Translations under genes and position numbers: made by a program
Notes under the pieces: model-generated
Database searches by the model: none
The model's input: the letters and a program-made list of their open reading frames with translations, nothing else
What the model was told of the DNA's origin: nothing
Shown here: positions 1 to 64,000 of the stretch, piece by piece
Numbering within the stretch: the stretch's first letter is position 1
Layout of the letters: each line of letters begins with the position of its first letter
Sequence record: OR525701.1
Strand: one strand, 5' to 3'
From: Escherichia phage vB-Eco-KMB38
Length of the DNA stretch: 64,000 nucleotides

Positions 1-292
1 GAGTACGTCTTCAAATGGTGGGGCATAACCGTTCTTACAAATTTCTTCTACTCTAGCATCAGAATGGTGTGTAAAAGCATTCATCAGGGATAGATAAGGT
101 CCGGTTAAAAATGTTCTCATTTAGTTTCTCTTAAGGTTGGGGCCGTTCCGTGGCACATGTTAGGTCCTTCGACTCGCTATGTAAACCCATTACCGCATTG
201 CGCTCGACCTTATTACAGGTTGGAAAAGGTACATCACTCAGAGGACTCGACGTTCATGAGGAGAGGTTGCGTTTCCCTTTATTAGGCAAGAA

Positions 293-622
293 TTATACTC
301 TAGGCTTTTGAGCTTGTTTGGTATTGGATTCCCATGCAGCTTTGGTAATTTTGTTAGCGGCATAACCAAAGGCATTAGATAGAACACCTTTAGAGTTGAA
401 TACATCCAATCCAATAAGTACACCGGCTGTGTTAAATTTAGGAGCAAAGTACGCATTAGTTTTAGAAAGAGCTTTTTTCAATTCAGGGTCTTGAACCAAA
501 CCATCAAAAACGCCTTTACTATTTACTTTATATGTTACTTTGGGATTTTTACCTTCTTCGATAGCAGCTTTCTGTTCCGCAGATAATGTAACTTCAGTGA
601 TAAACTCTTGATACGTTTTCAT
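293..622 (-). CDS. Internal protein (Ip-type) with N-terminal capsid-targeting sequence
   Basis: N-terminus MKTYQEFITE matches the T4 IPI/IPII/IPIII capsid-targeting sequence (MKTYQEFIAE, cleaved by prohead protease after E); RBS AGGAAC upstream. Confidence 0.65.
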   Translation of the reverse strand: MKTYQEFITEVTLSAEQKAAIEEGKNPKVTYKVNSKGVFDGLVQDPELKKALSKTNAYFAPKFNTAGVLIGLDVFNSKGVLSNAFGYAANKITKAAWESNTKQAQKPRV

Positions 623-647
623 TTTGTTCCTATTGTTTTAATTTATG

Positions 648-962
648 TTATTCTTTAGGGAAGTTTTTAGAGTATGCATCATAAAGTTTATTACCAATAC
701 GACGGAAGACTTTAGCTGCAAAACGGTTTTCAGGGTTTTTAATCATGATTTGCATCATGTAAGTTCCTGCATCCGAAAGAGCTTCTTCATAGTACCCATT
801 AATTTCTTTAAGAGTCCTACGTTTACCGCCAGGACCATCAACAGTAATTTTCCATTTACCTGTAGAAGTGCGGCTCGGTGGTTCAACTTGTTCAATCCAA
901 ATATAACCGCCTTCAACGCGTTGGTTGGCGGATTCTGCAATAAATTCTTTATACGTTTTCAT
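648..962 (-). CDS. Internal protein (Ip-type) with capsid-targeting sequence
   Basis: N-terminus MKTYKEFIAE; preceded by a strong sigma70-like early promoter. Confidence 0.65.
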   Translation of the reverse strand: MKTYKEFIAESANQRVEGGYIWIEQVEPPSRTSTGKWKITVDGPGGKRRTLKEINGYYEEALSDAGTYMMQIMIKNPENRFAAKVFRRIGNKLYDAYSKNFPKE

Positions 963-983
963 TTTTGTTTCCTTGTTTGTTTT

Positions 984-1023
984 GATAGAGCAATTATACC
1001 ATATTAATACTTAAGCGTAAACC
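984..1023 (-). promoter_or_regulatory. T4-type early promoter (GTTTAC -35, TATAAT -10) for Ip gene 648..962
   Basis: Minus-strand sense GGTTTACGCTTAAGTATTAATATGGTATAATTGCTCTATCAA, then AAGGAAAC RBS and ATG. Confidence 0.6.
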
Positions 1024-1025
1024 GT

Positions 1026-1286
1026 TTAAGCTTTACCGCCAGAAATAATTCCGAAGTTGTTAAAATCATATCCAATATCGCCAACGTCTACTTTAGGGCT
1101 TGCTACAACATAAGCAATTTCACTACGTTTTGCATAGGTGTTGATTTCTTTACCATCGCCACCTAAGAAAGAATATCCATTACGTTTTAACGAGCCAAAG
1201 TCTTCCGCATCACCAATGAAAGCTTTAACTTTAAATTTAGGACCTTTGGCATCTGCTTCAAAGATAAATTCTTGATACATTTTCAT
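1026..1286 (-). CDS. Internal protein (Ip-type) with capsid-targeting sequence
   Basis: N-terminus MKMYQEFIFE; Gly-rich small protein. Confidence 0.55.
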   Translation of the reverse strand: MKMYQEFIFEADAKGPKFKVKAFIGDAEDFGSLKRNGYSFLGGDGKEINTYAKRSEIAYVVASPKVDVGDIGYDFNNFGIISGGKA

Positions 1287-1292
1287 TTTTCC

Positions 1293-1706
1293 TTAGTAAA
1301 TTGATTTACCATAGTATTTGTACCAAGTCGGACGTTGAGCAATTTTTTCATCTAAGCGTGCTTGACTTATCGCAATGGACGCTTCGGACGGGACATAATT
1401 ATTACGAAATTCGGCAGGTATGTCGGAAATATCCTGGACCGTCGTGTCCTTTATTTTGAAACCGCGTTTCAAACATTCAGCGATTAGCTCGATTTGACGT
1501 AAACGTAAAAATTCGAGTTTGTCGTAAAAGAATGTTACGTGACCTGTGCCTAAGATAAATGTTGGAGAGATTTTAAAATCCTTTACACGTTTACCATTTT
1601 GGACATGTTTACGGACTGCACCAAATACGCGTGGTAATTCACGATACTCAGCCATAAGATGTTGGTCGGTCAGTTCAGAAACAAGTGTTAAATTGATACG
1701 AGTCAT
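1293..1706 (-). CDS. denV: Endonuclease V, pyrimidine-dimer DNA glycosylase/AP lyase
   Basis: Sequence from [29 protein letters not shown] closely matches T4 DenV; start placed at internal Met (ORF track starts 12 nt upstream at 1718). Confidence 0.9.
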
Positions 1707-1764
1707 AATTTCCTCCAAGTAGTTGATGAATGTATAGTATCAAAACCCTTGGAGGAAGTAAACA

Positions 1765-2046
1765 CTATTTTTCTGAAGCGCCTGAAATATATTTTTCAAG
1801 ACGTTGTTTCATCAGCGAGCCGTTCTTAGCGATTTCTTCCGGTTTATCGCACATACGCAACAAGGCTTCAAGCTTAACGATATCACTGGTGCGCTCAAAT
1901 TTGCGAGTATCTATCTTACTAGCAAGTTCAGAAATACGTGCTAATAGACTTTCAGCTTCAACCAAAGCTGCACCTAGCTTAGTTGCAAATGTGTCAGTAG
2001 CTTCGTTAAGAATAGATTCTGATAAAAATTCACTATATGTTTTCAT
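1765..2046 (-). CDS. Internal protein (Ip-type) with capsid-targeting sequence
   Basis: Internal start gives [10 protein letters not shown]; ATG overlaps the lysozyme stop (ATGA); ORF-track start at 2061 is a TTG. Confidence 0.6.
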
Positions 2047-2531
2047 ATATACGCTTTCCAAGTTCCTGTTTTAAATGTTGATATTACGCGTTTCGCGCGA
2101 TTGGGTGTCTGACGATACCATTTAGATTGGGCTAGATTTACTGCCGCTTCGTCCCAACGTTTCTGTTGAAGCATACGAAGAGAATTAGTAAAACCGGCGA
2201 CGCCTGCTACACCCATTTGGAAGACCATATTGACCAATGCACAACGACGAACCGCATCTAAAGAATCGTATACCGGTTTAAGTTTAGCATTACCCAAGAT
2301 TCCGCGAACGGCTTTATCAACGTCTTCATTAAATAGCTTTTCAGCCTCATCAAGGGTAATTGGACCGTTGCATTTACGGCCGATCATTCTGTCAAGTTCA
2401 GCTTTAGCTACGGCTAAAGATGGGTTCTTTGTTACTAAATGGCCTATGCCAATCGTCCAAAAGCCTTCAGTGTCTTTGTATAAAGTCAGTCTAAGACCTT
2501 CGTCATTACGAAGCATTTCAAATATATTCAT
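2043..2531 (-). CDS. e: Lysozyme (endolysin, T4 e)
   Basis: [32 protein letters not shown]... near-identical in pattern to T4 lysozyme; GGAGG RBS directly upstream of the MNIFEML start. Confidence 0.95.
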
Positions 2532-2565
2532 AATACCTCCCACGTTTATAGGAGGTATTTATTAC

Positions 2566-3024
2566 TTATAGGAGGGTAGTGAGCACCTTATATAATGATT
2601 TGCCCATTACATATTCCCATTGAGAAGGTTTAATTAAAGCGAATGCATCAAATTCAGGAATCTGACGTCCGTCCGGGAATGTATGATAGGAATTACAAAC
2701 ACTATTTCTGAATTGCTCGTGCTCTACAGGGATGGTATATAGGAACAGGTGAATATTCTTATTGTCTGAGTAATGATGTTCACCTAGGTCTTTCAGGAAG
2801 GCAGGGTCATATTGTGTAAACCCAGTTTCTTCTTCGCATTCACGAATAGCGGCTTCGATAGGAGATTCGCCGGGCTCGACACGACCTTTAGGAATATCCC
2901 ACCGATGAGCTAAAGAACCTTTAGGACGAGAACCAGTTACACGCCCCATGAATAATTCTTTATCTTCGGTAAGGAAAATAATACCAGCTGATAGTTCTTT
3001 CACTTTATTTTTCTTACTCATCAT
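2566..3024 (-). CDS. nudE: Nudix hydrolase
   Basis: Nudix box GRVEPGESPIEAAIRECEEETG; position immediately upstream of e as in T4 (e.1); start uncertain by 1-5 codons. Confidence 0.85.
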   Translation of the reverse strand: MMSKKNKVKELSAGIIFLTEDKELFMGRVTGSRPKGSLAHRWDIPKGRVEPGESPIEAAIRECEEETGFTQYDPAFLKDLGEHHYSDNKNIHLFLYTIPVEHEQFRNSVCNSYHTFPDGRQIPEFDAFALIKPSQWEYVMGKSLYKVLTTLL

Positions 3025-3512
3025 CTCAAATTCCTGCATTCAGTAATAAAACGTTCAACTTCATTATTCTTGGCCTTTATCTTGGCTTTATGTTCTTGTA
3101 AACTACTTTTAATAAGATTAATAATGATGGCGGCGGTACCGCCGCCAATGATGCCACCAACACCACTTATGATACTAGATGCTAATAAGATAGCAATAAT
3201 ATCAACAAAACCGAAAGAACTCACCTTAGTACTGAAAAACCATATAGACGGTGCAAATATAATCCATCCTGTTATCCATTGACACTTATTGAAAAACTTT
3301 TCAAGCTCAGCTTGAGTTGTTCGTATTACTTCATCGATAGGTTGATATCCATTAATGTATCTGTTCACGATAATACCTGCTGGCTGGTCGATTTTAAATG
3401 CTTGACAATGGCGTTTCACTAAGTATGATGGACATCCTGTCCAATCTATAGAATAATATGAAATACCTTCGTCGCCATCGTCCATGTTTGTCCAGTGAAT
3501 TTTATGTATCAT
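3021..3512 (-). CDS. Hypothetical membrane protein (C-terminal TM segment, tail ERFITECRNLR)
   Basis: ORF with hydrophobic stretch IIAILLASSIISGVGGIIGGGTAAIII; no recognised homologue. Confidence 0.5.
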   Translation of the reverse strand: MIHKIHWTNMDDGDEGISYYSIDWTGCPSYLVKRHCQAFKIDQPAGIIVNRYINGYQPIDEVIRTTQAELEKFFNKCQWITGWIIFAPSIWFFSTKVSSFGFVDIIAILLASSIISGVGGIIGGGTAAIIINLIKSSLQEHKAKIKAKNNEVERFITECRNLR

Positions 3513-4198
3513 TACCAGCCTTCCATAGGGAATTCCAGATAAACTTGGGCGTTGACACGAATTTCATTGGTAATCTTTTTAACTCGGTCTGTATTACGAG
3601 ATACACGTCCGAACCAACGCCATCCATTACTAATTGCACGAGAACCAGTGTGCCATGTTTGCCAATCAAACTGAAGAAGAGTACGATCTGGAGCTTCCCA
3701 TTTCTCTAGTTCGCCTTTTTCGATTTTTTCGAGGACTTCTTTGTGCCACTGGCGATAGATAAGTTCGCCATCAGGAATCTGACTGAACTCTGCAGTTCCT
3801 GTTGCAAAATGAGTAGGACACACATCAGCGTTAACAAGACCAAGAATATGTTCAGAATGGTAACGAGGGTTGTCATAATCAGGTTGTCCTGCAGTAATAA
3901 AGTGTTGACCTACCGGAATATCAGGGCGTGGTACATCGTCATGGTGATAACCTGGGATAGCAGGGTACCAACCAGGCATCAGCATGTGGACTCGTGAATC
4001 AAATACAACCTGGTCGGTGTTCCAATCATCAGGCAAGTTCATGATGAAGCTGCGAGTAATAGGACCGCCGTTATTATAAGCAAATTCTAAACTACAGTTA
4101 AAGAACATAGGCTCGTTCTTGATTTTATCATTAGAAATACCGCCGGCAAAACCACCTACTGCACGAGCTTGACTATTAAACACTTTAGAACTATTCAT
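3512..4198 (-). CDS. Hypothetical protein (228 aa)
   Basis: Long uninterrupted ORF; start codon adjacent to stop of upstream gene; function not recognised. Confidence 0.55.
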   Translation of the reverse strand: MNSSKVFNSQARAVGGFAGGISNDKIKNEPMFFNCSLEFAYNNGGPITRSFIMNLPDDWNTDQVVFDSRVHMLMPGWYPAIPGYHHDDVPRPDIPVGQHFITAGQPDYDNPRYHSEHILGLVNADVCPTHFATGTAEFSQIPDGELIYRQWHKEVLEKIEKGELEKWEAPDRTLLQFDWQTWHTGSRAISNGWRWFGRVSRNTDRVKKITNEIRVNAQVYLEFPMEGW

Positions 4199-4199
4199 A

Positions 4200-4505
4200 T
4201 TATTTTCCTCGACATTCTTTAATGAAATTTTCTAGATTGGTAGATTCAATAGCTTTTTTACGAGCTTCTGCGTGTTCTTCTTCAGACAATTTACGTTTAT
4301 AATTGACCCAGACATTATGGTCGAAACCAGTCGTGGCATATAATATCAATGCTCCAACGAATAGCAAAAACGGCGATAAGAATACAAAACCAGGAACACC
4401 ATCCATATCGTAAGCCTTTTGTAATACTGCAACAGAAAGAGCTACGTAAAAAGGTGATGCAAGTATTGTTAAAAGACCAATTCGGTTGGTTTCTGTTAAT
4501 TTCAT
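4200..4505 (-). CDS. Hypothetical small membrane protein
   Basis: Two hydrophobic helices; GAGGAG RBS; C-terminal ENFIKECRGK; downstream of PeSL promoter. Confidence 0.55.
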   Translation of the reverse strand: MKLTETNRIGLLTILASPFYVALSVAVLQKAYDMDGVPGFVFLSPFLLFVGALILYATTGFDHNVWVNYKRKLSEEEHAEARKKAIESTNLENFIKECRGK

Positions 4506-4520
4506 AATATTCTCCTCAAG

Positions 4521-4562
4521 TTGATAGGACTACTATAACATAGTCCTATAATTGTGTAAACA
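4521..4562 (-). promoter_or_regulatory. PeSL-type early promoter cassette (GTTTAC -35, extended -10 TGTTATAGT inside 10-bp inverted repeat)
   Basis: Plus strand gataggactactataacatagtcctataattgtgtaaac; near-identical copies at 5816 and 12439. Confidence 0.6.
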
Positions 4563-4573
4563 GTTTTGTGAAG

Positions 4574-5530
4574 TTATTTGAAAGGTTTTACCATATGGAA
4601 ATTTTGTTTGAAACGTTTGACGTAATCGTCATGTCCTAAGCGTTGGTACATACTTACAACTTTGCTGTAGTTTTCCCAGGCGTATTCACGGAACCAACCG
4701 GAGGTGATGCTTGTGCAAACTTTTTCTAATGCCATCATGAAACTGGCTTCAGAGTTAATTTCAAAGTTATTAGGAATCTGAGAACGTTCTAATGCTAGTA
4801 CACATGATTCTTCATATACACCGGCCAATTTGACCATTTCTGGTAACGATTCGAACTTCTCGCGTGAGGTCATGACTTCAGAACCATCTTTCATGTAAAA
4901 TGTATAAGCCGGACGGTCTGTTAGTGCAATGGCTTCGTGAATAGTATCATGGTCATATGTGTAGATGTCATCTTTAAAGAATGCGCTTTTAGAAGTGTCA
5001 AGAATCGGGTGAGCATAGTTCAAGGTTTCTTTCTGGCGTTTCAGCATAATTTCAGTAAGTTCATCGTTCAGTGTAACACCTTTACCACGAAGATACTGGA
5101 TATGGTTCATAGTCTTTAAAAAGAATGGATTATTTTTCTTGAAACGATGAGACATTTTAATTGCAAGACATATCTCAGGAGTTGCCCAGTAAAACCCGGT
5201 CAAACGATCTTTAGTCAAATTTTTCTTGGCGTATTTTAAAAGGTCATAAGAAGACGTGAAATCTTCAGGAGTGAGTTCACCGACTAATTCACGAACATTA
5301 GTGATTGCCGGAACAATATATGCTTCAAAATGAGTTTCGCGTCCATTATGGAAGCATTTGAAAACTTGGACATCAGGGTTATCTTGGTGAACATATACAC
5401 CCATCATTTGATTTTTGAATGCATTCCAAGAACCTTGGTCCGCAATAAAGTCCCAATCGCTATTTTTGATAGCGCTAGAATCAATAAGACCATGATAGTG
5501 AAGTGCACGAGAACCAATAACTAACATCAT
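4574..5530 (-). CDS. Hypothetical protein (318 aa)
   Basis: Long ORF with GAGGAAAATATT RBS; no recognised family. Confidence 0.55.
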   Translation of the reverse strand: MMLVIGSRALHYHGLIDSSAIKNSDWDFIADQGSWNAFKNQMMGVYVHQDNPDVQVFKCFHNGRETHFEAYIVPAITNVRELVGELTPEDFTSSYDLLKYAKKNLTKDRLTGFYWATPEICLAIKMSHRFKKNNPFFLKTMNHIQYLRGKGVTLNDELTEIMLKRQKETLNYAHPILDTSKSAFFKDDIYTYDHDTIHEAIALTDRPAYTFYMKDGSEVMTSREKFESLPEMVKLAGVYEESCVLALERSQIPNNFEINSEASFMMALEKVCTSITSGWFREYAWENYSKVVSMYQRLGHDDYVKRFKQNFHMVKPFK

Positions 5531-5558
5531 AATATTTTCCTCGGATTAATTCATCAAC

Positions 5559-5810
5559 TTAAATTTCACGACATGCGATATTATATTCATCCCATAGGTC
5601 ATCATGTGAAGCCTCTACCAATGGAACGATTGTACCGTTTATGTCTTCATTATAAGGGCAAATTGTACAGTGCGCATCTTCGAATCGGATGCCTTTGTGT
5701 TCAGATTTTTTATAACGCATATCGAATAACTTTGCAAACTTTTCACGAGTAATAGTTTTAGCAACTACTTCGGTTCCAATACTTTCGTAATAAATCATTG
5801 TGGACTCCAT
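5559..5810 (-). CDS. Hypothetical small protein with Cys/His cluster
   Basis: 83 aa, HCTICPYNEDING...H suggests possible metal binding; PeSL promoter directly upstream. Confidence 0.5.
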   Translation of the reverse strand: MESTMIYYESIGTEVVAKTITREKFAKLFDMRYKKSEHKGIRFEDAHCTICPYNEDINGTIVPLVEASHDDLWDEYNIACREI

Positions 5811-5815
5811 TTAAT

Positions 5816-5857
5816 TTGATAGGACTACTATAACATAGCCCTATCTTGTTGTAAACT
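5816..5857 (-). promoter_or_regulatory. PeSL-type early promoter cassette
   Basis: gataggactactataacatagccctatcttgttgtaaac, repeat of the element at 4521. Confidence 0.6.
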
Positions 5858-5860
5858 GTT

Positions 5861-6058
5861 TTAGCAAGAATAACTAGACGATACCCAGCCTTGAACAGTA
5901 ATGCTATTATTAGATAATGAGATTGCGTTCTGGAGATTCAGACCTGCGTTATCTTCAATCCATAATGTAACTTCTTCGCGTTCTTCTGTTGCAATTTGGA
6001 ACAGGTTTTCCAGGGCAGCTACTGCCGTACGTACAGCACAATCTAATTCACGAGACAT
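5861..6058 (-). CDS. Small protein, paralogue family member (ends GWVSSSYSC)
   Basis: 65 aa; shares C-terminal W-x-S-S-S-x-x-C motif with the next two genes. Confidence 0.5.
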   Translation of the reverse strand: MSRELDCAVRTAVAALENLFQIATEEREEVTLWIEDNAGLNLQNAISLSNNSITVQGWVSSSYSC

Positions 6059-6067
6059 ATGGTTTCC

Positions 6068-6340
6068 TTAGCAAGTGTGAGAAGATGCGATCCAACCACC
6101 AGTTTCGAGGCTCAGGTTGTAGTCGTATTGGTAAACGTCAGCCCATTCAGCATAGCCGTTTTTTGTACAACGTTCAAGATCGGCTTTAAGCTGTCCGGGT
6201 GAATGATATGTTCCACCCATACCATAAGCTGGATACAAGTCGAATGTTGTGTTTTGTTTATCAGCAATTTCTTTGGCAGCCTCAATAGCTGCATAGATTT
6301 TTGCTACAGCTTCAGCCAGTTCGGTTTGTTCTTTAGACAT
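6068..6340 (-). CDS. Small protein, paralogue family member (ends GGWIASSHTC)
   Basis: 90 aa; N-terminus MSKEQ; conserved C-terminal motif followed by TAAGGAA RBS of next gene. Confidence 0.5.
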   Translation of the reverse strand: MSKEQTELAEAVAKIYAAIEAAKEIADKQNTTFDLYPAYGMGGTYHSPGQLKADLERCTKNGYAEWADVYQYDYNLSLETGGWIASSHTC

Positions 6341-6349
6341 AATGATTCC

Positions 6350-6655
6350 TTAGCACAACGCAGAAGACGAAACCCAAGCACCTTCAGTAATAACGTAACC
6401 ATTACCTTCACGCTTAACATCGCCACCATTATTTTCAATTTCATCTTTCATCCACTGGGATACGATTTCACCCTTAGGATAATAAGTACGACCGCTACCA
6501 TAATCACCTACAGAAAATGATACAGAATATTGGTCTGCGATCTTTGTTGCTTCTTCTTCGATACGTTCAGCTTGATTCAGAAGTTTATAAATTGCATCTG
6601 AAGCGGATTTGGCATCATTAAACTCTGGTACTTTAATTTCAATAATCTTACTCAT
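6350..6655 (-). CDS. Small protein, paralogue family member (ends GAWVSSSALC)
   Basis: 101 aa; N-terminus MSKI; same C-terminal motif. Confidence 0.5.
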   Translation of the reverse strand: MSKIIEIKVPEFNDAKSASDAIYKLLNQAERIEEEATKIADQYSVSFSVGDYGSGRTYYPKGEIVSQWMKDEIENNGGDVKREGNGYVITEGAWVSSSALC

Positions 6656-7011
6656 TTTCTACATTCCTTAATAAAGTTTTCTATTGTTTCATTTTCACGT
6701 CTAGCTAGGAGTTCATTATAACTAATCATTTGAGAAGCGTAAACCTTTTTATTTTTCTTGTTATGGTTTATAAAATCGTAGTAAAAATAGACTACAGTAC
6801 AAAAGGATGCGATGGATGCAAAGGCTTGGGTATACCGTAAGTCCTGCCATTGGTCTGTGAATCCACCAGTGTTCCCTATAAATCCTAACACAACGCCGTC
6901 AATAAGAAATCCAACTAATCCAAAGGCAAATCCCATGCCAATACTCATAATAAAAATTAGAATGTTCTCACCAAGAGAAGGCCATACGGTTAAGAGTTGA
7001 GGTTTTTGCAT
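6652..7011 (-). CDS. Hypothetical membrane protein
   Basis: Hydrophobic segments; AAGGAAAT RBS; C-terminal IENFIKECRK. Confidence 0.55.
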   Translation of the reverse strand: MQKPQLLTVWPSLGENILIFIMSIGMGFAFGLVGFLIDGVVLGFIGNTGGFTDQWQDLRYTQAFASIASFCTVVYFYYDFINHNKKNKKVYASQMISYNELLARRENETIENFIKECRK

Positions 7012-7385
7012 CTTATTTCCTTAACGAATTCCATAGCTTCTTCATATTCATACTTTTTAACAGCTTCATCATACTGAGCTTGGGCTTTTGCGCACTGAAC
7101 TTTCCACTCGCGAACTCGAGCTCTGTGATGACGGCCTTGGTGCCAATATCCTGCCCAATTAATAGGCATTAATAAAAACGGTACAATAAGTGGTGCGACG
7201 AACATTAATGAAAACGCTGCATCAGACGATATAACTTTATTGGAATCTAAAATAGCTCCTATAATCATAAAGATTAAAAATGCTAAAGCTAAAATAGGGC
7301 CAAATAGTACTTCGTTTGGGATTAATTTACGTTTGTATTCGTATGCCCATGGCTTAATTGGCATGTACAGGGTTGGCTTTGACAT
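6990..7385 (-). CDS. Hypothetical membrane protein
   Basis: ORF-track start at 7415 is TTG; first ATG gives MSKPTLYMPIK; two hydrophobic helices; C-terminal EFVKEIRCK. Confidence 0.5.
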   Translation of the reverse strand: MSKPTLYMPIKPWAYEYKRKLIPNEVLFGPILALAFLIFMIIGAILDSNKVISSDAAFSLMFVAPLIVPFLLMPINWAGYWHQGRHHRARVREWKVQCAKAQAQYDEAVKKYEYEEAMEFVKEIRCKNLNS

Positions 7386-7977
7386 ATTCTCTACATTCCA
7401 TAATAAATTGCTCAAGGATTAAATTGTTAGTGAAATTAGGACTAACAACCATAGTTTCATAAAGCGCATCAATAGCACTTAAAGCATCAACTCTTTTAAG
7501 CAAAGGCTTGCCTTCATACATAGTTTCAGAATCGACGATTAACGTAAAGTAATATTTTTTATTATCGACTAGAACTTCTGTGTCGATATAAAACATATTA
7601 GACCTCAGAAGCTTATCTCTAAAACCATAATAATCTTCTGAACGTTCGCTGATATATTCCCATTCAGTGTTTAAACAACAAACAGACCACGTAGGAGCAA
7701 CGAAATCAGTGAATCTAATATCATGGTCTGCAACTAGTTTAGCAATAGCTCCGATATCATGAATCATAATACCTGGGGCTAATAAAGATTTTCTGCTATG
7801 GCTAGCCGTTTTCTCAGTGGTCTCATAAGAAGCTGACCAGTACCATTTACGTCCGGTTGCAACATATCGTAATGAATCAACTAAAGACGTAGGTGGATTT
7901 ACCTTATCTCGGAACTCTTCGAACATCGAGTCAATATCATTATTTTGGTTTCGCATGTTAACTCCTTTATCATCCAA
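7354..7977 (-). CDS. Hypothetical protein (207 aa)
   Basis: ORF with C-terminal EQFIMECREY motif overlapping next gene start. Confidence 0.5.
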   Translation of the reverse strand: MDDKGVNMRNQNNDIDSMFEEFRDKVNPPTSLVDSLRYVATGRKWYWSASYETTEKTASHSRKSLLAPGIMIHDIGAIAKLVADHDIRFTDFVAPTWSVCCLNTEWEYISERSEDYYGFRDKLLRSNMFYIDTEVLVDNKKYYFTLIVDSETMYEGKPLLKRVDALSAIDALYETMVVSPNFTNNLILEQFIMECREYVKANPVHAN

Positions 7978-8005
7978 AAGGAGGACCGGAGTCCTCCGTA
8001 TTATT

Positions 8006-8599
8006 TTATTTCAAAGAGTTAATATATTCTTGTACATCAGCAGAAGTGGTTTCGACACCGGCTGGAGTACCATTGAACGTTTCAACACGAGTCAGAGTGT
8101 CTTCGATATCAACCTTAGTCAGTGCAGCGATTTCAATTACATCATCGGCCGTAGAGATACCAAGGGCATTGGCTGCTCGAGTTTCACGAATGTATTCGAG
8201 TTTGATTGCCAGATTCTGACGAGCATCATCAAGTTCAACCACCTTACGAGCAATTTCAATTCGCATAGCGGCATACCCGTCGGCTTTTGTATTAAGTTGT
8301 TCGGCAGTTCGACGATACAGAAGACCAAGCTTAGCATGCATGGTAACATCTTGTCCTTCGGCCAAGAGCTTACGAATTTCACGTTCCTTAGAAGCGGCTT
8401 GTTTATTCTTTTCAATAACAAGTTCGCGAATACGTTTTTCTTCATTAATAGATTTAACAGAAGCCGTTTTTAGTTCTTTGATTTGGGTAATCAACTTATC
8501 TGCAGCTGCGTTATACTGTTCTTCGACAGTCAGATTTTTAGCCATAGCAGTACCCAGTTTAGTGCGGATGAATTCAACAAGTTTCTTCAGTGTGTTCAT
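8006..8599 (-). CDS. Coiled-coil protein, possibly PspA/IM30-like
   Basis: Start at MNTLKK after AAAGG RBS (ORF-track start is 5 codons upstream); heptad-rich, charge-alternating sequence resembling PspA architecture; assignment is inference. Confidence 0.45.
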
Positions 8600-8669
8600 A
8601 TTATTACCTTTCAATTGGTGGTTTATTATCCAATGAGAGCATTATACTCTGCTCTCAAGAGTTTGTAAA

Positions 8670-8897
8670 TTATTTTTTAATCAAATTGACATAAAACTTG
8701 GCGTCTTCCGGGTGCATGCCTTCACAGTATTCTTCAACCATGAACTTCTTAACAGCTTCATAAGGACCACTCAGATTAAGCTCAGTTGTCCAGAACTTGG
8801 AATCTTGGGCTGAATCGATACGAACTTCAGGGTGACGGTTGCGAATAACTTCTTCGGTATATTCATAATCAACGACATCAATACTAACTTTAGCCAT
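8670..8897 (-). CDS. Hypothetical small protein (75 aa)
   Basis: ORF with AGAGGAAAAC RBS downstream of an early promoter. Confidence 0.5.
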   Translation of the reverse strand: MAKVSIDVVDYEYTEEVIRNRHPEVRIDSAQDSKFWTTELNLSGPYEAVKKFMVEEYCEGMHPEDAKFYVNLIKK

Positions 8898-8914
8898 TTT
8901 GTTTTCCTCTTGAT

Positions 8915-8958
8915 TTGATGTGATTACTATAACATAAACTTACTTAGATGTAAATTAT
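8915..8958 (-). promoter_or_regulatory. Early promoter (ATTTAC -35, TGTTATAGT extended -10)
   Basis: Minus-strand sense AATTTACATCTAAGTAAGTTTATGTTATAGTAATCACATCAA. Confidence 0.45.
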
Positions 8959-9108
8959 TTCAACGTCACCTTTAGCGGCTTTATAACCTTCAGCCCAAGA
9001 TACAACAGAGTTTTTATCTGAGGATTCAAATTCAGGCATTGGACTTTCACCGATATTCACACAGTATGTTTCTTCATTTTCATCGAACCAAATAATTAAA
9101 GTAGTCAT
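8945..9108 (-). CDS. Hypothetical small protein (~54 aa, below ORF-track cut-off)
   Basis: MTTLIIWFDENEETYCVNIGESPMPEF... preceded by GAGGAGTAAACAAA RBS and a promoter; coordinates approximate. Confidence 0.35.
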
Positions 9109-9168
9109 TTTGTTTACTCCTCTGTAGTTGATAAGTCTATAGTATCACCATCCTTGGTGCTTGTACAT
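9107..9168 (-). promoter_or_regulatory. Early promoter cassette; 44-bp copy also present at 45181-45224
   Basis: tcattttgtttactcctctgtagttgataagtctatagtatcac repeated near-exactly at 45181. Confidence 0.5.
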
Positions 9169-9176
9169 CGTTATTT

Positions 9177-9482
9177 TTAATTTTTCCAACTTAACAACTT
9201 GTAGTGTCCTTCATTCGTACGAGGTTTATCCCAAGAAATACTAATATATGATTCGCTATCAATAGAAGTCGCCGGGTTTTTCTCTACCGTAAGACCTTCA
9301 CTTTCCAGCCATTCAATAGTATTTGCGCATAAATCAGAAGAACACCTCATCGGGAACCGGCAAGATTTTTCACCTTTAGCTGCAGTGTTATACATCTTTT
9401 CTAGAATACGCTTTTGCACGTTTTTAAAAATAGTTTCAGCAGATTCTTCAGATTTTTTATTCAGTTCAGTATAAAGACTCAT
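9177..9482 (-). CDS. Hypothetical protein (101 aa)
   Basis: ORF with GAGGAAAATG RBS downstream of early promoter. Confidence 0.5.
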   Translation of the reverse strand: MSLYTELNKKSEESAETIFKNVQKRILEKMYNTAAKGEKSCRFPMRCSSDLCANTIEWLESEGLTVEKNPATSIDSESYISISWDKPRTNEGHYKLLSWKN

Positions 9483-9499
9483 AACATTTTCCTCTGCGG

Positions 9500-9540
9500 T
9501 TGATAAGTCTATAGTATCATGTCCTTAGAAGAAGTAAACA
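9500..9540 (-). promoter_or_regulatory. Early promoter (GTTTAC -35, TGATACTAT extended -10)
   Basis: Minus-strand sense GTTTACTTCTTCTAAGGACATGATACTATAGACTTATCAAC. Confidence 0.55.
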
Positions 9541-9570
9541 TCTTTATGAAATATTTTTATGCCCTAGATA

Positions 9571-9599
9571 CCAAAAAGCCCCAACCGTAAGGAAGGGGC
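9571..9599 (-). terminator. Rho-independent terminator (GCCCC...GGGGC hairpin plus U-run on minus strand)
   Basis: gccccaaccgtaaggaaggggc preceded on plus strand by aaaaa; lies just 3' of Ip gene 9606..10070. Confidence 0.55.
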
Positions 9600-9605
9600 A
9601 TTCTA

Positions 9606-10070
9606 TTATTTAATTTGTTTAGCAGACCAGATACGGTCTTTAATAAGTTTTTGGATATCTTCAACATACTCAAGGCTATGAGCGTGAGGATTATCTTTGA
9701 AACTATGTGCTCGTGCCAGTTTCTGGCCTTCTGTTTTGATTACTAAAAGCTCTTTAAGAATTGCTTCATACTTAGAAATAATTCCTTTGGCGATATTTTT
9801 TTCTTGAGCTGTTTTAGGGTCCGCTTTTGGCGCAGGTGCTTTACCTGTAGCTTTCTGGAACAATTCACCTGATGCAGCTAGGCTTTTAAAAACTCGGCTA
9901 ACAGTATTAGCATTAGTAAAACCTTCGGCTTTAAAATCTCTAATAAAACGGAAACGTTCTTCATCGGAGGCGTCTTTGTAAGAATATTTACCTGCTTGAA
10001 TTGCTGCAATCGCAGCGGCTTTTACATCTGAACTAGATTGTTCAGTCAAAAATTCAGCGTATGATTTCAT
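9606..10070 (-). CDS. Internal protein (Ip-type) with capsid-targeting sequence
   Basis: N-terminus MKSYAEFLTE; 154 aa. Confidence 0.55.
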   Translation of the reverse strand: MKSYAEFLTEQSSSDVKAAAIAAIQAGKYSYKDASDEERFRFIRDFKAEGFTNANTVSRVFKSLAASGELFQKATGKAPAPKADPKTAQEKNIAKGIISKYEAILKELLVIKTEGQKLARAHSFKDNPHAHSLEYVEDIQKLIKDRIWSAKQIK

Positions 10071-10113
10071 GTTGCTTTTCCTAAGTTAATTAACTTATCT
10101 ATTTATTATTATA

Positions 10114-10142
10114 CCAAAAAGCCCCAACCTTTCGGAAGGGGC
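10114..10142 (-). terminator. Rho-independent terminator
   Basis: gccccaacctttcggaaggggc with U-run on minus strand; near-copy of hairpin at 9578. Confidence 0.55.
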
Positions 10143-10194
10143 TAAGCCTTGCGGCAACCTTGTCGGGGTTCCACCTGCTAAGGCAAGTGTTTGT

Positions 10195-10286
10195 ACGAAA
10201 CGCCGGGATTCGAACCCGGTTATTAAGTAGTTGACGCTACTCAATATTTTTAAAAGGCCATATCTCGACCATATCCGAACGTTCCG
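10195..10286 (-). ncRNA. tRNA-like structured RNA (canonical T-arm and acceptor pairing, aberrant D/anticodon region)
   Basis: Minus-sense CCGGGTTCGAATCCCGG T-arm; 5' CGGAACG pairs with 3' CGTTTCG; interior does not fold as a standard cloverleaf. Confidence 0.3.
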
Positions 10287-10456
10287 TCAAAAACGCTACT
10301 CGGCTTACGGCAAAGATATTTCCTCGAATCGATAATTCTGTGCGCCGTTTCTGCTGTGAGATAAGGGACTTTAAGATGTCAACTCATGTACGCCTTAAAG
10401 TCGGGTCTTATTCAGGGAACATCAGTCCGACGACTTGCCGGTAGCGACCCGGCTTC

Positions 10457-10801
10457 TTATTTTGGCATATCATCAATTTGCTCTCGACGCCGACGCCATA
10501 GATTAATCGCTTCATTAACACATTCGGCGTTTGGTATATGACGGCAATAATATAATGATTCACGTTTCTGGAACCGATGTTGCAACGGGATTTCGTTTAA
10601 AAGGTCTTTACGGTCAAAGTATTCAAAACTAGTTAACCCAGAACGGTTTTTAATGAACTTCCAATGTCCAAATTCATTTTGAACATAGATGTAATCGGCA
10701 TGCTGATACAGCGAATTAATCAATCGATGAGAAATAACTGTATCATATTCGTTAAAATAAAACGTTAAATCATGAACTACCAGATAAACATTGCCTTTCA
10801 T
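10457..10801 (-). CDS. Hypothetical protein
   Basis: ORF-track start at 10849 would overlap tRNA-Arg; internal Met MKGNVYLVVHDL chosen. Confidence 0.45.
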   Translation of the reverse strand: MKGNVYLVVHDLTFYFNEYDTVISHRLINSLYQHADYIYVQNEFGHWKFIKNRSGLTSFEYFDRKDLLNEIPLQHRFQKRESLYYCRHIPNAECVNEAINLWRRRREQIDDMPK

Positions 10802-10819
10802 ATTTTCCTCACTTAAAGT

Positions 10820-10896
<77 letters not shown>

Positions 10897-10902
10897 AATA
10901 TA

Positions 10903-10976
10903 TGACCCAGACCAGATTCGAACTGGTAACCTTTCCCTTATGAGGGGACTGCTGCTAACCGTTGAGCTACAGGGCC
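10903..10976 (-). tRNA. tRNA with CAU anticodon (Ile2/Met type)
   Basis: Minus sense GGCCCTG...GTCCC-CTCATAA-GGGAA...ACCAG-TTCGAAT-CTGGT-CTGGGTC-A; adjacent to tRNA-Arg as in the T4 Ile-Arg pair. Confidence 0.65.
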
Positions 10977-11038
10977 TAAATAACTTTCTATTATGAAAGG
11001 CACTTTAGAGCACCTTTGGTAATAGATGGTATGAATTA

Positions 11039-11065
11039 ATAATAACACATAATTCTTAAAGCAAA
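11039..11065 (-). promoter_or_regulatory. Candidate MotA-dependent middle promoter upstream of the tRNA genes
   Basis: Minus sense TTTGCTTTA (MotA-box-like) followed 12 nt later by TATTAT. Confidence 0.4.
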
Positions 11066-11571
11066 TCAATCATTTTAACAGTTGGCAAAACGATTTCTTC
11101 TTCAATATAAGCAAATTCAACACATTCAACTACACGCAAGAAATCATAATCATAATATTCAGAAGCATGACCAAGAATACCAACGAGACCTTCTGATACT
11201 AAATATCCATTCTCACGGAACAGGTCGAATACACGCGATTCGTCTTCTTCAGATTTATTACCAAGGTCGACTTCAATATCAAAGACCTTTTTAATGAATT
11301 CTGGATAAAGCTGGTCTGAGAACAGTCCTTCAACCAAGTATTCGTAGATTAAAAGCGAGCAATCACTGAATGGTGTATTACCACAGTAACGTTCAGCTTT
11401 AGTGCTGGAATGACGACTCTTAAATTTCTTCAAAAGATATTTAAACTGTTGGAGCTCATGCTCTTCCACTTCAAACAATGTTTTGGTTTTATAGTTGTCA
11501 CCATCATTTTCATAAGTAGTGACATCAATTACGTAACCCTTAGGAATTGTACTGCCTAAACAAATATTCAT
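11056..11571 (-). CDS. Hypothetical protein (171 aa)
   Basis: ORF; acidic; no recognised family. Confidence 0.5.
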   Translation of the reverse strand: MNICLGSTIPKGYVIDVTTYENDGDNYKTKTLFEVEEHELQQFKYLLKKFKSRHSSTKAERYCGNTPFSDCSLLIYEYLVEGLFSDQLYPEFIKKVFDIEVDLGNKSEEDESRVFDLFRENGYLVSEGLVGILGHASEYYDYDFLRVVECVEFAYIEEEIVLPTVKMIDLL

Positions 11572-11575
11572 TTAC

Positions 11576-11866
11576 TCACCGTACCATATTAATGTAATTA
11601 TATTCAATGCAACGTAATTTCAAAGGATTCTTGAAAATATCATATTCAAGAGGGCCTTTTTCTGTTTCAATAAAGAAATCAAAGTTAACTGTGTTAAATT
11701 TATCATCTTCACAGAGTAATTTAACTTGCGAAGATGAACGGTCGATATAAACCTTTTCAACCTCAAAGTTAGTCAGAATACCATAGTCATTAACTAGTGC
11801 TTTAGCTGCACGTTGATCGCTTTCATATCCATTCTCGACAGATTTTACTTTAGCATAAAGAATCAT
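11576..11866 (-). CDS. Hypothetical protein (96 aa)
   Basis: ORF with start overlapping the upstream stop. Confidence 0.5.
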   Translation of the reverse strand: MILYAKVKSVENGYESDQRAAKALVNDYGILTNFEVEKVYIDRSSSQVKLLCEDDKFNTVNFDFFIETEKGPLEYDIFKNPLKLRCIEYNYINMVR

Positions 11867-12225
11867 GAGTGTTCCACCACTTCAAAGGTATGAGCATCAA
11901 CAATATGATACCAGTCAAAATTTTCTTCTGCGTTTTTATAAATTTCGCGAAGAGCCTCAACAGTTTTTCCTGTAGCAACAAGGTCGTCAATACCGCCAAG
12001 AGGATAACAGTCATATCCAGCAAACAGAAGGAAATTAATAGTTTCTGTAGGTTCTGGATGCAGAACACCGTTATCGTCTACCACTTCAAAGAAAGTGTAA
12101 GAAGGAGTACAAGTTTTAATCCAAGCCCATGCTTGAGCTGCTGAATCAAATGGTCTGCGTATCAAACGACAATCAGGGTCTTTAGAAGGATTTGCTTCAA
12201 AATCTGCATATACATGATATTTCAT
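11863..12225 (-). CDS. Hypothetical protein (120 aa)
   Basis: ORF; tight packing with neighbours. Confidence 0.5.
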   Translation of the reverse strand: MKYHVYADFEANPSKDPDCRLIRRPFDSAAQAWAWIKTCTPSYTFFEVVDDNGVLHPEPTETINFLLFAGYDCYPLGGIDDLVATGKTVEALREIYKNAEENFDWYHIVDAHTFEVVEHS

Positions 12226-12432
12226 TTACTCACCTTTTGCAATTTTATCCATAACAATAGCGATTAAACCGATTAGAAATGCTACTACCAATGAGATAGA
12301 ATTTTCTGTTGTTGTCAGTAGTCCACAAATGAATCCTACAAACATCGAAAAACTAAAGGCCATTGAAGCAATTACTACAGCAACATTACGAATCAGTTCA
12401 GCGCGTTTCATTTTATTTCTCCATTTACTCAT
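12226..12432 (-). CDS. Hypothetical small membrane protein
   Basis: 68 aa with two hydrophobic helices; PeSL promoter upstream. Confidence 0.5.
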   Translation of the reverse strand: MSKWRNKMKRAELIRNVAVVIASMAFSFSMFVGFICGLLTTTENSISLVVAFLIGLIAIVMDKIAKGE

Positions 12433-12438
12433 TTGTTT

Positions 12439-12478
12439 TGATAGGACTACTATAACATAGTCCTATCGTGTTGTAAAC
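12439..12478 (-). promoter_or_regulatory. PeSL-type early promoter cassette
   Basis: gataggactactataacatagtcctatcgtgttgtaaac, third copy of the 4521 element. Confidence 0.6.
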
Positions 12479-12481
12479 TAC

Positions 12482-12769
12482 TTACAGAAGAGTTTTTGCA
12501 ATAATTTTAAGCTGAGCTACAGAAATATGCTTAGCTTTAAACAGTGCAGTCTCTTCAGCCGGAGAGATAACAATAGTAGCGCCATCTTTCTTAGCAGACC
12601 ATCCATCCCCTAAGTAAACAGTACCTTTTACTTCTTCACCATCAACCAGACTAATCATTGGTTTACCCTCACGTCCTTTATTTGTTTTAATAACTTCAGA
12701 AGTAAGGGATGCTTCGGTCAGAGTAGAAACGTTAGCAACAGGTGATATAAATTCTTTATAGGTTTTCAT
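12482..12769 (-). CDS. Internal protein (Ip-type), at the ipI position upstream of 57B
   Basis: N-terminus MKTYKEFIS...TLTE; 95 aa; synteny with T4 ipI. Confidence 0.6.
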   Translation of the reverse strand: MKTYKEFISPVANVSTLTEASLTSEVIKTNKGREGKPMISLVDGEEVKGTVYLGDGWSAKKDGATIVISPAEETALFKAKHISVAQLKIIAKTLL

Positions 12770-12793
12770 TTTATTTCCTTGAGGCTGTTTATT

Positions 12794-12833
12794 TGATAGG
12801 ATGATAGTAACACACCATCATCCTTATGTAAAC
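12794..12833 (-). promoter_or_regulatory. PeSL-type early promoter cassette (variant)
   Basis: Minus-strand sense GTTTACATAAGGATGATGGTGTGTTACTATCATCCTATCAA with GGATGAT/ATCATCC inverted repeat. Confidence 0.55.
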
Positions 12834-12846
12834 TGTTTTGTGAAAA

Positions 12847-13532
<686 letters not shown>

Positions 13533-13536
13533 TTTA

Positions 13537-14271
13537 TTACCTTAAGATTTTTTCAATTTTAGAATAAAGCTCTTCTAAAGAGCCGTCGTTTGTAATAACT
13601 AAGTCGCCTTCTTCAATAGGCAACCCAGCTTCTGTAATATGTTTATCAGTGGATTCCGTACCAGAGCGAACCACATGAATAACTGTAGCACCCATCGCTC
13701 TAGCGGTTTCCATTTCATGGACTTGGCGTGTATCGGTCACAACGTAGTAATCGAAATCACTTCCAATATAATCCATATAGTTTAATGCAAAAAGCTTAAC
13801 CCAATACATACGGTCAAATAAATTAACGACAACATCCGTACCGAGGGCTTGCATAAGACGGCGGATCGACCACGTGTCGTTGATATTATTTATAGCTTCA
13901 CGCAGGGCTTCGTACGGTTTAATATCTAGATATGAGTATCCACCTTCTAGTGATGATAATACGTTAACACCATTAATTGGCAGGTATTGTCGTTGTAAAT
14001 AAATTAGCGTTTCTTCCATTAATTCAATAACATCTAATTTATTGAGATTTAATGGTGTTTCACGGTCGTATCCAATACCTTCAAAGTATTCGTATTTCAA
14101 CTCAGTGAATACATCCGGGTTTTCGACGTGTTTACGCTCCCAAGCTATTGCTAGAGAGTCTTTAATTGGATATGCTAATTGATATTTTATGGATTTAAAG
14201 TTTGAATTGATGTAATCAGCAGTAGTGTCTTTACCACTACGTTTGATGCCGCTTAAAAAGATTAGCTCCAT
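13537..14271 (-). CDS. 1: Deoxynucleoside monophosphate kinase
   Basis: MELIFLSGIKRSGKDTTADY P-loop and overall similarity to T4 gp1. Confidence 0.9.
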   Translation of the reverse strand: MELIFLSGIKRSGKDTTADYINSNFKSIKYQLAYPIKDSLAIAWERKHVENPDVFTELKYEYFEGIGYDRETPLNLNKLDVIELMEETLIYLQRQYLPINGVNVLSSLEGGYSYLDIKPYEALREAINNINDTWSIRRLMQALGTDVVVNLFDRMYWVKLFALNYMDYIGSDFDYYVVTDTRQVHEMETARAMGATVIHVVRSGTESTDKHITEAGLPIEEGDLVITNDGSLEELYSKIEKILR

Positions 14272-14325
14272 AGGTTTTTCCTCATATAATTTATGAACGA
14301 TTATAACATATGGAGCTAGAAGCGA

Positions 14326-14916
14326 TTAGCGCAAGGAAGGATGTCTAGAAATGGATTTAGATTCGGCAGCTTGACGTGGTTGTTGAGATACAATGACTTC
14401 GCCATCCTTTTCTATCGTCATATACGCGTAGTGAATAGTTGCTACGCACGTAACGGCAGGATCAGAGTCTTCAGTGTAACTAAATTCAATTTCGCTCAAA
14501 TCGGAAATCCATGGTTTATAGAAATTTGCCGTCAAAACCACTTCAGTCTTATTGTTGTTTAAAATGTGCAAAGTAACAAACTCAGGACCATCGGAGTGTG
14601 CCGTATTATGGCCGGTTATATAGTTATTAGTGCTGAGCATCCATTTATACATGTTCATCCAGGACGTCATGTCTTCATCAACTATAAATCGTACAATAAA
14701 AGGGTCATATTCAAATGTAGTGCCTGCACGCATTGCACGACCTAGCCCCATTGTGCCAGTCACAGTTTCAACAACAGGAATTCTCACACCTGGCAGTGGA
14801 GCCGTTTGGGCATTGAGCACAAAACCTGAAGTTCGTGTACTATCCGGGATATCCACAACAAAGTTTGTTATATTTGTTTGGTTAAAAATCTGTCTCGCTG
14901 GACGAGTCATAAGCAC
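14326..14916 (-). CDS. 3: gp3 tail completion/sheath stabiliser
   Basis: Synteny between genes 1 and 2; start codon uncertain. Confidence 0.6.
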   Translation of the reverse strand: MLMTRPARQIFNQTNITNFVVDIPDSTRTSGFVLNAQTAPLPGVRIPVVETVTGTMGLGRAMRAGTTFEYDPFIVRFIVDEDMTSWMNMYKWMLSTNNYITGHNTAHSDGPEFVTLHILNNNKTEVVLTANFYKPWISDLSEIEFSYTEDSDPAVTCVATIHYAYMTIEKDGEVIVSQQPRQAAESKSISRHPSLR

Positions 14917-15012
14917 CTCAAAAACGCTTTAATAAAAATGCAGTATAATGGTTTTAGGTCTCTTCCATTAATCCGGTTCAACAGAATATCAGACGAACGG
15001 AAGAGAATAGAA

Positions 15013-15834
15013 TTAAGACTTCCAAACAGTATTCGCAGAGAAACGTTTTCCTTTTGACATAAACTGCTGAGTAGGTAACATGATTATGTTAGCCCAGTCT
15101 TTAGGAGCTATTTCTGTTATTGTTCCTCTAATGTGGCCTGGCAGGTATGCTTTAATCATTTTGTCGGCACCTTGAAATCCTTTCACCTTGCTCCAATCTA
15201 TCTTCAACTTTGTGTTATTAGTAATAGTAGTTGTGCTAGCATATTGCTTCAGCAATTCTTCAAGAAACTGTTGACGTGCTTTAGGTGGGATATAGTGCAA
15301 GTTTAACCCATACATCAAATTATGTTTACCTAATCCTAAATAAATAATCAAAGGATATCTGTCCCAATACGGCAGAGTATCCTTATGTTTAGCATCATAC
15401 ACGTAAGTATAAATTTTGCCTGGCGTAGGCTTGACTACTTTATGACCTTTTACACTTTTCTTAATTGTTTCAACAAACCACTTAGATGATTTGTTGTTTA
15501 CTGCTGCGCCTTCATTTCTAATCTTTTCTCGTATTGAACTGCGAAACGAGTTTATCATCAGAAGTTGACGTTCTTGCTTATTGAGTTTATTTTTAGGTTT
15601 AGATTCAAGCGTTTCAATTTTCTGTGCAGTCTTAATAGATGATGCATATCTAGACATTGCAGATGTAAACGACGAGTATTTTATTCCTTTTGATTCTGCA
15701 AATGCTTTTGCAGTGATTCCTTTCTCTTTAGCTTTCTTGTATTCTAATCCTATCTCAATCCATTTTCTTTCATTTATAGACTGAGCAATCTTAGGGGCTT
15801 GTACGCCTTCAGATATAATTTGGAATATGCTCAT
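15013..15834 (-). CDS. 2: gp2 DNA end-protector protein
   Basis: 273 aa basic protein; synteny and size match T4 gp2. Confidence 0.7.
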
Positions 15835-15836
15835 AA

Positions 15837-16286
15837 TTACCCCTTGTATCCGAGTTTCCTAAGTCCGTCTTCGGTTAGAACTCGAAATTTTATATTTCTC
15901 TTTTCAGCAACAGCTGAGGCGGCTTTCCATTTGTCACAGTTCACGGACCAGGTATATATTTCGTTCATATAACGTTTCTTTGCGGCGGTCGTAAGATTTA
16001 CAGGCTTAATAGGCGGCTGAGTTTCTTTCTTTGGTTTTATTTCTACAAAGAACTCTTGACCTGATGCATCTTTCATCCATATATCCATAAAGTATCGACG
16101 TTTTTTACCTTCTGCGTTACAGAAATATGGAATTACTGCTGTTTCGCTGCCCCATGCAATAATTTCTGGATTTTTATCTAACCATTCGAAAAAGAATTTT
16201 TCCCAGTTTGAACGATATGTTATTTTGGTATGGTCTCCACGGTATTTTTTTAAATTTTTCGGGACCCATTTACCAGAGTAGGCCAT
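15837..16286 (-). CDS. 4: gp4 head completion protein
   Basis: From internal Met [19 protein letters not shown] matching the T4 gp4 N-terminus; AAGGAGGACAAC RBS; ORF-track start at 16430 is 48 codons upstream. Confidence 0.8.
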
Positions 16287-16347
16287 GTTGTCCTCCTTAT
16301 AAATAGTATTATTATTTATACCAATTTCATATTGGAAGGAGACTATT

Positions 16348-16923
16348 TTGTTATTTACATTCTTCGACCCAATAGGATATAGTGCTAAAACCATTAATAA
16401 GAATGCACCTACTATTCCTATGACAGACATATTTCGTAACTATAAAGAGTACTTTAAGCGTGTTGCTGCCAATTATAGATTACGTTCTTATTATATTAAA
16501 GGTTCTCCGCGTCCTGAAGAACTAGCAAACATAATTTATGGAAACCCTCAATTATACTGGGTCCTTTTGATGTGTAATGATAACTATGATCCGTATTATG
16601 GTTGGATTACATCTCAGGAAGCAGCGTATCAAGCTTCTATTCAGAAATATGCAAATGCCGGCGGAGACCAAATTCTTTATCATATTAACGAAAAACGCGA
16701 GAAATTTTATAACTTAGTTTCGTATCCAGATGAGCCATTAGTATGGTATGATAAAGGCGATAAAGCTCGTAAGTATCCACAATATAAAGGACCTTTAGCT
16801 GCAGTAGATACTTATGAAGCGGCAGTATTAGATAATGAAAAACTTCGTAAAATAAAAATTGTTGCAAAAGAAGATATAAACTCGTTTATCACAGATTTGA
16901 TTCGTGAGATGGAGATTGCATAA
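16348..16923 (+). CDS. 53: gp53 baseplate wedge protein
   Basis: MLFTFFDPIGYSAKTINKNAPTIPMTDIFRNY matches T4 gp53; apparent TTG start after GGAAGGAG RBS. Confidence 0.85.
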   Translation: MLFTFFDPIGYSAKTINKNAPTIPMTDIFRNYKEYFKRVAANYRLRSYYIKGSPRPEELANIIYGNPQLYWVLLMCNDNYDPYYGWITSQEAAYQASIQKYANAGGDQILYHINEKREKFYNLVSYPDEPLVWYDKGDKARKYPQYKGPLAAVDTYEAAVLDNEKLRKIKIVAKEDINSFITDLIREMEIA

Positions 16924-18656
16924 TGGAAATGATTAGCAGTAGCCTTAATTGGTTCGTGGGTGTTGTCGAGGACAGAATGGACCCATTAAAACAAGGGCGA
17001 GTTCGAGTTCGAGTCGTTGGTCTTCATCCGGCACAGAGAGCACAAGGTGACGTACAAGGTATTCCTACAGAAAAACTTCCGTGGATGACTGTTATTCAAC
17101 CTATTACGTCTGCGTCAATGTCAGGTATTGGTGGTTCTGTTACAGGTCCTGTTGAAGGAACTCGAGTATATGGTCATTTCTTAGACAAATGGAAAACAAA
17201 CGGTATTGTACTCGGTACATATGGTGGAATTGTACGCGAAAAGCCTAATAGACTCGAAGGTTTTTCCGACCCTACAGGTCAATATCCACGGCGTTTAGGT
17301 AATGATACGAACGTATTAAACCAAGGTGGCGAAGCTGGTTATTATTCGAACTCTAACGTAATTCAAGATAACAACTTGGATTATGGTATAAACCCAGACG
17401 ATACAGATTTAGCAAATATTCCAGAAGATGATGACCCTAATTTTACAATAACAGAAATGTTACGTCGTGACGAAGGTCTTCGTGATAAAGTGTATTGGGA
17501 CCATCTCGGGTATCCTACAGTAGGTATTGGACACCTTATCGTAATGGAAAAGACCCGAGACATGTCTCGAATTAATAAATTGTTATCCGATCAAGTAGGG
17601 CGTGAAGTAACAGGAAATCCGGGAACTATTACATTAGAAGAAGCAACAGCGTTATTTGAGAAGGACCTTGCTAAGATGCAGAAAGACATTCGTTCTAATT
17701 CTAAAGTAGGTCCTGTTTATGCTAAAATGAACAGATCTCGCCAAATGGCATTAGAAAACATGTGCTTCCAAATGGGCGTTGGTGGTGTAGCAAAATTCAA
17801 TACTATGCTTAAAGCAATGGCCGAAGGTGATTGGAAAACTGCATACAAATCTGGGCGCGATTCATTATGGTTCCAACAGACTAAAGGACGCGCTTCACGT
17901 GTAACAACAATTATTTTAACCGGTAACATGGAATCATATGGTGTTCCTGTTAAAACACCGCCTTCACCAGGAGTTGGTGCTGATTTAGTTACTAGAAATA
18001 CCGATCCAGACGACCCGGCAGGTCCTCCTGTTCCATTAGATTCACGCATCCTTTTTAAAGAACCAGAATCAAGTTATCGCGGTGAATACCCGTATGTTCA
18101 TGCTATGGAAACAGAAAGTGGTCATATCCAAGAATTTGACGATACTCCAGGTAATGAACGTTATCGCTTAGTTCATCCAACAGGGTCATATGAGGAAGTT
18201 TCTCCGTCTGGTCGTCGCACTCGTAAAACTGTAGAAGACCTTTTTGACATCACTAATGGTGATGGGAATTTCCTGGTTTCTGGTGATAAACTTGTTAACG
18301 TTGGTGCTAACGAAATATATTATAACATGGCGGACCGCCTCCATCAAATAGACGGCAATGACACAATCTTTATTCGTGGCAACCAAGTTAAAACTGTTGA
18401 AGGTGATGGAACTCTTTACGTTAAGGGCAATATCAAAATAGTCGTTGACGGGAATGCAGATATTCTTGTTAAAGGTGATGCTAAGACTCAAGTTGAAGGG
18501 AATCATGACTATACTGTCAATGGTAATGTTAAATGGACTGTCAATGGTAATGTTGATATGACTGTTGCTGGCAATTGGTCGGAGACAATGACTACAATGA
18601 GCTCAATAGCTTCAGGACAATATACTGTTGACGGATCTCGTATTGATATTGGGTAA
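16923..18656 (+). CDS. 5: gp5 baseplate hub/tail lysozyme with C-terminal beta-helix spike
   Basis: N-terminal OB domain, central lysozyme domain (TITEMLRRDEGLRDKVYWD), C-terminal VxGxxxx repeats. Confidence 0.95.
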   Translation: MEMISSSLNWFVGVVEDRMDPLKQGRVRVRVVGLHPAQRAQGDVQGIPTEKLPWMTVIQPITSASMSGIGGSVTGPVEGTRVYGHFLDKWKTNGIVLGTYGGIVREKPNRLEGFSDPTGQYPRRLGNDTNVLNQGGEAGYYSNSNVIQDNNLDYGINPDDTDLANIPEDDDPNFTITEMLRRDEGLRDKVYWDHLGYPTVGIGHLIVMEKTRDMSRINKLLSDQVGREVTGNPGTITLEEATALFEKDLAKMQKDIRSNSKVGPVYAKMNRSRQMALENMCFQMGVGGVAKFNTMLKAMAEGDWKTAYKSGRDSLWFQQTKGRASRVTTIILTGNMESYGVPVKTPPSPGVGADLVTRNTDPDDPAGPPVPLDSRILFKEPESSYRGEYPYVHAMETESGHIQEFDDTPGNERYRLVHPTGSYEEVSPSGRRTRKTVEDLFDITNGDGNFLVSGDKLVNVGANEIYYNMADRLHQIDGNDTIFIRGNQVKTVEGDGTLYVKGNIKIVVDGNADILVKGDAKTQVEGNHDYTVNGNVKWTVNGNVDMTVAGNWSETMTTMSSIASGQYTVDGSRIDIG

Positions 18657-18659
18657 TAT

Positions 18660-19175
18660 ATGGCACAAATACTTCCTTTAAATACCGACTTAGGAGAAGA
18701 CATGGAAGGGGCGTCTATTAACGTCCTTTTTACTCCACAGTTAGAAACAACCGAAACTTTAGTGTCAATAAATATAACAGATTATGAACCAACACAAGGC
18801 ATTACTGTAGATGGTAATCGTTTATATGGAACATATGAAAGTGTGTTTAGCTTTTCTTCGGATGCATTGAAATACCGATTAAATGATGATTTTGAAACCG
18901 CATCTTCATGGGATGATTTACCAAAAGATGAATCAACACAGTTATATTTGTGGAGAGCTCCTCAGAATCTTCGTAAAGTGTTTAGTTATACGGTTGAAAT
19001 GATTTATAACCACCAAGAAGAAAGTTCATCAGGCGGTTCTAGAAGTGACTCTGGTGTAGAACCTCCACCGGCTCCAGTACAAAAAACTCTTACTAAGGTT
19101 TATACAAAAACTATAGTAGGAAATTGGAGCAAATGGGCTCATCAATTACGAAACTATGTTTATGCGAGGCCATAA
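18660..19175 (+). CDS. 5.1: gp5.1-like protein
   Basis: Synteny between 5 and 5.4. Confidence 0.6.
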
Positions 19176-19176
19176 A

Positions 19177-19470
19177 ATGTCTGGATTAAGTTACGACCAG
19201 TGCGTTACAACAGGTCATGAAGCATGGCCTCCTACTGTAATAAATGCTTCCCAATCTAAAGTGTTCACCGGCGGTATTCCTGTTCTTGTAGCAGGAGACC
19301 AAATAACACCTCATACAGAAATTAAAAAACCGTACGAGACTCATGGAGGTGTTACTGAACCTCGTACATCTAAAGTATATGTCACCGGTAAAAAGGCCGT
19401 TCAAATGGCTGACCCAATTTCATGCGGGGATACTGTTTCTCAGGCCTCGTCAAAAGTCTTTATAAAATAG
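19177..19470 (+). CDS. 5.4: gp5.4 PAAR-repeat spike tip protein
   Basis: [19 protein letters not shown]...[20 protein letters not shown]; start at internal Met. Confidence 0.85.
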
Positions 19471-19478
19471 GAATTAAA

Positions 19479-21449
19479 ATGGCAAACACTCCTGTAAATT
19501 ATCAATTAGCCAGAACAGCGAATGCTATTCCCGAGATTTTTATCGGTGGTACATTTGCCGAAATCAAACAAAACATTATCGAATGGCTCAATGGGCAGAA
19601 TGAATTTCTTGATTATGATTTTGAAGGTTCACGTTTAAATGTATTGTGCGACCTTTTAGCATATAACACTCTTTATATCCAACAGTTCAGTAATAGTGCA
19701 GTGTATGAAAGCTTTATGCGTACTGCTAACTTGCGCAGTTCCGTTGTACAAGCGGCGCAGGATAATGGATATCTGCCTGCATCTAAATCAGCAGCACAAA
19801 CAGAAATTATGCTCACATGTACGGATGCATTAAATAGAAACTATATCACTATTCCACGTGGTACTCGTTTCCTGGCGTATGCTAAAGGTACTTCTGTAAA
19901 TCCATATAACTTTGTTTCCACCGAAGACGTCATTGTAGTTAAAGACAAAAATAATCAATATTTCCCACGTCTTAGGTTAGCTCAGGGACGTATTGTTCGT
20001 ACTGAATTAACATTTGATAAATTAAAACCTATCATTATTCGTGATAAGAACATTGACCGTAATTTGGTTAAATTGTATGTTGACGGAGCAGAATGGATTA
20101 ACTGGACTCGCAAATCGATGGTTCATGCTGGTTCTACTTCAACCATTTATTATATGCGAGAAACTGTTGACGGGAACACTGAATTTTATTTTGGTGAAGG
20201 TGAAATCTCTATTAACACATCAGAAGGTGCTTTAACATCCAACTACATTGGTGGCCTTAAACCTGTCCAGGGTTCTAAAATCGTAATTGAATATATTTCT
20301 ACTAATGGTGCTGAAGCAAATGGTGCAGTAGGATTCTCTTATGCTGATACATTAGCTAATATCACAGTTATTGGAATTAATGAAAACCCAAGTAATAACC
20401 CTGACTTCGTTGGTGCGGATGGCGGTGGCGACCCTGAAGATATTGAACGTATCCGTGAATTAGGTACAATTAAACGTGAAACTCAACAACGATGTGTGAC
20501 TGCGACAGATTACGACACATTCGTCTCTGAACGATTTGGTTCTATTATTCAAGCGGTTCAGACATTTACAGATTCATCTAAGCCTGGGTACGCATTTATT
20601 GCTGCTAAACCTAAGTCTGGGTTATATTTGACTTCCGTCCAACGAGACGATATTAAAAATTATCTTAATGAGTATAACTTAGGGACGATAACTCCTGTTG
20701 TTATTTCTCCTGATTATTTGTTTATTAAAATGAATATTCGCGTTACGTATGCATTGAACAAATTACAGGAATCTGAACAATGGTTAGAAGGCCAAATTAT
20801 TAATAAAATCGACCGGTATTATATTGAAGACGTGGAAATTTTTAACTCGTCATTCGCAAAATCTAAAATGCTAACGTATGTCGATGACGCAGATATTTCT
20901 ATCATTGGTTCGTCTGCGACTATTCAAATGGTTCGCGAGGTACAGAACTTCTACAAAACACCTGAAACAGGTATTAAATACAATAACCAGATTAAAGATA
21001 GAACATTAGAATCTAACGTGTTTTCATTTGATAGTTTACGCGTTGACCCTGAAACAGAAGCTACTATTAAATATGACGTTCGCATTGTAGGTTCAGATAG
21101 AAATGACCGTGGCATTGGACAAGTTATCATTGGTCCGTTTGCAGATGGCGACGTTATAGAAAATGCTTATATTCAACCATATACTGGTGACGATTTTAAT
21201 AAACTTCATGTTACGGACGGAAGAAACAAATATTACTCTATAGGTGAAGTAAATTATCCGGCTGATTCAATTTATTGGAATATAGCTAAAATTGATTTAA
21301 CTTCTGATAGGTTTGAAGTTCAAACTATTGAACTCTATTCAGACCCAGCTGATGATGTTATCTTTACTAAAGACGGGTCGTTAATTGTATTTGAAAATGA
21401 CTTACGTCCGCAATATTTAACCATAGATTTGGAGCCTATTTCACAATGA
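19479..21449 (+). CDS. 6: gp6 baseplate wedge protein
   Basis: MANTPVNYQLARTANAIPEIFIGGTFAEIKQN matches T4 gp6; start at internal Met. Confidence 0.9.
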   Translation: MANTPVNYQLARTANAIPEIFIGGTFAEIKQNIIEWLNGQNEFLDYDFEGSRLNVLCDLLAYNTLYIQQFSNSAVYESFMRTANLRSSVVQAAQDNGYLPASKSAAQTEIMLTCTDALNRNYITIPRGTRFLAYAKGTSVNPYNFVSTEDVIVVKDKNNQYFPRLRLAQGRIVRTELTFDKLKPIIIRDKNIDRNLVKLYVDGAEWINWTRKSMVHAGSTSTIYYMRETVDGNTEFYFGEGEISINTSEGALTSNYIGGLKPVQGSKIVIEYISTNGAEANGAVGFSYADTLANITVIGINENPSNNPDFVGADGGGDPEDIERIRELGTIKRETQQRCVTATDYDTFVSERFGSIIQAVQTFTDSSKPGYAFIAAKPKSGLYLTSVQRDDIKNYLNEYNLGTITPVVISPDYLFIKMNIRVTYALNKLQESEQWLEGQIINKIDRYYIEDVEIFNSSFAKSKMLTYVDDADISIIGSSATIQMVREVQNFYKTPETGIKYNNQIKDRTLESNVFSFDSLRVDPETEATIKYDVRIVGSDRNDRGIGQVIIGPFADGDVIENAYIQPYTGDDFNKLHVTDGRNKYYSIGEVNYPADSIYWNIAKIDLTSDRFEVQTIELYSDPADDVIFTKDGSLIVFENDLRPQYLTIDLEPISQ

Positions 21450-24400
21450 CAGTAAAAGCGCCAGCAGTCACGAGTCTCAGATTATCTAAATTGTCCGCAA
21501 ACCAAGTTCAAATTCGCTGGGATGAGGTTGGCGCTAATTTCTACTATTTTGTGGAAATAGCTGAGACCAAAACAGCTAATGGGGAAGCAATTCCCCGTAA
21601 TAGCTATAGATGGACTAATTTAGGATATACCGCTGATAACAATTTCTTTGAGTCTGGTTTAAATTCATTAACAACATATATGATGCGTGTGGCTACAGCA
21701 GCGGAGGGATTTGAGCAGTCTGATTGGAGATACACCGAAGAGTTTGAAACATTTGAAATAAACGCTTACACATTCCAACATATGATTGAAATGCAATTAG
21801 CTAACGAGTTTATTTCTGAAAAATTTACAAAAAATAATACCAACTACGTTGATTTTAATAATGACACGATCATGGCAGCACTGATGAGCGAGTCGTTCCA
21901 ATTTAGTCCTGCATACACCGATGTGTCATCGATTAGAAATTTTATAATTGGCGAAAATCAGTATCATGAAATCCAGGGGCATATCCAGGACGTATGTAAA
22001 GATATAAATCGAGTATATCTAATGGAATCTGAAGGAATTCTTTACCTTTTTGAAAGATTCCAACCTATTGTAAAAGTGTCTAATGATAAAGGCCAAACAT
22101 GGAAAGCTGTTAAATTGCTTAATGACCGTGTAGGATATCCACTTTCACGAACTGTATATTACCAATCAGAATATACGACGTATTTGCTCGGTTATGATAA
22201 GATTTTTTACGGGCGTAAATCATCCGATATTCGTTGGTCTGCTGATGATGTTCGTTTCAGTTCACAAGATGTAACATTTGCTAAAATCGGGGACCGATTA
22301 AATTTAGGTTTTGATGTAGAGATTTTCGGTACATACGCGTCATTACCAGGAAACGTATCACGTATTGCAGAAGCTATTACTTGTAATGACGACTATGTTT
22401 ATATTGCGGCAAGAGATAAAGTTCGCTTCGTTAAAACCAGTAACGCTCCTATTGATTCAGATCCATTATCTCCGACCTATTCCGAACGGTTGTTTGAACC
22501 CGAGACGTTTACAATAACAGGCAACCCTAAAGCAGTTTGTTATAAAATGGATTCTGTTGGTGGAAGAATATTTGCTCTTATTATTGGTGAAGTCGAAAAT
22601 GTTAATGACGACCCAAGAACAAAGCCTATTTTGGATTCTGTTGATAAAGGTGTATACGTTTTAGACCATGACGCTGGAACATTTAAAAGGATATTTGGTA
22701 ATACCGAAGAAGAACGCCGTCGTATAGAACCGGCTTTCACCAATATGTCTACTGATGGTGTTGAGCTTTATATCTCTTCTAGTAATTTTAAATTTTTAGA
22801 ATCTGATATTGTTGACGACCCAGAAACGCAATCTAAGTATGAACTTTTAAGAGCAGTTAAGTATGAATATCCTAGAGAATGGCTCGCAGATAAACATTAC
22901 CATATGATGATTTTCGCATCAAACGAAGAAAGTAATTGGGAAACTTTTTCACCAACTCCTATGCAGTATTATGCAGAACCTTTCTTTAGTTATTCTAGAA
23001 AATCAGGCACACGTTCTTGGATTAATAACTCTGATAGAGCGGTAGTGATTTATTCTGATTTGCTTTACACAAAGGTAGTGGAAAGCCACCCTAGCACTTC
23101 ACCTGATCGTAAAGTTCATGAATACTGGAATGATGGCGATTGTAAGATTGTTATGCCGAATATAGAATTCACTGGATTTAAAAAATACGCATCTGGTATG
23201 TTGTTTTATAAATCATCAGGTGAAATAATTTCATATTACGATTTTAGTTATCGTGTTAGAGATAACGTTTCTATAATTTGGAAGCCCACTAACGTATTCT
23301 TGACCGCCTCATTACAAAACCAAGAAAAAGAAACTTCTTGGGTTCCTGTTGAAGAGACAGGTCTAGCTGATCCGGATTTACGCCCATTACTCACTACAAT
23401 GATGCCAGAGTCTTATCTGTTGGATAATACAAACTTTGAAGCATTTTGTGAAGCGTATATTCAATATCTTTCTGATGGATACGGGACTCATTATAATAAC
23501 TTATTGAATTTGATTAAAAATAAATACCCACGAGAAGAACACGCATGGGAATATCTTTGGTCCGAAATTTATAAACGGAACATTTATTTGAATGCTGAGA
23601 AACGTGATTTAGTTTCTAGGTTCTTTGAGTCCAGAAGTTATGATTTTTATTCTACTAAAGGAACTGAAGCGTCGTATAAGTTTTTGTTTAAAGTTCTTTA
23701 TAACGAAGACGTTGAAGTGGAAATTGAGTCATCTGCTGGAACAGAGTACGATATCATAATTCAATCTGATTCTATAAGTGAAGATTTGGTTGGACAAACT
23801 ATATACACCGCTACAGGTAGATGTAATGTTACATATTTAGAAAGAAGCTATTCTAAAGGTAAATTACAATGGACTGTGACTATTCATAACCTTTTAGGTA
23901 GGCTTTTAGTCGGTCAAGAAGTAAAAGCCGAAAGACTAGCAGATTTTGAAGGTGAAATAGTTCGCGGTATTAAAGGTAAAGAACTTGCCCAAAACACTAT
24001 CGATTATTTTAATCGTGGTAGAGCTTATTACGTCATGAAAATAAAGTCAAATCTTCCGTCCTCTCGTTGGAAATCTGACGTACTACGTTTTGTACATCCG
24101 GTAGGATTTGGATTTATTGCAATAACCTTATTAACAATGTTTATTAATACAGGATTAACGCTTAAACATGTTGAAACTATTATTAATAAATATAAAAATT
24201 ATAAGTGGGATTCCGGACTGCCTACGGAATATGCAGACCGCGTCGCTCGTTTAGACCCTCAAGGTAATGTAGAATTCAGTCCTGTTACAGGTGAAGTAAT
24301 TTATGATGCTGGTCCTTATGCTGGTATCGAATACCCTTTACCTGCAAATTATAACGAAGAAAATGATAACTCTATTTTCCAAGGACAATTACCATCTGAA

Positions 24401-24544
24401 CGACGCAAGCCAATGAGCCCATTATTTGATGCATCAGGTACAACGTTCTCTAGATTTAGAGAGCTTGTTAATGAAAGATTGCTAGATAACGTGGGAAATC
24501 CTAGAGACCCGATTAATCCACCACAGGTTAAATTAGATGAATGA
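21446..24544 (+). CDS. 7: gp7 baseplate wedge protein
   Basis: 1032 aa, synteny and size as T4 gp7. Confidence 0.85.
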   Translation: MTVKAPAVTSLRLSKLSANQVQIRWDEVGANFYYFVEIAETKTANGEAIPRNSYRWTNLGYTADNNFFESGLNSLTTYMMRVATAAEGFEQSDWRYTEEFETFEINAYTFQHMIEMQLANEFISEKFTKNNTNYVDFNNDTIMAALMSESFQFSPAYTDVSSIRNFIIGENQYHEIQGHIQDVCKDINRVYLMESEGILYLFERFQPIVKVSNDKGQTWKAVKLLNDRVGYPLSRTVYYQSEYTTYLLGYDKIFYGRKSSDIRWSADDVRFSSQDVTFAKIGDRLNLGFDVEIFGTYASLPGNVSRIAEAITCNDDYVYIAARDKVRFVKTSNAPIDSDPLSPTYSERLFEPETFTITGNPKAVCYKMDSVGGRIFALIIGEVENVNDDPRTKPILDSVDKGVYVLDHDAGTFKRIFGNTEEERRRIEPAFTNMSTDGVELYISSSNFKFLESDIVDDPETQSKYELLRAVKYEYPREWLADKHYHMMIFASNEESNWETFSPTPMQYYAEPFFSYSRKSGTRSWINNSDRAVVIYSDLLYTKVVESHPSTSPDRKVHEYWNDGDCKIVMPNIEFTGFKKYASGMLFYKSSGEIISYYDFSYRVRDNVSIIWKPTNVFLTASLQNQEKETSWVPVEETGLADPDLRPLLTTMMPESYLLDNTNFEAFCEAYIQYLSDGYGTHYNNLLNLIKNKYPREEHAWEYLWSEIYKRNIYLNAEKRDLVSRFFESRSYDFYSTKGTEASYKFLFKVLYNEDVEVEIESSAGTEYDIIIQSDSISEDLVGQTIYTATGRCNVTYLERSYSKGKLQWTVTIHNLLGRLLVGQEVKAERLADFEGEIVRGIKGKELAQNTIDYFNRGRAYYVMKIKSNLPSSRWKSDVLRFVHPVGFGFIAITLLTMFINTGLTLKHVETIINKYKNYKWDSGLPTEYADRVARLDPQGNVEFSPVTGEVIYDAGPYAGIEYPLPANYNEENDNSIFQGQLPSERRKPMSPLFDASGTTFSRFRELVNERLLDNVGNPRDPINPPQVKLDE

Positions 24545-25541
24545 TTCAAGTGTTGTCTATCGTGCGATAGTTACTTCAAAATTTAGAACTGAAAAAATGT
24601 TGAATTTCTACAATTCAATAGGTGATGGTGATAATAAAAACACCATCTTTATAACGTTTGGTCGGTCTGAACCATGGGCTGCTAATGAAAATGAGGTGGG
24701 CTTCGCCCCACCGTATCCAACAGACTCGGTTTTAGGTGTAGCAGATATGTGGACTAACATGATGGGTTTAGTTAAAGTTATCCCATCTATGTTAGACTCG
24801 GTTATTCCTAGACGTGACTGGGGAGATATTCGTTATCCAGACCCTTATACATTCAAAATAAATGATATAGTCGTATGTAATACAGCCCCTTATAATGCTA
24901 CTGAAGTCGGGGCTGGATGGTTAGTATATCGTTGCGTAGATGTTCCTGATGTTGGGATGTGTTCTATTGAGTCTCTCGACAACAAAGAAGAATGTCTTAA
25001 ATTAGGTGGTAAATGGACACCTTCTGTTAGGTCAATGACTCCTCCTGAAGGTCGTGGAGATGCTGAAGGGATTATCGAAGTTGGTGATGGATATATATGG
25101 GAGTATCTTTATGAGATTCCACCTGATGTGTCTATAAACCGATGTACTAATGAATATATAGTCGTTCCATGGCCGGAAGAAGTTAAAGAAGACCCTGCTC
25201 GTTGGGGATATGAAAACAATCTAACCTGGCAACAAGATGATTTTGGCCTTGTGTATAGAGTTAAAGCAAACATAATTCGTTTTAAAGCCTATTTAGACTC
25301 AGTTTATTTCCCTAATGCAGCACTGCCTGGTAATAAAGGATTTAGACAAATTTCTATTATCACAAACCCCTTGGAAGCTAAACTCCGTCCTAATGACCCT
25401 AATATAAAGGCTGAAAAGGATTATTATGACCCTAGAGATTTACAGCGTCATTCTGGTGAAATGATTTATATGGAAAACCGTCCACCTATTATTATGGCAA
25501 TGGACCAAACCGAAGAGATCAATATTTTGTTTATGTTCTAA
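24537..25541 (+). CDS. 8: gp8 baseplate wedge protein
   Basis: 334 aa; size and position. Confidence 0.85.
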   Translation: MNDSSVVYRAIVTSKFRTEKMLNFYNSIGDGDNKNTIFITFGRSEPWAANENEVGFAPPYPTDSVLGVADMWTNMMGLVKVIPSMLDSVIPRRDWGDIRYPDPYTFKINDIVVCNTAPYNATEVGAGWLVYRCVDVPDVGMCSIESLDNKEECLKLGGKWTPSVRSMTPPEGRGDAEGIIEVGDGYIWEYLYEIPPDVSINRCTNEYIVVPWPEEVKEDPARWGYENNLTWQQDDFGLVYRVKANIIRFKAYLDSVYFPNAALPGNKGFRQISIITNPLEAKLRPNDPNIKAEKDYYDPRDLQRHSGEMIYMENRPPIIMAMDQTEEINILFMF

Positions 25542-25545
25542 TTTA

Positions 25546-25567
25546 GGGAGACTTCGGTCTCCCTTTC
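25546..25567 (+). terminator. Stem-loop/terminator after gene 8
   Basis: gggagacttcggtctccc followed by ttt; identical hairpin after gene 23. Confidence 0.45.
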
Positions 25568-25570
25568 GTG

Positions 25571-25578
25571 TATAAATA
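25571..25578 (+). promoter_or_regulatory. T4 late promoter TATAAATA (gene 9)
   Basis: Exact TATAAATA about 25 nt upstream of the gene 9 ATG. Confidence 0.6.
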
Positions 25579-25603
25579 GTATAAACTATTAAGGATTAGC
25601 CAC

Positions 25604-26467
25604 ATGTATATTCAAACTCCAAAACAATTGATTGACGTTGGCGAAATTGGTAACGCTTCTACAGGCGATATCCTTTTTGACGGCGGTGTTAAAATAAACA
25701 ATGATATAAACGCTATTTACAATGCGTTTGGTGACCAACGAAAAATGGCAACTGCTAATGGGACAGGACCGAATGGACAAATAATCCATGCCACTGGATA
25801 CTACCAAAAAGGAGGCCCTACTGATTATTTCACCCCTGTTCCAGTAGGAAGTAGACACGACATAGATGCTTCTACCGGTGGTGTTATTGTTACTGTTGCT
25901 AGAGGTGAACTCGGCGATTCCGTGGAATTTATAAATTCAAACGGATCAATTTCGGTAAACAACCCATTAAGTATCCAAGCATTAGATTCTATTAAAGGTG
26001 TTGCAGGTAATTTAGTTATAACCACACCTTATACTAAAGTTACTCTTCGTTGTATTTCTTCTGGTGCAGGCGGTTCAATATGGGATTATTCTACAGAAAG
26101 TATGTTTAGTCATACCGAAATTCCTGTAGACGGGACATGGAATATTATTTCGGACTATGTCAATATTCCTCTATTTTATAAAACTGAATATAACGCTGCT
26201 AAACTTTTGGTTACATGCCAATCTGCCAACGGTAGAAAAATTAAATCATGTGAAATAAATATTCTAATAGATACAATTAATTCAAGAGTTATTTCAACCG
26301 AATACGCCGTGATGCGCGTTGGTAATGATAACGAAGAAGATGAAATTGCGAATATTAGTTTTTCGATAATTAACAATTTTGCCACTATGACAGTTTCTTC
26401 ACATATAAATGGTCTTCGAGTGGCAGCTAAAGTTATTTCAACTCAGAAAATTAGGGTCGCTCAATAA
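25604..26467 (+). CDS. 9: gp9 baseplate protein (long tail fibre socket)
   Basis: 287 aa; MYIQTPKQLIDVGEIGNASTGDILFDGG. Confidence 0.85.
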   Translation: MYIQTPKQLIDVGEIGNASTGDILFDGGVKINNDINAIYNAFGDQRKMATANGTGPNGQIIHATGYYQKGGPTDYFTPVPVGSRHDIDASTGGVIVTVARGELGDSVEFINSNGSISVNNPLSIQALDSIKGVAGNLVITTPYTKVTLRCISSGAGGSIWDYSTESMFSHTEIPVDGTWNIISDYVNIPLFYKTEYNAAKLLVTCQSANGRKIKSCEINILIDTINSRVISTEYAVMRVGNDNEEDEIANISFSIINNFATMTVSSHINGLRVAAKVISTQKIRVAQ

Positions 26468-28281
26468 TGAAACAAAATATTAAAATTGGGAACGTCGTTG
26501 ATGACGGACAAGGCGATTACCTTCGTCGTGGTGGTGCAAAAATTAATGAAAACTTTGATGAGTTGTATTATGAATTAGGCGATGGCGAAGTTCCGTATTC
26601 CGCTGGTGCCTGGAAAACATACCATTCTTCAGATGGACTTAATTTAGCTGCTGAATGGGGTAAATCATACGCAATTGATACTTCAACAGGGCGTGTTTCT
26701 ATAAATTTACCTAAAGGAACAGTGGAAGATTATAATAAAGTAATTAGAGCCCGTGATGTATTCGCCACATGGAATATTAACCCTGTAACATTAATTGCTG
26801 CCAGCGGTGATACTATTAAAGGTTCTTCTAGCCCAGTAGAAATCAATGTACAGTTTTCAGACTTAGAATTAGTTTACTGTTCTCCTGGGCGCTGGGAATA
26901 TGTTAAAAATAAACAAATAGACAAAATTACTAGTTCTGATATTAGTAGTGTAGCTCGTAAAGAATTTTTAGTCGAAGTTCAAGGTCAAACTGATTTTCTT
27001 GATGTATTTGGGCCTGTTTCTTATAATGTGAATAATATCCGTGTAAAACATCGTGGTAACGAATTATACTACGGTGATGTGTTCAGTGACAATAGTGACT
27101 TTGGTTCTCCAGGAGCTAATCCTGGTGAAATCGTTGCATTAGATGGTAAAAACATCCGTTTAAGACAACCATGTAATATCGGCGACACCGTACAAATTGA
27201 AACCTTTTTAGATGGGATTACACAATTACGTAGTTCTTATTCTCGCCGCCAAATACGTATTTTAGATTCGAAATTAACAACCCGTCCTTCCTTAGAAGGA
27301 AGTGTATATGTCGCGGATTTGTCAACTTTGAAATCTATTCCTTTTTCGGCATTTGGAGTTAATCCTTCAGAACCGGTCAATACCAATTCTTTAGAAGTTC
27401 GTTTTAACGGTATTCTTCAAGAATTAGCTGGTACTGTTGGTTTACCTATGTTCAGATGTGAAGGTGCTGATGCAGAAACTTCTACCGAGTGTTCAGCTTT
27501 AGGTGGGACTTGGGTTACATCTAACACCGATTATTCTATTGAATACGATGATAACGATGCAACTATTGCACGTGCTTTAGTCTTTGACCGTAAGTTTGAA
27601 GACCAAGACATTATTGATATTACATGGTTTAATAACGATTTAGGCACTTTATTAAGTATCGATGACATTTTAGATACAACTGATGAAAGGTATGTCGCAC
27701 AAGGTGCAACCGTAAATGTGACCGGCGATGTGGCTTTGACCGATTTCAATAATATCGGATGGCCTAATGTAGAATCTGTTCCTGCATATAGCAGGGAATT
27801 CTCGTCTATTGCAAATATTTTTAACACCATTTACCCTGTCGGTACTATTTACGAAAATGCAGTGAACCCTAATAACCCAGCCACGTATTTAGGATTTGGT
27901 TCTTGGAAATTATGGGGACAAGGAAAAGTATTAGTTGGATGGAACGACGATATTAGCGATCCTAATTTTGCATTAAATAATAACGACCTTGATTCTAGCG
28001 GGAATCCTACACATACCGCCGGTGGAACACTCGGAACAACGTCTAACACACTAACTAATTCTGATTTACCTCCTACTCAAACTGACGAGAAAGTTCTTAT
28101 TTCCGATGAGAACGGTACAATTATTATTGGTGGTTGTCAATACGACCCTGATGCAGAAGGTCCTATATACACCAAATACCGTGAAGGCCACGCCACAACG
28201 AATAGTACACACATACCGCCTCAAGCCGTAAATAATATTCAACCGTCAATTACCGTATATCGTTGGGTAAGGATTGCATAA
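26467..28281 (+). CDS. 10: gp10 baseplate wedge protein
   Basis: 604 aa; synteny. Confidence 0.85.
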
Positions 28282-28940
28282 TGACCATACTTAATACTAA
28301 AGCGGGAGTAATATCCCGCGAAGCAGATTTTTTAGGATTTAGAAAAAATCCTACTCAAATTGATATTTTAAACAACCAAGGCGTAGGTTCTGTAACCATT
28401 TCTCAATTGGCAAAAGGATTCTACGATGATAACGTAGAATCTGCAATAAACGATGTTCATAATATTGCTAGAGCAGATGTAGGAACAGTTACAATTAACA
28501 CCTCAGGTGTATCTCCTGAAGGAACTTCACAGGTAGATTATTGGTCCTTTAGTGGAAGTGTAACTGACCCTAGTTTGCCCGATGGAAGCCCTGTTATTGT
28601 AAAAGTTTATGGGCTTCCTGTTAATGCTACTGTAGGTATGACAGCCGACGAATTTGTTGTACAATTACGTACTACTCTCCGGAATGCGATTTCCGACCAA
28701 TTGGCTATTGCAGAGTATAAAGATGACCCTAATGTTGGGACTAAATTACAAATAACATATTTAGATAACCAAAGACACGTACTCCCAACGTATTCCGCTT
28801 ATGGTATCACGGTTTCTCAAGAAATAGTGTCTCAGGCTAAGTCTGGGTACGGCACTTGGAATTTACTAGGTGCGCAAACCCTTACTCTTGACAACCATAC
28901 TTCACCTACAACCTTTTATTATTTTGTGAGAACCGCATGA
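28281..28940 (+). CDS. 11: gp11 baseplate wedge/short tail fibre attachment
   Basis: Start at [20 protein letters not shown] (TAATG overlap with gp10 stop). Confidence 0.85.
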
Positions 28941-30487
28941 GTAACAATACATATCAACACGTTTCGAACGAATCCGTATATGTTGAATTTGACCCTGTAG
29001 GGTCAAATTTTGATAGTTCAATAACCAATGTCCAGGCAGCCTTAGCCTCAATTAGCGCATATGGTGTTAAAGGTGTTCCTGACGCAAGCGAAGCAGAAAA
29101 AGGTGTAATTCAATTAGCGACAGAACAAGAAGTTCTTGATGGATTTAATAGTACTAAAGCCGTTACACCCGCCACATTAAATGCAAGACTTCAGTATCCG
29201 AACGCGTCAGAAACACAGTACGGCGTAACTAAATATGCAACACAAGAGGAGGCCATTGCTGGCACTTTAGACACTGTTTCTATTACTCCGCTTAAATTAA
29301 ACCAAACTATTGATAACACGTTCTCTACTCGTTATTCAACAGAAACAACTAACGGTGTTATTAAAATTGCAACTCAAACCGCTGCACTTGCCGGGTCTGA
29401 TGACACCACAGCAATGACTCCGCTTAAAACGCAGCAATTAGCAATAAAATTAATTTCTCAAATAGCTCCTAATAATGACCCGGCTTCAGAATCTATTACC
29501 GGTGTTGTGCGTTTAGCTACGGTGGCTCAAACACGTCAAGGAACTCTTCGCGAAGGATATGCAATTTCCCCGTATACCTTTATGAATTCTGTTGCAACAC
29601 AAGAATATAAAGGTGTTATACGTCTAGGAACACAAGCGGAAATTAATAGTAATTTGGGAGATGTTGCTGTAACAGGTGAAACGCTAAATGGTAGAGGAGC
29701 TACCGGTTCTATGCGTGGAGTCGTAAAATTAACGACGCAGGCCGGTGTTGCACCCGAAGGCGATGGCTCTGGAGCATTAGCATGGAACGCAGATGTAATT
29801 AATACACGCGGTGGGCAAACTATTAATGGTTCTTTAAATTTAGATCACCTCACAGCAAATGGAATTTGGTCGCGTGGCGGAATGTGGAAAAACGGTGACC
29901 AGCCAGTTGCAACAGAGAGATATGCATCTGAACGTGTTCCTGTTGGAACAATTCAAATGTTCGCAGGTGATAGCGCTCCTCCGGGTTGGGTTTTATGTCA
30001 TGGTGGGACCATTTCTGGAAACCAATTTCCGGACTATCGAAATGTGGTTGGAACGAGATTTGGCGGTGATTGGAATAATCCTGGAATTCCAGACATGCGC
30101 GGTCTTTTTGTTAGAGGAGCTGGCACAGGCAGCCATATTTTAAATAATCGCGGTCAAGACGGCTATGGAAAGGATAGATTAGGTGTAGGATGTGACGGCA
30201 TGCATGTTGGCGGTGTCCAAGCACAGCAAATGTCATATCATAAACACGCTGGTGGATGGGGCGAATATCAACGTCATGAGGCACCATTCGGAGCATCCGT
30301 ATATCAAGGTTATTTGGGTACTAGAAAATACTCTGATTGGGATAATGCGTCATATTTCACAAATGACGGCTTCGAATTAGGTGGTCACCGTGACGCAACA
30401 GGCACTCTTAACCGTGAAGGACTTATCGGATATGAGACTCGTCCATGGAATATATCTTTAAATTATATTATTAAAGTCCATTACTAA
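28937..30487 (+). CDS. 12: gp12 short tail fibre
   Basis: 516 aa; repetitive N-terminal region and C-terminal receptor-binding domain. Confidence 0.9.
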
Positions 30488-30496
30488 GGGTAAAAA

Positions 30497-31939
30497 ATGA
30501 TCGAATTAAAAAGTCTACCATACGTTGATGGCCCTCCTGATGAGGGTCAAAAACGTTTAAACTGGATTAAAAATTCAGAAGAAATAACTGGCGCTGATAC
30601 GTTATACGGTTCTGAAGGAGTAATGAACCGTCCAATAACAGAAGTTCAACGAAATGTAGAAACAATTAACGATAACGTTAAGACTATCGCAGAATCTTTA
30701 GATATCGCTAATGCTGATATTGTCACAATTAAAAGTATCTTGGATGTTTCTGGTGATGTAGATGCTTTAGCACAAATTGGACATAACACTGATGATATTG
30801 AAGTATTAAAACACACCGTAAATTCACACGGTGTTGATATTTTAAACACTGAAGAAAAACTAGATGATACTATTGCTAATATCGGAGTAGTTAATCCAGA
30901 AACAGATTCGGTGTATCGTACGGTGCGTAACGACCTTCTTTGGATTAAAACCGAATTAGGGCAATATACTGGACAAGATATTAATGGTGTCCCAACCGAA
31001 GGTAATGAAAGCACCGGGATGAAACGACGTATTATTACTAACAGTTCAGTGTTGGTTGACCAAGGCGTTCGTTTAACCGAGTTAGAAAATAAATTTGCCG
31101 ATTCTGACGTTGGGGCTCTGACAACCGAAGTTGAAAACCTCCGTCAAGAAATAGGTCCTAGACCATCGTTAACAGTACCGGTTTACACTCGTTTATCCGG
31201 TATTGATTCATCCATTTCTATCCAAACTAGAGATATTGCGGCATTAAAAGATTTTGTTGGATATCCTAATTCAACCGCTATTAAAACTCAAGTCGAGGCC
31301 AATCGTCTTTCTATATCAACAATAAATTCAGACATTAACTCGCCTGGCGGTATTAAACCACGTTTGACAACGTTAGAAACTACTATAGGCTCTCCAGATT
31401 TACCAACTACTCTTCAGGGTAAGATCAAATTAAATACCGATTCCATTTCAGGTATTAACACAGTTTTAGGTGTTGATTCTTCTAGTGGTTTACGTTTTAA
31501 CGTAGCATGGCTCAATCAGGTGGTTGGCGTTGATTCAAATGGTGGACAACCTGAACCGGCTGGTTCACTTTTATATAGGACTCGTATTCTTGAAACTGGT
31601 GTTACTGACCTAGGCAATAACATTCAAAACGTTCAAACCGAATTGGGAACTAATTCGTCCGGTATTAAAGGACAAGTGACTAGTTTAAATAAACTTATAA
31701 GCGGCACTAACCCAAACGGTCAAACCATAGAAGAACGTGGTATATTGCCAACAGTTAAAAACCATGACACAACAATTATGGCTTTAACTACGCGTGTTAC
31801 CACTTTAGAAACAGACCTTGCTGCAGCAGAAGCAGAAATTCAGGCCCTTAAAGAGGCTGGATATATTGAAGATGCTCCTTCAGACGGTAAATTCTATGTT
31901 CGCAAAGATGGTGCATGGGTTGAACTTCCTACAGCTTAA
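30497..31939 (+). CDS. wac: Fibritin (whisker antigen control)
   Basis: 480 aa coiled-coil repeats; C-terminal foldon-like GYIEDAPSDGKFYVRKDGAWVELPTA. Confidence 0.9.
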   Translation: MIELKSLPYVDGPPDEGQKRLNWIKNSEEITGADTLYGSEGVMNRPITEVQRNVETINDNVKTIAESLDIANADIVTIKSILDVSGDVDALAQIGHNTDDIEVLKHTVNSHGVDILNTEEKLDDTIANIGVVNPETDSVYRTVRNDLLWIKTELGQYTGQDINGVPTEGNESTGMKRRIITNSSVLVDQGVRLTELENKFADSDVGALTTEVENLRQEIGPRPSLTVPVYTRLSGIDSSISIQTRDIAALKDFVGYPNSTAIKTQVEANRLSISTINSDINSPGGIKPRLTTLETTIGSPDLPTTLQGKIKLNTDSISGINTVLGVDSSSGLRFNVAWLNQVVGVDSNGGQPEPAGSLLYRTRILETGVTDLGNNIQNVQTELGTNSSGIKGQVTSLNKLISGTNPNGQTIEERGILPTVKNHDTTIMALTTRVTTLETDLAAAEAEIQALKEAGYIEDAPSDGKFYVRKDGAWVELPTA

Positions 31940-31971
31940 TGAAAAGGGCCTTCGGGCCCTAAAGGATTTAT

Positions 31972-32898
31972 ATGTCAGGTTATAATGCACAAAACCCTAA
32001 AGAATTAAAGGACGTAATATTACGTCGTTTAGGCGCTCCTATTGTAAATGTTGAATTAACTACAGACCAAATTTATGATTGTATTTCACGAGCGTTAGAA
32101 CTTTATGGTGAATACCATTTTGATGGGTTGAATAAAGGTTTCCATGTATTTTTTGTTGATGATGAAGAAAAATACCGTCACGGCGTATTTGATATGCGTG
32201 GTTCTAACGTATTTGCCGTAACAAGAATTATAAGAACAAATGTTGGCTCTATTACTTCAATGGATGGTAATGCAACTTATCCATGGTTCACTGATTTCCT
32301 TTTAGGAATGGCAGGTGTTTCAGGTGGTATGGGTAGTAATTGTGGTAAATTCTATGGACCGAACGCTTTTGGCGCTGACCTTGGGTATTATTCTCAATTA
32401 GTATCTTATATGGGTATGCTTCAAGATATGATTGCTCCTCTTCCAGATTTTTGGTTTAACTCTGCAAATGAGCAATTAAAAGTAATGGGTAACTTTAGAC
32501 AGAAAGATGTCATTATCGTTGAATCATATGTTCGCTCTTATATCGAGACCCATAAGATGGTAGGAAATACAGTAGGGTATGGACAGGTCGGTCCTCGTGA
32601 TTCATGGTCTATTTCTGAGCGGTATGATAATCCAGATCATAATTTGGTCGGACGTCGAGTCGGTGAAGATCCTGCAACTAAACAAGGCGCATATAACAAC
32701 CGCTGGGTTAAAGATTACGCGACTGCATTAGCTAAAGAGCTTAATGGACAAATTCTTGCTAAACATCAAGGTATGATGTTACCGGGTGGCGTCACTGTTG
32801 ATGGTGTTCGATTAATCGAAGAAGCTCGATTAGAGAAAGAAGCTTTACGAGAAGAGTTATATTTACTAGACCCTCCTGCAGGTATTTTGGTAGGTTAA
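31972..32898 (+). CDS. 13: gp13 neck protein
   Basis: 308 aa; synteny. Confidence 0.85.
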
Positions 32899-32899
32899 T

Positions 32900-33664
32900 A
32901 TGGCAACTTATGATAAAAATCTTTTCGCCAAGCTAGAAAATCGTGGTGGGTATTCTCAGACAAATGAGACCGAAATCCTAAATCCATTTGTCAATTTTAA
33001 TAACTATGAGAATAGTCAGACATTAGCCGATGTTCTAGTGGCAGAAAGCATACAGATGCGCGGTATTGAATGTTTTTATGTTCCACGTGAATATGTTGCT
33101 GTGGACCTTATCTTTGGTGAGGACCTTAAAAATAAATTTACTAAAGCATGGAAATTTGCTGCATATCTTAACTCTTTTGAAGGTTATGAAGGAGCGAAAT
33201 CGTTCTTCAGCAACTTCGGAATGCAAGTTCAAGACGAAGTTACATTATCTATTAACCCAGGTCTTTTCAAACACCAGGTCAACAATCAGGAGCCTAAGGA
33301 AGGTGATTTAATATACTTCCCAATGGATAACAGTTTGTTTGAGATTAACTGGGTTGAACCGTATGACCCATTCTATCAAGTAGGTAAAAATGCGATTCGT
33401 AAAATTACTGCAGGCAAGTTTATTTACTCTGGCGAAGAAATCAATCCGGTGCTTCAGAAAAATGAAGGTATCAATATACCTGAATTTAGTGACTTGGAAC
33501 TTAACCCTGTTAGAAATCTTGACGGTATCCATGACATTAATATCGATGAATATTCTGAAGTTGAGCAAATCAATTCAGAGGCAAGTGAATACGTTGAGCC
33601 GTATGTAGTAGTTAACAACCGTGGTAGACAAAATTCACCCTTTGATGACGGATTTATGAATTAA
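32900..33664 (+). CDS. 14: gp14 neck protein
   Basis: 254 aa; synteny. Confidence 0.85.
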
Positions 33665-33713
33665 TAAATAGATAAGATAAAGCAAACACCGGTCGAAAGG
33701 CCGGTTAGGAGAA

Positions 33714-34538
33714 ATGATGTTTGGCTATTTTTACAACTCGTCGTTCAGGCGATATATCACAATGATGGGCGATTTGTTTTCAAATATCCAAGTTAACCGT
33801 CAATTGTCTACAGGCAATAAATTAATTAGGGTTCCTATTACGTATGCATCTAAAGAGCACTTTATGATGAAACTTAATAAATGGACCTCTATAAACTCAC
33901 AAGAAGATGTGGCTAAAGTCGAAACTATTCTACCACGTATAAATCTCCAAATGGTAGATTTCGTTTATAACCCAACGTTTAAAACGAATATATTGAATAA
34001 CTCTCTTTTGAGTAAATCGACTAAGGATATTGTAGACCAATACAACCCATCACCAATTAAAATGATTTTTGAACTGAGCATCTTTACTCGTTATGAAGAT
34101 GATATGTTCCAAATCGTTGAGCAAATTATTCCATATTTTCAGCCGCATTTTAATACGACTATGATTGAGCAATATGGGCAGGATATTCCATTTGAAAGGG
34201 ATATTAAAGTCGTATGGATGGCAGCAGCAATGGATGAACAAATAGACGGTGATAATTTATCTCGTCGACGTTTAGAGTGGTCATTAACATTTGAAGTAAA
34301 TGGATGGATGTATCCTCCGGTAGGCGCAGCTGAAGGCCTTATTAAAACGACTTATCTTGATTTTCATGCTAATGAACGAGACCTTCAAACAGCCGCCAGT
34401 GTTTTTGAATCAGTTGATACAGAAATTAAACCGAGAGACGTTGAAGCACAAGATTGGAATGGCGAAGTTGAACAAACTTATACTCATGATATTCCAATCC
34501 CGACTCCACCAACCCCTCCTGGTCCTAGAAAACAATAA
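33714..34538 (+). CDS. 15: gp15 tail sheath stabiliser/completion
   Basis: MFGYFYNSSFRRY N-terminus as in T4 gp15. Confidence 0.9.
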   Translation: MMFGYFYNSSFRRYITMMGDLFSNIQVNRQLSTGNKLIRVPITYASKEHFMMKLNKWTSINSQEDVAKVETILPRINLQMVDFVYNPTFKTNILNNSLLSKSTKDIVDQYNPSPIKMIFELSIFTRYEDDMFQIVEQIIPYFQPHFNTTMIEQYGQDIPFERDIKVVWMAAAMDEQIDGDNLSRRRLEWSLTFEVNGWMYPPVGAAEGLIKTTYLDFHANERDLQTAASVFESVDTEIKPRDVEAQDWNGEVEQTYTHDIPIPTPPTPPGPRKQ

Positions 34539-36864
<2,326 letters not shown>

Positions 36865-36891
36865 AAATAAAGCAAATTAAGAGGAATTAAA

Positions 36892-38874
36892 ATGGCACTT
36901 CTCTCTCCGGGCGTTGAGCTCAAAGAAACTACCGTACAGAGTACTGTAGTTAATAACTCCACTGGTACTGCTGCCCTGGCTGGAAAATTCCAATGGGGAC
37001 CTGCATTCCAGATTAAACAAATCACCGATGAAGTTGCGTTGGTTGATATGTTTGGTACTCCTAATACGGATACAGCAGATTATTTCATGTCTGCTATGAA
37101 CTTCCTTCAATATGGTAACGACCTTCGTGTTGTACGCGCAGTCGATCGTGATACTGCTAAGAACTCATCTCCTGTGGCAGGAAACATTAATTTTACTATT
37201 TCTTCGGCTGGCACCAACTATAGAGTCGGTGATAAAGTTGTAGTTAAATATTCTACAGATATTATCGAACCAGACGGTGAAGTTACTTCGGTTGATTCTG
37301 ACGGTAAAATTTTGAATATCTTTATTCCTTCAGGTAAAATTATCGCTAAAGCGAAAGAAATCGGCGAATATCCTGAATTAGGTTCAAACTGGACTGCCGA
37401 AATGTCTGGGTCTTCTTCTGGTCTGTCTGCAGTAATTACTATTGATTCTGTTGTAATGGATTCTGGTATTCTGTTGACTGAAGTTGAAACTTCAGAAGAA
37501 GCTATTACTTCTCTAACTTTCCAAGAATCTATTAAAAAATACGGTGTCCCGGGTGTAGTTGCTCTTTATCCTGGTGAACTTGGCGACCAGCTCGAAATTG
37601 AAATCGTATCTAAAGCAGACTATGACAAAGGTGCTTCGGCCCAGTTAAAAATTTATCCTGATGGTGGTACTCGTGCATCTACTGCTAAAGCAATCTTTGG
37701 GTATGGCCCGCAAACTGATGACCAATATGCAATTATCGTTCGTCGCAACGACGCGGTAGTCCAGAGCGTAGTTCTTTCTACTAAACGTGGTGAACGCGAT
37801 ATTTATGGTAGCAATATCTTCATTGATGATTTCTTTGCTAAAGGCGCAAGCAATTATATTTTCGCTACGGCACAAGGTTGGCCAAAAGGTTTCTCTGGCG
37901 TAATCAAACTGAATGGTGGCTTATCATCTAATGAAACGGTTGAAGCCGGTGATTTAATGGAAGCTTGGGATTTGTTTGCTGACCGTGAATCGGTTAATGC
38001 ACAGTTGTTTATTGCTGGTTCTTGTGCTGGTGAATCTTTAGAAGTTGCTTCTACAGTTCAGAAACATGTTGTAGCAATTGGTGATTCTCGTCAAGATTGC
38101 TTGGTTCTTTGCTCACCGCCACGTGCAACTATAGTCGGTATTCCTGTTAATCGTGCAGTTGATAATCTGGTTGATTGGCGTACAGCGTCAGGAACTTACA
38201 CTGATAATAACTTTAATATAAGTTCTACTTATGCTGCTATTGATGGTAACTATAAATATCAATATGACAAATATAACGATGTGAATCGTTGGGTTCCATT
38301 AGCTGCTGATATCGCCGGTCTTTGTGCTCGAACAGACAATATTTCTCAGCCTTGGATGTCTCCAGCCGGTTATAACCGTGGACAAATTCTTAACGTTATT
38401 AAGCTTGCAATTGAAACTCGTCAAGCACAGCGTGATCGTTTGTATCAAGAAGCTATTAACCCTGTTACTGGTACCGGTGGTGATGGATATGTTCTGTACG
38501 GTGATAAAACTGCCACTTCTGTTCCTTCGCCATTTGACCGTATTAACGTACGTCGTTTGTTTAACATGGTTAAAACGAACATTGGTTCAGCATCCAAATA
38601 TCGCCTATTTGAATTGAACAACGCATTTACCCGTTCGTCTTTCCGTACAGAGACTTCTCAATATCTACAGGGTATTAAAGCTCTCGGTGGTGTATATAAC
38701 TTTAAAGTTGTTTGTGATACTACCAATAACACCCCAGCAGTTATCGACCGTAATGAATTTGTAGCTACTTTCTACTTACAACCTGCCCGCTCGATAAATT
38801 ATATTACGTTGAACTTTGTAGCAACAGCAACTGGCGCTGATTTCGACGAACTGATTGGTGCTGTAGGTGGCTAA
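36892..38874 (+). CDS. 18: Tail sheath protein
   Basis: MALLSPGVELKETTVQ; 660 aa. Confidence 0.95.
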   Translation: MALLSPGVELKETTVQSTVVNNSTGTAALAGKFQWGPAFQIKQITDEVALVDMFGTPNTDTADYFMSAMNFLQYGNDLRVVRAVDRDTAKNSSPVAGNINFTISSAGTNYRVGDKVVVKYSTDIIEPDGEVTSVDSDGKILNIFIPSGKIIAKAKEIGEYPELGSNWTAEMSGSSSGLSAVITIDSVVMDSGILLTEVETSEEAITSLTFQESIKKYGVPGVVALYPGELGDQLEIEIVSKADYDKGASAQLKIYPDGGTRASTAKAIFGYGPQTDDQYAIIVRRNDAVVQSVVLSTKRGERDIYGSNIFIDDFFAKGASNYIFATAQGWPKGFSGVIKLNGGLSSNETVEAGDLMEAWDLFADRESVNAQLFIAGSCAGESLEVASTVQKHVVAIGDSRQDCLVLCSPPRATIVGIPVNRAVDNLVDWRTASGTYTDNNFNISSTYAAIDGNYKYQYDKYNDVNRWVPLAADIAGLCARTDNISQPWMSPAGYNRGQILNVIKLAIETRQAQRDRLYQEAINPVTGTGGDGYVLYGDKTATSVPSPFDRINVRRLFNMVKTNIGSASKYRLFELNNAFTRSSFRTETSQYLQGIKALGGVYNFKVVCDTTNNTPAVIDRNEFVATFYLQPARSINYITLNFVATATGADFDELIGAVGG

Positions 38875-38906
38875 TAAGACGCCTGATGGGCTATTTCGGT
38901 AGCCCA

Positions 38907-38914
38907 TATAAATA
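38907..38914 (+). promoter_or_regulatory. T4 late promoter TATAAATA (gene 19)
   Basis: Exact TATAAATA after hairpin gggctatttcggtagccc. Confidence 0.6.
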
Positions 38915-38986
38915 TACTATATCGTTTAAAAATTAATTCTATGGGCATCCGGTTAATCCTAAGCCCATATTACTACAGAGGCTAAT

Positions 38987-39478
38987 ATGTTTGTAGATGA
39001 CGTAACTCGTGCCTTCGAATCTGGTGATTTCGCTCGCCCTAACCTGTTCGAAGTAGAAATCTCTTATCTTGGGCAAAACTTTAGCTTCCAGTGTCGTGCT
39101 ACTGCTCTTCCTGCTGCGATCGTTGAAAAGGTTCCTGTTTCTTATATGAACCGTAAAATTAACGTGGCCGGTGACCGTACATTCGATGATTGGACTATTA
39201 CAGTAATGAACGACGATGCTCATAGTATTCGTCAGAAATTCGTTGATTGGCAAGGTATTGCAGCAGGACAAGGTAATGAAATTACCGGTGGTAAACCTGC
39301 TGAATATAAAAAGTCTGCTATCGTTCGTCAATTTGCTCGTGATGCTAAAACGGTCACTAAAGAAGTTGAAATTGTTGGCTTGTGGCCTACTAACGTTGGT
39401 GAAGTATCTCTTGATTGGGATTCGAATAACGAGATTGAAACGTTCGAAGTAACTCTTGCTCTTGATTGGTGGGAATAA
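38987..39478 (+). CDS. 19: Tail tube protein
   Basis: 163 aa; MFVDDVTRAFESGDFARPNLFEVEI. Confidence 0.95.
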   Translation: MFVDDVTRAFESGDFARPNLFEVEISYLGQNFSFQCRATALPAAIVEKVPVSYMNRKINVAGDRTFDDWTITVMNDDAHSIRQKFVDWQGIAAGQGNEITGGKPAEYKKSAIVRQFARDAKTVTKEVEIVGLWPTNVGEVSLDWDSNNEIETFEVTLALDWWE

Positions 39479-39526
39479 TCTGGTTGGGGAGAAATCCCCA
39501 GCTTCCCGTGATGACGGAGAAGTCCA

Positions 39527-39534
39527 TATAAATA
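39527..39534 (+). promoter_or_regulatory. T4 late promoter TATAAATA (gene 20)
   Basis: Exact TATAAATA after hairpin tggggagaaatcccca. Confidence 0.6.
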
Positions 39535-39562
39535 TAACTATAATTCCCATTCGGAGAATACA

Positions 39563-41134
39563 ATGAAATTTAATATCTTAAGTTTGTTTGCTCCATGGGC
39601 AAAAATGGACGAACGTGATTACAAAGACCAAGAAAAAGAAAATTTAGAATCTATCACCACACCAAAATTAGACGACGGTGCTAAAGAATACGAAGTATCT
39701 GAAAATGAAGCACAGCAAACATATAATGCTATGTTTCAGAGAATGTTCGGTAGTCAAGAACCAGGGCTCAAATCAACACGTGAATTAATCGATACGTATC
39801 GAAATTTGATGACGAACTATGAAGTGGATAATGCAGTCTCTGAAATAGTTTCCGATGCTATCGTATATGAAGATGATACAGAAGTCGTTTCTATAAATTT
39901 AGACAACACAAAATTTAGTCCAAATATCAAATCAATGATGTTGGATGAATTTAACGAAGTGTTAAATCATTTATCTTTCCAACGTAAAGGTTCAGATCAT
40001 TTTAGACGTTGGTATGTGGATTCTCGAATTTTCTTCCATAAAATTATTGACCCTAAACGCCCTAAAGAAGGTATTAAAGAGCTTCGTCGTTTAGACCCAC
40101 GTCAAGTTCAATATGTCCGTGAAGTTATTACAACCACTGAAGCCGGTGTTAAAATAGTCAAGGGTTATAAAGAATATTTCATTTATGACACATCACACGA
40201 ATCTTATGCTTGTGATGGTCGCATATATGAAGCTGGCACAAAAATAAAAATCCCTAAAGCCGCGATTGTTTATGCCCATTCTGGTTTAGTTGATTGTTGT
40301 GGTAAAAATATCATTGGTTATTTGCATCGGGCTATTAAGCCGGCAAACCAATTAAAACTTCTTGAAGATGCCGTCGTAATTTATCGTATTACTCGTGCTC
40401 CTGATCGTCGTGTATGGTACGTTGATACAGGTAATATGCCTTCAAGAAAAGCAGCAGAACATATGCAACATGTTATGAATACGATGAAAAACCGTATTGC
40501 ATATGATGCTACTACAGGCAAGATTAAAAACCAGCAGCATATTATGTCGATGACCGAAGATTATTGGTTACAACGACGTGATGGTAAAGCAGTAACAGAA
40601 GTTGATACATTACCGGGTGCAGATAATACTGGAAATATGGAAGATGTACGTTGGTTCCGTAATGCGCTTTATATGGCTTTACGTATTCCTATTACCCGTA
40701 TTCCAAGCGACCAAGGTGGTATACAGTTTGATGCTGGTACTTCTATTACACGAGATGAATTGTCGTTTGGTAAATTTATTCGTGAGCTGCAACATAAATT
40801 TGAAGAGATATTCCTAGACCCGCTTAAAACTAATTTAATTCTTAAAGGAATTATTACAGAAGATGAGTGGAATGATGAAATAAATAATATTAAGATAAAA
40901 TTTCATCGGGATAGTTATTTCTCGGAATTAAAGGATGCTGAGATTCTGGAGCGTCGCATTAATATGCTTCAGATGGCCGAACCATTTATTGGTAAATATA
41001 TTTCTCACAGAACAGCTATGAAAGATATTCTTCAGATGTCTGACGAGGAAATTGAACAAGAGGCTAAGCAAATTGAAGAAGAGTCGAAAGAGGCTCGTTT
41101 CCAAGACCCCGACCAAGAACAAGAGGATTTTTAA
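39563..41134 (+). CDS. 20: Portal vertex protein
   Basis: 523 aa; synteny and size. Confidence 0.95.
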
Positions 41135-41364
41135 TGGACGATTTAATTCAAGCTATTAAATCAAACGACCTCGTTGCTACTCGAAAGTTTTTTGAAAGTG
41201 CAATGGCAGAAAAAACGGTTCGTTTGATTGAAGCGCGCAAAGCAGAAATCGCTTCTCAATTTTTGATTGAAGGCGAAGAACCTGAAGAAGAAAAGAAAGC
41301 TTCGGAAGACGACGCTGATGAAGGCGATGACGACGAAGACGAAGATGATGAGGACGATGAATAA
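41134..41364 (+). CDS. 67: Prohead core protein gp67
   Basis: 76 aa with acidic D/E tail. Confidence 0.8.
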
Positions 41365-41789
41365 TGTATCTTATCCCTGAATCTTATGAATTGGTACTCG
41401 AAAATGTCGAAGCACTTATTCCTGAAGCACAGGGCCGAATCGATGCATTGTCTTCTGCTCTCGATATTGACGATATAAATACTATTATCGAGAACATGCT
41501 TGAAACTGAAACGGATTTAGCTGTTGCAATGGCTTCCATTATTAATGAAGAACAGTTAAATGAGTTTATCGTTAAACATGTTTCTTCTCGTGGTGAAGTC
41601 ACCCGCACTAAAGACCGTAAAACTCGCGAACGTAACGCGTTCCAAACCACTGGTCTTTCTAAAGCAAAACGTAGACAAATCGCTCGTAAGGTCGTTAAAG
41701 CTAAAAAAGCTAACCCTTCAGGCCAAGTTAAAGGCTTGCGTAAGCGTAAAAAGGCTCTTAAACGTCGTAAAGCATTAGGATTAAGCTAA
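41364..41789 (+). CDS. 68: Prohead core protein gp68
   Basis: 141 aa, basic C-terminus. Confidence 0.8.
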
Positions 41790-42430
41790 TGAATAAACCC
41801 GAGTTACTTATTGAAACTTGGGGTCAACCCGGTGAGATTATTGATGGCGTTCCAATGTTGGAATCTCATGATGGAAAAGATTCTGGCTTAAAACCAGGGC
41901 TTTATATAGAAGGTATTTTTCTTCAGGCAGAGGTTGTTAACCGAAATAAACGTTTATATCCTAAACGCGTTTTGGAAAAAGCAGTAAGTGACTATATTAA
42001 AGAACAAGTCGCAACCAAACAAGCCCTTGGAGAATTAAACCATCCACCTCGTGCAAATGTTGACCCTATGCAAGCCGCTATCATTATTGAAGATATGTGG
42101 TGGAAAGGAAACGATGTATATGGACGTGCTAGAATTATTGAAGGCGACCATGGTCCCGGCGATAAATTAGCTGCTAATATACGAGCTGGCTGGATTCCAG
42201 GTGTTTCCTCTCGTGGTCTTGGTTCTTTAACCGACACCAATAAAGGGTACCGTATCGTGAACGAAGGATTTAAATTAACCGTCGGCGTAGATGCCGTATG
42301 GGGACCTTCTGCTCCAGATGCTTGGGTTACTCCTAAACAAATATCAGAATCAGAAAATTCGGTGGAAACCACCAAAAACAGTGCTGATGAAGCATTTAAA
42401 GCTCTCGCAGAGAGTTTAAAAGCATTATAA
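41789..42430 (+). CDS. 21: Prohead core protease
   Basis: 213 aa; synteny. Confidence 0.9.
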   Translation: MNKPELLIETWGQPGEIIDGVPMLESHDGKDSGLKPGLYIEGIFLQAEVVNRNKRLYPKRVLEKAVSDYIKEQVATKQALGELNHPPRANVDPMQAAIIIEDMWWKGNDVYGRARIIEGDHGPGDKLAANIRAGWIPGVSSRGLGSLTDTNKGYRIVNEGFKLTVGVDAVWGPSAPDAWVTPKQISESENSVETTKNSADEAFKALAESLKAL

Positions 42431-42433
42431 ATA
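42426..42433 (+). promoter_or_regulatory. T4 late promoter TATAAATA (gene 22)
   Basis: Exact TATAAATA overlapping the gene 21 stop. Confidence 0.6.
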
Positions 42434-42463
42434 ATAATGTAATCTAAACCACAGGACACTAAA

Positions 42464-43276
42464 ATGATCAAAGAACAACTTTTGAAAGAAGCTCAGAATA
42501 TCGAGACTTCAGTTGCTCTTAATAGTGTTTTCGAATCAGTAGAACTGTCTCCGGACGTTAAAGCTAATTTCAGCACTGTATTCGAAGCCACCGTTAAGCA
42601 GGAAGCAGTCAAACTGGCTGAATCTCATATTAAAGCCATCGCCGAAAAAGCCGAAGAAGAAGTTGAAAAGGCTAAAGAAGATGCTGAAGAGAAAGCTGAT
42701 AAAAAATTGGCTGAACAAGCTTCTAAATTCCTAGACCATCTTGCAAAAGAATGGCTCGCAGAAAACCAAATCGCAGTTGATAAAGGCATTAAAGCTGATT
42801 TGTTCGAATCCATGCTTGGTGGTCTGAAAGAACTGTTTGTTGAACATAACGTTGTTGTTCCAGAAGAATCTGTAGATGTTGTAGCAGAAATGGAAGAAGA
42901 GCTGGCCGAACATAAAGAAGAAACCGCTCGTTTGTTCGAAGAAGTTGCCAAACGTGATGCATATATCAATTACGTTCAGCGTGAAACCGCTATTAATGAA
43001 AGCGTAAAAGACCTGACTGAATCTCAGAAAGAAAAAGTTATTGGCCTGGTTGAAGGTATGGATTATTCTGACGCATTTGGTACTAAGTTAACTGCTATTG
43101 TAGAAATGGTTAAAGGTTCTACTAAAGAAGAAGCCGCTATTACCGAAAGTATAAATACAGTTGACAATGACGCTGCCGGTCTTAATTTTGTTGCCGAAGC
43201 AGTTGACACTACCACAACTCAGGTAGAACAGAATTCTAATGTAAGTTTATATGCGAAAGTCGCATCTCGTTTCTAA
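42464..43276 (+). CDS. 22: Prohead core scaffold protein
   Basis: 270 aa, highly acidic helical. Confidence 0.9.
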   Translation: MIKEQLLKEAQNIETSVALNSVFESVELSPDVKANFSTVFEATVKQEAVKLAESHIKAIAEKAEEEVEKAKEDAEEKADKKLAEQASKFLDHLAKEWLAENQIAVDKGIKADLFESMLGGLKELFVEHNVVVPEESVDVVAEMEEELAEHKEETARLFEEVAKRDAYINYVQRETAINESVKDLTESQKEKVIGLVEGMDYSDAFGTKLTAIVEMVKGSTKEEAAITESINTVDNDAAGLNFVAEAVDTTTTQVEQNSNVSLYAKVASRF

Positions 43277-43293
43277 TTTAAAGGTTAACACAA

Positions 43294-44862
43294 ATGACTA
43301 CTATCAAAACTAAAGCTCAGCTCGTAGATAAATGGAAAGAACTGCTGGAAGGTGAAGGCCTGCCGGAAATCGCTAATAGCAAGCAGGCTATTATCGCTAA
43401 AATCTTCGAAAACCAGGAAAAAGATTTCGAAGTATCCCCTGAATATAAAGACGAGAAAATCGCTCAGGCATTTGGTTCTTTCTTGACCGAAGCTGAAATT
43501 GGTGGTGACCACGGTTATAATGCTCAGAACATCGCAGCAGGTCAAACCTCTGGTGCAGTAACCCAAATTGGGCCAGCAGTTATGGGTATGGTTCGTCGTG
43601 CTATTCCTAATCTGATCGCTTTTGATATTTGTGGTGTTCAGCCTATGAACAGCCCTACCGGTCAGGTATTTGCTCTCCGTGCAGTATATGGTAAAGACCC
43701 TATCGCTGCAGGCGCTAAAGAAGCTTTCCATCCGATGTATGCCCCAGACGCGATGTTCTCTGGTCAGGGTGCTGCTAAGAAATTCCCAGCTCTGGCTGCT
43801 GACACTACTACTGTTGTAGGTGATATCTATACTCACTTCTTCCAAGAAACTGGTACTGTATATCTGCAAGCTTCTGCTGTCGTAACACTTGATTCTAGTG
43901 CGACTGATGCAGCTAAATTAGATGCAGAAGTTAAGAAACAAATGGAAGCTGGTGCACTGGTAGAAATCGCTGAAGGTATGGCTACTTCTATCGCTGAACT
44001 TCAGGAAGGTTTCAACGGTTCTACCGATAACCCATGGAATGAAATGGGCTTCCGTATCGATAAACAAGTTATTGAAGCTAAATCTCGCCAGCTGAAAGCT
44101 GCTTACTCTATCGAATTAGCACAAGACCTCCGTGCAGTACACGGTATGGATGCTGATGCTGAACTGAGTGGTATTCTGGCTACAGAAATTATGCTAGAAA
44201 TCAACCGTGAAGTTGTTGATTGGATTAACTACTCTGCACAGGTTGGTAAATCTGGTATGACCCTGACTCCGGGTTCTAAAGCTGGTGTATTTGACTTCCA
44301 GGACCCGATTGATATCCGTGGTGCTCGTTGGGCCGGTGAAAGCTTTAAATCTCTGTTGTTCCAGATTGATAAAGAAGCAGTTGAAATTGCTCGTCAAACC
44401 GGTCGTGGTGAAGGTAACTTCATTATCGCTTCCCGTAACGTAGTTAACGTACTGGCTTCAGTTGATACTGGTATTTCTTACGCTGCACAGGGTCTGGCTT
44501 CTGGTTTTAATACCGACACTACTAAGTCTGTATTTGCCGGTGTACTTGGTGGTAAATACCGCGTATACATCGACCAGTATGCTAAACAGGATTACTTCAC
44601 CGTTGGTTACAAAGGCGCTAACGAAATGGATGCAGGTATTTACTATGCTCCTTACGTTGCACTTACCCCACTGCGTGGTTCCGATCCTAAGAACTTCCAG
44701 CCGGTAATGGGCTTTAAAACTCGTTACGGTATCGGTGTTAACCCGTTTGCTGAAAGTTCCCTGCAGGCTCCAGGTGCTCGCATCCAGTCCGGTATGCCGT
44801 CTATCCTGAACAGCCTTGGTAAGAACGCTTACTTCCGCCGTGTATATGTAAAAGGCATCTAA
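43294..44862 (+). CDS. 23: Major capsid protein
   Basis: 522 aa; MTTIKTKAQLVDKWKELLEGEG N-terminal propeptide. Confidence 0.97.
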   Translation: MTTIKTKAQLVDKWKELLEGEGLPEIANSKQAIIAKIFENQEKDFEVSPEYKDEKIAQAFGSFLTEAEIGGDHGYNAQNIAAGQTSGAVTQIGPAVMGMVRRAIPNLIAFDICGVQPMNSPTGQVFALRAVYGKDPIAAGAKEAFHPMYAPDAMFSGQGAAKKFPALAADTTTVVGDIYTHFFQETGTVYLQASAVVTLDSSATDAAKLDAEVKKQMEAGALVEIAEGMATSIAELQEGFNGSTDNPWNEMGFRIDKQVIEAKSRQLKAAYSIELAQDLRAVHGMDADAELSGILATEIMLEINREVVDWINYSAQVGKSGMTLTPGSKAGVFDFQDPIDIRGARWAGESFKSLLFQIDKEAVEIARQTGRGEGNFIIASRNVVNVLASVDTGISYAAQGLASGFNTDTTKSVFAGVLGGKYRVYIDQYAKQDYFTVGYKGANEMDAGIYYAPYVALTPLRGSDPKNFQPVMGFKTRYGIGVNPFAESSLQAPGARIQSGMPSILNSLGKNAYFRRVYVKGI

Positions 44863-44886
44863 TCTTAATTGATTAAATCTTATTTT

Positions 44887-44912
44887 GGGAGACTTCGGTC
44901 TCCCATTTTTGG
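44887..44912 (+). terminator. Rho-independent terminator after gene 23
   Basis: gggagacttcggtctccc followed by atttttggtttt. Confidence 0.7.
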
Positions 44913-44914
44913 TT

Positions 44915-45184
44915 TTATTTCTGTGCAATTTCGATGTAAGTTTTCAAAATATTTTGCCAATTAGGCATACCTTCTTGGACATATGCTGGAGAACCGTCTT
45001 TGTTTTTGAATGATGCAAGTTTATCAGTGGCCCAATAACCTTTAGCTCGAGCTTCAGAATCAACTTTCATCCATACTTTGTTGAAGGCATTACCATTAAC
45101 TTTTGCACCATATTTTTCTACTAACTTAACGGCTTCAGTTTCCAGAACTTTTAAAGTATCTCGTAAGAAACGTGCTTTAGTCAT
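44915..45184 (-). CDS. Hypothetical protein (89 aa) in the 23-24 intergenic slot
   Basis: ORF with GAGGAGTAAACAAA RBS and its own early promoter; T4 carries segD at this position. Confidence 0.55.
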   Translation of the reverse strand: MTKARFLRDTLKVLETEAVKLVEKYGAKVNGNAFNKVWMKVDSEARAKGYWATDKLASFKNKDGSPAYVQEGMPNWQNILKTYIEIAQK

Positions 45185-45204
45185 TTTGTTTACTCCTCTG
45201 TAGT

Positions 45205-45244
45205 TGATAAGTCTATAGTATCACATACCAAATACGTTGTAAAC
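45205..45244 (-). promoter_or_regulatory. PeSL-type early promoter cassette
   Basis: Minus-strand sense GTTTACAACGTATTTGGTATGTGATACTATAGACTTATCAAC. Confidence 0.55.
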
Positions 45245-45250
45245 AATCTT

Positions 45251-45258
45251 TATAAATA
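45251..45258 (+). promoter_or_regulatory. T4 late promoter TATAAATA (gene 24)
   Basis: Exact TATAAATA about 28 nt upstream of the gene 24 ATG. Confidence 0.6.
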
Positions 45259-45285
45259 ATCTATATCACATAAGGAAAAAATGCA

Positions 45286-46569
45286 ATGAGTAAAATCCAA
45301 AAATTATTGCGTGAATCTACAACGTCTACTAGCAACTCAATTGGTCGCCCAAATCTCGTTGCTTTGACTCGCGCTACGACTAAATTAATATATTCTGACA
45401 TTGTAGCAACACAAAGAACTAATCAACCTGTTGCTGCTTTTTATGGTATCAAATATCTTAACCCAGATAATGAATTCACATTTAAAACTGGTGCTACTTA
45501 TGCGGGTGAAGTTGGATATGTAGACCGAGAAAAAATTACTGAGCTCACAGAAGAATCAAAAGTCACACTAAATAAAGGTGATTTTTTCAAATATAATAAT
45601 ATCGTCTATAAAGTGTTAGAAGATACACCATTTGCAGATATTCAAGAAAGTGATCTAGAATTAGCTCTTCAGATTGCAGTCGTTCATTTAAAGGTACGGT
45701 TATTTTCAGATGCAGCGGTAACAAGCAAATTTGAAAGCTCCGATAGCGAAATTTCTGATGCAAGATTCCAGATTAATAAATGGCAAACTTCAGTCAAATC
45801 TCGTAAACTTAAAACCGGCCTCACGGTTGAATTAGCGCAAGATTTGGAAGCGAATGGATTTGATGCCCCTAACTTCTTAGAAGATTTGCTTGCTACTGAA
45901 ATGGCAGATGAAATTAATAAAGATATTCTTCAGTCTTTAATTACTGTATCGAAACGTTATAAAGTTACTGGAATTACTGACACTGGATTTATTGACTTGA
46001 GCTATGCATCCGCTCCAGAAGCAGGTCGTTCATTATATCGAATGGTGTGTGAAATGGTATCGCACATTCAAAAAGAGACAACTTATACTGCAACGTTTTG
46101 TGTAGCCTCAGCTCGTGCAGCTGCTATTCTTGCTGCTTCCGGTTGGTTAAAACATAAGCCAGAAGATGACAAGTATCTTTCACAAAATGCTTATGGATTC
46201 TTGGCAAATGGATTACCTCTTTACTGCGATACCAACAGCCCGTTAGATTATGTTATTGTGGGTGTTGTGGAAAATCTCGGTGAAAAAGAAATTGTAGGGT
46301 CCATCTTTTATGCTCCATACACTGAAGGAGTAGATTTAGATGACCCGGAACATGTTGGTGCATTTAAAGTTGTAGTTGATCCAGAAAGCTTGCAACCGTC
46401 TATCGGATTATTGGTTAGATATGCTTTATCAGCAAATCCTTACACAGTAGCAAAAGACGAAAAAGAAGCGAGAATAATTGATGGTGGGGACATGGATAAA
46501 ATGGCAGGACGTTCAGACTTGTCTGTTTTATTAGGTGTTAAACTACCAAAAATTATCATTGATGAATGA
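45286..46569 (+). CDS. 24: Capsid vertex protein
   Basis: 427 aa, paralogue of gp23. Confidence 0.95.
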   Translation: MSKIQKLLRESTTSTSNSIGRPNLVALTRATTKLIYSDIVATQRTNQPVAAFYGIKYLNPDNEFTFKTGATYAGEVGYVDREKITELTEESKVTLNKGDFFKYNNIVYKVLEDTPFADIQESDLELALQIAVVHLKVRLFSDAAVTSKFESSDSEISDARFQINKWQTSVKSRKLKTGLTVELAQDLEANGFDAPNFLEDLLATEMADEINKDILQSLITVSKRYKVTGITDTGFIDLSYASAPEAGRSLYRMVCEMVSHIQKETTYTATFCVASARAAAILAASGWLKHKPEDDKYLSQNAYGFLANGLPLYCDTNSPLDYVIVGVVENLGEKEIVGSIFYAPYTEGVDLDDPEHVGAFKVVVDPESLQPSIGLLVRYALSANPYTVAKDEKEARIIDGGDMDKMAGRSDLSVLLGVKLPKIIIDE

Positions 46570-46600
46570 AAAAAAAAAGGGACCTTACGGTCCCTTTTTT
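46570..46600. terminator. Bidirectional rho-independent terminator
   Basis: A-run, hairpin gggaccttacggtccc, T-run; sits between convergent genes 24 and rnlB. Confidence 0.7.
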
Positions 46601-46602
46601 CG

Positions 46603-47601
46603 TTATGATACTAATTCAATCCATGCAGGACGCAGAACATCTTGCACCATTCGGACTAATTCTTTCTTAACAAGATTCGGATTATCAGATGATGCTAATA
46701 CAATACCTTCACGAGAAGTTTCTTCCAGAATATCTTGAACAGTCAGTCCCATCACTTTGCCAAAATCTTTTGGCGTTACAACCCCAATCTTAGAAATCAC
46801 ATTATTAACACGATTTAATGTAACATAACAAGCTAGAACATCAAGCAAGTTTTTGTCAATTTCGGTTAATGGAACCTGAGTTTTAACAGGTTTATCAGAC
46901 TTTTTCTTTTCACTGAATTTAGAGTTCTTGCACTTAATAGCTACACGAGTACCGTTTGGCAGCCATTTAGGGAAACAAGGCTTCAGAACATAACCTTCTG
47001 CAGTATTATTACCAATAACATTAGCATCAAATACACAATTATTTGCTTCGACAAGGTCTTCTGACGCAGTAGCATTATAAGCGGCTAAGACAGAATCAAG
47101 GTCGTTTGGAATCATGATAAGAGCATCAAATGTTCCGCGACCAAGCATCGGGGCCATTTTAAAACCGAATTCATTACAGAAATCTTGCATTTCATAATCG
47201 GTCAAATACGTATTATCACCACTTTCTGTATTGATAAGGATATCGAACACATAAAAATCTTTTTCACCGTAGTCAACACCTTTCTGGATTCCACCACCGG
47301 CGAATTCACCGAATACTTGATACGATACGGCTCGAGCTGTGTACATGAATTCCTGAACAGCTTTAATAGCTTTATCATACTTCTTGAGTACGATTTCATA
47401 ACCATAAAAATCTTCTGCTGGAAGAATAGGGCCTGTGCGCTTGGCGCATGTGACGTTGTCACGTTCAATTATTAACGAGAAGTTGGTCCCATGGATTTTC
47501 TCACGTGCTACCCAAACACCAGTAGTCAAACCATTAGTGTAGAGTTTTTCAATAAACTTAGAGTTGTAGTGGTTTTCAAGACTGCTGTATTTCTTAAACA
47601 T
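46603..47601 (-). CDS. rnlB: RNA ligase 2
   Basis: [20 protein letters not shown]...KIHGTNFSL (lysine nucleotidyltransferase motif) closely matches T4 Rnl2. Confidence 0.95.
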
Positions 47602-47720
47602 AAATCACCATTATAAATAATAATATCAAAATAATTAGCAGAGACTCTGTCTCCGACCGGATGTTTAATTTGAATGGATAGAACCTAGATTCATTATACC
47701 ATCAAAAAATGTAAAGCATA

Positions 47721-47972
47721 TTAGAACTTGATTTCTATCCAATGACCATCACGCTGGTCGTGATTAATTTTATACTGAAAGCCATTATCACGTAACCACT
47801 GACCGACTTGCTCAGTGATAGTTAAATCATTCTTTGACGGGTAGTACGTGAATTGTGTCTGACCTTTGTCAGCAGCTTTCTCTGCCATCACAGAGAAGTT
47901 AGTAATAAAATCACTCAACAAATTAGCTTTAGTGGCCAGAGCCCTTTCTCTTAATTCCTGTGCAAAACTCAT
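47721..47972 (-). CDS. Hypothetical protein (83 aa)
   Basis: ORF at the T4 24.2/24.3 position. Confidence 0.5.
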   Translation of the reverse strand: MSFAQELRERALATKANLLSDFITNFSVMAEKAADKGQTQFTYYPSKNDLTITEQVGQWLRDNGFQYKINHDQRDGHWIEIKF

Positions 47973-48175
47973 TTCTTCACCTTTTTGTTAATCAAACGTT
48001 TACGGTATACAACTTTTTCTTTTGCTTTAAACTTTGACCGAGCTGTCTCGGCTTTAGTCCATAGTAATCCAACTTCTTTAGGTTGTAAACCGATTTTTTG
48101 AGCAATTTCTACGAATGAAAATCCCGCCTCATGTAATGTATAAACTTCAACCTCAGTTCTCATAATCAATCTCAT
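47969..48175 (-). CDS. Hypothetical small basic protein, possible HTH
   Basis: 68 aa, EAGFSFVEIAQKIGL helix-turn-helix-like, basic tail. Confidence 0.45.
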   Translation of the reverse strand: MRLIMRTEVEVYTLHEAGFSFVEIAQKIGLQPKEVGLLWTKAETARSKFKAKEKVVYRKRLINKKVKK

Positions 48176-48227
48176 GTTATCGAGTTGGTGTCATTATATA
48201 CATCAATCTCAAGTCGTGTTTTTATGC

Positions 48228-48260
48228 TTTAAAAACGAAGAAAGGGGCCGAAGCCCCTTA
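48228..48260 (-). terminator. Rho-independent terminator after hoc
   Basis: aaggggccgaagcccctt hairpin with T-rich tract on minus strand. Confidence 0.5.
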
Positions 48261-48263
48261 CGA

Positions 48264-49394
48264 TTATGGATATGTATAGATGATACCAGTTTCTAAAGCA
48301 GTTTTATGGATGATATATCCATTACGCGATTCTTGAACATCAACTTCTGGATAATCTTTCATCATCTTCTGGAGAGTGTAACGATGCAGGTAGTATTTAC
48401 TATCTGGGTCGTCAATTTTCCAATCTTTACCTTCTTCAGTCATTTTTTGGATTTCATCCATAACCCACCAACCGCACCAGATGTAAGCTGAAGTACGATG
48501 TGGAAGAGGATGAACATAAGGTAGTTCACCTTCTGGTTCCGGAGCAACTTTATCAGTTACCTGAACTTGACCCGTCGTTTTAACTGTTTTACTATCATAA
48601 TCGGTTGCAGTAACAACTGCAGTAACTTCAATAGTTTGACTTCCAACAGATGAGGTATCAACTGTATACACATTAGTCGATCCTTCTACAGGAGAAGAAT
48701 CTTTCTTCCATGAATAAGTAATTTGTGCCGATTCTGGTGCACCAGTCACATTAGCAGTAAATGTAGCCGAAGCATCTTGTTGAACACTAATAGAAGGAGG
48801 AGTCAATGTAACCTGTGGATTCATTGTCTTCTTATTAACAGTCAGTGATACTTCATTAGAAGTAACTTCTTTTGCATTATAATCATCAGCAGTTACTTGG
48901 GCTACGCATTTAATTCTTTTGACTCCATTTGTAGTTGGAGTATAGTTAAATGTAGAGTTAGTTTCTCCACTAATTTGAGAATCGTCAACATACCATTGAT
49001 ACGTAGCAGATGCACCTGATGGCTGCGAAGCCAAAGCAGCAGTAAATTTAACAGCTGTTCCAATTACTCCTGCTGGAGGACTATTGGGAGTTACGGCTAA
49101 TGTAGTCGTCTGGGTTTTGTTTTTGACTGTAATAGTTGTACTAATTTCAGCTGTTTCAGCTTCACTGTCAGGAACTGGATTTGTTGCAACTACTTTAATA
49201 GTTTTTTGTCCAGCAGGACCCTTTAATACATAACTAAAAGTTGCTGACGTTTCTTCCTGTGGAGCATCGTCTACAGTCCAAGCATATGTAATAGGTCCGT
49301 CTCCAGTTTGACCGCTGGGCGTAGCAGTAAACTGCTTAGTCTGATCTATAACTCCGGTAGGCGTTTTAGGAGTTATATCAACTGTAAAAGCCAT
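48264..49394 (-). CDS. hoc: Highly immunogenic outer capsid protein (Ig-like domains)
   Basis: MAFTVDITPKTPTGVIDQTKQFTATPSGQTG...; 376 aa, closely matches T4 Hoc. Confidence 0.95.
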   Translation of the reverse strand: MAFTVDITPKTPTGVIDQTKQFTATPSGQTGDGPITYAWTVDDAPQEETSATFSYVLKGPAGQKTIKVVATNPVPDSEAETAEISTTITVKNKTQTTTLAVTPNSPPAGVIGTAVKFTAALASQPSGASATYQWYVDDSQISGETNSTFNYTPTTNGVKRIKCVAQVTADDYNAKEVTSNEVSLTVNKKTMNPQVTLTPPSISVQQDASATFTANVTGAPESAQITYSWKKDSSPVEGSTNVYTVDTSSVGSQTIEVTAVVTATDYDSKTVKTTGQVQVTDKVAPEPEGELPYVHPLPHRTSAYIWCGWWVMDEIQKMTEEGKDWKIDDPDSKYYLHRYTLQKMMKDYPEVDVQESRNGYIIHKTALETGIIYTYP

Positions 49395-49403
49395 AAGTTA
49401 TCC

Positions 49404-50072
49404 TTATTTTAATGTTACGAAAGAAGAATTACGAGTTTCGCGAATTAGAACTGATCCATCGCGATTAATATAATAAATTAAGCTAAATAATGTTTGGTGT
49501 GCCGACGCATGTTCAAAACTGGTTGGGCGAGATTTCCAATCAGGTGTTTCGGCTATCCATTGATAAATCCACCAAGGAACAGTAACATACCCTGGGCCTT
49601 TGCCTAATTTAATGAGTGTAGGACTAAAATTTTCAGGCAGAACAAATTTTACTTCTTTATTTACTTCTGGCTCAGGCTCTTTTTCAGATTCAACAACCTG
49701 AGTAATTGCTTCTTCAAATTTATCATGGTCGAATTCTATTTCTTGTTCGACAACTTCTAATACTTCAACTTGTTCTGCCGGAGAATCAAACAACAGAATA
49801 GCTTCTTCTTTAACTTCTTCGTTGGTGAAATTAACACCGTCCACATCATCTGCGGCAGTAATTAAATCGGTGATAGATAATCCATCAGTTTCAGGTAATG
49901 GTTCATTAGCCAGTGCGTTAAGAGCTTCTTCGATATCAATAACAATATTATCGAATGATTTTGTTTTCTTAACACTAATACCAAATTGTGCCGCATATTC
50001 AAACAGTTTAGCTTTGGCTTCCTTTTTATCAGAAAGAGCACGTAACTCTTCAATATAGTCTTTATCGATCAT
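49404..50072 (-). CDS. inh: Inhibitor of prohead protease
   Basis: 222 aa acidic protein at the T4 inh position. Confidence 0.75.
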   Translation of the reverse strand: MIDKDYIEELRALSDKKEAKAKLFEYAAQFGISVKKTKSFDNIVIDIEEALNALANEPLPETDGLSITDLITAADDVDGVNFTNEEVKEEAILLFDSPAEQVEVLEVVEQEIEFDHDKFEEAITQVVESEKEPEPEVNKEVKFVLPENFSPTLIKLGKGPGYVTVPWWIYQWIAETPDWKSRPTSFEHASAHQTLFSLIYYINRDGSVLIRETRNSSFVTLK

Positions 50073-50086
50073 GGTATTTCCTCATT

Positions 50087-50094
50087 ATAAATAT
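50087..50094 (+). promoter_or_regulatory. T4 late promoter TATAAATA upstream of GIY-YIG endonuclease gene
   Basis: Exact TATAAATA. Confidence 0.45.
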
Positions 50095-50121
50095 AACTAT
50101 ATTTATTACATGGAAAAGAGT

Positions 50122-50853
50122 ATGTATCACTTTGTTTATGAGACCGTAAATTTAATTAATGGTAAAAAGTACATTGGCAAACATTCTACAGAAAATTTAA
50201 ATGATTCGTATCTAGGGTCAGGTGTTGCCTTAAATCGCGCTATCAAAAAATACGGAGAAGAATCATTTAAACGTTCAATAATTAAACAATTTGAAACTTC
50301 CGCTGAAGCTTTAGAATACGAAGCTCAGTTAGTAACAGAGGATTTGGTCAAATCTAACGAGTATTATAATATGCGCCAAGGCGGTGAAGGTGGAAGGTAT
50401 AAGTACACCGAAGCTGATAAGACTAAAATGTCTAATAGTGCTAAAGAACGAATAAAGAGGCTTGGTCATAATCTTTTAGGAAAACACAGATCGGAAGAAA
50501 CAAAAAGAAAACTATCTGAAACAAATAAACGTCGATACTCTGAAGACCCAACATGCCACGGGCGGTATGGTACAGGAAAGCCAAAGATTGATAAAATTAA
50601 AGGTCCTAAAAATCCTACAACTCTAAATAAAATTTGTGTTAACAACGGTAAAGAAAACAGATTTATATCAGCCGAGGACCCGATGCCTGAAGGATTTGTA
50701 AAAGGAATGGTCCAACTTAATAGAAAATCTAGAAAGGGCTGTGAAGTAAAACCTACGACCACCGGCAGAATATGGGTAAATAACGGGGCTATAAATAAAT
50801 TAGTAAATCCGTTATCCATCCCAGATGGATATGTTAAAGGCCGTTTAAGGTAA
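50122..50853 (+). CDS. GIY-YIG homing endonuclease (SegE-like)
   Basis: YHFVYETVNLINGKKYIGKHS GIY-YIG motif, basic NUMOD-like C-terminal region; T4 segE occupies this slot; start chosen after GGAAAAGAG RBS. Confidence 0.7.
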   Translation: MYHFVYETVNLINGKKYIGKHSTENLNDSYLGSGVALNRAIKKYGEESFKRSIIKQFETSAEALEYEAQLVTEDLVKSNEYYNMRQGGEGGRYKYTEADKTKMSNSAKERIKRLGHNLLGKHRSEETKRKLSETNKRRYSEDPTCHGRYGTGKPKIDKIKGPKNPTTLNKICVNNGKENRFISAEDPMPEGFVKGMVQLNRKSRKGCEVKPTTTGRIWVNNGAINKLVNPLSIPDGYVKGRLR

Positions 50854-50858
50854 TTATT

Positions 50859-52373
50859 ATGACAGATATTAAAGTACATTTTCACGATTTTAGCCATGTA
50901 AGAATTGAATGCGACGAAAGCGTGTTCTATGAATTACGCGACTTTTTTAGCTTTGAAGCCGATGGGTACAAATTCAACCCGCGTTACAAATATGGGAACT
51001 GGGATGGTAGAATTCGACTTTTAGATTACAATCGTTTGTTACCATATGGGCTTGTAGGACAAATAAAAAAGTTCTGTAACAATATGAGTTATTCTGTATG
51101 GATTGACCCTAAAATCTTTGAGACCGAAGACCTTACCAGAGAAGATTTTGGCGCGTGGCTTTCTAAACAAGAAATTTATTCAGGCAACGCCAAAATCGAA
51201 CCACATTGGTATCAAAAAGATGCAGTATACGAAGGACTAGTTAATCGTCGTCGAATTTTAAACCTTCCAACATCGGCAGGTAAATCACTAATCCAAGCAC
51301 TTTTAGCTCGATATTATCTAGAGAACTATGAAGGTAAAATTCTCATTATCGTCCCTACAACAGCATTGACAACCCAGATGGCTAATGATTTTGTTGATTA
51401 TCGCTTGTTTAGTCATTCGATGATTAAGAAAATTGGCGGTGGTGCTGATAAAGCGGACAAATCTAAAAACGACGCTCCAATTATTGTTGGCACATGGCAA
51501 ACGGTAGTTAAGCAGCCTAAAGAATGGTTCTCTCAGTTCGGTATGATGATGAACGATGAATGCCACTTAGCTACAGGCAAAAGTATTTCTTCAATCATCT
51601 CAGGATTAAATAATTGCATGTTTAAATTCGGTTTATCTGGCTCATTAAGAGACGGAAAAGCCAATGTAATGCAGTACGTAGGTATGTTCGGCGAAATCTT
51701 CCGTCCTGTTAGCACATCTAAATTAATGGAAGACGGACAGGTAACTGAGCTTAAGATTAATAGTATTTTCCTTCGTTATCCGGACGAATTCGCCATTAAA
51801 TTAAAAGGTAAAACATACCAAGAAGAAGTTAAAATTATTACCGGACTAAAACGACGTACAAAGTGGATTGCTCAACTTTCAGTCAAATTAGCTAAGAAAG
51901 ACGAGAACGCATTTGTAATGTTTAAACATGTTACACATGGTAAAGAAATATTTGAAGCTATTAAAGAGCTTGGATACGAAAAAGTTTATTACGTATCAGG
52001 TGAAGTTGATACCGAAACACGTAACGCGCTTAAAGTCATGGCAGAAAATGGTAAAGGCATTATTATTGTCGCATCATATGGAGTATTCTCTACTGGTATT
52101 TCAGTCAAGAATCTTCATCATGTTATTTTTGCCCATGGTGTTAAATCAAAAATTATCGTACTTCAAACCGTAGGTCGCGTGCTTCGTAAGCATGGTTCTA
52201 AAGCTGTTGCTACAGTTTGGGATCTCATCGATGACGCAGGTGTAAAACCTAAATCATTAAATACTAAAAAGAAGTATACTCATCTTAATTACTTGTTAAA
52301 ACACGGTATTGATCGTATCCAACGTTACGCTGATGAGAAATTTAACTATGTAATGAAAACAATTAATTTATAA
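50859..52373 (+). CDS. uvsW: UvsW helicase
   Basis: MTDIKVHFHDFSHVRIECDES...LPTSAGKSLIQALLA; closely matches T4 UvsW. Confidence 0.95.
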   Translation: MTDIKVHFHDFSHVRIECDESVFYELRDFFSFEADGYKFNPRYKYGNWDGRIRLLDYNRLLPYGLVGQIKKFCNNMSYSVWIDPKIFETEDLTREDFGAWLSKQEIYSGNAKIEPHWYQKDAVYEGLVNRRRILNLPTSAGKSLIQALLARYYLENYEGKILIIVPTTALTTQMANDFVDYRLFSHSMIKKIGGGADKADKSKNDAPIIVGTWQTVVKQPKEWFSQFGMMMNDECHLATGKSISSIISGLNNCMFKFGLSGSLRDGKANVMQYVGMFGEIFRPVSTSKLMEDGQVTELKINSIFLRYPDEFAIKLKGKTYQEEVKIITGLKRRTKWIAQLSVKLAKKDENAFVMFKHVTHGKEIFEAIKELGYEKVYYVSGEVDTETRNALKVMAENGKGIIIVASYGVFSTGISVKNLHHVIFAHGVKSKIIVLQTVGRVLRKHGSKAVATVWDLIDDAGVKPKSLNTKKKYTHLNYLLKHGIDRIQRYADEKFNYVMKTINL

Positions 52374-52398
52374 GGGCTTCGGCCCTTAGGAGATAAAA

Positions 52399-52632
52399 AT
52401 GGTACTTGAATTTAAACAATTTTTATACGAAGCATCTATTGACGAATTCATGGGTAAAATTGCTAGTTGTCATACCTTAGAAGGGCTTGAAGAATTGGAA
52501 GCTTATTATAAGAAACGTATAAAAGAAACGGAATTAAAAGATACAGATGATATTTCTGTCAGGGATGCCTTAGCAGGTAAGCGTGCCGAACTTGAAGGCG
52601 ACGATGATGAGGATGAGGAAGAAGACTTTTAA
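52399..52632 (+). CDS. uvsW.1: UvsW.1
   Basis: 77 aa with acidic tail; position after uvsW. Confidence 0.8.
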   Translation: MVLEFKQFLYEASIDEFMGKIASCHTLEGLEELEAYYKKRIKETELKDTDDISVRDALAGKRAELEGDDDEDEEEDF

Positions 52633-52663
52633 TTAAAAAAGGCCCGACCTTTTTGGAAGGGCC
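52633..52663 (-). terminator. Rho-independent terminator for the minus-strand uvsY transcription unit
   Basis: ggcccgacctttttggaagggcc with U-run on minus strand. Confidence 0.5.
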
Positions 52664-52688
52664 AAAAACCATAGGCAAAAAGGTAACA

Positions 52689-52856
52689 CTATAGTAAAAG
52701 TTGGGTTTCGTTCAATTGCTCTTCTGAACTTTCTGAAACCGGCAATTGTTGGACATAATTATAACAAGGGCCAGGATGTGCCGGACCTTTGTCTGTTTCA
52801 ACAACCAATGCAGAATCGATTGGAGTTTTACAGACAACACAAATCTTATCTGACAT
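52689..52856 (-). CDS. Small Cys-rich protein (uvsY.-1 position, ~55 aa)
   Basis: MSDKICVVCKTPIDS...GPCYNY; below the ORF-track cut-off; coordinates approximate. Confidence 0.4.
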   Translation of the reverse strand: MSDKICVVCKTPIDSALVVETDKGPAHPGPCYNYVQQLPVSESSEEQLNETQLLL

Positions 52857-52888
52857 GATTGCCTCCTAAGTTGAAATTACATATCTAT

Positions 52889-53113
52889 TTATACCACTCG
52901 CATGCACATATCGATACCCATATCTTTTGTATAAAAATACTCGTCGATGTACCCGGCAAACTTCCCTTTAATATAAAGGACGTCTTCGCCACAAGGATGG
53001 TCTGCCAGGATACGAATATCCTGACGACGTAGACGATACTTTTCCATTAAGAATTTAATTTCAGTTTCAAATTCTTCATCATTATTAAAGGCATCTTCAA
53101 TTGAATAGCGCAT
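52889..53113 (-). CDS. uvsY.-2-like protein
   Basis: 74 aa ORF directly downstream of uvsY. Confidence 0.6.
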   Translation of the reverse strand: MRYSIEDAFNNDEEFETEIKFLMEKYRLRRQDIRILADHPCGEDVLYIKGKFAGYIDEYFYTKDMGIDMCMRVV

Positions 53114-53526
53114 TATTGCCCCGCTTCAAATTCTCGCATATCCTGGATATGTTTAAGTGCAAAACTACGAGACTTAACTGCGTCAAGTGCACCACTACAG
53201 AACTCAAGTAAAATTCCCCAGTATTGTAAAGTAGTCTCTATTTTAAGCACATCTTTATCTGCGGCCAAGACAGTTTTCATTTCAGATTTCTCGTATCGGT
53301 CCATACTGAATTCATCACCATCACCTCGTCCCGAGTAGTAGTCTAATCTTGCTTTTAGAGCAGTTTTCTTCTGAGTCTCTATACGCAACATTTCTTTACG
53401 AATAAATGAGTGCTTACGTAGCCATTTGCTGTATAACTTAACATTATTCGCCGTCTCATATTGCAACTTTGTCGTATCAATAGCTAAGTCTGCGTCTAAC
53501 TCTTCCTGTAAATCTTCCAGCTTCAT
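53113..53526 (-). CDS. uvsY: UvsY recombination mediator
   Basis: From internal Met MKLEDLQEELDADLAIDTTKLQYE matching T4 UvsY; ORF track starts 27 codons upstream. Confidence 0.9.
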   Translation of the reverse strand: MKLEDLQEELDADLAIDTTKLQYETANNVKLYSKWLRKHSFIRKEMLRIETQKKTALKARLDYYSGRGDGDEFSMDRYEKSEMKTVLAADKDVLKIETTLQYWGILLEFCSGALDAVKSRSFALKHIQDMREFEAGQ

Positions 53527-53606
53527 AATATTCTCTCTTTTAACTAATAATCTCCCGGCTGTATCGGAAGGACCTAAAACCATTATACATAGGTTGCCTT
53601 GAAGCA

Positions 53607-54005
53607 TTACACTCTATTGCTTGATGCTAACTGAAGTTTGATCTGTTCGATATCATCAGGGTTATCTACGACCGAAAATCTAATCTCTACTATAACCGTA
53701 TAGTCGTCATATACTGGCGTTACACTTACAGAAAGTTTGTCGATGCGTGGCTCATAGTTACGGACGGCTGCCTGGATATTACGCTCAATCGTATCAGCTG
53801 TAAGCGGTGTCATGTTCTCGAAAAGTTCGTCGACCAAATCGCATCCAAATTCAGGGTCGAAGGGGCGTGAGCCTTTTCTAGTTGTCACTATGCCAAGAAG
53901 ACTATTTTTAATAGAACGAAGTCCTACAGAACGAGCAACGTCCTTGTTCCAATCCATACGCATTTCTGGGTCGATATCTGAATAAAGTTTATTGATATTA
54001 GACAT
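53607..54005 (-). CDS. 25: gp25 baseplate wedge protein
   Basis: MSNINKLYSDIDPEMRMDWNKDVARS; 132 aa. Confidence 0.95.
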   Translation of the reverse strand: MSNINKLYSDIDPEMRMDWNKDVARSVGLRSIKNSLLGIVTTRKGSRPFDPEFGCDLVDELFENMTPLTADTIERNIQAAVRNYEPRIDKLSVSVTPVYDDYTVIVEIRFSVVDNPDDIEQIKLQLASSNRV

Positions 54006-54631
54006 TATAATAACTCAAAGAATTCTTTGAGGCCTCGTATTGTGTGAACGTGTGACGCCCCACATTTGGGACATTTAATAGGGGTTGCCAGATAAATTGA
54101 TGGCGATACCAAAAGATTTTTAATATTGATCATGTCATCTTCTGTTATAAGGCCGTAAAGGTCGTTTATTTCTGCTTCAGTTAAATCTTCAACAGGGATG
54201 GACTCTCCATTAACAAAAACAGCCTCAATACATGAAGCAATCATTAATGCGATATTTTTATCATCAAATAATTTAGGTTGACGGAACTTAATTTTAATAC
54301 CGCTGAACGAATACCAGGGATCGGCCTGTTCATCTAATTGAGTGTGCAATAAATTCATATAGACTTGAAATGAATGCCCACAGGAACAATTCCAGGTGTG
54401 TTCTTGATTCACTTCACCTAACGAATGTGCCCACAGATTTACCAACAATAGCTCGGCTTCTTGTTTAGTCAAGTTTTTAGCATTAGAGCAATTAGTGATA
54501 ATATTGTTCACTGCTGATTCAATAGTACCGGTAGCCCGCGCACCTATGAGTCCTAAATATTCTTTTAAAGTAAAGGCTCTACAATTCACTTCTTTATCGC
54601 CTAAACGTACGGTAAACGTATATTTGTACAT
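54005..54631 (-). CDS. 26: gp26 baseplate hub protein
   Basis: 208 aa; synteny. Confidence 0.85.
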   Translation of the reverse strand: MYKYTFTVRLGDKEVNCRAFTLKEYLGLIGARATGTIESAVNNIITNCSNAKNLTKQEAELLLVNLWAHSLGEVNQEHTWNCSCGHSFQVYMNLLHTQLDEQADPWYSFSGIKIKFRQPKLFDDKNIALMIASCIEAVFVNGESIPVEDLTEAEINDLYGLITEDDMINIKNLLVSPSIYLATPIKCPKCGASHVHTIRGLKEFFELL

Positions 54632-54653
54632 GTTAACTCCTTTATTGTGTATT

Positions 54654-54661
54654 TATAAATA
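54654..54661 (+). promoter_or_regulatory. T4 late promoter TATAAATA (gene 51); reverse complement of overlapping TATTTATA gives a second late promoter for gene 26
   Basis: tatttataaata in divergent 26/51 intergenic region. Confidence 0.55.
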
Positions 54662-54678
54662 ATAGAAAAGGAGTAATT

Positions 54679-55431
54679 ATGGCTAATATAATTCGTTGTA
54701 AATTACCGGATGGTGTTCATCGTTTTAAGCCGTTCACTGTGGCGGATTATAGAGACTTTTTACTAGTTAGAAATGATATCGAACATCGTTCGCCGCAAGA
54801 ACAAAAAGAAATAATTGCCGATTTGATTGATGATTATTTTGGCGAGTACCCTAAAACATGGCAACCATTTATATTCCTGCAAGTTTTTGCAGGCTCTATA
54901 GGCAAAACAAAAGTTCCCGTTATTTTCACTTGCCCTAAATGCTCTAAAGAAAAAACTGCACCATTTGAGATATATCAAAAAGAACTAGTCGAACCTGAAC
55001 TTGATGTTGCTGGTATAAAAATACGTTTTTCTTTCCCTGAAAAGTTTTATGACAATAAAGCATTAATGATAAGTGAAAACATAAAAGAAATATATTATAA
55101 TGATGAATGGTACCCATGGAATGATTTGACTGAAGAGAACCAAATCCAAGTAATAGAAGCAATAGACATTGACTCGCTCGAGAAGGTTATTGCTTCTATG
55201 AATCCTATTAATTTGACCCTTAGATTAGGTTGTTGTGAACGTCATGTTAAAACATATACTGATATCTTAGAGGTTTTTAAATTGTTAGTTAACCCTGATG
55301 AGATTTTTACATTCTATCAGATAAACCATTCACTAGTAAAGAGTCAATACACATTGGATTCTATTATGCAAATGATTCCTGTTGAACGTGGTATTGCTTT
55401 AACATTAGTAGAAAAGGACCATAAAAAATGA
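54679..55431 (+). CDS. 51: gp51 baseplate hub assembly protein
   Basis: 250 aa; synteny. Confidence 0.85.
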
Positions 55432-56600
55432 CAGTATTCCAACGTCCAGGATATCCTAACTTAAGCGTTAAATTATACCAAGATTATTCGGCTTGGCAAG
55501 AAAATAGATACGTTGAACTCGCAGCAACAATAACAACTTTAACCATGCGAGATTCGCTATATGGAAGAAATGAAGGGATTCTTCAATTTTATGACACTAA
55601 AAACATCCACACTAAAATGGATGGTAGACAGATAGTCCAAATCTCTGTTTCAAATTCAAACACACCTCTCCAAGTTAGAACTCGAATTTACGGATGTAGA
55701 CATTATTCTGTGTCTGTGGACTCAAAAGGTGACAATATTATTGCAATTGAGCTTGGAACAATACATTCTATAGAGAACCTTAAATTTGGGCGACCATTCT
55801 TCCCAGACGCAGGAGAATCTATACGCGAAATGTTAGGTGTCATATATAAAGACCGTACATTAATTACTCCGCCAATAAACACTATTAATGCTTATGTTCC
55901 TGATATTCCTTGGACAAGCACATTTGATGATTATTTGGCATATGTCAGAGAATTAGGACTTGCTACAGCGAGTGATAAGTTCGTATTCGTATGGCAAGAT
56001 ATTTTAGGCGTAAACATGATTGACTACGATACTCTTATTGGTCAGGAAGGCATTAAGATGATTGTAGGCGAGCCAAATACCGTAGGTCAGTATATTCAAG
56101 AGCTTGAGTATCCATTGGTATGGGATTTCACCTGGATGACTAAAGCTAACCAATTTACAAGAGACCCTATTAAAAACGCCACGATATTCGCCCATTCATT
56201 TTTAGATACATCTATTCCGGTTATTGTTACAGGCGATGGTGATAATGCTATTGTTGTGTCAAGATCTGGTGGATATTCCGAAATGACTTATCGTAATGGA
56301 TTTGAAGAAGCAAGTCGTCTTCAGACAATGGCTCAATATGACGGATATGCTAAATGCACTACTACAGGTAATTTTAACATAACGCCTGCTACTAAAATTA
56401 TATTTGTTGACCAAAAGAACCAATTCAAATCTGAATTTTACGTAGATGAAGTTATTCATGAGTTATCAAATAACAACTCACAAACTCATCTATACATGTT
56501 TACCAACTCAATGGTGTTAGAACCTGTTAACCCAGTTAAGGTTAAAAATGAACTTAAATCTGATTCTACCTCTAAAGAAAATAATTCTACCACAGTCTAA
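55428..56600 (+). CDS. 27: gp27 baseplate hub protein
   Basis: 390 aa; synteny and size. Confidence 0.9.
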
Positions 56601-57081
56601 TAAAAAGATAATGATTCCCAAATTAGGGCTCAAACATTATAATCTTTTAAAGGACGTTAAAGGTCCTGACGAAAACATGAAAATCTTAGCCGATTCTATT
56701 TGTAAAAATATGAGTCCCGCAGATTTTGATTTTGCATGTCTACACATATTGGAATTTAATAACAAACTTAAGTCTGAAGTTGAAAAAGATGGATTCACTT
56801 ATAAACTAGATGACGTCTATGTATGCCAACGAACAGAATTCCAATTTCAAGGTAATACTTTTTATTTTAGACCCCCAGGCAAATTTGAACAATTCGCTAC
56901 AATCAGTGAAATGTTATCAAATTGCTTAATAAAAGTTAATGACGAAGAGAAAGAAATTTCTTTCCTTGAGATGCCTGCTTTTGTAATCAAATGGGCAGAA
57001 GACCTTTCGACAACCATTGCTATTCCGGGCCCCAATGGCCCTATTAAGGGTATAGCAGAAATTATTGGATTGCTTGAATGA
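56548..57081 (+). CDS. 28: gp28 baseplate hub distal protein
   Basis: 177 aa; overlaps 3' end of gene 27. Confidence 0.75.
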
Positions 57082-58850
57082 AACCTGAAGAAATGAAATC
57101 CATGCGTAGAAATAAGGTCATTGCCGATAATAAACCACAAAAAGTAGCTGCAACAGCAGCTACCGATTCATTAGAAGCATTGAATAACATTTCATCAAAA
57201 CTAGACGATGTCCAAGCCGCGTCTGAACTCACATCACAAAGTGTAGAAGATAAAGGCAATAGAATTATTGAATCAATTGGAGACTTAAAGAATTCGACAG
57301 ATAATACTGCTGAAGGCACAGAGCTTATCGCAGAAGTTATTGAAAAACAAACTGAAGTCACTAAAAGTATAAACGAAGTTTCTAGTGCAATAAGCTCTAA
57401 GTTAGACCGATTAGCTACATTGTTAGAGCAAAAATTACAAACATCTACCGCTATTCAAAATACAGGAGGCACCTCTCTTGAAGTAATTGAGAACGCTATA
57501 CCTGTTAAAGTGGTTGAGAATGAAACTTCTGATGAGTTGTTTAAAGCATTACCTACACCTGAAAAGATTGATAATAAGCCGGACGAAGATTTCTTCCCAG
57601 CCCCTGTTCAAGAAAGTGCTAATTCTACTTCTGATTCTAAAGGCGGAATTAGCTTTAAATTGAGCGATAAAATTGCAATGCTCACCAAAACAGTTCAAAC
57701 CGGGTTTAATAAATCAATATCAATTTCAGACAGAATTGCTGGAATGCTTTTCAAATACACTATAACAGCTGCTATTGAAGCCGCAAAAATGGCCGCACTT
57801 ATTCTTGGTATTGTTATCGGTATTGATTTATTGATAGTCCATTTCAAATATTGGACAGACAAGTTCACTTCTGCCTGGGATTTATTTGATGAAAACTTTA
57901 CTAAATTCTCCGATGAAGCTCAAGAGTGGGGTAAATTCTTAAGTGATATATTCACTTCTATTGACTCGATAAAACAATTGTGGGAAGCTGGAGACTGGGG
58001 TGGTTTAACCGTTGCTATTGTCAAAGGTGTAGGAACAGCATTAATGAACTTAGGTGAACTAATTCAATTAGGAATGGCTAAACTCTCCGCGTCTATATTG
58101 CGTGCTATAGGTTTTGGTGATACCGCGGACGAAATAGAAGGACGTGCTTTAGAAGGATTCCAAGAAACTACTGGGAACAAATTAAAGAAAGAAGACCAAG
58201 AGAAAGTCGCTAAATATCAAATGAAGCGTGACGACGGGGAATTAGGAACCGTTTCTAAAGGTCTTGATATGTTACAACGCGGCAAAACATTCGTTACTAA
58301 CTGGGTTCGTGGTAATGACAATAAAGAAGAGTTTAGTACAAGTGATGAGCGTGCTGCGGAATCAGCAAAATTAAAAGAGTTACCTGAAGAGGAACGTAAA
58401 GAGGCATATATAAAAGCTAATGAAACTCGTGCGGCACTGGTTAGATTTGAGGATTATATCGATAAAATCGATATGTCTAATCCGGAAAATGCTAAAAACG
58501 TCGAGAAGTCTTATGCTGATTTAAGTAAACTTATTAAAGACCCTGAACTTAATAAAACTCCTGTTGTTAAAAAGGAAATAGATGCTAGATTTGAAAAGCT
58601 AAATAATAAAATGGCTGAAGCCAAAAAGGCTCAGACAACAGTTAAGCCTGAATCTTCGTCTAAATCTCCGGAAGCAAAACAAGTTCAGTCAATAGAGAAA
58701 GGACGTGCTTCTGAATCTAAACAACAGCAACCGGTAGCGGCGATTAGTAACACAAATAATGTCGTCAAAAAGAATACCGTAGTCCAGAATATGACCCCTG
58801 TAACAAGTACAACGGCTCCTGGAATTTTCCATGCCACCGGTGTTAATTAA
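57078..58850 (+). CDS. 29: gp29 tail tape-measure/hub protein
   Basis: 590 aa; synteny. Confidence 0.9.
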   Translation: MKPEEMKSMRRNKVIADNKPQKVAATAATDSLEALNNISSKLDDVQAASELTSQSVEDKGNRIIESIGDLKNSTDNTAEGTELIAEVIEKQTEVTKSINEVSSAISSKLDRLATLLEQKLQTSTAIQNTGGTSLEVIENAIPVKVVENETSDELFKALPTPEKIDNKPDEDFFPAPVQESANSTSDSKGGISFKLSDKIAMLTKTVQTGFNKSISISDRIAGMLFKYTITAAIEAAKMAALILGIVIGIDLLIVHFKYWTDKFTSAWDLFDENFTKFSDEAQEWGKFLSDIFTSIDSIKQLWEAGDWGGLTVAIVKGVGTALMNLGELIQLGMAKLSASILRAIGFGDTADEIEGRALEGFQETTGNKLKKEDQEKVAKYQMKRDDGELGTVSKGLDMLQRGKTFVTNWVRGNDNKEEFSTSDERAAESAKLKELPEEERKEAYIKANETRAALVRFEDYIDKIDMSNPENAKNVEKSYADLSKLIKDPELNKTPVVKKEIDARFEKLNNKMAEAKKAQTTVKPESSSKSPEAKQVQSIEKGRASESKQQQPVAAISNTNNVVKKNTVVQNMTPVTSTTAPGIFHATGVN

Positions 58851-58858
58851 GGATTATT

Positions 58859-59968
58859 ATGATTAGTGTAAAAGAAATAGTAGTAGATGCAAAGGATTTA
58901 AATAAAGCAATCCCAGTCTCAGAAAGTGCTGGGCAAAGCACTAAAACCGAAACAACTACTAAAACTTATGTTGCTCAATTTCCTACAGGAAGAGCAGCCG
59001 GAAATGACTCCACAGGAGACTTCCAGGTAACAGACCTTTATAAGAATGGATTATTATTTACCGCGTACAATATGTCTGCACGCGATTCAGGATCCCTCAG
59101 GAATTTACGTCCTGCATACGCCGGGACTTCATCCAATGGTATCATATCAGATTTAACTGATAATGTGAAAGATGCAGTGACTAAATTCTCAAATGGATTG
59201 CTTCCTGCTGGAGCTAATAAATCTACCATAAATAAAACTCCTGTTGCCAATATCCTGTTGCCACGTTCCAAATCTGACGTTGATACAACTTCACATCGTT
59301 TTAATGATATCGGTGATAGTCTTATTACTAAAGGTGGAGGTACTGCTACGGGTGTTTTAAGTAACATTGCTTCTACTGCAGTCTTTGGTGCATTAGATTC
59401 TATTACCCAGGGGCTTATGGCTGATAATAACGAACAGATTTATACGACTTCTCGTAGTATGTATGGTGGTGCCGAGAACCGTACTAAAGTCTTTACATGG
59501 GATTTAACTCCACGTTCAACTGAAGACCTTATGGCTATTATAAACATTTACCAGTATTTTAACTATTTCTCATATGGTGAGACCGGTAAATCACAGTACG
59601 CCCAAGAGATTAAAAGTTATTTAGACGAATGGTACCGTTCAACGTTTATTGAGCCTATGACCCCAGACGATGCTGTAAAAAATAAGACATTGTTTGAAAA
59701 GATTACTGCGTCATTAACAAACGTATTAGTTGTAAGCAACCCTACGATTTGGATGGTTAAAAACTTTGGACACACATCTAAATTTGACGGGTTAACTGAT
59801 GTATTTGGCCCATGTCAAATTCAAAGCGTACGTTTTGATAAAACTCCAAATGGACAATTTAATGGTCTTGCTGTTGCTCCTAACTTACCGTCAACATTTA
59901 CGTTAGAGGTAACAATGCGAGAAATTATTACATTAAACCGTTCTTCACTTTATGCGGGGACTTTCTAA
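58859..59968 (+). CDS. 48: gp48 baseplate-tail tube junction protein
   Basis: 369 aa; synteny. Confidence 0.9.
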   Translation: MISVKEIVVDAKDLNKAIPVSESAGQSTKTETTTKTYVAQFPTGRAAGNDSTGDFQVTDLYKNGLLFTAYNMSARDSGSLRNLRPAYAGTSSNGIISDLTDNVKDAVTKFSNGLLPAGANKSTINKTPVANILLPRSKSDVDTTSHRFNDIGDSLITKGGGTATGVLSNIASTAVFGALDSITQGLMADNNEQIYTTSRSMYGGAENRTKVFTWDLTPRSTEDLMAIINIYQYFNYFSYGETGKSQYAQEIKSYLDEWYRSTFIEPMTPDDAVKNKTLFEKITASLTNVLVVSNPTIWMVKNFGHTSKFDGLTDVFGPCQIQSVRFDKTPNGQFNGLAVAPNLPSTFTLEVTMREIITLNRSSLYAGTF

Positions 59969-60930
59969 TGTACTCTTTAGAAGAATTTAATAACCAAGCT
60001 ATAAATGCAGATTTCCAACGAAACAATATGTTTAGTTGTGTATTTGCTACTACACCGTCGACTAAATCATCTTCACTAATTTCGTCAATTGGTAGTTTTG
60101 CTTATAATAACTTAGGGTTGGATTCAGATTGGCTAGGATTGACTCAAGGTGATATCAATCAGGGCGTTACAACCCTGATTACAGCAGGAACACAGAAATT
60201 AATTCGAAAATCAGGTGTAAGTAAATATCTGATTGGAGCAATGAGTCAACGTACGGTACAAAGCTTGTTAGGTGAGTTCACAGTAGGAGCTTATCTGATA
60301 GACTTCTTCAATATGGCATATAATAATACAGGTTTAATGATTTATTCTGTAAAAATGCCTGAGAACCGATTATCTTATGAAACGGATTTCAACTATAACT
60401 CACCGAACATCCGAATTACCGGTCGAGAAATGGACCCGTTAGTAATAAGCTTTAGAATGGATTCCGAAGCATCCAACTTTAGAGCAATGCAGGACTGGGT
60501 AAACTCAGTCCAAGACCCTGTAACAGGTCTTCGCGCTTTACCACAAGACGTCGAAGCAGATATTCAGGTTAATTTACATGCACGAAATGGTTTACCGCAT
60601 ACCGCTGTCATGTTCACCGGATGTATTCCTGTTAGTGTCTCTTCTCCTGAGTTAACGTATGATGGTGATAATCAGATAACAGTTTTTGACGTAACATTTG
60701 CTTATCGCGTTATGCAATCAGGTGCTGTAAATAGACAGGCTGCTTTAGAGTGGTTGGAATCAGGACTTATTAGTAGTGTTTCAGGAATGTTTGGAAATAA
60801 TCAGAATGATTCTGGTCTAGGAAGTGCAGTATCAAGACTTTCTAGATTAGGTGGGACCGCCGGAGGTGTGTCTAATATAAACACATTGACAGGTGTGGTG
60901 AATTCTACATCAAGAGTTTTAGGACTATAA
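59968..60930 (+). CDS. 54: gp54 baseplate-tail tube initiator
   Basis: 320 aa; synteny. Confidence 0.9.
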   Translation: MYSLEEFNNQAINADFQRNNMFSCVFATTPSTKSSSLISSIGSFAYNNLGLDSDWLGLTQGDINQGVTTLITAGTQKLIRKSGVSKYLIGAMSQRTVQSLLGEFTVGAYLIDFFNMAYNNTGLMIYSVKMPENRLSYETDFNYNSPNIRITGREMDPLVISFRMDSEASNFRAMQDWVNSVQDPVTGLRALPQDVEADIQVNLHARNGLPHTAVMFTGCIPVSVSSPELTYDGDNQITVFDVTFAYRVMQSGAVNRQAALEWLESGLISSVSGMFGNNQNDSGLGSAVSRLSRLGGTAGGVSNINTLTGVVNSTSRVLGL

Positions 60931-60960
60931 GAAAAAGGGAGACGTTGTCTCCCTTTAGGG
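60931..60960. terminator. Stem-loop/terminator between gene 54 and the convergent minus-strand gene
   Basis: A-run, gggagacgttgtctccc hairpin, ttt. Confidence 0.5.
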
Positions 60961-60962
60961 GT

Positions 60963-61295
60963 TTATTTACGGAATGAAAGGAATGCTGGTGCTCGGAATG
61001 GAGTATCATCTTTAGAGTATTTAACTAATACGACCATTGGTACCTCTGTTTCTAAATGTCCTGTCAATACACCGATAAAAATTTGATCAGTGTGCTCAGG
61101 GTCACGAAAGTTTTTAAGAGGTTCCATAGCAATATGGAATGCACCTGGGAATACTCGATTCAATTCGTCAATCACAGCTTCGTTAAAAACATCATCCGCT
61201 GGGATAACATCTTCAACTACTAGTTCTTGACCATTAAAGCGAAGCATAGATTTCATAACGTTTTCCTCATGTTGTTGATAGGATGATAGTATCAC
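60963..61295 (-). CDS. Hypothetical protein (110 aa) at the alt.-3 position
   Basis: ORF with GAGGAAAACG RBS and own early promoter. Confidence 0.55.
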   Translation of the reverse strand: MILSSYQQHEENVMKSMLRFNGQELVVEDVIPADDVFNEAVIDELNRVFPGAFHIAMEPLKNFRDPEHTDQIFIGVLTGHLETEVPMVVLVKYSKDDTPFRAPAFLSFRK

Positions 61296-61316
61296 ACATC
61301 CATGTGTTTGTAAACT
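61276..61316 (-). promoter_or_regulatory. PeSL-type early promoter cassette
   Basis: Minus-strand sense GTTTACAAACACATGGATGTGTGATACTATCATCCTATCAAC. Confidence 0.55.
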
Positions 61317-63402
61317 ATCCTTGGAAAAATTTAAACGGAACTGATTCTAAATCCATTAAAGATGCTAACAATTCCAAACCTTTAGGTGCACTAGTTTTTT
61401 CTACAAATGAGGAGAACGATACCAGCTCATCAGATTCGATTTCACCCGTCATAGCGACCACCTCGCCTGTTTCCATGAGAACATCACCATCGTAAATGAC
61501 AGCTTCATCTAACTGGTCTGAAGACATGACTTCAGCTTGAATAAATTTAAGGTTGGATTCTAAACCTGCACCAGTGTCAGATGACGCATCTGTAATTTTA
61601 TTTATCTGCAAGAGAATGCCTCTAGGCAAAATAATTTCTTGCTCATTAGGGTGATTACTCAACTGTCCTGGATAAATCACGTTAACTTTATGGGCGCCAT
61701 CAATAGCCCATCCAACGTTAACACGGATTTGTTCTGGCGCATGCATAGCTGTTCTTACTTGACTAGGAGAAATAGTAACACCTTCGTCATTATTGTCAAT
61801 GTTAAGCTCTTTGCGAACTTCTTCAGGAGCAAGTCCAAGGGCAACGTTCTCTTTAAACCCACCGAAAATAATAGGAGCTAGTGAAGTGGAAACATAGTTT
61901 CTGAAGTAGAATACCTTATTTTTAACCATTGCTTCGTAAATAGGCATTCTGATAGACTGAGCTCTATATAACGTTAGACCTTCAGGTAAACGATCTCCAT
62001 TTAAAAACGCCGAATCAAGACCATCAATAGCGCGTTTAACTTCATCTTCATCTGCAACATCGTAAAAATCTGGTTTATAACGACCTAACAACATATTATT
62101 GATATCTGTATATGCAGAAGAGGCATATTCACGAATAGCTCGTTTTTCAGCAACAGAGTATTGTTTAGGGTCACGATTCATTGTTATATTAAAGGTGCCT
62201 CTAGCTGATTCTCGTGCATAAGTATACATCACATTAGACAAGAACGCTGATTTACGTTGTTTCCAAGTTCTTTCAGATACTTCAGCTAAAACGTCGTCAG
62301 GCAGTTGGAAATTATCACGTCTAAAATCTTCAAACCATTCGTCTTTAATAGAGTCTGCAATTTCATTTGCAGCTTCAACAAAAGCAGCTAATGCTTTAAC
62401 AGATGTTGTTTTTTCGGTTTTAATTTTCTTAGCAAACTTTTCTAAAGTCGGCTTAATAACACTACCATAAGAAACTTCATCGGCAAATTTAAAGGATTCA
62501 TCAATACGATTATAAATCTTATTTTCGATATCAGCAACTAAAGTGCCTTTTGCTGTGGACGATGCTTGGGCTAGTACGATTTCATATGCTTCAGGAAGTA
62601 ATTCGGCTGTAGCCGGGCCACTAACTTCTTTAGCAGAATTTTCGTATTTCTGGAATAACTCACCTTCTTGACGGTCAGCTTCTAAAGATTGACTTGCTGC
62701 AATAGCACGACGAGAAATTTTAGTGCGAGCAATAACAGGCTTATCTTTACGTTTTTCTTCTACCGCGGCAATAGAACCAGCGATAGCCGTTTCTTTGGTG
62801 ACCTTTTCACCGGTCTTTTTACTCACATAAACTTCGCCAACATCAGAATCTACTTTCGTGTACAACTCTGTGTTAATGTTAGGGATGCCTTTAATATCTT
62901 CAATGTTGGCATTTTTACGAACCATCATCACATAGGTGTGTTTACCTGTGAATTGATACATTGCCGACAATACTTTAAAACGACCACCGGTTTTAGTAGA
63001 AACTAAACGAGCAAGAAGAGTTTGAAGCTGCTGTCCACGTCCTTTCAATTTCTTGGTAGGGAATCTGAACAGAACCGCATCCATACGAAGAGCTTTAACC
63101 TGTTCATATACTGTATTGAAAATGGTGTTGATTGCATCAATAGGAGCAGGACCAAGGCCGTTTTTCAATTCAGCGAGATTACCCTTTTCAGACAGACTCA
63201 TAATAACAACATGGGCATATTTGTCGCCAAGTTTAACTTGTTTTACAGCATCGCCTTCAGAAAGGTAAGAGAATAAGCGAACTACGATGTTTGTATCGAT
63301 ATCACCAATTTTCCAGACTTGTGGAACTTTAGCTTTAGGGTTCAAATTGACGACAGGAAGACTGCCTTCAGATTCAAACACTTCATTTAATTGTTCAGAC
63401 AT
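61315..63402 (-). CDS. alt: Alt mono-ADP-ribosyltransferase (packaged, injected)
   Basis: 695 aa; size and position between gene 54 and DNA ligase as in T4. Confidence 0.85.
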   Translation of the reverse strand: MSEQLNEVFESEGSLPVVNLNPKAKVPQVWKIGDIDTNIVVRLFSYLSEGDAVKQVKLGDKYAHVVIMSLSEKGNLAELKNGLGPAPIDAINTIFNTVYEQVKALRMDAVLFRFPTKKLKGRGQQLQTLLARLVSTKTGGRFKVLSAMYQFTGKHTYVMMVRKNANIEDIKGIPNINTELYTKVDSDVGEVYVSKKTGEKVTKETAIAGSIAAVEEKRKDKPVIARTKISRRAIAASQSLEADRQEGELFQKYENSAKEVSGPATAELLPEAYEIVLAQASSTAKGTLVADIENKIYNRIDESFKFADEVSYGSVIKPTLEKFAKKIKTEKTTSVKALAAFVEAANEIADSIKDEWFEDFRRDNFQLPDDVLAEVSERTWKQRKSAFLSNVMYTYARESARGTFNITMNRDPKQYSVAEKRAIREYASSAYTDINNMLLGRYKPDFYDVADEDEVKRAIDGLDSAFLNGDRLPEGLTLYRAQSIRMPIYEAMVKNKVFYFRNYVSTSLAPIIFGGFKENVALGLAPEEVRKELNIDNNDEGVTISPSQVRTAMHAPEQIRVNVGWAIDGAHKVNVIYPGQLSNHPNEQEIILPRGILLQINKITDASSDTGAGLESNLKFIQAEVMSSDQLDEAVIYDGDVLMETGEVVAMTGEIESDELVSFSSFVEKTSAPKGLELLASLMDLESVPFKFFQG

Positions 63403-63457
63403 AGTGTTTTCCTTTTAGTAATAATTTATATTTATGCCAAAAAGAGCCCGAAGGCTC

Positions 63458-63667
63458 TTAATCCACAATCGGGAGCAAAGTACGATAAACTTCAAAATTA
63501 GGGCCTTTTTCATACCCATCAACGTTATCTACGAAAACCCGATACGAATTTTCATTAGGAAAATCTAATATAATCTGAGAGCAAGAGGTGGAAACATCTC
63601 CACCATCCTTCTTAGCTACAATAACTGTTTCTAAATAAGCTTTCATTATAAACCTGTCTGGGACCAC
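63458..63667 (-). CDS. Hypothetical small protein (69 aa)
   Basis: ORF between ligase and alt. Confidence 0.45.
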   Translation of the reverse strand: MVPDRFIMKAYLETVIVAKKDGGDVSTSCSQIILDFPNENSYRVFVDNVDGYEKGPNFEVYRTLLPIVD

Positions 63668-64000
63668 GGTCCAAATACATCTTCAAACGAATCCGCTTCT
63701 GTTTTATCAAAACGGAACCCTTTAATAATTGGAAGGAAAATACCTACAGTACCTTCACGGCCTTTAGAATGAACCCAACCATTACATTCACAATCAGCGA
63801 TACGTCCAATTAATTTACCTTCACGAGCTTCGGCCATTAATCGTTCACGGTCTAAATCATGACGCTCGTCTAAAGGAATAAGAACCTTTACACCGTCAAC
63901 TGTTTTATGAGTTGTATCTTTAAAACCTGAACCACAATCGGTTGTAATACGACGACAACGTGATACGAGTTCGACACCACCTAATTTGTTAGGGACTTTA
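63646..64000 (-). CDS. 30: DNA ligase, C-terminal part (gene continues beyond window end)
   Basis: Open frame runs to the window edge; C-terminal ...FRFDKTEADSFEDVFGPWSQTGL resembles the T4 DNA ligase terminus; position after alt. Confidence 0.7.
   Translation of the reverse strand, partial: KVPNKLGGVELVSRCRRITTDCGSGFKDTTHKTVDGVKVLIPLDERHDLDRERLMAEAREGKLIGRIADCECNGWVHSKGREGTVGIFLPIIKGFRFDKTEADSFEDVFGPWSQTGL

Follow-up and report, generated by a model that had tools for sequence, protein, structure and literature searches.

The 89-codon gene between the major capsid gene 23 and the capsid vertex gene 24 of Escherichia phage vB-Eco-KMB38 is a genuine gene. It is selected, dispensable and laterally mobile, it has an early-class promoter, and its product resembles neither a nuclease nor any other fold that we recognise. 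Judged from sequence, a binding protein that would serve host takeover or counter-defence is the most likely reading of its role, and we put our confidence in it at about the halfway mark. Over 200 public genomes already list the ORF product as a conserved hypothetical protein; what is new are the swapping of its alleles, the multiple states of the slot that it occupies and a confident predicted fold without recognised relatives.

The analysed window (64,000 nt of sequence record OR525701.1) comes from an RB69-like T-even phage of the genus Mosigvirus. The 801 bases round the ORF are 100% identical in Escherichia phages PTK and AlbertHofmann and share more than 99% identity with many other Mosigvirus genomes, and at the amino acid level gp23 and gp24 of the window are 94.6% and 95.1% identical to their T4 counterparts. 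A preliminary description of this DNA had placed an 89-aa minus-strand ORF between genes 23 and 24; both its position and the protein sequence quoted there agree with the ORF list and the sequence. Among 5,000 shuffles of the 423-bp intergenic stretch, 22 contained an ORF of at least 89 codons by chance. The G+C content of the ORF (35% versus 38% for the window) is not atypical, and no paralogue was found within the 64-kb window. Rfam analysis of the region identified no RNA family, only sub-threshold matches to terminator hairpins. Further sub-threshold Rfam matches, to MicX (31.9 bits, gathering score 75) and Atu_C8, lie at 46496-46667 on the convergent gene 24/rnlB junction; they most likely reflect a bidirectional terminator hairpin, which is annotated there in phage SA79RD. 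The locus comprises the following features:

43294-44862, plus strand: gene 23, major capsid protein, flanking core gene
44886-44905, plus strand: intrinsic terminator of gene 23, a GC-rich hairpin TGGGAGAC-TTCG-GTCTCCCA followed by a T-run (terminator scan)
44915-45184, minus strand: 89-aa coding sequence with ATG start, phrog_6003 member, allele type A (ORF list, sequence)
45193-45198, minus strand: Shine-Dalgarno sequence GAGGAG, 8 nt before the ATG of the ORF (sequence)
45215-45244, minus strand: putative T4-type early (sigma-70) promoter, GTTTAC-N15-TGATACTAT (promoter scan, pattern count)
45215-45220, minus strand: -10 hexamer TACTAT of this promoter, within the extended -10 element TGATACTAT
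45239-45244, minus strand: -35 box GTTTAC of this promoter
45251-45258, plus strand: late promoter TATAAATA (T4 type) for gene 24, where the cassette ends on its upstream side (sequence)
45286-46569, plus strand: gene 24, capsid vertex protein, flanking core gene

The cassette in the window lies exactly between the gene 23 terminator hairpin, which forms its 3' boundary, and the late promoter of gene 24, which adjoins the -35 box of the divergent early promoter. An equivalent UUCG hairpin is found in T2 and T4, both of which lack the ORF, and the late promoter is annotated in SA79RD and has the same position relative to gene 24 in T2, T4 and JS10. In T2, as in most Tequatrovirus and Klebsiella T4-like phages, the gap between genes 23 and 24 spans only about 83 bp, which accommodate a terminator hairpin with a UUCG loop, the T-run behind it, and the late promoter TATAAATA and ribosome-binding site of gene 24. 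The window's hairpin has a fold energy of -16.8 kcal/mol on the plus and -13.5 kcal/mol on the minus strand. Past the hairpin, the ORF strand reads AAAATAAGATTT and shows no U-tract, so that some antisense read-through into gene 23 is possible; the transcript of the ORF may thus have a role beyond coding.

Across T4-like phages we found the slot empty (T2), filled with segD (T4), filled with one of two allele types of the ORF, A or B, or filled with type B and segD together (phage 04086). In T4, segD takes up this place in the orientation of the ORF, and 53 records have segD there. The preliminary description was right to equate the slot with the T4 segD site, where segD likewise lies on the minus strand, and its term hot spot is justified by a plasticity that ranges from segD in T4 to nothing in T2. 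The ORF is not an alternative to segD, since the Dhakavirus phage 04086 has both side by side: the ORF homologue is followed, 3 nt on, by a 223-aa protein that is 57% identical to T4 SegD. The two genes are therefore independent occupants of the slot. In the record of 04086 (OR842557), this SegD-like GIY-YIG protein (3271-3942 in our locus L004) is unannotated, and gene 23 is annotated too short (4002-5111, while its ORF runs to 5561). In the gene 23/24 junction, nature offers a compact case of a conserved structural module with a permissive slot, which could serve as a safe insertion site for the engineering of T-even phages.

The claim that the ORF has its own early promoter was confirmed by a pattern count. 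The pattern GTTTAC-N15-TGATACTAT has eight matches in the 64-kb window, every one of them on the minus strand (993-1022, 1734-1763, 4532-4561, 5827-5856, 12449-12478, 12804-12833, 45215-45244 and 61286-61315), versus 0.07 occurrences expected, and the copies share an extended motif. In all eight, CTATCAA (or TTATCAA or TCATCAA) marks the transcript start 3-4 nt past the -10 hexamer, and a Shine-Dalgarno sequence with an ATG follows 20-35 nt downstream. The site upstream of the ORF is annotated as an early promoter in phage SA79RD. At the loci of JS10, EP01, 04086, P0005 and P0016, both promoter boxes (-35 and -10) have been retained in spite of divergence in the spacer between them, which argues for constraint on the promoter, and homologous T4-like loci have a GGAG-type motif at the position equivalent to the window's Shine-Dalgarno sequence. 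Early transcription of the ORF is thus well supported by sequence, and the protein is probably made in the first minutes of infection. A literature search for Mosigvirus transcriptome or expression data found none.

Several of the eight early promoters contain a perfect inverted repeat of 8-10 bp (for example GATAGGACTA...TAGTCCTATC) that brackets the -10 hexamer, so that bases at the beginning of the transcript pair with the spacer's 3' half. Such repeats are found on the minus strand at 4532-4561, 12449-12478 and 12804-12833, with a weaker one at 5827-5856. The length of the two longest (9 and 10 bp) was reached in 0 or 1 of 2,000 spacer shuffles, that of the 8-bp repeat at 12804 in 45 of 2,000 and that of the weaker 6-bp repeat in 107 of 2,000. 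These repeats could represent an operator or a cruciform-forming element. The promoter of the 89-aa ORF has no such inverted repeat.

The ORF had been called an ORFan, and this label has to be dropped. Its product matches phrog_6003 of PHROGs v4, a family of unknown function, over its entire length (E = 3.4e-45, 153 bits, residues 1-89 versus profile positions 1-90 of 90), and tblastn detected homologues in 239 phage records. About 120 of these are at least 90% identical and belong to Mosigvirus, and about 119, from Dhakavirus, Gaprivervirus and some Tequatrovirus phages, are 30-38% identical. Some 116 records contain an intact copy with more than 95% identity. GenBank lists family proteins as 'hypothetical protein' of the Mosigvirus phages PTK, AlbertHofmann, PhAPEC2 and SA79RD (SA79RD_184), and as RB69ORF188c/189c. 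In the literature, we found no mention of RB69ORF188c/189c, phrog_6003 or the JS10 and VR20 accessions; T4-like phages lie outside the coverage of a transposon-mutagenesis preprint.

In all four divergent loci that we inspected (JS10 and 04086 of Dhakavirus, VR20 of Gaprivervirus and EP01 of Tequatrovirus), the homologue occupies the same slot in antisense orientation, as it does in three metagenomic contigs. More distant members (29-38% identity) are located elsewhere. In rV5-like genomes (ABPH49 of the Vequintavirinae and contigs L015, L019 and L020) a member lies within long arrays of small, co-oriented, uncharacterised genes, in the siphovirus-like contig L016 it adjoins a lambda-J-type tail gene, and contig L017 holds one further distant member. 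Tandem paralogues of gene 24 were observed in Dhakavirus/Gaprivervirus-type loci (L002, L003, L010 and L013), the two copies being 56-58% and about 68-71% identical to the single gp24 of the window.

A profile search of 1.84 billion representative proteins returned nine matches, seven of which belong to the family if the truncated P0019 and the chimeric P0020 are counted. P0020 is a 160-aa ENA protein of which only the last 32 residues are JS10-type sequence, and it was not accepted as a regular member. The giant repeat proteins P0023 and P0024 were rejected as relatives because their folds are incompatible: they consist of Big_2 or filamin-type Ig repeats, whose weak per-repeat scores add up. 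A third iteration of the search added only two members, of 87 and 88 aa. The family is thus small, phage-restricted and single-domain, and it spans at least three Tevenvirinae genera, rV5-like phages and a siphovirus-like contig; among the 1.8 billion representative proteins its members measure only 84-93 aa. The 90-aa P0006 carries the JGI name 'NADPH-dependent curcumin reductase CurA', an evident annotation error.

To assess selection we computed pairwise Nei-Gojobori dN/dS ratios, limiting the deeper pairs to those in which dS was not saturated. The ratio was 0.07 for JS10/EP01, 0.10 for JS10/04086, 0.17 within Mosigvirus and 0.12-0.33 for the deeper pairs. Values of 0.07-0.33 indicate that the protein is under purifying selection.

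Two allele types, only about 30% identical to each other, can be distinguished: type A in Mosigvirus and the contigs P0004-P0006, type B in JS10, VR20, P0014 and P0016. The phylogeny of the ORF disagrees with that of the flanking genes. EP01 (OM135583; L005) has a Tequatrovirus backbone, its gp23 and gp24 being 95.8% and 99.5% identical to those of T4. Its ORF is 93% identical to that of JS10, a Dhakavirus-type allele, and the gp24 proteins of JS10 and EP01 are only 70% identical. Judged by these identities, the EP01 cassette clearly reached the slot by a recent lateral transfer. EP01 and JS10 DNA are 82-98% identical from about -215 to +320 relative to the ATG, with lower identity deeper in both capsid genes, and this stretch looks like the recombination tract that carried the cassette. 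The P0006 contig combines JS10-type capsid genes (92%) with a type A ORF (62% identical to that of the window, 28% to that of JS10). On these comparisons, two old allele types circulate among different capsid backbones.

The gene appears dispensable on two lines of sequence evidence. T2 and T4 lack it, though they share about 95% identity with the window in gp23 and gp24, and it is broken in the records of RB69 and mogra. In the RB69 record NC_004928 (5292-5532 in L006), the gene is divided into RB69ORF188c and RB69ORF189c by two indels, +1 and -1, between which mismatches cluster. The split may be natural, making the gene a pseudogene, or may stem from a mistake in the sequence of 2003. Phage mogra has a similarly split copy (mogra_94/95); in phage 310Ecol104PP the annotated homologue is truncated to 64 aa. 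Nearly all other copies among the approximately 240 genomes found by tblastn are intact.

The 89-aa protein has a mass of 10.2 kDa, a pI of 9.6 and a GRAVY score of -0.58, and it contains neither cysteine nor a hydrophobic segment. In 12 of 13 diverse family members the pI is likewise basic (9.3-9.9). At about 30% identity, K3, F6, L14, L21, N30, G31, N32, N35, A45, S57 and Q70 remain invariant or nearly so; in the model they form a hydrophobic stripe and, where helix 2 begins, a polar loop (NGNxxN). AlphaFold2 predicted a helix-helix-beta-hairpin-helix fold with high confidence for both allele types. The type A model (pLDDT 89.5) comprises helices at residues 3-25, 31-48 and 76-88 and strands at 56-60 and 66-70, and the type B model (pLDDT 93.6) has the same topology. 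The only significant match in a BFVD structure search was another family member (TM 0.77). Weak Foldseek matches in the PDB include the winged-helix domains DnaD-N, ORC2 WHD, 3r0a and LOTUS.

Sequence searches of Pfam, NCBIfam, PADLOC and the PDB yielded nothing consistent, the PADLOC and NCBIfam matches being marginal and different between members. Neither sequence nor predicted structure matched known defence systems or characterised small phage proteins, as represented by curated models and solved structures. DUF4859 (Pfam E = 0.003, below the curated cut-off) was found in only 3 of the 14 members scanned and was treated as chance. A PDB sequence match to the BRCT region of RFC1 (E = 0.065) was set aside: it reflects a short helix and a 'GxKVxGN' likeness, and the predicted topology is not that of a BRCT domain.

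None of the 14 members matched HNH, LAGLIDADG or other homing endonuclease families in Pfam, no structural match to such enzymes was found, and GIY-YIG gave no Pfam match even at E <= 10. In BLASTP against T4 SegD, only 17 residues aligned (E = 0.022 for a single pairwise comparison). As the product neither resembles SegD nor shows a domain or fold typical of nucleases, we reject the possibility that the ORF encodes a homing endonuclease or a SegD remnant. The absence of nuclease motifs noted in the preliminary description extends to Pfam and structure searches, and the predicted model lacks the homing-endonuclease fold that would have spoken against its proposal of a host-takeover or anti-defence factor.

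Taken together, the locus can be read as a self-contained accessory cassette of a putative early promoter, a ribosome-binding site and an 89-codon gene, which lies antisense and is bounded by the terminator hairpin of gene 23 and the late promoter of gene 24. Its transcription by host RNA polymerase would most likely take place in the first minutes of infection, yielding a small, soluble, basic, non-enzymatic protein with the predicted helix-helix-beta-hairpin-helix fold. This protein would bind a host component stoichiometrically. Its small, single-domain structure without a catalytic motif suggests a binding and not a catalytic role, the target to be expected from the conserved positive charge is polyanionic or acidic (nucleic acid, for instance, or a nucleic-acid-associated protein), and the invariant polar residues (the NGNxxN loop and Q70) are consistent with one specific binding site. 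The benefit of the protein may depend on the host strain, as would be expected for host takeover or counter-defence, because some phages lack the gene or have a broken copy, others carry it almost without exception, and two alleles of it are exchanged. Recombination in the flanking capsid genes would spread the cassette between phages. Several points weigh against this explanation: mechanism is poorly predicted by a basic pI or a compact fold, the hairpin lacks a U-tract on the ORF strand, the RB69 frameshifts could be sequence errors instead of natural loss, and the low dN/dS within allele types is not the signature of a fast arms race. The host-takeover or anti-defence proposal of the preliminary description is reasonable and agrees with the early-type promoter, the dispensability, the mobility and the small size of the gene; homology, structure and literature searches yielded support for no particular activity or target.

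In a more specific form of the proposal, the protein would represent a new class of phage inhibitor with a fold of its own, directed against a strain-variable E. coli defence or a nucleic-acid-associated host factor; we regard this as possible, though doubtful. If it is true, the two allele types would match different variants of the host target. Should the protein inhibit a defence or some essential function of the host, the known phage counter-measures would gain both a new fold and a new target. Nearly all RB69-like and JS10-like coliphages carry the gene, and an inhibitor would help to explain differences in host range among those used therapeutically.

Other readings account for part of these observations. 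The protein might bind nucleic acid to regulate the phage's own programme, for example as a small RNA- or DNA-binding protein that adjusts early or late gene expression, and not target a host factor at all, which we consider unlikely; this reading would suit a net positive charge that is kept across members only about 30% identical, the several winged-helix domains among the weak PDB matches and the location of the gene next to the two most highly expressed late genes. Alternatively, the ORF might be selfish cargo or the remnant of a homing-endonuclease unit, hitch-hiking in a seg-targeted slot at no benefit to the phage. SegD does occupy this slot in T4 and about 50 other phages, in 04086 a SegD homologue starts 3 nt past the stop codon of the ORF on the same strand, and the cassette is laterally exchanged. 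However, the ORF product shows no similarity to SegD, the gene is under strong purifying selection and intact in almost all of about 240 genomes, neither the other inspected copies nor the T2-type empty sites have an endonuclease nearby, and family members also occur far from any capsid gene. We therefore judge this explanation very unlikely.

Little probability likewise remains for the idea that the early antisense transcript itself is the functional product, an 'anti-late' RNA whose read-through damps premature expression of gene 23, with the protein being secondary. In its favour, the hairpin on the ORF strand is followed by AAAATAAGATTT instead of a U-tract, and the gene is antisense in every T4-like locus examined. 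But dN/dS well below 1 and the invariant residues show that the protein itself is selected, VR20 has a T-run past the hairpin on the ORF strand, the gene is co-directional with its neighbours in rV5-like genomes, and T2 lacks an antisense promoter at this site. That the ORF is non-expressed or decaying, and its annotation an artefact, is scarcely credible: different genera share the promoter and the Shine-Dalgarno sequence, purifying selection acts on the gene, about 116 records have it intact with more than 95% identity, and both allele types give confident structure models. These outweigh the frameshift-split copies in the RB69 and mogra records, the truncated 64-aa homologue in 310Ecol104PP and a literature search that found no experimental evidence of expression. 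A host-directed binding protein thus remains the most likely reading.

Among known systems, T4 segD, which encodes a free-standing GIY-YIG homing endonuclease, is the closest in position. Like the ORF it is antisense, has a promoter of its own and is flanked by the UUCG hairpin of gene 23 and the late promoter of gene 24; the products differ, SegD having 223 aa and the ORF product 89 aa with no GIY-YIG domain or fold. A second parallel is provided by the ORFan cassettes flanked by PeSLs (promoter-early stem-loops) that were described in T4-type phages, with an early-promoter consensus TTTACW-N17-TAYWAT quoted for the T4/PST pair (Arbiol 2010; Comeau 2014; PMC2839356; PMC4122927). The cassette resembles them in its strong early promoter of this type, its small non-essential ORF, its stem-loop and its location at a site of insertion, deletion and replacement. 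In contrast to a composite PeSL motif, in which a stem-loop terminator adjoins the promoter directly and tandem copies flank the ORF, promoter and stem-loop lie at opposite ends of the ORF: upstream of the promoter no stem-loop was found, and the only hairpin, at the far end, is the gene 23 terminator, which is oriented for the other strand. In addition, the one exchange that we mapped (EP01/JS10) extends into the capsid genes, as ordinary homologous recombination would. The anatomy of the cassette therefore does not support a pure PeSL mini-circle origin. Like a 'moron' of lambdoid phages, the cassette consists of one gene that brings its own promoter and interrupts a late structural operon between two of its genes, but its G+C content is not atypical, and its putative transcription is antisense and early and does not start from a prophage. 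Novel ORFs of T4-like phages have previously been argued not to be moron-like (Nolan et al., PMC1524935).

A screen of early proteins of the Mosigvirus phage AV110 covered 45 proteins chosen by homology to T4 early proteins, and its toxicity hit Emp/Gp94 is a 109-aa protein different from the ORF product (bioRxiv 10.64898/2026.09.14.751387). It is the only systematic toxicity screen of Mosigvirus early proteins that we found in the literature. Since its candidates were picked by T4 homology and the ORF has no T4 homologue, the ORF was probably outside the screen. T4 Dmd, Arn, AsiA and MotB, like Emp/Gp94, are small early accessory proteins of T-even phages that bind a host factor. We detected no sequence or structural relation between these proteins or Emp/Gp94 and the ORF product. 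What the product does share with such small host-factor binders is a length in the range of about 60-110 aa, putative early expression, the lack of an enzymatic domain, variable presence among relatives and a fold without annotated relatives.

Follow-up and report, generated by a model that had tools for sequence, protein, structure and literature searches.

Free-standing Seg endonucleases are associated with intergenic 'intronless homing', co-conversion and marker exclusion (PMC2988022). The best described system close to the present locus is that of T4 SegE, as reported by Kadyrov et al. (1997) and cited in later papers (PMC2330249, PMC2988022). The enzyme is active and homes into RB30 at almost 100% efficiency, with co-conversion of the flanks (PMC2330249). 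Its cleavage site is placed between hoc.1 and uvsW in one account (PMC2330249) and as 'uvsW' in the other, where uvsW is listed as the target gene (PMC2988022, Table 1). Expression of UvsW is known to proceed from a late promoter (PMC3016281), and Edgell et al. count segE among the T4 endonuclease genes within which a promoter for the following gene is embedded (PMC2988022).

Here, we analysed a SegE-like gene located in a 64,000-nucleotide stretch of the Escherichia phage vB-Eco-KMB38 (OR525701.1), referred to below as the window. The gene is of an already catalogued kind, a selfish nuclease of T4-like phages, related to T4 SegE and placed at the usual inh/uvsW site. It very probably represents a free-standing SegE-family GIY-YIG homing endonuclease in a Mosigvirus, an RB69-like relative of T4, with a predicted nuclease activity. 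The features of the locus are collected in Table 1.

Table 1. Features of the inh-uvsW region of the window.
Feature	Position	Strand	Description
inh (prohead protease inhibitor), left neighbour	49404..50072	-	222-aa ORF, directed away from the insert
T4-type late promoter consensus TATAAATA	50086..50093	+	exact match; first downstream gene: the endonuclease ORF
Upstream in-frame ATG	50110..50112	+	flank-derived; empty sites read TTATTACATGG followed by TAATTT
Inserted cassette, 737 bp	50114..50850	+	alignment to empty sites: ACATGG-insert-TAATT
SegE-family GIY-YIG homing endonuclease ORF (probable)	50122..50853	+	243 aa and stop; Pfam, PHROG and T4 SegE homology
Catalytic GIY-YIG domain	50122..50397	+	about aa 1-92; landmarks F-V-Y6, Y17-I-G19, E67, N83
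NUMOD3-like basic helix segment (GKHRSEETKRKLSETNKRRY)	50398..50517	+	in WSPA and Gravdalen homologues, not in T4 SegE
First C-terminal repeat xVNNGxxNxxI...P(E/D)G(F/Y)VKG	50632..50709	+	in T4 SegE; not in WSPA or Gravdalen
Second C-terminal repeat (IWVNNGAINKLV...IPDGYVKGRLR)	50770..50850	+	common to all four family members
Second exact TATAAATA, in codons (GC)T-ATA-AAT-A(AA)	50790..50797	+	61 nt before the uvsW ATG, within the 3' end of the gene
Seg-linked haplotype / co-conversion tract	50851..50999	+	junction and first 141 nt of uvsW
uvsW helicase, right neighbour	50859..52373	+	UvsW_N E=1.9e-45; ResIII and Helicase_C also match

The first-pass annotation had described a SegE-like GIY-YIG endonuclease between inh and uvsW, and both the identity and the placement are corroborated. 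The protein scores above the cut-offs of the Pfam models SegE_GIY-YIG (PF19835, 30.1 bits, cut-off 25) and GIY-YIG (PF01541, 25.8 bits, cut-off 22.6), for which T4 SegE itself reaches 36.5 and 21.6 bits, respectively. It also matches PHROG 314, 'homing endonuclease' (5.9e-43), and shares 49% identity with T4 SegE over the full length (BLASTP E=6e-77). On the right side, uvsW is assigned by its UvsW_N domain. The minus-strand ORF on the left side has no Pfam match; its designation as inh is based on near-identical annotated inh genes in AlbertHofmann, NBG1 and PhAPEC2 and on synteny with T4. The GC content of the endonuclease gene (0.358) lies within that of its neighbours (0.356-0.363) and gives no compositional sign of foreign origin.

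Comparison with T4 SegE (NP_049795, 205 aa) reveals the same inh/uvsW locus and orientation, a left junction situated 20 nt after the same TATAAATA and the same N-terminal start MYHFVYET. The N-terminal 95 and the C-terminal 65 residues are each about 70% identical between the two proteins, whereas the window protein contains about 51 extra linker residues, including the NUMOD3-like segment, and lacks the 11-residue C-terminal tail of T4 SegE. The homologues of Serratia phage WSPA (Muldoonvirus) and Erwinia phage Gravdalen (Winklervirus) occupy the same locus with 51-53% identity; they share the NUMOD3-like linker with the window protein but are devoid of the first C-terminal NNG...GFVKG repeat, which is present in both the window protein and T4 SegE. 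This repeat is presumed to act as a DNA-binding module. The second repeat coincides with a PHROG 10820 match over residues 212-242. Thus, among the four family members compared, the window protein is the sole one to possess all the modules. The other Seg endonucleases of T4 (SegA, B, C, D, F and G) are of the same GIY-YIG type, with 28-47% identity over the catalytic domain (tblastn), but they have other loci, other targets and other C-terminal regions.

As regards the catalytic domain, disrupted residues would speak against an active enzyme. The ORF is intact, and no residue is lost at any of the 69 alignment columns invariant with T4 SegE, an enzyme shown experimentally to be active. The landmarks F4-V5-Y6, Y17-I18-G19, E67 and N83 are invariant in the four-genus alignment. 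I-TevI, the endonuclease of the T4 td intron, belongs to the same GIY-YIG class and has a modular organization with a catalytic domain, a linker and a DNA-binding domain; NUMOD-type motifs are seen in I-TevI and, as a candidate below the Pfam cut-off, in the window protein (NUMOD3, 17.2 bits against 20.4, E=0.005). An hhalign comparison pairs Y6, Y17 and N83 with Y6, Y17 and N90 of I-TevI, but the two proteins resemble each other very weakly (E=0.005, probability 7%), and the alignment was used solely for the positions of these three residues. The catalytic Glu of I-TevI, E75, falls in an insertion of this automatic alignment, and the Glu pairing is also ambiguous in T4 SegE; E67 precedes N83 by 16 residues, as compared with a spacing of 15 between E75 and N90. 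The region of the catalytic Arg, R27, lies opposite a 9-residue gap, so that its helix is not alignable. Since T4 SegE is active and also has no alignable counterpart of R27, the missing Arg appears to be a family trait and not a lesion. Searches of PDB with the window protein, as a sequence, and with a profile of the four family members returned chance matches only (Hsp70 lid, designed proteins) and so no structural reference point for the catalytic residues, and a single-sequence AlphaFold2 model had a mean pLDDT of 35.7, too low to be used.

I-TevI is encoded within a group I intron, in contrast to the window insert, which is essentially the ORF alone. An intron-encoded origin was rejected, since the insert is intergenic and an Rfam scan of positions 49300-52600 gave no match at E<=1. 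The label 'group I intron endonuclease' attached to the gene in KAW3E185 is a naming carry-over.

Alignment to empty sites delimits the insert precisely, save for an uncertainty of one dinucleotide at its ends, GG being present both at 50112-50113 and at 50849-50850. The TAA stop of the ORF (50851-50853) belongs to sequence common to the empty site. The two in-frame ATGs pointed out in the first-pass annotation, at 50110 and 50122, are indeed separated by three codons (GAA AAG AGT) and would give proteins of 247 and 243 residues, respectively. The upstream ATG predates the insertion, since it is already contained in the empty sites, and T4 has ACTCGG at the corresponding position. All four family members begin with MYHFVY at the second ATG, which is also the annotated start in NBG1 and KAW3E185. 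The functional start is therefore probably the ATG at 50122, even if its ribosome-binding site is poor (GAG 1 nt and GGA 7 nt upstream). No significant RNA structure is predicted for 50099-50180 (z=0.55), and a 6-bp hairpin pairing the two ATG regions was dropped as a candidate because it is not conserved in T4. Alternatively, translation could begin at 50110, yielding a protein with an MEKS extension, and the upstream TATAAATA would then serve as a promoter dedicated to the endonuclease. This ATG is in frame, is situated downstream of where late transcription is expected to begin and belongs to a frame open back to 50071. Nevertheless, both the ATG and the promoter are found in empty sites, no such ATG exists in T4, WSPA and Gravdalen, no Shine-Dalgarno sequence precedes 50110, and the leader would be only about 10 nt long if transcription begins 6-8 nt after TATAAATA. 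Such a use of the upstream ATG and promoter thus seems unlikely.

The window contains 18 exact copies of TATAAATA, as against 8.1 +/- 2.9 expected, and none of the shuffles reached 18; copies on the + strand are mostly located a short distance before ORF starts. The late promoter ascribed to the gene in the first-pass annotation corresponds to such an exact copy, one base before the start given to the gene there. However, it is a motif of the flank and is not restricted to carriers: an identical TATAAATA is found at the corresponding position of the seg-less phages AlbertHofmann, T2 and RB27 and of eight further Mosigviruses devoid of the gene, where it lies 29 nt before the uvsW ATG, as well as in seg+ T4, WSPA and Gravdalen. 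From its position in these genomes, it appears to be the pre-existing, resident late promoter of uvsW; it was not imported by the endonuclease gene.

A second exact TATAAATA, embedded in the 3' end of the endonuclease gene, had been overlooked in the first-pass annotation. It is preserved without mismatch in the window, NBG1 and BEU50 and, at the homologous I-N-K codons, in WSPA and Gravdalen, that is, in three genera, whereas T4 has AATAAATA at this position and, as noted above, no upstream in-frame ATG. The chance that x-I-N-K codons spell TATAAATA is about 0.046 per lineage. The embedded copy is probably a late promoter for uvsW. Scanning of 49900-51100 for sigma-70 promoters and terminators detected no promoter on the + strand and likewise revealed no terminator separating the endonuclease gene from uvsW.

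The gene occurs in 10 phage records at an amino-acid identity of at least 99.6%, and the site is empty in about 150 Mosigvirus records, so that carriers represent about 10 of 160 Mosigvirus genomes (~6%). One more carrier was detected in IMG/VR by a pattern scan, which gave no exact empty-site match; this collection holds too few Mosigviruses for frequencies. The ORFs of the carriers are identical to each other at 242-243 of 243 residues, and their distribution is at odds with the backbone phylogeny. The empty sites are precise, with the junction ACATGG/TAATT. Hence, the gene is not universal, and a conserved empty site, the potential target whose absence would have argued against homing, does exist. 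Beyond Mosigvirus, T4, WSPA and Gravdalen each have a SegE homologue at the inh/uvsW site as well, oriented as in the window and with the same left junction.

Over 24 kb, the closest genomes to the window are both seg-less, AlbertHofmann (99.5%) and PTK (99.3%), while carriers show 97.2-97.6% identity. After removal of the insert, 5.7 kb of the window show 37 differences from AlbertHofmann, of which 34 are concentrated within 144 bp immediately downstream of the insert (50856-50999). The opposite is observed with the carrier NBG1. The tract that encompasses the beginning of uvsW differs from NBG1 at a single position, and cassette and tract together at three positions in 886 bp (0.34%), as against 51 in 2084 bp (2.4%) for the flanks. 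Gene and tract are thus about 7-fold less diverged than the flanks (Fisher p=1.5e-5), and the pattern of differences situates the crossovers within 50075-50113 and 51000-51014. Similarly, gene and tract diverge by 0.41% in L019, where the flanks diverge by 1.5-3.4%. As judged from these comparisons, the genome consists of an AlbertHofmann-like backbone with a cassette of about 0.9 kb common to other carriers; the gene seems to have recently jumped into the lineage of this phage, and the trace left by this event in the sequence is unusually clear.

The same distribution could be accounted for by other histories. The ancestor of this group may have had the gene, which AlbertHofmann and PTK would have lost by recombination with a seg-less phage. 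More generally, the gene could descend vertically from a Mosigvirus ancestor, with repeated loss and no recent gain. Homologues occupy this site in each of four Tevenvirinae genera, which indicates that the association between gene and locus is old, and partial seg-linked tracts found in seg-less genomes could be scars of loss. However, vertical descent predicts equal divergence of gene and flanks, contrary to the values obtained with both NBG1 and L019, and neither of the genomes closest to the window, AlbertHofmann and PTK, carries the gene. A purely vertical history is thus highly improbable.

It could also be supposed that the gene is an inactive, domesticated remnant, kept for the sake of the uvsW promoter or by the rarity of precise loss, and that its patchy occurrence results from ordinary phage recombination. 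Conservation of the embedded TATAAATA in three genera would agree with this, as would the promoter-based retention proposed for T4 endonuclease genes (PMC2988022), the non-alignable catalytic Arg and the heavy recombination in T4-like phages, all the compared flanks being mosaic. Nevertheless, the intact ORF is 99.6-100% identical over at least three backbones whose flanks differ by 2-3%, the transferred patch lies closely around the gene, and its tract extends to one side only, as a nearby double-strand break would lead one to expect, and the Arg is missing in T4 SegE as well, which is an active enzyme. Such a remnant is therefore very unlikely. Collectively, the sporadic presence, the precise empty sites and the one-sided tract in the uvsW 5' end support, on comparative grounds, the gene conversion suggested in the first-pass annotation, either ongoing or recent.

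By analogy with T4 SegE, uvsW is the presumed target gene of the endonuclease. In seg-less phages, the uvsW start lies within 45 nt that do not vary at all among 440 records from two genera, and all the seg+ genomes examined differ in this zone. More broadly, a 'seg-linked' haplotype is common to carriers in Tequatrovirus and Mosigvirus and an 'empty' haplotype is common to non-carriers; T4 (+) and T2 (-) differ by a similarly dense dimorphism over the first ~141 nt of uvsW, which ends at the same point. The tract adjoining the window gene probably holds a cleavage-immune version of the target. Comparison of the inh-uvsW junction with seg-less relatives, proposed as a way to identify the cleavage site, provided the precise empty site and narrowed the putative cut to two zones that fit the data, 50851-50900, corresponding to the uvsW start region, and uvsW nt ~130-145, instead of a single position. 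The linked tract is not strictly needed for carriage, as shown by BEU50 (+), which has mostly seg-less-type sequence at uvsW codons 9-27. This phage carries the same gene with a far shorter linked tract, indicating that it acquired the gene in a separate event.

Several seg-less Mosigviruses contain nested partial patches of the seg-linked haplotype. On one reading, these genomes were cut by SegE and repaired without copying of the gene, and so became immune non-carriers. Furthermore, the window enzyme could be the ancestral full-length form of the family or have an extended recognition site. Taken as a whole, it is tentatively possible that the 5' ~145 bp of uvsW constitute a cross-genus two-allele system that travels with, or escapes, SegE genes, with the partial patches left by post-cut repair without gene copying and the window enzyme being ancestral and full-length or recognizing an extended site.

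The following course of events may be envisaged for the homing process. The endonuclease gene would be transcribed late from the pre-existing upstream TATAAATA and translated from the second ATG despite its poor ribosome-binding site. In a mixed infection, the enzyme would, by analogy with T4 SegE, cut the allele that lacks the gene, either within the 5' end of uvsW or beside it, and the break would be resected and then repaired from the seg+ genome. Repair would copy the 737-bp cassette with about 150 bp of adjoining uvsW sequence, whose substitutions would shield the carrier from cleavage, and the embedded TATAAATA probably keeps a late promoter near uvsW.

For annotation, these data suggest that the gene be named segE-like with a start at 50122, that the upstream TATAAATA be assigned to uvsW and that the internal copy be flagged as its probable promoter. 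The known workings of such elements are not changed by this locus, which provides a clear-cut case of presumed intronless homing in nature. Since this phage and AlbertHofmann or PTK form a near-isogenic pair that differs essentially by the 0.9-kb cassette, the pair is suited to measuring homing frequency, co-conversion tract lengths and target immunity for a SegE variant with a NUMOD3-like module.

The ORF between inh and uvsW encodes a free-standing GIY-YIG homing endonuclease of the SegE family. Its protein scores 30.1 bits with Pfam SegE_GIY-YIG and 25.8 bits with GIY-YIG, above the respective cut-offs of 25 and 22.6; it also matches PHROG 314 'homing endonuclease' (5.9e-43), and a NUMOD3 match stays under the Pfam threshold. 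The gene is followed by uvsW (UvsW_N, 1.9e-45), and the minus-strand ORFs upstream are inh and hoc, as judged from near-identical annotated homologues and synteny with T4; the window genome itself belongs to Mosigvirus, an RB69-like T4 relative. T4 segE occupies exactly the same place. These matches bear out the first-pass annotation of a SegE-like endonuclease at this locus. An intron-encoded enzyme was rejected, as the insert holds little beyond the ORF and Rfam gave no match, and 'group I intron endonuclease', the label of this free-standing gene in the carrier KAW3E185, is a misnomer. An identical protein is already present in GenBank, where 'homing endonuclease' is its predicted function.

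T4 SegE and the window protein share 49% identity overall (E=6e-77), with their first 95 and last 65 residues ~70% identical each, but the window protein carries ~51 additional residues between these conserved ends, including a NUMOD3-like linker segment that T4 SegE lacks. Two further genera, Muldoonvirus (Serratia phage WSPA) and Winklervirus (Erwinia phage Gravdalen), have homologues 51-53% identical to it at the same inh-uvsW site. Four-way alignment of these proteins revealed the complete module set in the window protein alone. In that alignment, the motifs F-V-Y6 and Y17-I-G19 and the residues E67 and N83 are invariant across all four genera, including the T4 enzyme, which is active. When aligned with I-TevI by hhalign, Y6, Y17 and N83 are paired with I-TevI Y6, Y17 and N90, the R27 helix falls opposite a gap and the placement of E75 is ambiguous. 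The first-pass annotation had made its reading depend on intact catalytic residues; neither alignment shows any sign of a lesion in them, the family-invariant residues being kept and the lack of an alignable Arg being a trait of T4 SegE as well. PDB sequence searches and a single-sequence AlphaFold2 model of the window protein were uninformative.

Features of the endonuclease locus and modules of the encoded protein
Feature	Position or distribution	Strand	Basis and remarks
Endonuclease frame	in-frame ATGs 50110 and 50122; TAA 50851-50853	+	direct reading of the sequence
T4-type late promoter motif TATAAATA, exact	50086-50093	+	direct reading
Second exact TATAAATA	50790-50797	+	in the ORF 3' end, 61 nt ahead of the uvsW ATG
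Insert	50114-50850, 737 bp	+	alignment with empty sites; 2-bp GG end ambiguity
GIY-YIG domain	present in the window protein		four-way alignment
NUMOD3-like linker	window, WSPA, Gravdalen; absent from T4		four-way alignment
First NNG...GFVKG repeat	window, T4; absent from WSPA and Gravdalen		four-way alignment
Second NNG...GFVKG-type repeat	all four proteins		four-way alignment

An apparent late promoter with an exact motif had also been assigned to the gene. The motif is indeed exact, though it starts one base ahead of the proposed coordinate, and TATAAATA behaves as a T4-type late promoter element, as predicted from T4 late transcription, since the window contains 18 exact copies versus 8.1 +/- 2.9 in dinucleotide-preserving shuffles, none of which reached 18, and the plus-strand copies mostly lie a few tens of bases ahead of ORF starts. 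However, the same motif was found in all 11 genomes examined that lack the endonuclease gene (seg-less genomes), among them T2 and RB27 from a different genus; in these genomes it lies 29 nt ahead of the uvsW ATG. Because uvsW, in addition, is a gene with known late-promoter expression (PMC3016281), the copy at 50086-50093 appears to be the resident uvsW late promoter, with the endonuclease gene inserted 20 nt downstream. The two in-frame ATGs, separated by three codons (GAA AAG AGT), were correctly noticed earlier. The first of them lies within ACATGG, a stretch of the flank, and is absent from T4 (ACTCGG there), WSPA and Gravdalen; all four proteins begin with MYHFVY where the second ATG stands, and the GenBank annotation of the carriers NBG1 and KAW3E185 likewise starts there. 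Both the promoter motif and the first ATG thus belong to the flank rather than to the insert. The second ATG has a poor ribosome-binding site, as T4 free-standing endonuclease genes typically do (PMC2988022).

The inh-uvsW intergenic region looks like a divergent late promoter pair: AATAAATA on the minus strand at 50100-50107 (7/8 consensus matches, 27 nt ahead of the inh start) stands back to back with the plus-strand TATAAATA, and both are spared by the insertion point after 50113. Exact TATAAATA is also present on both strands at 16298-16320 (16298(+)/16313(-), 8 bp apart) and at 54650-54661 (54650(-)/54654(+), overlapping); these pairs are probably divergent late promoters, and the latter has a T4 counterpart between genes 26 and 51 (L003 6951/6955). 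In empty sites, the flank ATG starts a three-codon mini-ORF, ATG GTA ATT TGA (2209-2220 of the comparison locus L001), with a stop codon that reaches into the start region of uvsW (TGACATG).

The second exact copy of the promoter motif is embedded in the endonuclease gene itself, spelled by the codons (GC)T-ATA-AAT-A(AA) within a conserved G-A-I-N-K. WSPA and Gravdalen carry the identical octamer at homologous codons, preceded by a different residue, whereas T4 segE has AATAAATA there instead of the exact consensus. With the window codon usage, x-I-N-K would spell the motif with a chance of ~0.046, or ~1e-4 for three lineages treated as independent. Edgell et al. listed segE among the T4 endonuclease genes that have promoters embedded in them to serve the displaced gene downstream (PMC2988022), and a scan of the region between the endonuclease gene and uvsW found no terminator-like site. 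We infer from these features that uvsW could be served by the embedded promoter as well as by read-through from the resident one.

The empty site of the seg-less relative AlbertHofmann reads TATAAATATAACTATATTTATTACATGG joined directly to TAATTTGAC and the uvsW ATG; in the window, TATAAATATAACTATATTTATTACATGG is followed by the insert, AAAAGAGTATG...TTTAAGG, and then by TAATTATT and the uvsW ATG. Far from being universal in relatives, a possibility raised earlier, the gene occurs in 10 phage records at at least 99.6% amino-acid identity, with one additional carrier in IMG/VR, versus an empty site in ~150 Mosigvirus records; for comparison, T4-type segE is present in 159 of ~500 Tequatrovirus-level records. 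Over 24 kb, the nearest genomes are seg-less (AlbertHofmann 99.5%, PTK 99.3%), whereas all carriers reach only 97.2-97.6%. Without the insert, 37 differences separate the window from AlbertHofmann over 5.7 kb; 34 of them cluster directly right of the insert, in 50856-50999, and the 40 bp on its left side have none. Versus the carrier NBG1, the gene and adjoining tract show 3 differences in 886 bp and the flanks 51 in 2084 bp (Fisher p=1.5e-5); versus the IMG/VR carrier, the insert is 0.41% diverged, inh 3.4% and the remaining uvsW 1.5%. This clustering and the low divergence between carriers give comparative support to the gene conversion proposed in the first-pass annotation. The window genome is an AlbertHofmann-like backbone with a ~0.9 kb patch common to other carriers, with crossovers at 50075-50113 and 51000-51014. 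BEU50, a third carrier, shares the gene but has just 14 bp of the linked tract (50854-50867) and thus goes back to an independent event. The ORF is intact, with 242-243 of 243 residues identical between carriers. This pattern is most simply read as a gain through homing; less probably, AlbertHofmann and PTK may both have lost the gene via recombination with a seg-less phage.

Two records named mar005P1 (LR027383.1, OZ035759.1) are unlike at this locus, one having the seg-less 45-mer and the other the endonuclease gene. The nearby hoc (48264-49394, minus strand) encodes AlbertHofmann Hoc minus 96 aa, a clean in-frame difference of one Ig-like repeat. Across related Mosigviruses hoc measures 1131, 1419 or 1704 nt, which looks like repeat-number variation through unequal recombination.

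In the abstract of their 1997 paper, Kadyrov et al. reportedly locate the T4 SegE site at the uvsW 5' end. The cut made by T4 SegE in seg-less RB30 and RB52 falls either at the junction between hoc.1(inh) and uvsW or within uvsW (PMC2330249; PMC2988022 Table 1), and the enzyme homes with almost 100% efficiency and co-conversion of the flanks (PMC2330249; PMC2988022). The junction is TAATTTGACATGACTGACATT in every seg-less Mosigvirus examined and TAA-TTATTATGACAGATATT in every carrier. The empty-type 45 nt, GACATGACTGAC...AGTCACGTG, are 100% identical in 440 Tequatrovirus and Mosigvirus records, and the following 100 nt are ~20% different between T2 and AlbertHofmann. The 45-mer GACATGACTGACATTAAAGTACATTTTTATGATTTTAGTCACGTG at the seg-less uvsW start (for example L001 2217-2261; L015 757-801, another comparison locus) is invariant even at synonymous sites and could be a conserved homing site or reflect a nucleotide-level constraint.

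The carrier T4 and the non-carrier T2 display the same dense dimorphism as the window and AlbertHofmann, with the same end point at ~uvsW nt 141. At 31 sites differing between the latter two, T2 goes with AlbertHofmann 20:10 and T4 with the window 18:9; the uvsW differences are mostly silent, only ~five UvsW residues being changed. A ~145 bp uvsW haplotype thus seems to co-travel with SegE-family genes, and the immune target form presumably lies within this seg-linked haplotype. The two-haplotype system has the same last nucleotide in both genera. In seg-less Mosigviruses, the change from empty-type to seg-linked sequence comes at a nested series of positions (50921, 50960, 50969, 50981, ~50985 and after 50999), formed by recombination breakpoints within the first 141 nt of uvsW (window 50851-50999; comparison loci L004-L012). 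A cut near the uvsW start codon fits these positions, with empty-type patches anchored at the insertion site and arising from gene loss or ordinary crossovers. They also fit a cut near uvsW nt 130-145, a position that would agree with free-standing endonucleases generally cutting at a distance from their own gene (PMC2988022); here the seg-linked patches would represent repairs stopping short of the gene and producing immune non-carriers.

The mechanism is the already known one, and the finding, although correct, is an ordinary one. What it adds is modest: a very clean natural trace of probable recent homing, together with a nearly isogenic carrier/non-carrier pair.

Follow-up and report, generated by a model that had tools for sequence, protein, structure and literature searches.

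The 64,000-nucleotide stretch of Escherichia phage vB-Eco-KMB38 analysed here (record OR525701.1; hereafter the window) carries three minus-strand genes, alt.1 (63458..63646), alt (61315..63402) and alt.-3 (60963..61256), between the 3' end of gene 30, the ATP-dependent DNA ligase (63646..64000, minus strand, continuing beyond the window), and the convergent gene 54, the baseplate tail-tube initiator (59968..60930, plus strand, from the ORF list and the annotation of relatives). This region is the standard, conserved alt locus of an RB69-like (Mosigvirus) T-even coliphage. The window matches Escherichia phage PTK (Mosigvirus) at 100% identity, and the 3.2 kb alt region gives a single alignment covering at least 80%, at 95-100% identity, in about 150 sequenced relatives; base-by-base comparison with LF82-35 and G2469 is gap-free. 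The locus is already known, being deposited in GenBank (PTK and ~150 near-identical Mosigviruses), and every gene in it is a named T4 orthologue. The gene order 30 - alt.1 - alt - alt.-3, facing convergent 54, is common to Tequatrovirus, Dhakavirus, Mosigvirus, Karamvirus and Gelderlandvirus; Marfavirus keeps 30 - alt - alt.-3 facing 54, without alt.1, and the Acinetobacter, Aeromonas and Krischvirus phages examined have Alt without either small gene. A 63-aa entry in the ORF list hints at a split ligase gene, a candidate that was rejected: the ligase frame runs without a stop across 63646..63999 up to the edge of the window, the entry being an edge effect. (DNA ligase is annotated in AlbertHofmann at locus 5847..7340.) An Rfam search of 60000-64000 returned a sub-threshold miRNA match only, which is a chance match.

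The 695-aa product of alt matches phrog_802 over its full length (E 1.9e-261, residues 1-694), and Alt is found in 1221 phage records. An earlier note on this DNA, made from the letters alone, had named the gene correctly. The ADP-ribosyltransferase (ART) domain occupies aa 413-610 (61573..62166, minus strand; PF03496, E 6.5e-28, 97.8 bits against a cut-off of 23.4) and is of the ADPrib_exo_Tox type, C-terminal in the protein and bearing the catalytic motifs R / S-T-S / E-x-E; R480, S505-T506-S507 and E587-x-E589 are invariant columns in the pairwise alignment with T4 Alt (NP_049811, 682 aa). That alignment, at 42-43% identity, spans both proteins from a shared start codon (Met1) down to the QG at the C-terminus, and its collinearity includes the N-terminal part of roughly 400 aa. 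The closest Alt among those compared is JS10 AltA, the first of two tandem paralogues, at 57% identity. A sequence search of Alt against PDB chains gave no match.

The observation that this Alt is slightly longer than T4 Alt also holds, the difference being 13 aa (695 vs 682 aa). Aligning the two proteins, as the earlier note had proposed, locates the extra residues mainly at aa 550-560 (61723..61755, minus strand), where the 11-residue segment RTAMHAPEQIR is a gap in T4 Alt. Residues are present at this segment in 7 of the 8 other Alt proteins aligned, and lengths in the family run from 685 to 714 aa among the proteins compared, leaving T4 Alt as a short outlier. Judged from these alignments, the main length difference is a deletion in T4 Alt, not an insertion in the window protein. 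Misassignment of the start codon, which the earlier note had raised as a refuting explanation, is ruled out: the aligned Met is shared by both proteins, and the length differs through internal indels. Close to that Met lies an N-terminal L/I-x-E motif, MSEQLNE/VF in the window aligned with MELITE/LF in T4 (the slash marking the cut), so that LNE/VF at aa 5-9 (63376..63390, minus strand) is a likely prohead-protease cleavage site, the counterpart of ITE/LF. The T4 record X15811 states for Alt "6 amino acids cleaved off", and trimming of the KMB38 protein by the prohead protease is likely by homology.

The gene downstream of alt, alt.-3, encodes an acidic protein of 97 aa (pI 4.9) from an ATG at 61256, with GAGGA 7 nt upstream of it. 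The frame of 110 aa first proposed here (60963..61295) begins at a GTG (61295-61293) that falls in the promoter spacer, between the -35 and -10 elements; the gene is annotated at 97 aa in PTK and AlbertHofmann, and that is its real length. Alt.-3 is a stand-alone protein matching PF17602 (DUF5498) over residues 1-97 (E 6.5e-25, 87.9 bits, cut-off 27); it is 52% identical to T4 Alt.-3, its relatives are 93-112 aa long, and the family is found in 835 phage records. It sits between alt and convergent gene 54 with an early promoter of its own, and each of the six enterobacterial genera examined has it directly behind alt (or the second alt paralogue), pointing the same way. A single-sequence homologue search for Alt.-3 yielded one protein, and an exhaustive profile search only 22 representatives, nearly all of them stand-alone proteins; three long profile matches align as multiple short stretches and look spurious.

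On the other side of alt, alt.1 encodes an acidic protein of 62 aa (pI 4.5; PF24647 Phage_blade, E 4e-29, 100.9 bits, cut-off 27), the match again covering a whole stand-alone protein, here abutting the ligase gene. Its ATG at 63646 overlaps the ligase stop codon as TAATG. PTK and AlbertHofmann annotate the same 62 aa, and the 69-aa frame given earlier (63458..63667) must be shortened to this ATG, its GTG start lying inside the ligase gene. Alt.1 is 63% identical to T4 Alt.1 and occurs in 729 phage records by tblastn, most under "hypothetical protein" or "DNA ligase" annotations. Among Mosigviruses it is a local hotspot of divergence, differing by 8.5-14.3% at the nucleotide level vs 2.0-2.6% for alt, and residues 31-44 of the protein are variable. 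A literature search on "phage blade protein" and PF24647 returned nothing relevant. AF2 models of the two small proteins are confident (pLDDT 94.3 for Alt.1, 95.3 for Alt.-3). Sequence searches of both against PDB chains gave no match, nor did an NCBIfam search; Foldseek of both models against PDB found nothing meaningful (best E 0.23 and 0.35, TM 0.26-0.39), and Foldseek of Alt.-3 against BFVD retrieved uncharacterised T4-like phage proteins only. Alt.-3 and Alt.1 are conserved, confidently folded and expressed in T4, yet no relative of known function was found for either.

Regulatory signals divide the three genes. A T4-type early promoter with a TG-extended -10, GTTTACA-N12-TGTG-A-TACTAT (61286..61315, minus strand), precedes alt.-3; the promoter's initial G doubles as the final base of TAG, the stop codon of alt. 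It is a perfect match to GTTTACA-N12-TGTG-N-TAnnnT, a pattern that has 11 occurrences (10 on the minus strand) against an expectation of 0.84, and the motif is kept at this position in 7 of 7 genomes compared. Upstream of alt lies a late-promoter-like element in which CATAAATA overlaps TATAAATT (63423..63436, minus strand), each a 7/8 match to TATAAATA. Exact TATAAATA has 18 copies in the window, none of them upstream of alt; at the homologous position T4, RB6, KMB20 and SEA1 carry TATAAATA, and JS10 and EI carry CATAAATA. No promoter of its own was found for alt.1. The ligase/alt.1 unit is followed by an intrinsic terminator, GAGCC-TTCG-GGCTC then TTTTT (63439..63457, minus strand; fold -10.5 kcal/mol, z = -2.8), whose hairpin is kept with altered stem bases in T4, JS10, KMB20, SEA1 and RB6. 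A second terminator hairpin, a scan match, lies in the 32-bp gap between convergent alt.-3 and 54 (60934..60956; -12.8 kcal/mol, z = -3.8, folded and scored on the minus strand). All compared genomes have equivalent hairpins there, gene 54 probably uses this terminator as well, and both terminators are annotated as such in G2469. There is no terminator between alt and alt.-3.

It would appear, with a probability that we put at roughly 0.88, that these are three separately expressed minus-strand genes at a conserved Mosigvirus locus, with T4-like timing and T4-like Alt biology. The gene alt.1 would be the last cistron of the early/middle DNA-ligase unit, its translation coupled to that of gene 30 by the TAATG overlap, with the intrinsic terminator closing the unit. 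Transcription of alt is predicted to be late, from the TATAAATA-like element. T4 alt is a late gene whose product is part of the virion (PMC9697503), and T4 Alt is injected and modifies Arg265 of RNA polymerase alpha (PMC2988021). By homology, the prohead protease would trim KMB38 Alt at its N-terminal L-x-E, and the head would package the protein for delivery into the host together with the phage DNA; the injected enzyme would then mono-ADP-ribosylate Arg265 of one RNA polymerase alpha subunit and also other host proteins, to the advantage of phage early promoters. The alt.-3 gene is expected to be transcribed immediately after infection from the strong early promoter that starts at the alt stop codon, its unit ending at the terminator before gene 54. 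In published T4 omics, Alt.-3 is early as both RNA and protein, and Alt.1 is an early RNA and a middle protein, like gene 30; with Alt late, this timing suggests that synthesis of both small proteins takes place inside the host once infection has begun, and that the virion does not carry them. (Late read-through across the terminator-free junction of alt and alt.-3 could yield Alt.-3 late too, so that from sequence alone a virion-associated fraction of Alt.-3 is possible.) Gene models, orthology, synteny and regulatory motifs are seen here; temporal classes, the biochemistry of Alt and the dispensability of alt.-3 come from the T4 literature, and we infer timing, packaging and cleavage for KMB38 by carrying them over from a phage whose Alt is only 42-43% identical. 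The value of the region as a discovery is small; what is useful is the corrected gene models, the recognition of the Alt length outlier and the layout of the transcription units.

What the two small proteins do is a matter for more tentative statements. Our best guess for both Alt.-3 and Alt.1 is a dispensable early role in interaction with the host. The invariant F-x-x-F-R-K end of Alt.-3 is probably functionally important. One-step C-terminal extensions of T4 Alt.-3 make it an inhibitor of the ClpP-dependent breakdown of the antitoxin CmdA, and a single mutation is documented to open a way to anti-CmdTAC activity. This gain of CmdA protection may mean that wild-type Alt.-3 already docks near the proteolysis machinery. 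That DUF5498 proteins are native early modulators of host proteolysis or of a defence pathway, acting through the F-x-x-F-R-K end, is an unlikely proposal; if it is true, the Mosigvirus allele may differ in specificity. In a weaker variant, the variable helix of Alt.1 (aa 31-44) may be a host-interaction surface under diversifying selection.

The earlier note had suggested that the neighbouring genes may be early effectors co-functioning with Alt. A separate reading, that Alt.-3 is a dedicated Alt partner (immunity-like or regulatory), like the antitoxins encoded beside ART toxins, would explain why the last alt copy always has alt.-3 right behind it: alt.-3 directly follows alt in the six enterobacterial genera examined, its promoter abuts the alt stop codon, early synthesis of the protein coincides with the activity of injected Alt, and C-terminally extended T4 Alt.-3 stabilises CmdA, itself the antitoxin of an ART toxin. 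Against such a pairing, Alt.-3 is found in only 835 phage records, fewer than the 1221 of Alt, and no alt.-3-sized gene is annotated beside alt in the Acinetobacter, Aeromonas and Krischvirus loci examined. Wild-type Alt.-3, which has no assigned function in T4, is without effect on CmdTA, and T4 without alt.-3 is viable. Alt.-3 matched none of the PADLOC defence models even when E values of up to 10 were allowed, nor could any resemblance to CmdA or CmdT be detected. These observations make a dedicated partnership very unlikely. Effectors co-functioning with Alt, or small virion proteins, are not supported either: the three genes fall in three T4 temporal classes, and Alt occurs without either small gene in the Acinetobacter, Aeromonas and Krischvirus phages examined.

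The same note had described the small ORFs as cassette-borne, with a PeSL-type promoter before the downstream one. PeSL denotes an early promoter combined with a stem-loop that usually sits between -35 and -10 (Arbiol et al. 2010; Comeau et al. 2014), and as an account of this locus it would make the small ORFs mobile cassettes (promoter, stem-loop and ORFan) beside alt, encoding effectors that work with Alt or are injected with it. The first half of the description stands: a strong sigma-70 / T4 early promoter does precede alt.-3, as claimed, and T4 Alt.-3 is an early protein. The stem-loop does not survive folding. No stable hairpin that could act as terminator or attenuator lies in or next to the promoter in the window, where the promoter spacer has an MFE of -3.9 kcal/mol (z = +0.70, 147 of 200 shuffles folding at least as well), the hairpin is not in the minimum-energy fold, and no U-tract follows it. 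The spacers of JS10, EI, KMB20 and SEA1 can form a 6-7 bp hairpin (-6.3 to -8.3 kcal/mol), but the T4 spacer has z = +0.19, the best case, SEA1, reaches only z = -1.9, and some of the pairing is supplied by the promoter consensus itself, through ACA of the -35 and TGTG ahead of the -10. A single covarying spacer hairpin common to all genera was considered and dropped, the registers differing between genera. The divergence hotspot at alt.1 among Mosigviruses could reflect allele exchange; but no small gene is gained, lost or swapped among the 150 close relatives, the gene order holds throughout six genera, and alt.1, promoterless and overlapping the stop codon of the ligase gene, belongs with that gene and not on a promoter cassette. 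With the differing temporal classes of alt.1, alt and alt.-3 and the Alt-only loci of Acinetobacter, Aeromonas and Krischvirus phages also against it, the mobile-cassette account is largely refuted.

That the small ORFs are chance open frames in intergenic DNA, as their shortness and the GTG starts without ribosome-binding site of the frames first proposed might suggest, is refuted by Pfam and PHROG family matches (E 1e-25 to 1e-39), 33-63% protein identity across genera, pLDDT values of 94-95 and the detection of both T4 orthologues as proteins.

The three-gene layout, with its presumed T4-like timing, is best placed by comparison with two known systems, the first being T4 itself. T4 Alt shares with the window protein the start codon, the ART domain with its R / S-T-S / E-x-E motifs, the N-terminal L/I-x-E context, and a ...KF(V/F)QG C-terminus; its gene likewise lies between 30 and 54, with TATAAATA upstream where the window has the late-promoter-like element. 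T4 Alt.1 (NP_049812; PF24647 "Phage blade protein"; phrog_1976) has 62 aa, as in the window, and its gene likewise overlaps the ligase stop and is followed by a terminator and then the alt late promoter (a putative one in the window); the overlap is ATGA in T4, whereas it is TAATG here. T4 Alt.-3 (NP_049808; DUF5498 / PF17602; phrog_1739) is nearly the same length (96 aa vs 97 aa), and shares the place of last gene before convergent 54, the early promoter and the ...F-x-S-F-R-K stop. In T4, alt.-1 and alt.-2 sit between alt and alt.-3; the window, in contrast, has a single alt gene without these remnants, and the alt.-3 promoter abuts the alt stop codon. The second system is the PeSL cassettes, with which alt.-3 shares a strong sigma-70 early promoter directly before a small gene without assigned function, followed by a terminator. 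Unlike those cassettes, the element in the window has no significant stem-loop and no indel polymorphism, and what it expresses is a conserved syntenic orthologue, not an ORFan; the place is a core-gene boundary rather than a hyperplastic region.

The 3.2 kb around the finding match Escherichia phage PTK at 100% identity and AlbertHofmann at 99.9%, both Mosigvirus (RB69-like T-even); at least 80% of this segment is present in 150 phage records, at 95-100% identity. Baseplate genes 48 and 54 precede it on the plus strand; on the minus strand follow, in transcription order, the 3' end of DNA ligase gene 30, alt.1, alt and alt.-3. This order, with one or two copies of alt and with alt.-3 convergent to gene 54, is common to T4 and RB6 (Tequatrovirus), JS10 (Dhakavirus), KMB20 (Karamvirus) and SEA1 (Gelderlandvirus), and recurs without alt.1 in Klebsiella phage EI (Marfavirus). 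We hold with high confidence that this is an ordinary alt locus. By tblastn against 50,697 phage records, Alt is matched in 1221, Alt.-3 in 835 and Alt.1 in 729, and more distant phages carry Alt with neither small gene. In Acinetobacter phage Octan (Twarogvirinae; alt at 2477..4558 of the fetched locus L009), alt has the opposite orientation to the enterobacterial layout: it follows gene 54 immediately, on the same strand, and converges on the ligase gene. Aeromonas L9-6 has two alt genes adjoining gene 54, and in Krischvirus phiS alt is followed by two unrelated ORFs.

The alt ORF itself (61315..63402, minus strand, 695 aa) is real, and it is longer than T4 Alt (682 aa), as the earlier note said. 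An Alt PHROG match spans residues 1 to 694 (E 1.9e-261), an ADPrib_exo_Tox domain occupies residues 413-610 (E 6.5e-28), and the whole protein, Met1 through the terminal QG, aligns to T4 Alt with 42-43% identity, R480, S505-T-S507 and E587-x-E589 being conserved. The N-terminal MSEQLNE/VF aligns to T4 MELITE/LF, the site at which six residues are removed post-translationally (record X15811). Start-codon misassignment is ruled out as the source of the length difference, which internal indels account for; the largest is of 11 residues (aa 550-560, RTAMHAPEQIR). An alignment of nine proteins (T4, two from RB6, two from JS10, Klebsiella EI, Enterobacter KMB20, Salmonella SEA1 and the window) has residues in this segment in seven of the eight other Alt proteins, T4 Alt being the sole exception, and members other than T4 measure 685-714 aa. 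Judged by this alignment, the length outlier is T4 Alt, and the window Alt is typical. Its nearest relative among the proteins compared is JS10 AltA (57%). As a separate matter, the annotated start of KMB20 Alt (about 2839..2886 of its locus) looks 15 codons short: an in-frame ATG further upstream, with GAGGA before it, gives MNEFQLNEVFDADSE… and brings back the conserved N-terminal LNEVF. Inside alt, on the antisense strand (63105..63182, plus), Rfam gives a match to the mir-465 precursor that stays below threshold (25.5 bits against a gathering threshold of 65, E 0.048) and is almost certainly chance.

Both flanking ORFs proposed earlier, of 110 and 69 aa, prove over-extended to GTG codons. 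The first is a gene of 97 aa, alt.-3, starting at ATG 61256 with GAGGA 7 nt upstream. The 110-aa frame would begin at 61295-61293, inside the promoter spacer between the -35 (61314-61309) and -10 (61291-61286) elements, and therefore could not be translated from that promoter's transcript. The 69-aa frame starts within the ligase gene; the gene, alt.1, has 62 aa from ATG 63646, which overlaps the ligase stop (TAATG). Lengths of 97 and 62 aa are those annotated in both GenBank records (PTK, AlbertHofmann). The 97-aa protein matches DUF5498 (87.9 bits, cut-off 27) with 52% identity to T4 Alt.-3, and the 62-aa protein matches PF24647, "Phage blade protein" (100.9 bits), with 63% identity to T4 Alt.1; on sequence grounds, both genes are T4 orthologues.

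The regulatory signals are laid out as in T4. A terminator hairpin (GAGCC-TTCG-GGCTC plus T5; -10.5 kcal/mol, z = -2.8) lies 3' of the alt.1 stop, is kept in other genera with altered stem bases, and bears a terminator annotation in phage G2469. Between it and alt stands CATAAATATAAATT, a late-promoter-like 7/8 match to TATAAATA. At the homologous position T4, RB6, KMB20 and SEA1 have the octamer TATAAATA, and JS10 and EI also have CATAAATA. Since the match is 7/8 and none of the 18 exact copies of TATAAATA in the window lies upstream of alt, we grade this only a probable late promoter of alt. Directly abutting the alt stop codon TAG, and before alt.-3, is the early promoter GTTTACA-N12-TGTG-A-TACTAT, whose -35 plus TGn-extended -10 layout is of the kind reported for T4 early promoters (PMC2988021). 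This pattern, allowing up to two mismatches, occurs 11 times in the window (0.84 expected; 10 on the minus strand); three of these are perfect, the alt.-3 site among them, and that site is kept at the same place in 7/7 genomes compared. A 10-bp hairpin with a T-run (-12.8 kcal/mol, z = -3.8) lies in the 32-bp gap between alt.-3 and convergent gene 54.

A PeSL pairs an early promoter with a stable stem-loop; such elements flank ORFans, whose gain and loss they mediate. Of the PeSL-type promoter suggested for alt.-3, the early promoter is present but the stem-loop half is absent. The ACACAT-GG-ATGTGT palindrome, with its 2-nt loop, lies outside the minimum-energy fold, and the 35-nt element (-3.9 kcal/mol) is no more stable than its shuffles (z = +0.70); the T4 element gives z = +0.19. 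Other genera have spacer hairpins of 6-7 bp, near significance in SEA1 only (z = -1.9), in registers that differ between genera and with complementarity that comes partly free from the promoter consensus. The description "cassette-borne" is unsupported, because the stem-loop is missing, alt.-3 and alt.1 do not vary in presence among close relatives, alt.-3 is a conserved orthologue, and alt.1 has no promoter of its own. Elsewhere in the window, three minus-strand early promoters (4532..4561, 5827..5856 and 12449..12478) have almost the same palindromic spacer, …ATAGGRCTATGTTATAGT. As a recurring promoter with a palindrome, they resemble a genuine PeSL family more than the alt.-3 promoter does and are better PeSL candidates.

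A doubt raised at the outset, that the small ORFs are unexpressed, is answered by T4. Supplementary tables of T4 time-course omics give early RNA and early protein for alt.-3, and early RNA and middle protein for alt.1, the same as for genes 30, 30.1 and 30.2; this shows that the two small proteins are real and are expressed. T4 alt is late, and its protein a virion component (PMC9697503). By analogy, Alt.-3 and Alt.1 would be made after infection, in temporal classes other than Alt's. This difference, and the fact that other lineages have Alt without the small genes, speak against an obligate joint function, and the idea of co-functioning, injected effectors is not supported. Since there is no terminator between alt and alt.-3, late transcripts may run on into alt.-3, and some Alt.-3 might be packaged in the virion. 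In the most likely mechanism, alt.1 closes the ligase transcription unit as its last gene; alt would be transcribed late, its product, by T4 homology, trimmed, packaged and injected. Injected Alt would ADP-ribosylate RNA polymerase alpha at Arg265, a modification that favours early promoters (PMC2988021), and alt.-3 would be immediate-early, from exactly the promoter type that the Alt-modified polymerase favours.

Both small proteins are acidic (pI 4.9 for Alt.-3, 4.5 for Alt.1). Confident AlphaFold2 models, from 34- and 37-sequence alignments respectively, predict beta-beta-alpha-beta-alpha-beta-beta for Alt.-3 (pLDDT 95.3) and two long strands, a helix and a closing hairpin for Alt.1 (pLDDT 94.3). 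Neither has a meaningful PDB match by sequence, or by fold (best fold E 0.23 and 0.35); Alt.-3 finds only uncharacterised T4-like phage proteins in BFVD, and PADLOC models, at E up to 10, include none resembling Alt.-3, Alt.1 or Alt. An exhaustive profile search places Alt.-3 in 22 representative clusters among 1.84 billion proteins, almost all stand-alone and about 96 aa. The family ends in F-x-x-F-R-K directly before the stop (window 60963..60983), with F, F and R invariant and K above 90% in the 34 aligned sequences. This end is notable because the sole functional data on the family concern the C-terminus: T4 escapes the CmdTAC defence by mutations that add 14 or 21 residues to Alt.-3, bringing it to 110 or 117 aa (Vassallo et al., Nature 2024, PMC11618068). 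The lengthened protein inhibits the ClpP-dependent breakdown of the antitoxin CmdA, which wild-type Alt.-3 does not; T4 without alt.-3 is viable, and the wild-type protein is termed "uncharacterized" (PMC11618068). Read-through of the window alt.-3 stop would append TPKGRQRLPFSYSPKTLDVEF…. The conserved tail is plausibly a docking element, and we tentatively suggest that Alt.-3 and Alt.1 are dispensable host-interaction factors.

Alt.1 (63458..63646) is a sharply bounded divergence hotspot in Mosigviruses otherwise 96-100% identical. Against two relatives (3501..3689 in each of loci L012 and L013) it diverges by 14.3% and 8.5% in nucleotides, with its neighbours at 2.0-2.6% (alt) and 1.0-1.4% (alt.-3). 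Nonsynonymous to synonymous codon changes stand at 10:13, above the comparison ratio of 9:45, and amino-acid changes concentrate at residues 31-44, on a predicted helix. The hotspot could be due to allele exchange or diversifying selection.

In RB6, JS10 and Aeromonas L9-6, alt is present as two full-length tandem paralogues, against a single copy in the window. Compared with RB6 (L008, 4383..6440) and JS10 (L004, 4320..6443), T4 alt.-1/alt.-2 (L003, 2066..2451) look like the remnant of a second alt, and the 3' end of T4 alt.-2, AAAAGTTCAAAATGTAG, equals the end of RB6_192, AAAAAGTTCAAAATGTAG (…KKFKM*), except for one base. Over most of the first ~250 residues T4 Alt and RB6 Alt are identical, and beyond that they diverge, which suggests a mosaic. 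What Alt.-3 and Alt.1 do is a matter for T4 in general, not one peculiar to the window. The locus is already known: the sequence has been deposited, all its genes correspond to named T4 genes, and promoters and terminators are laid out as in T4.
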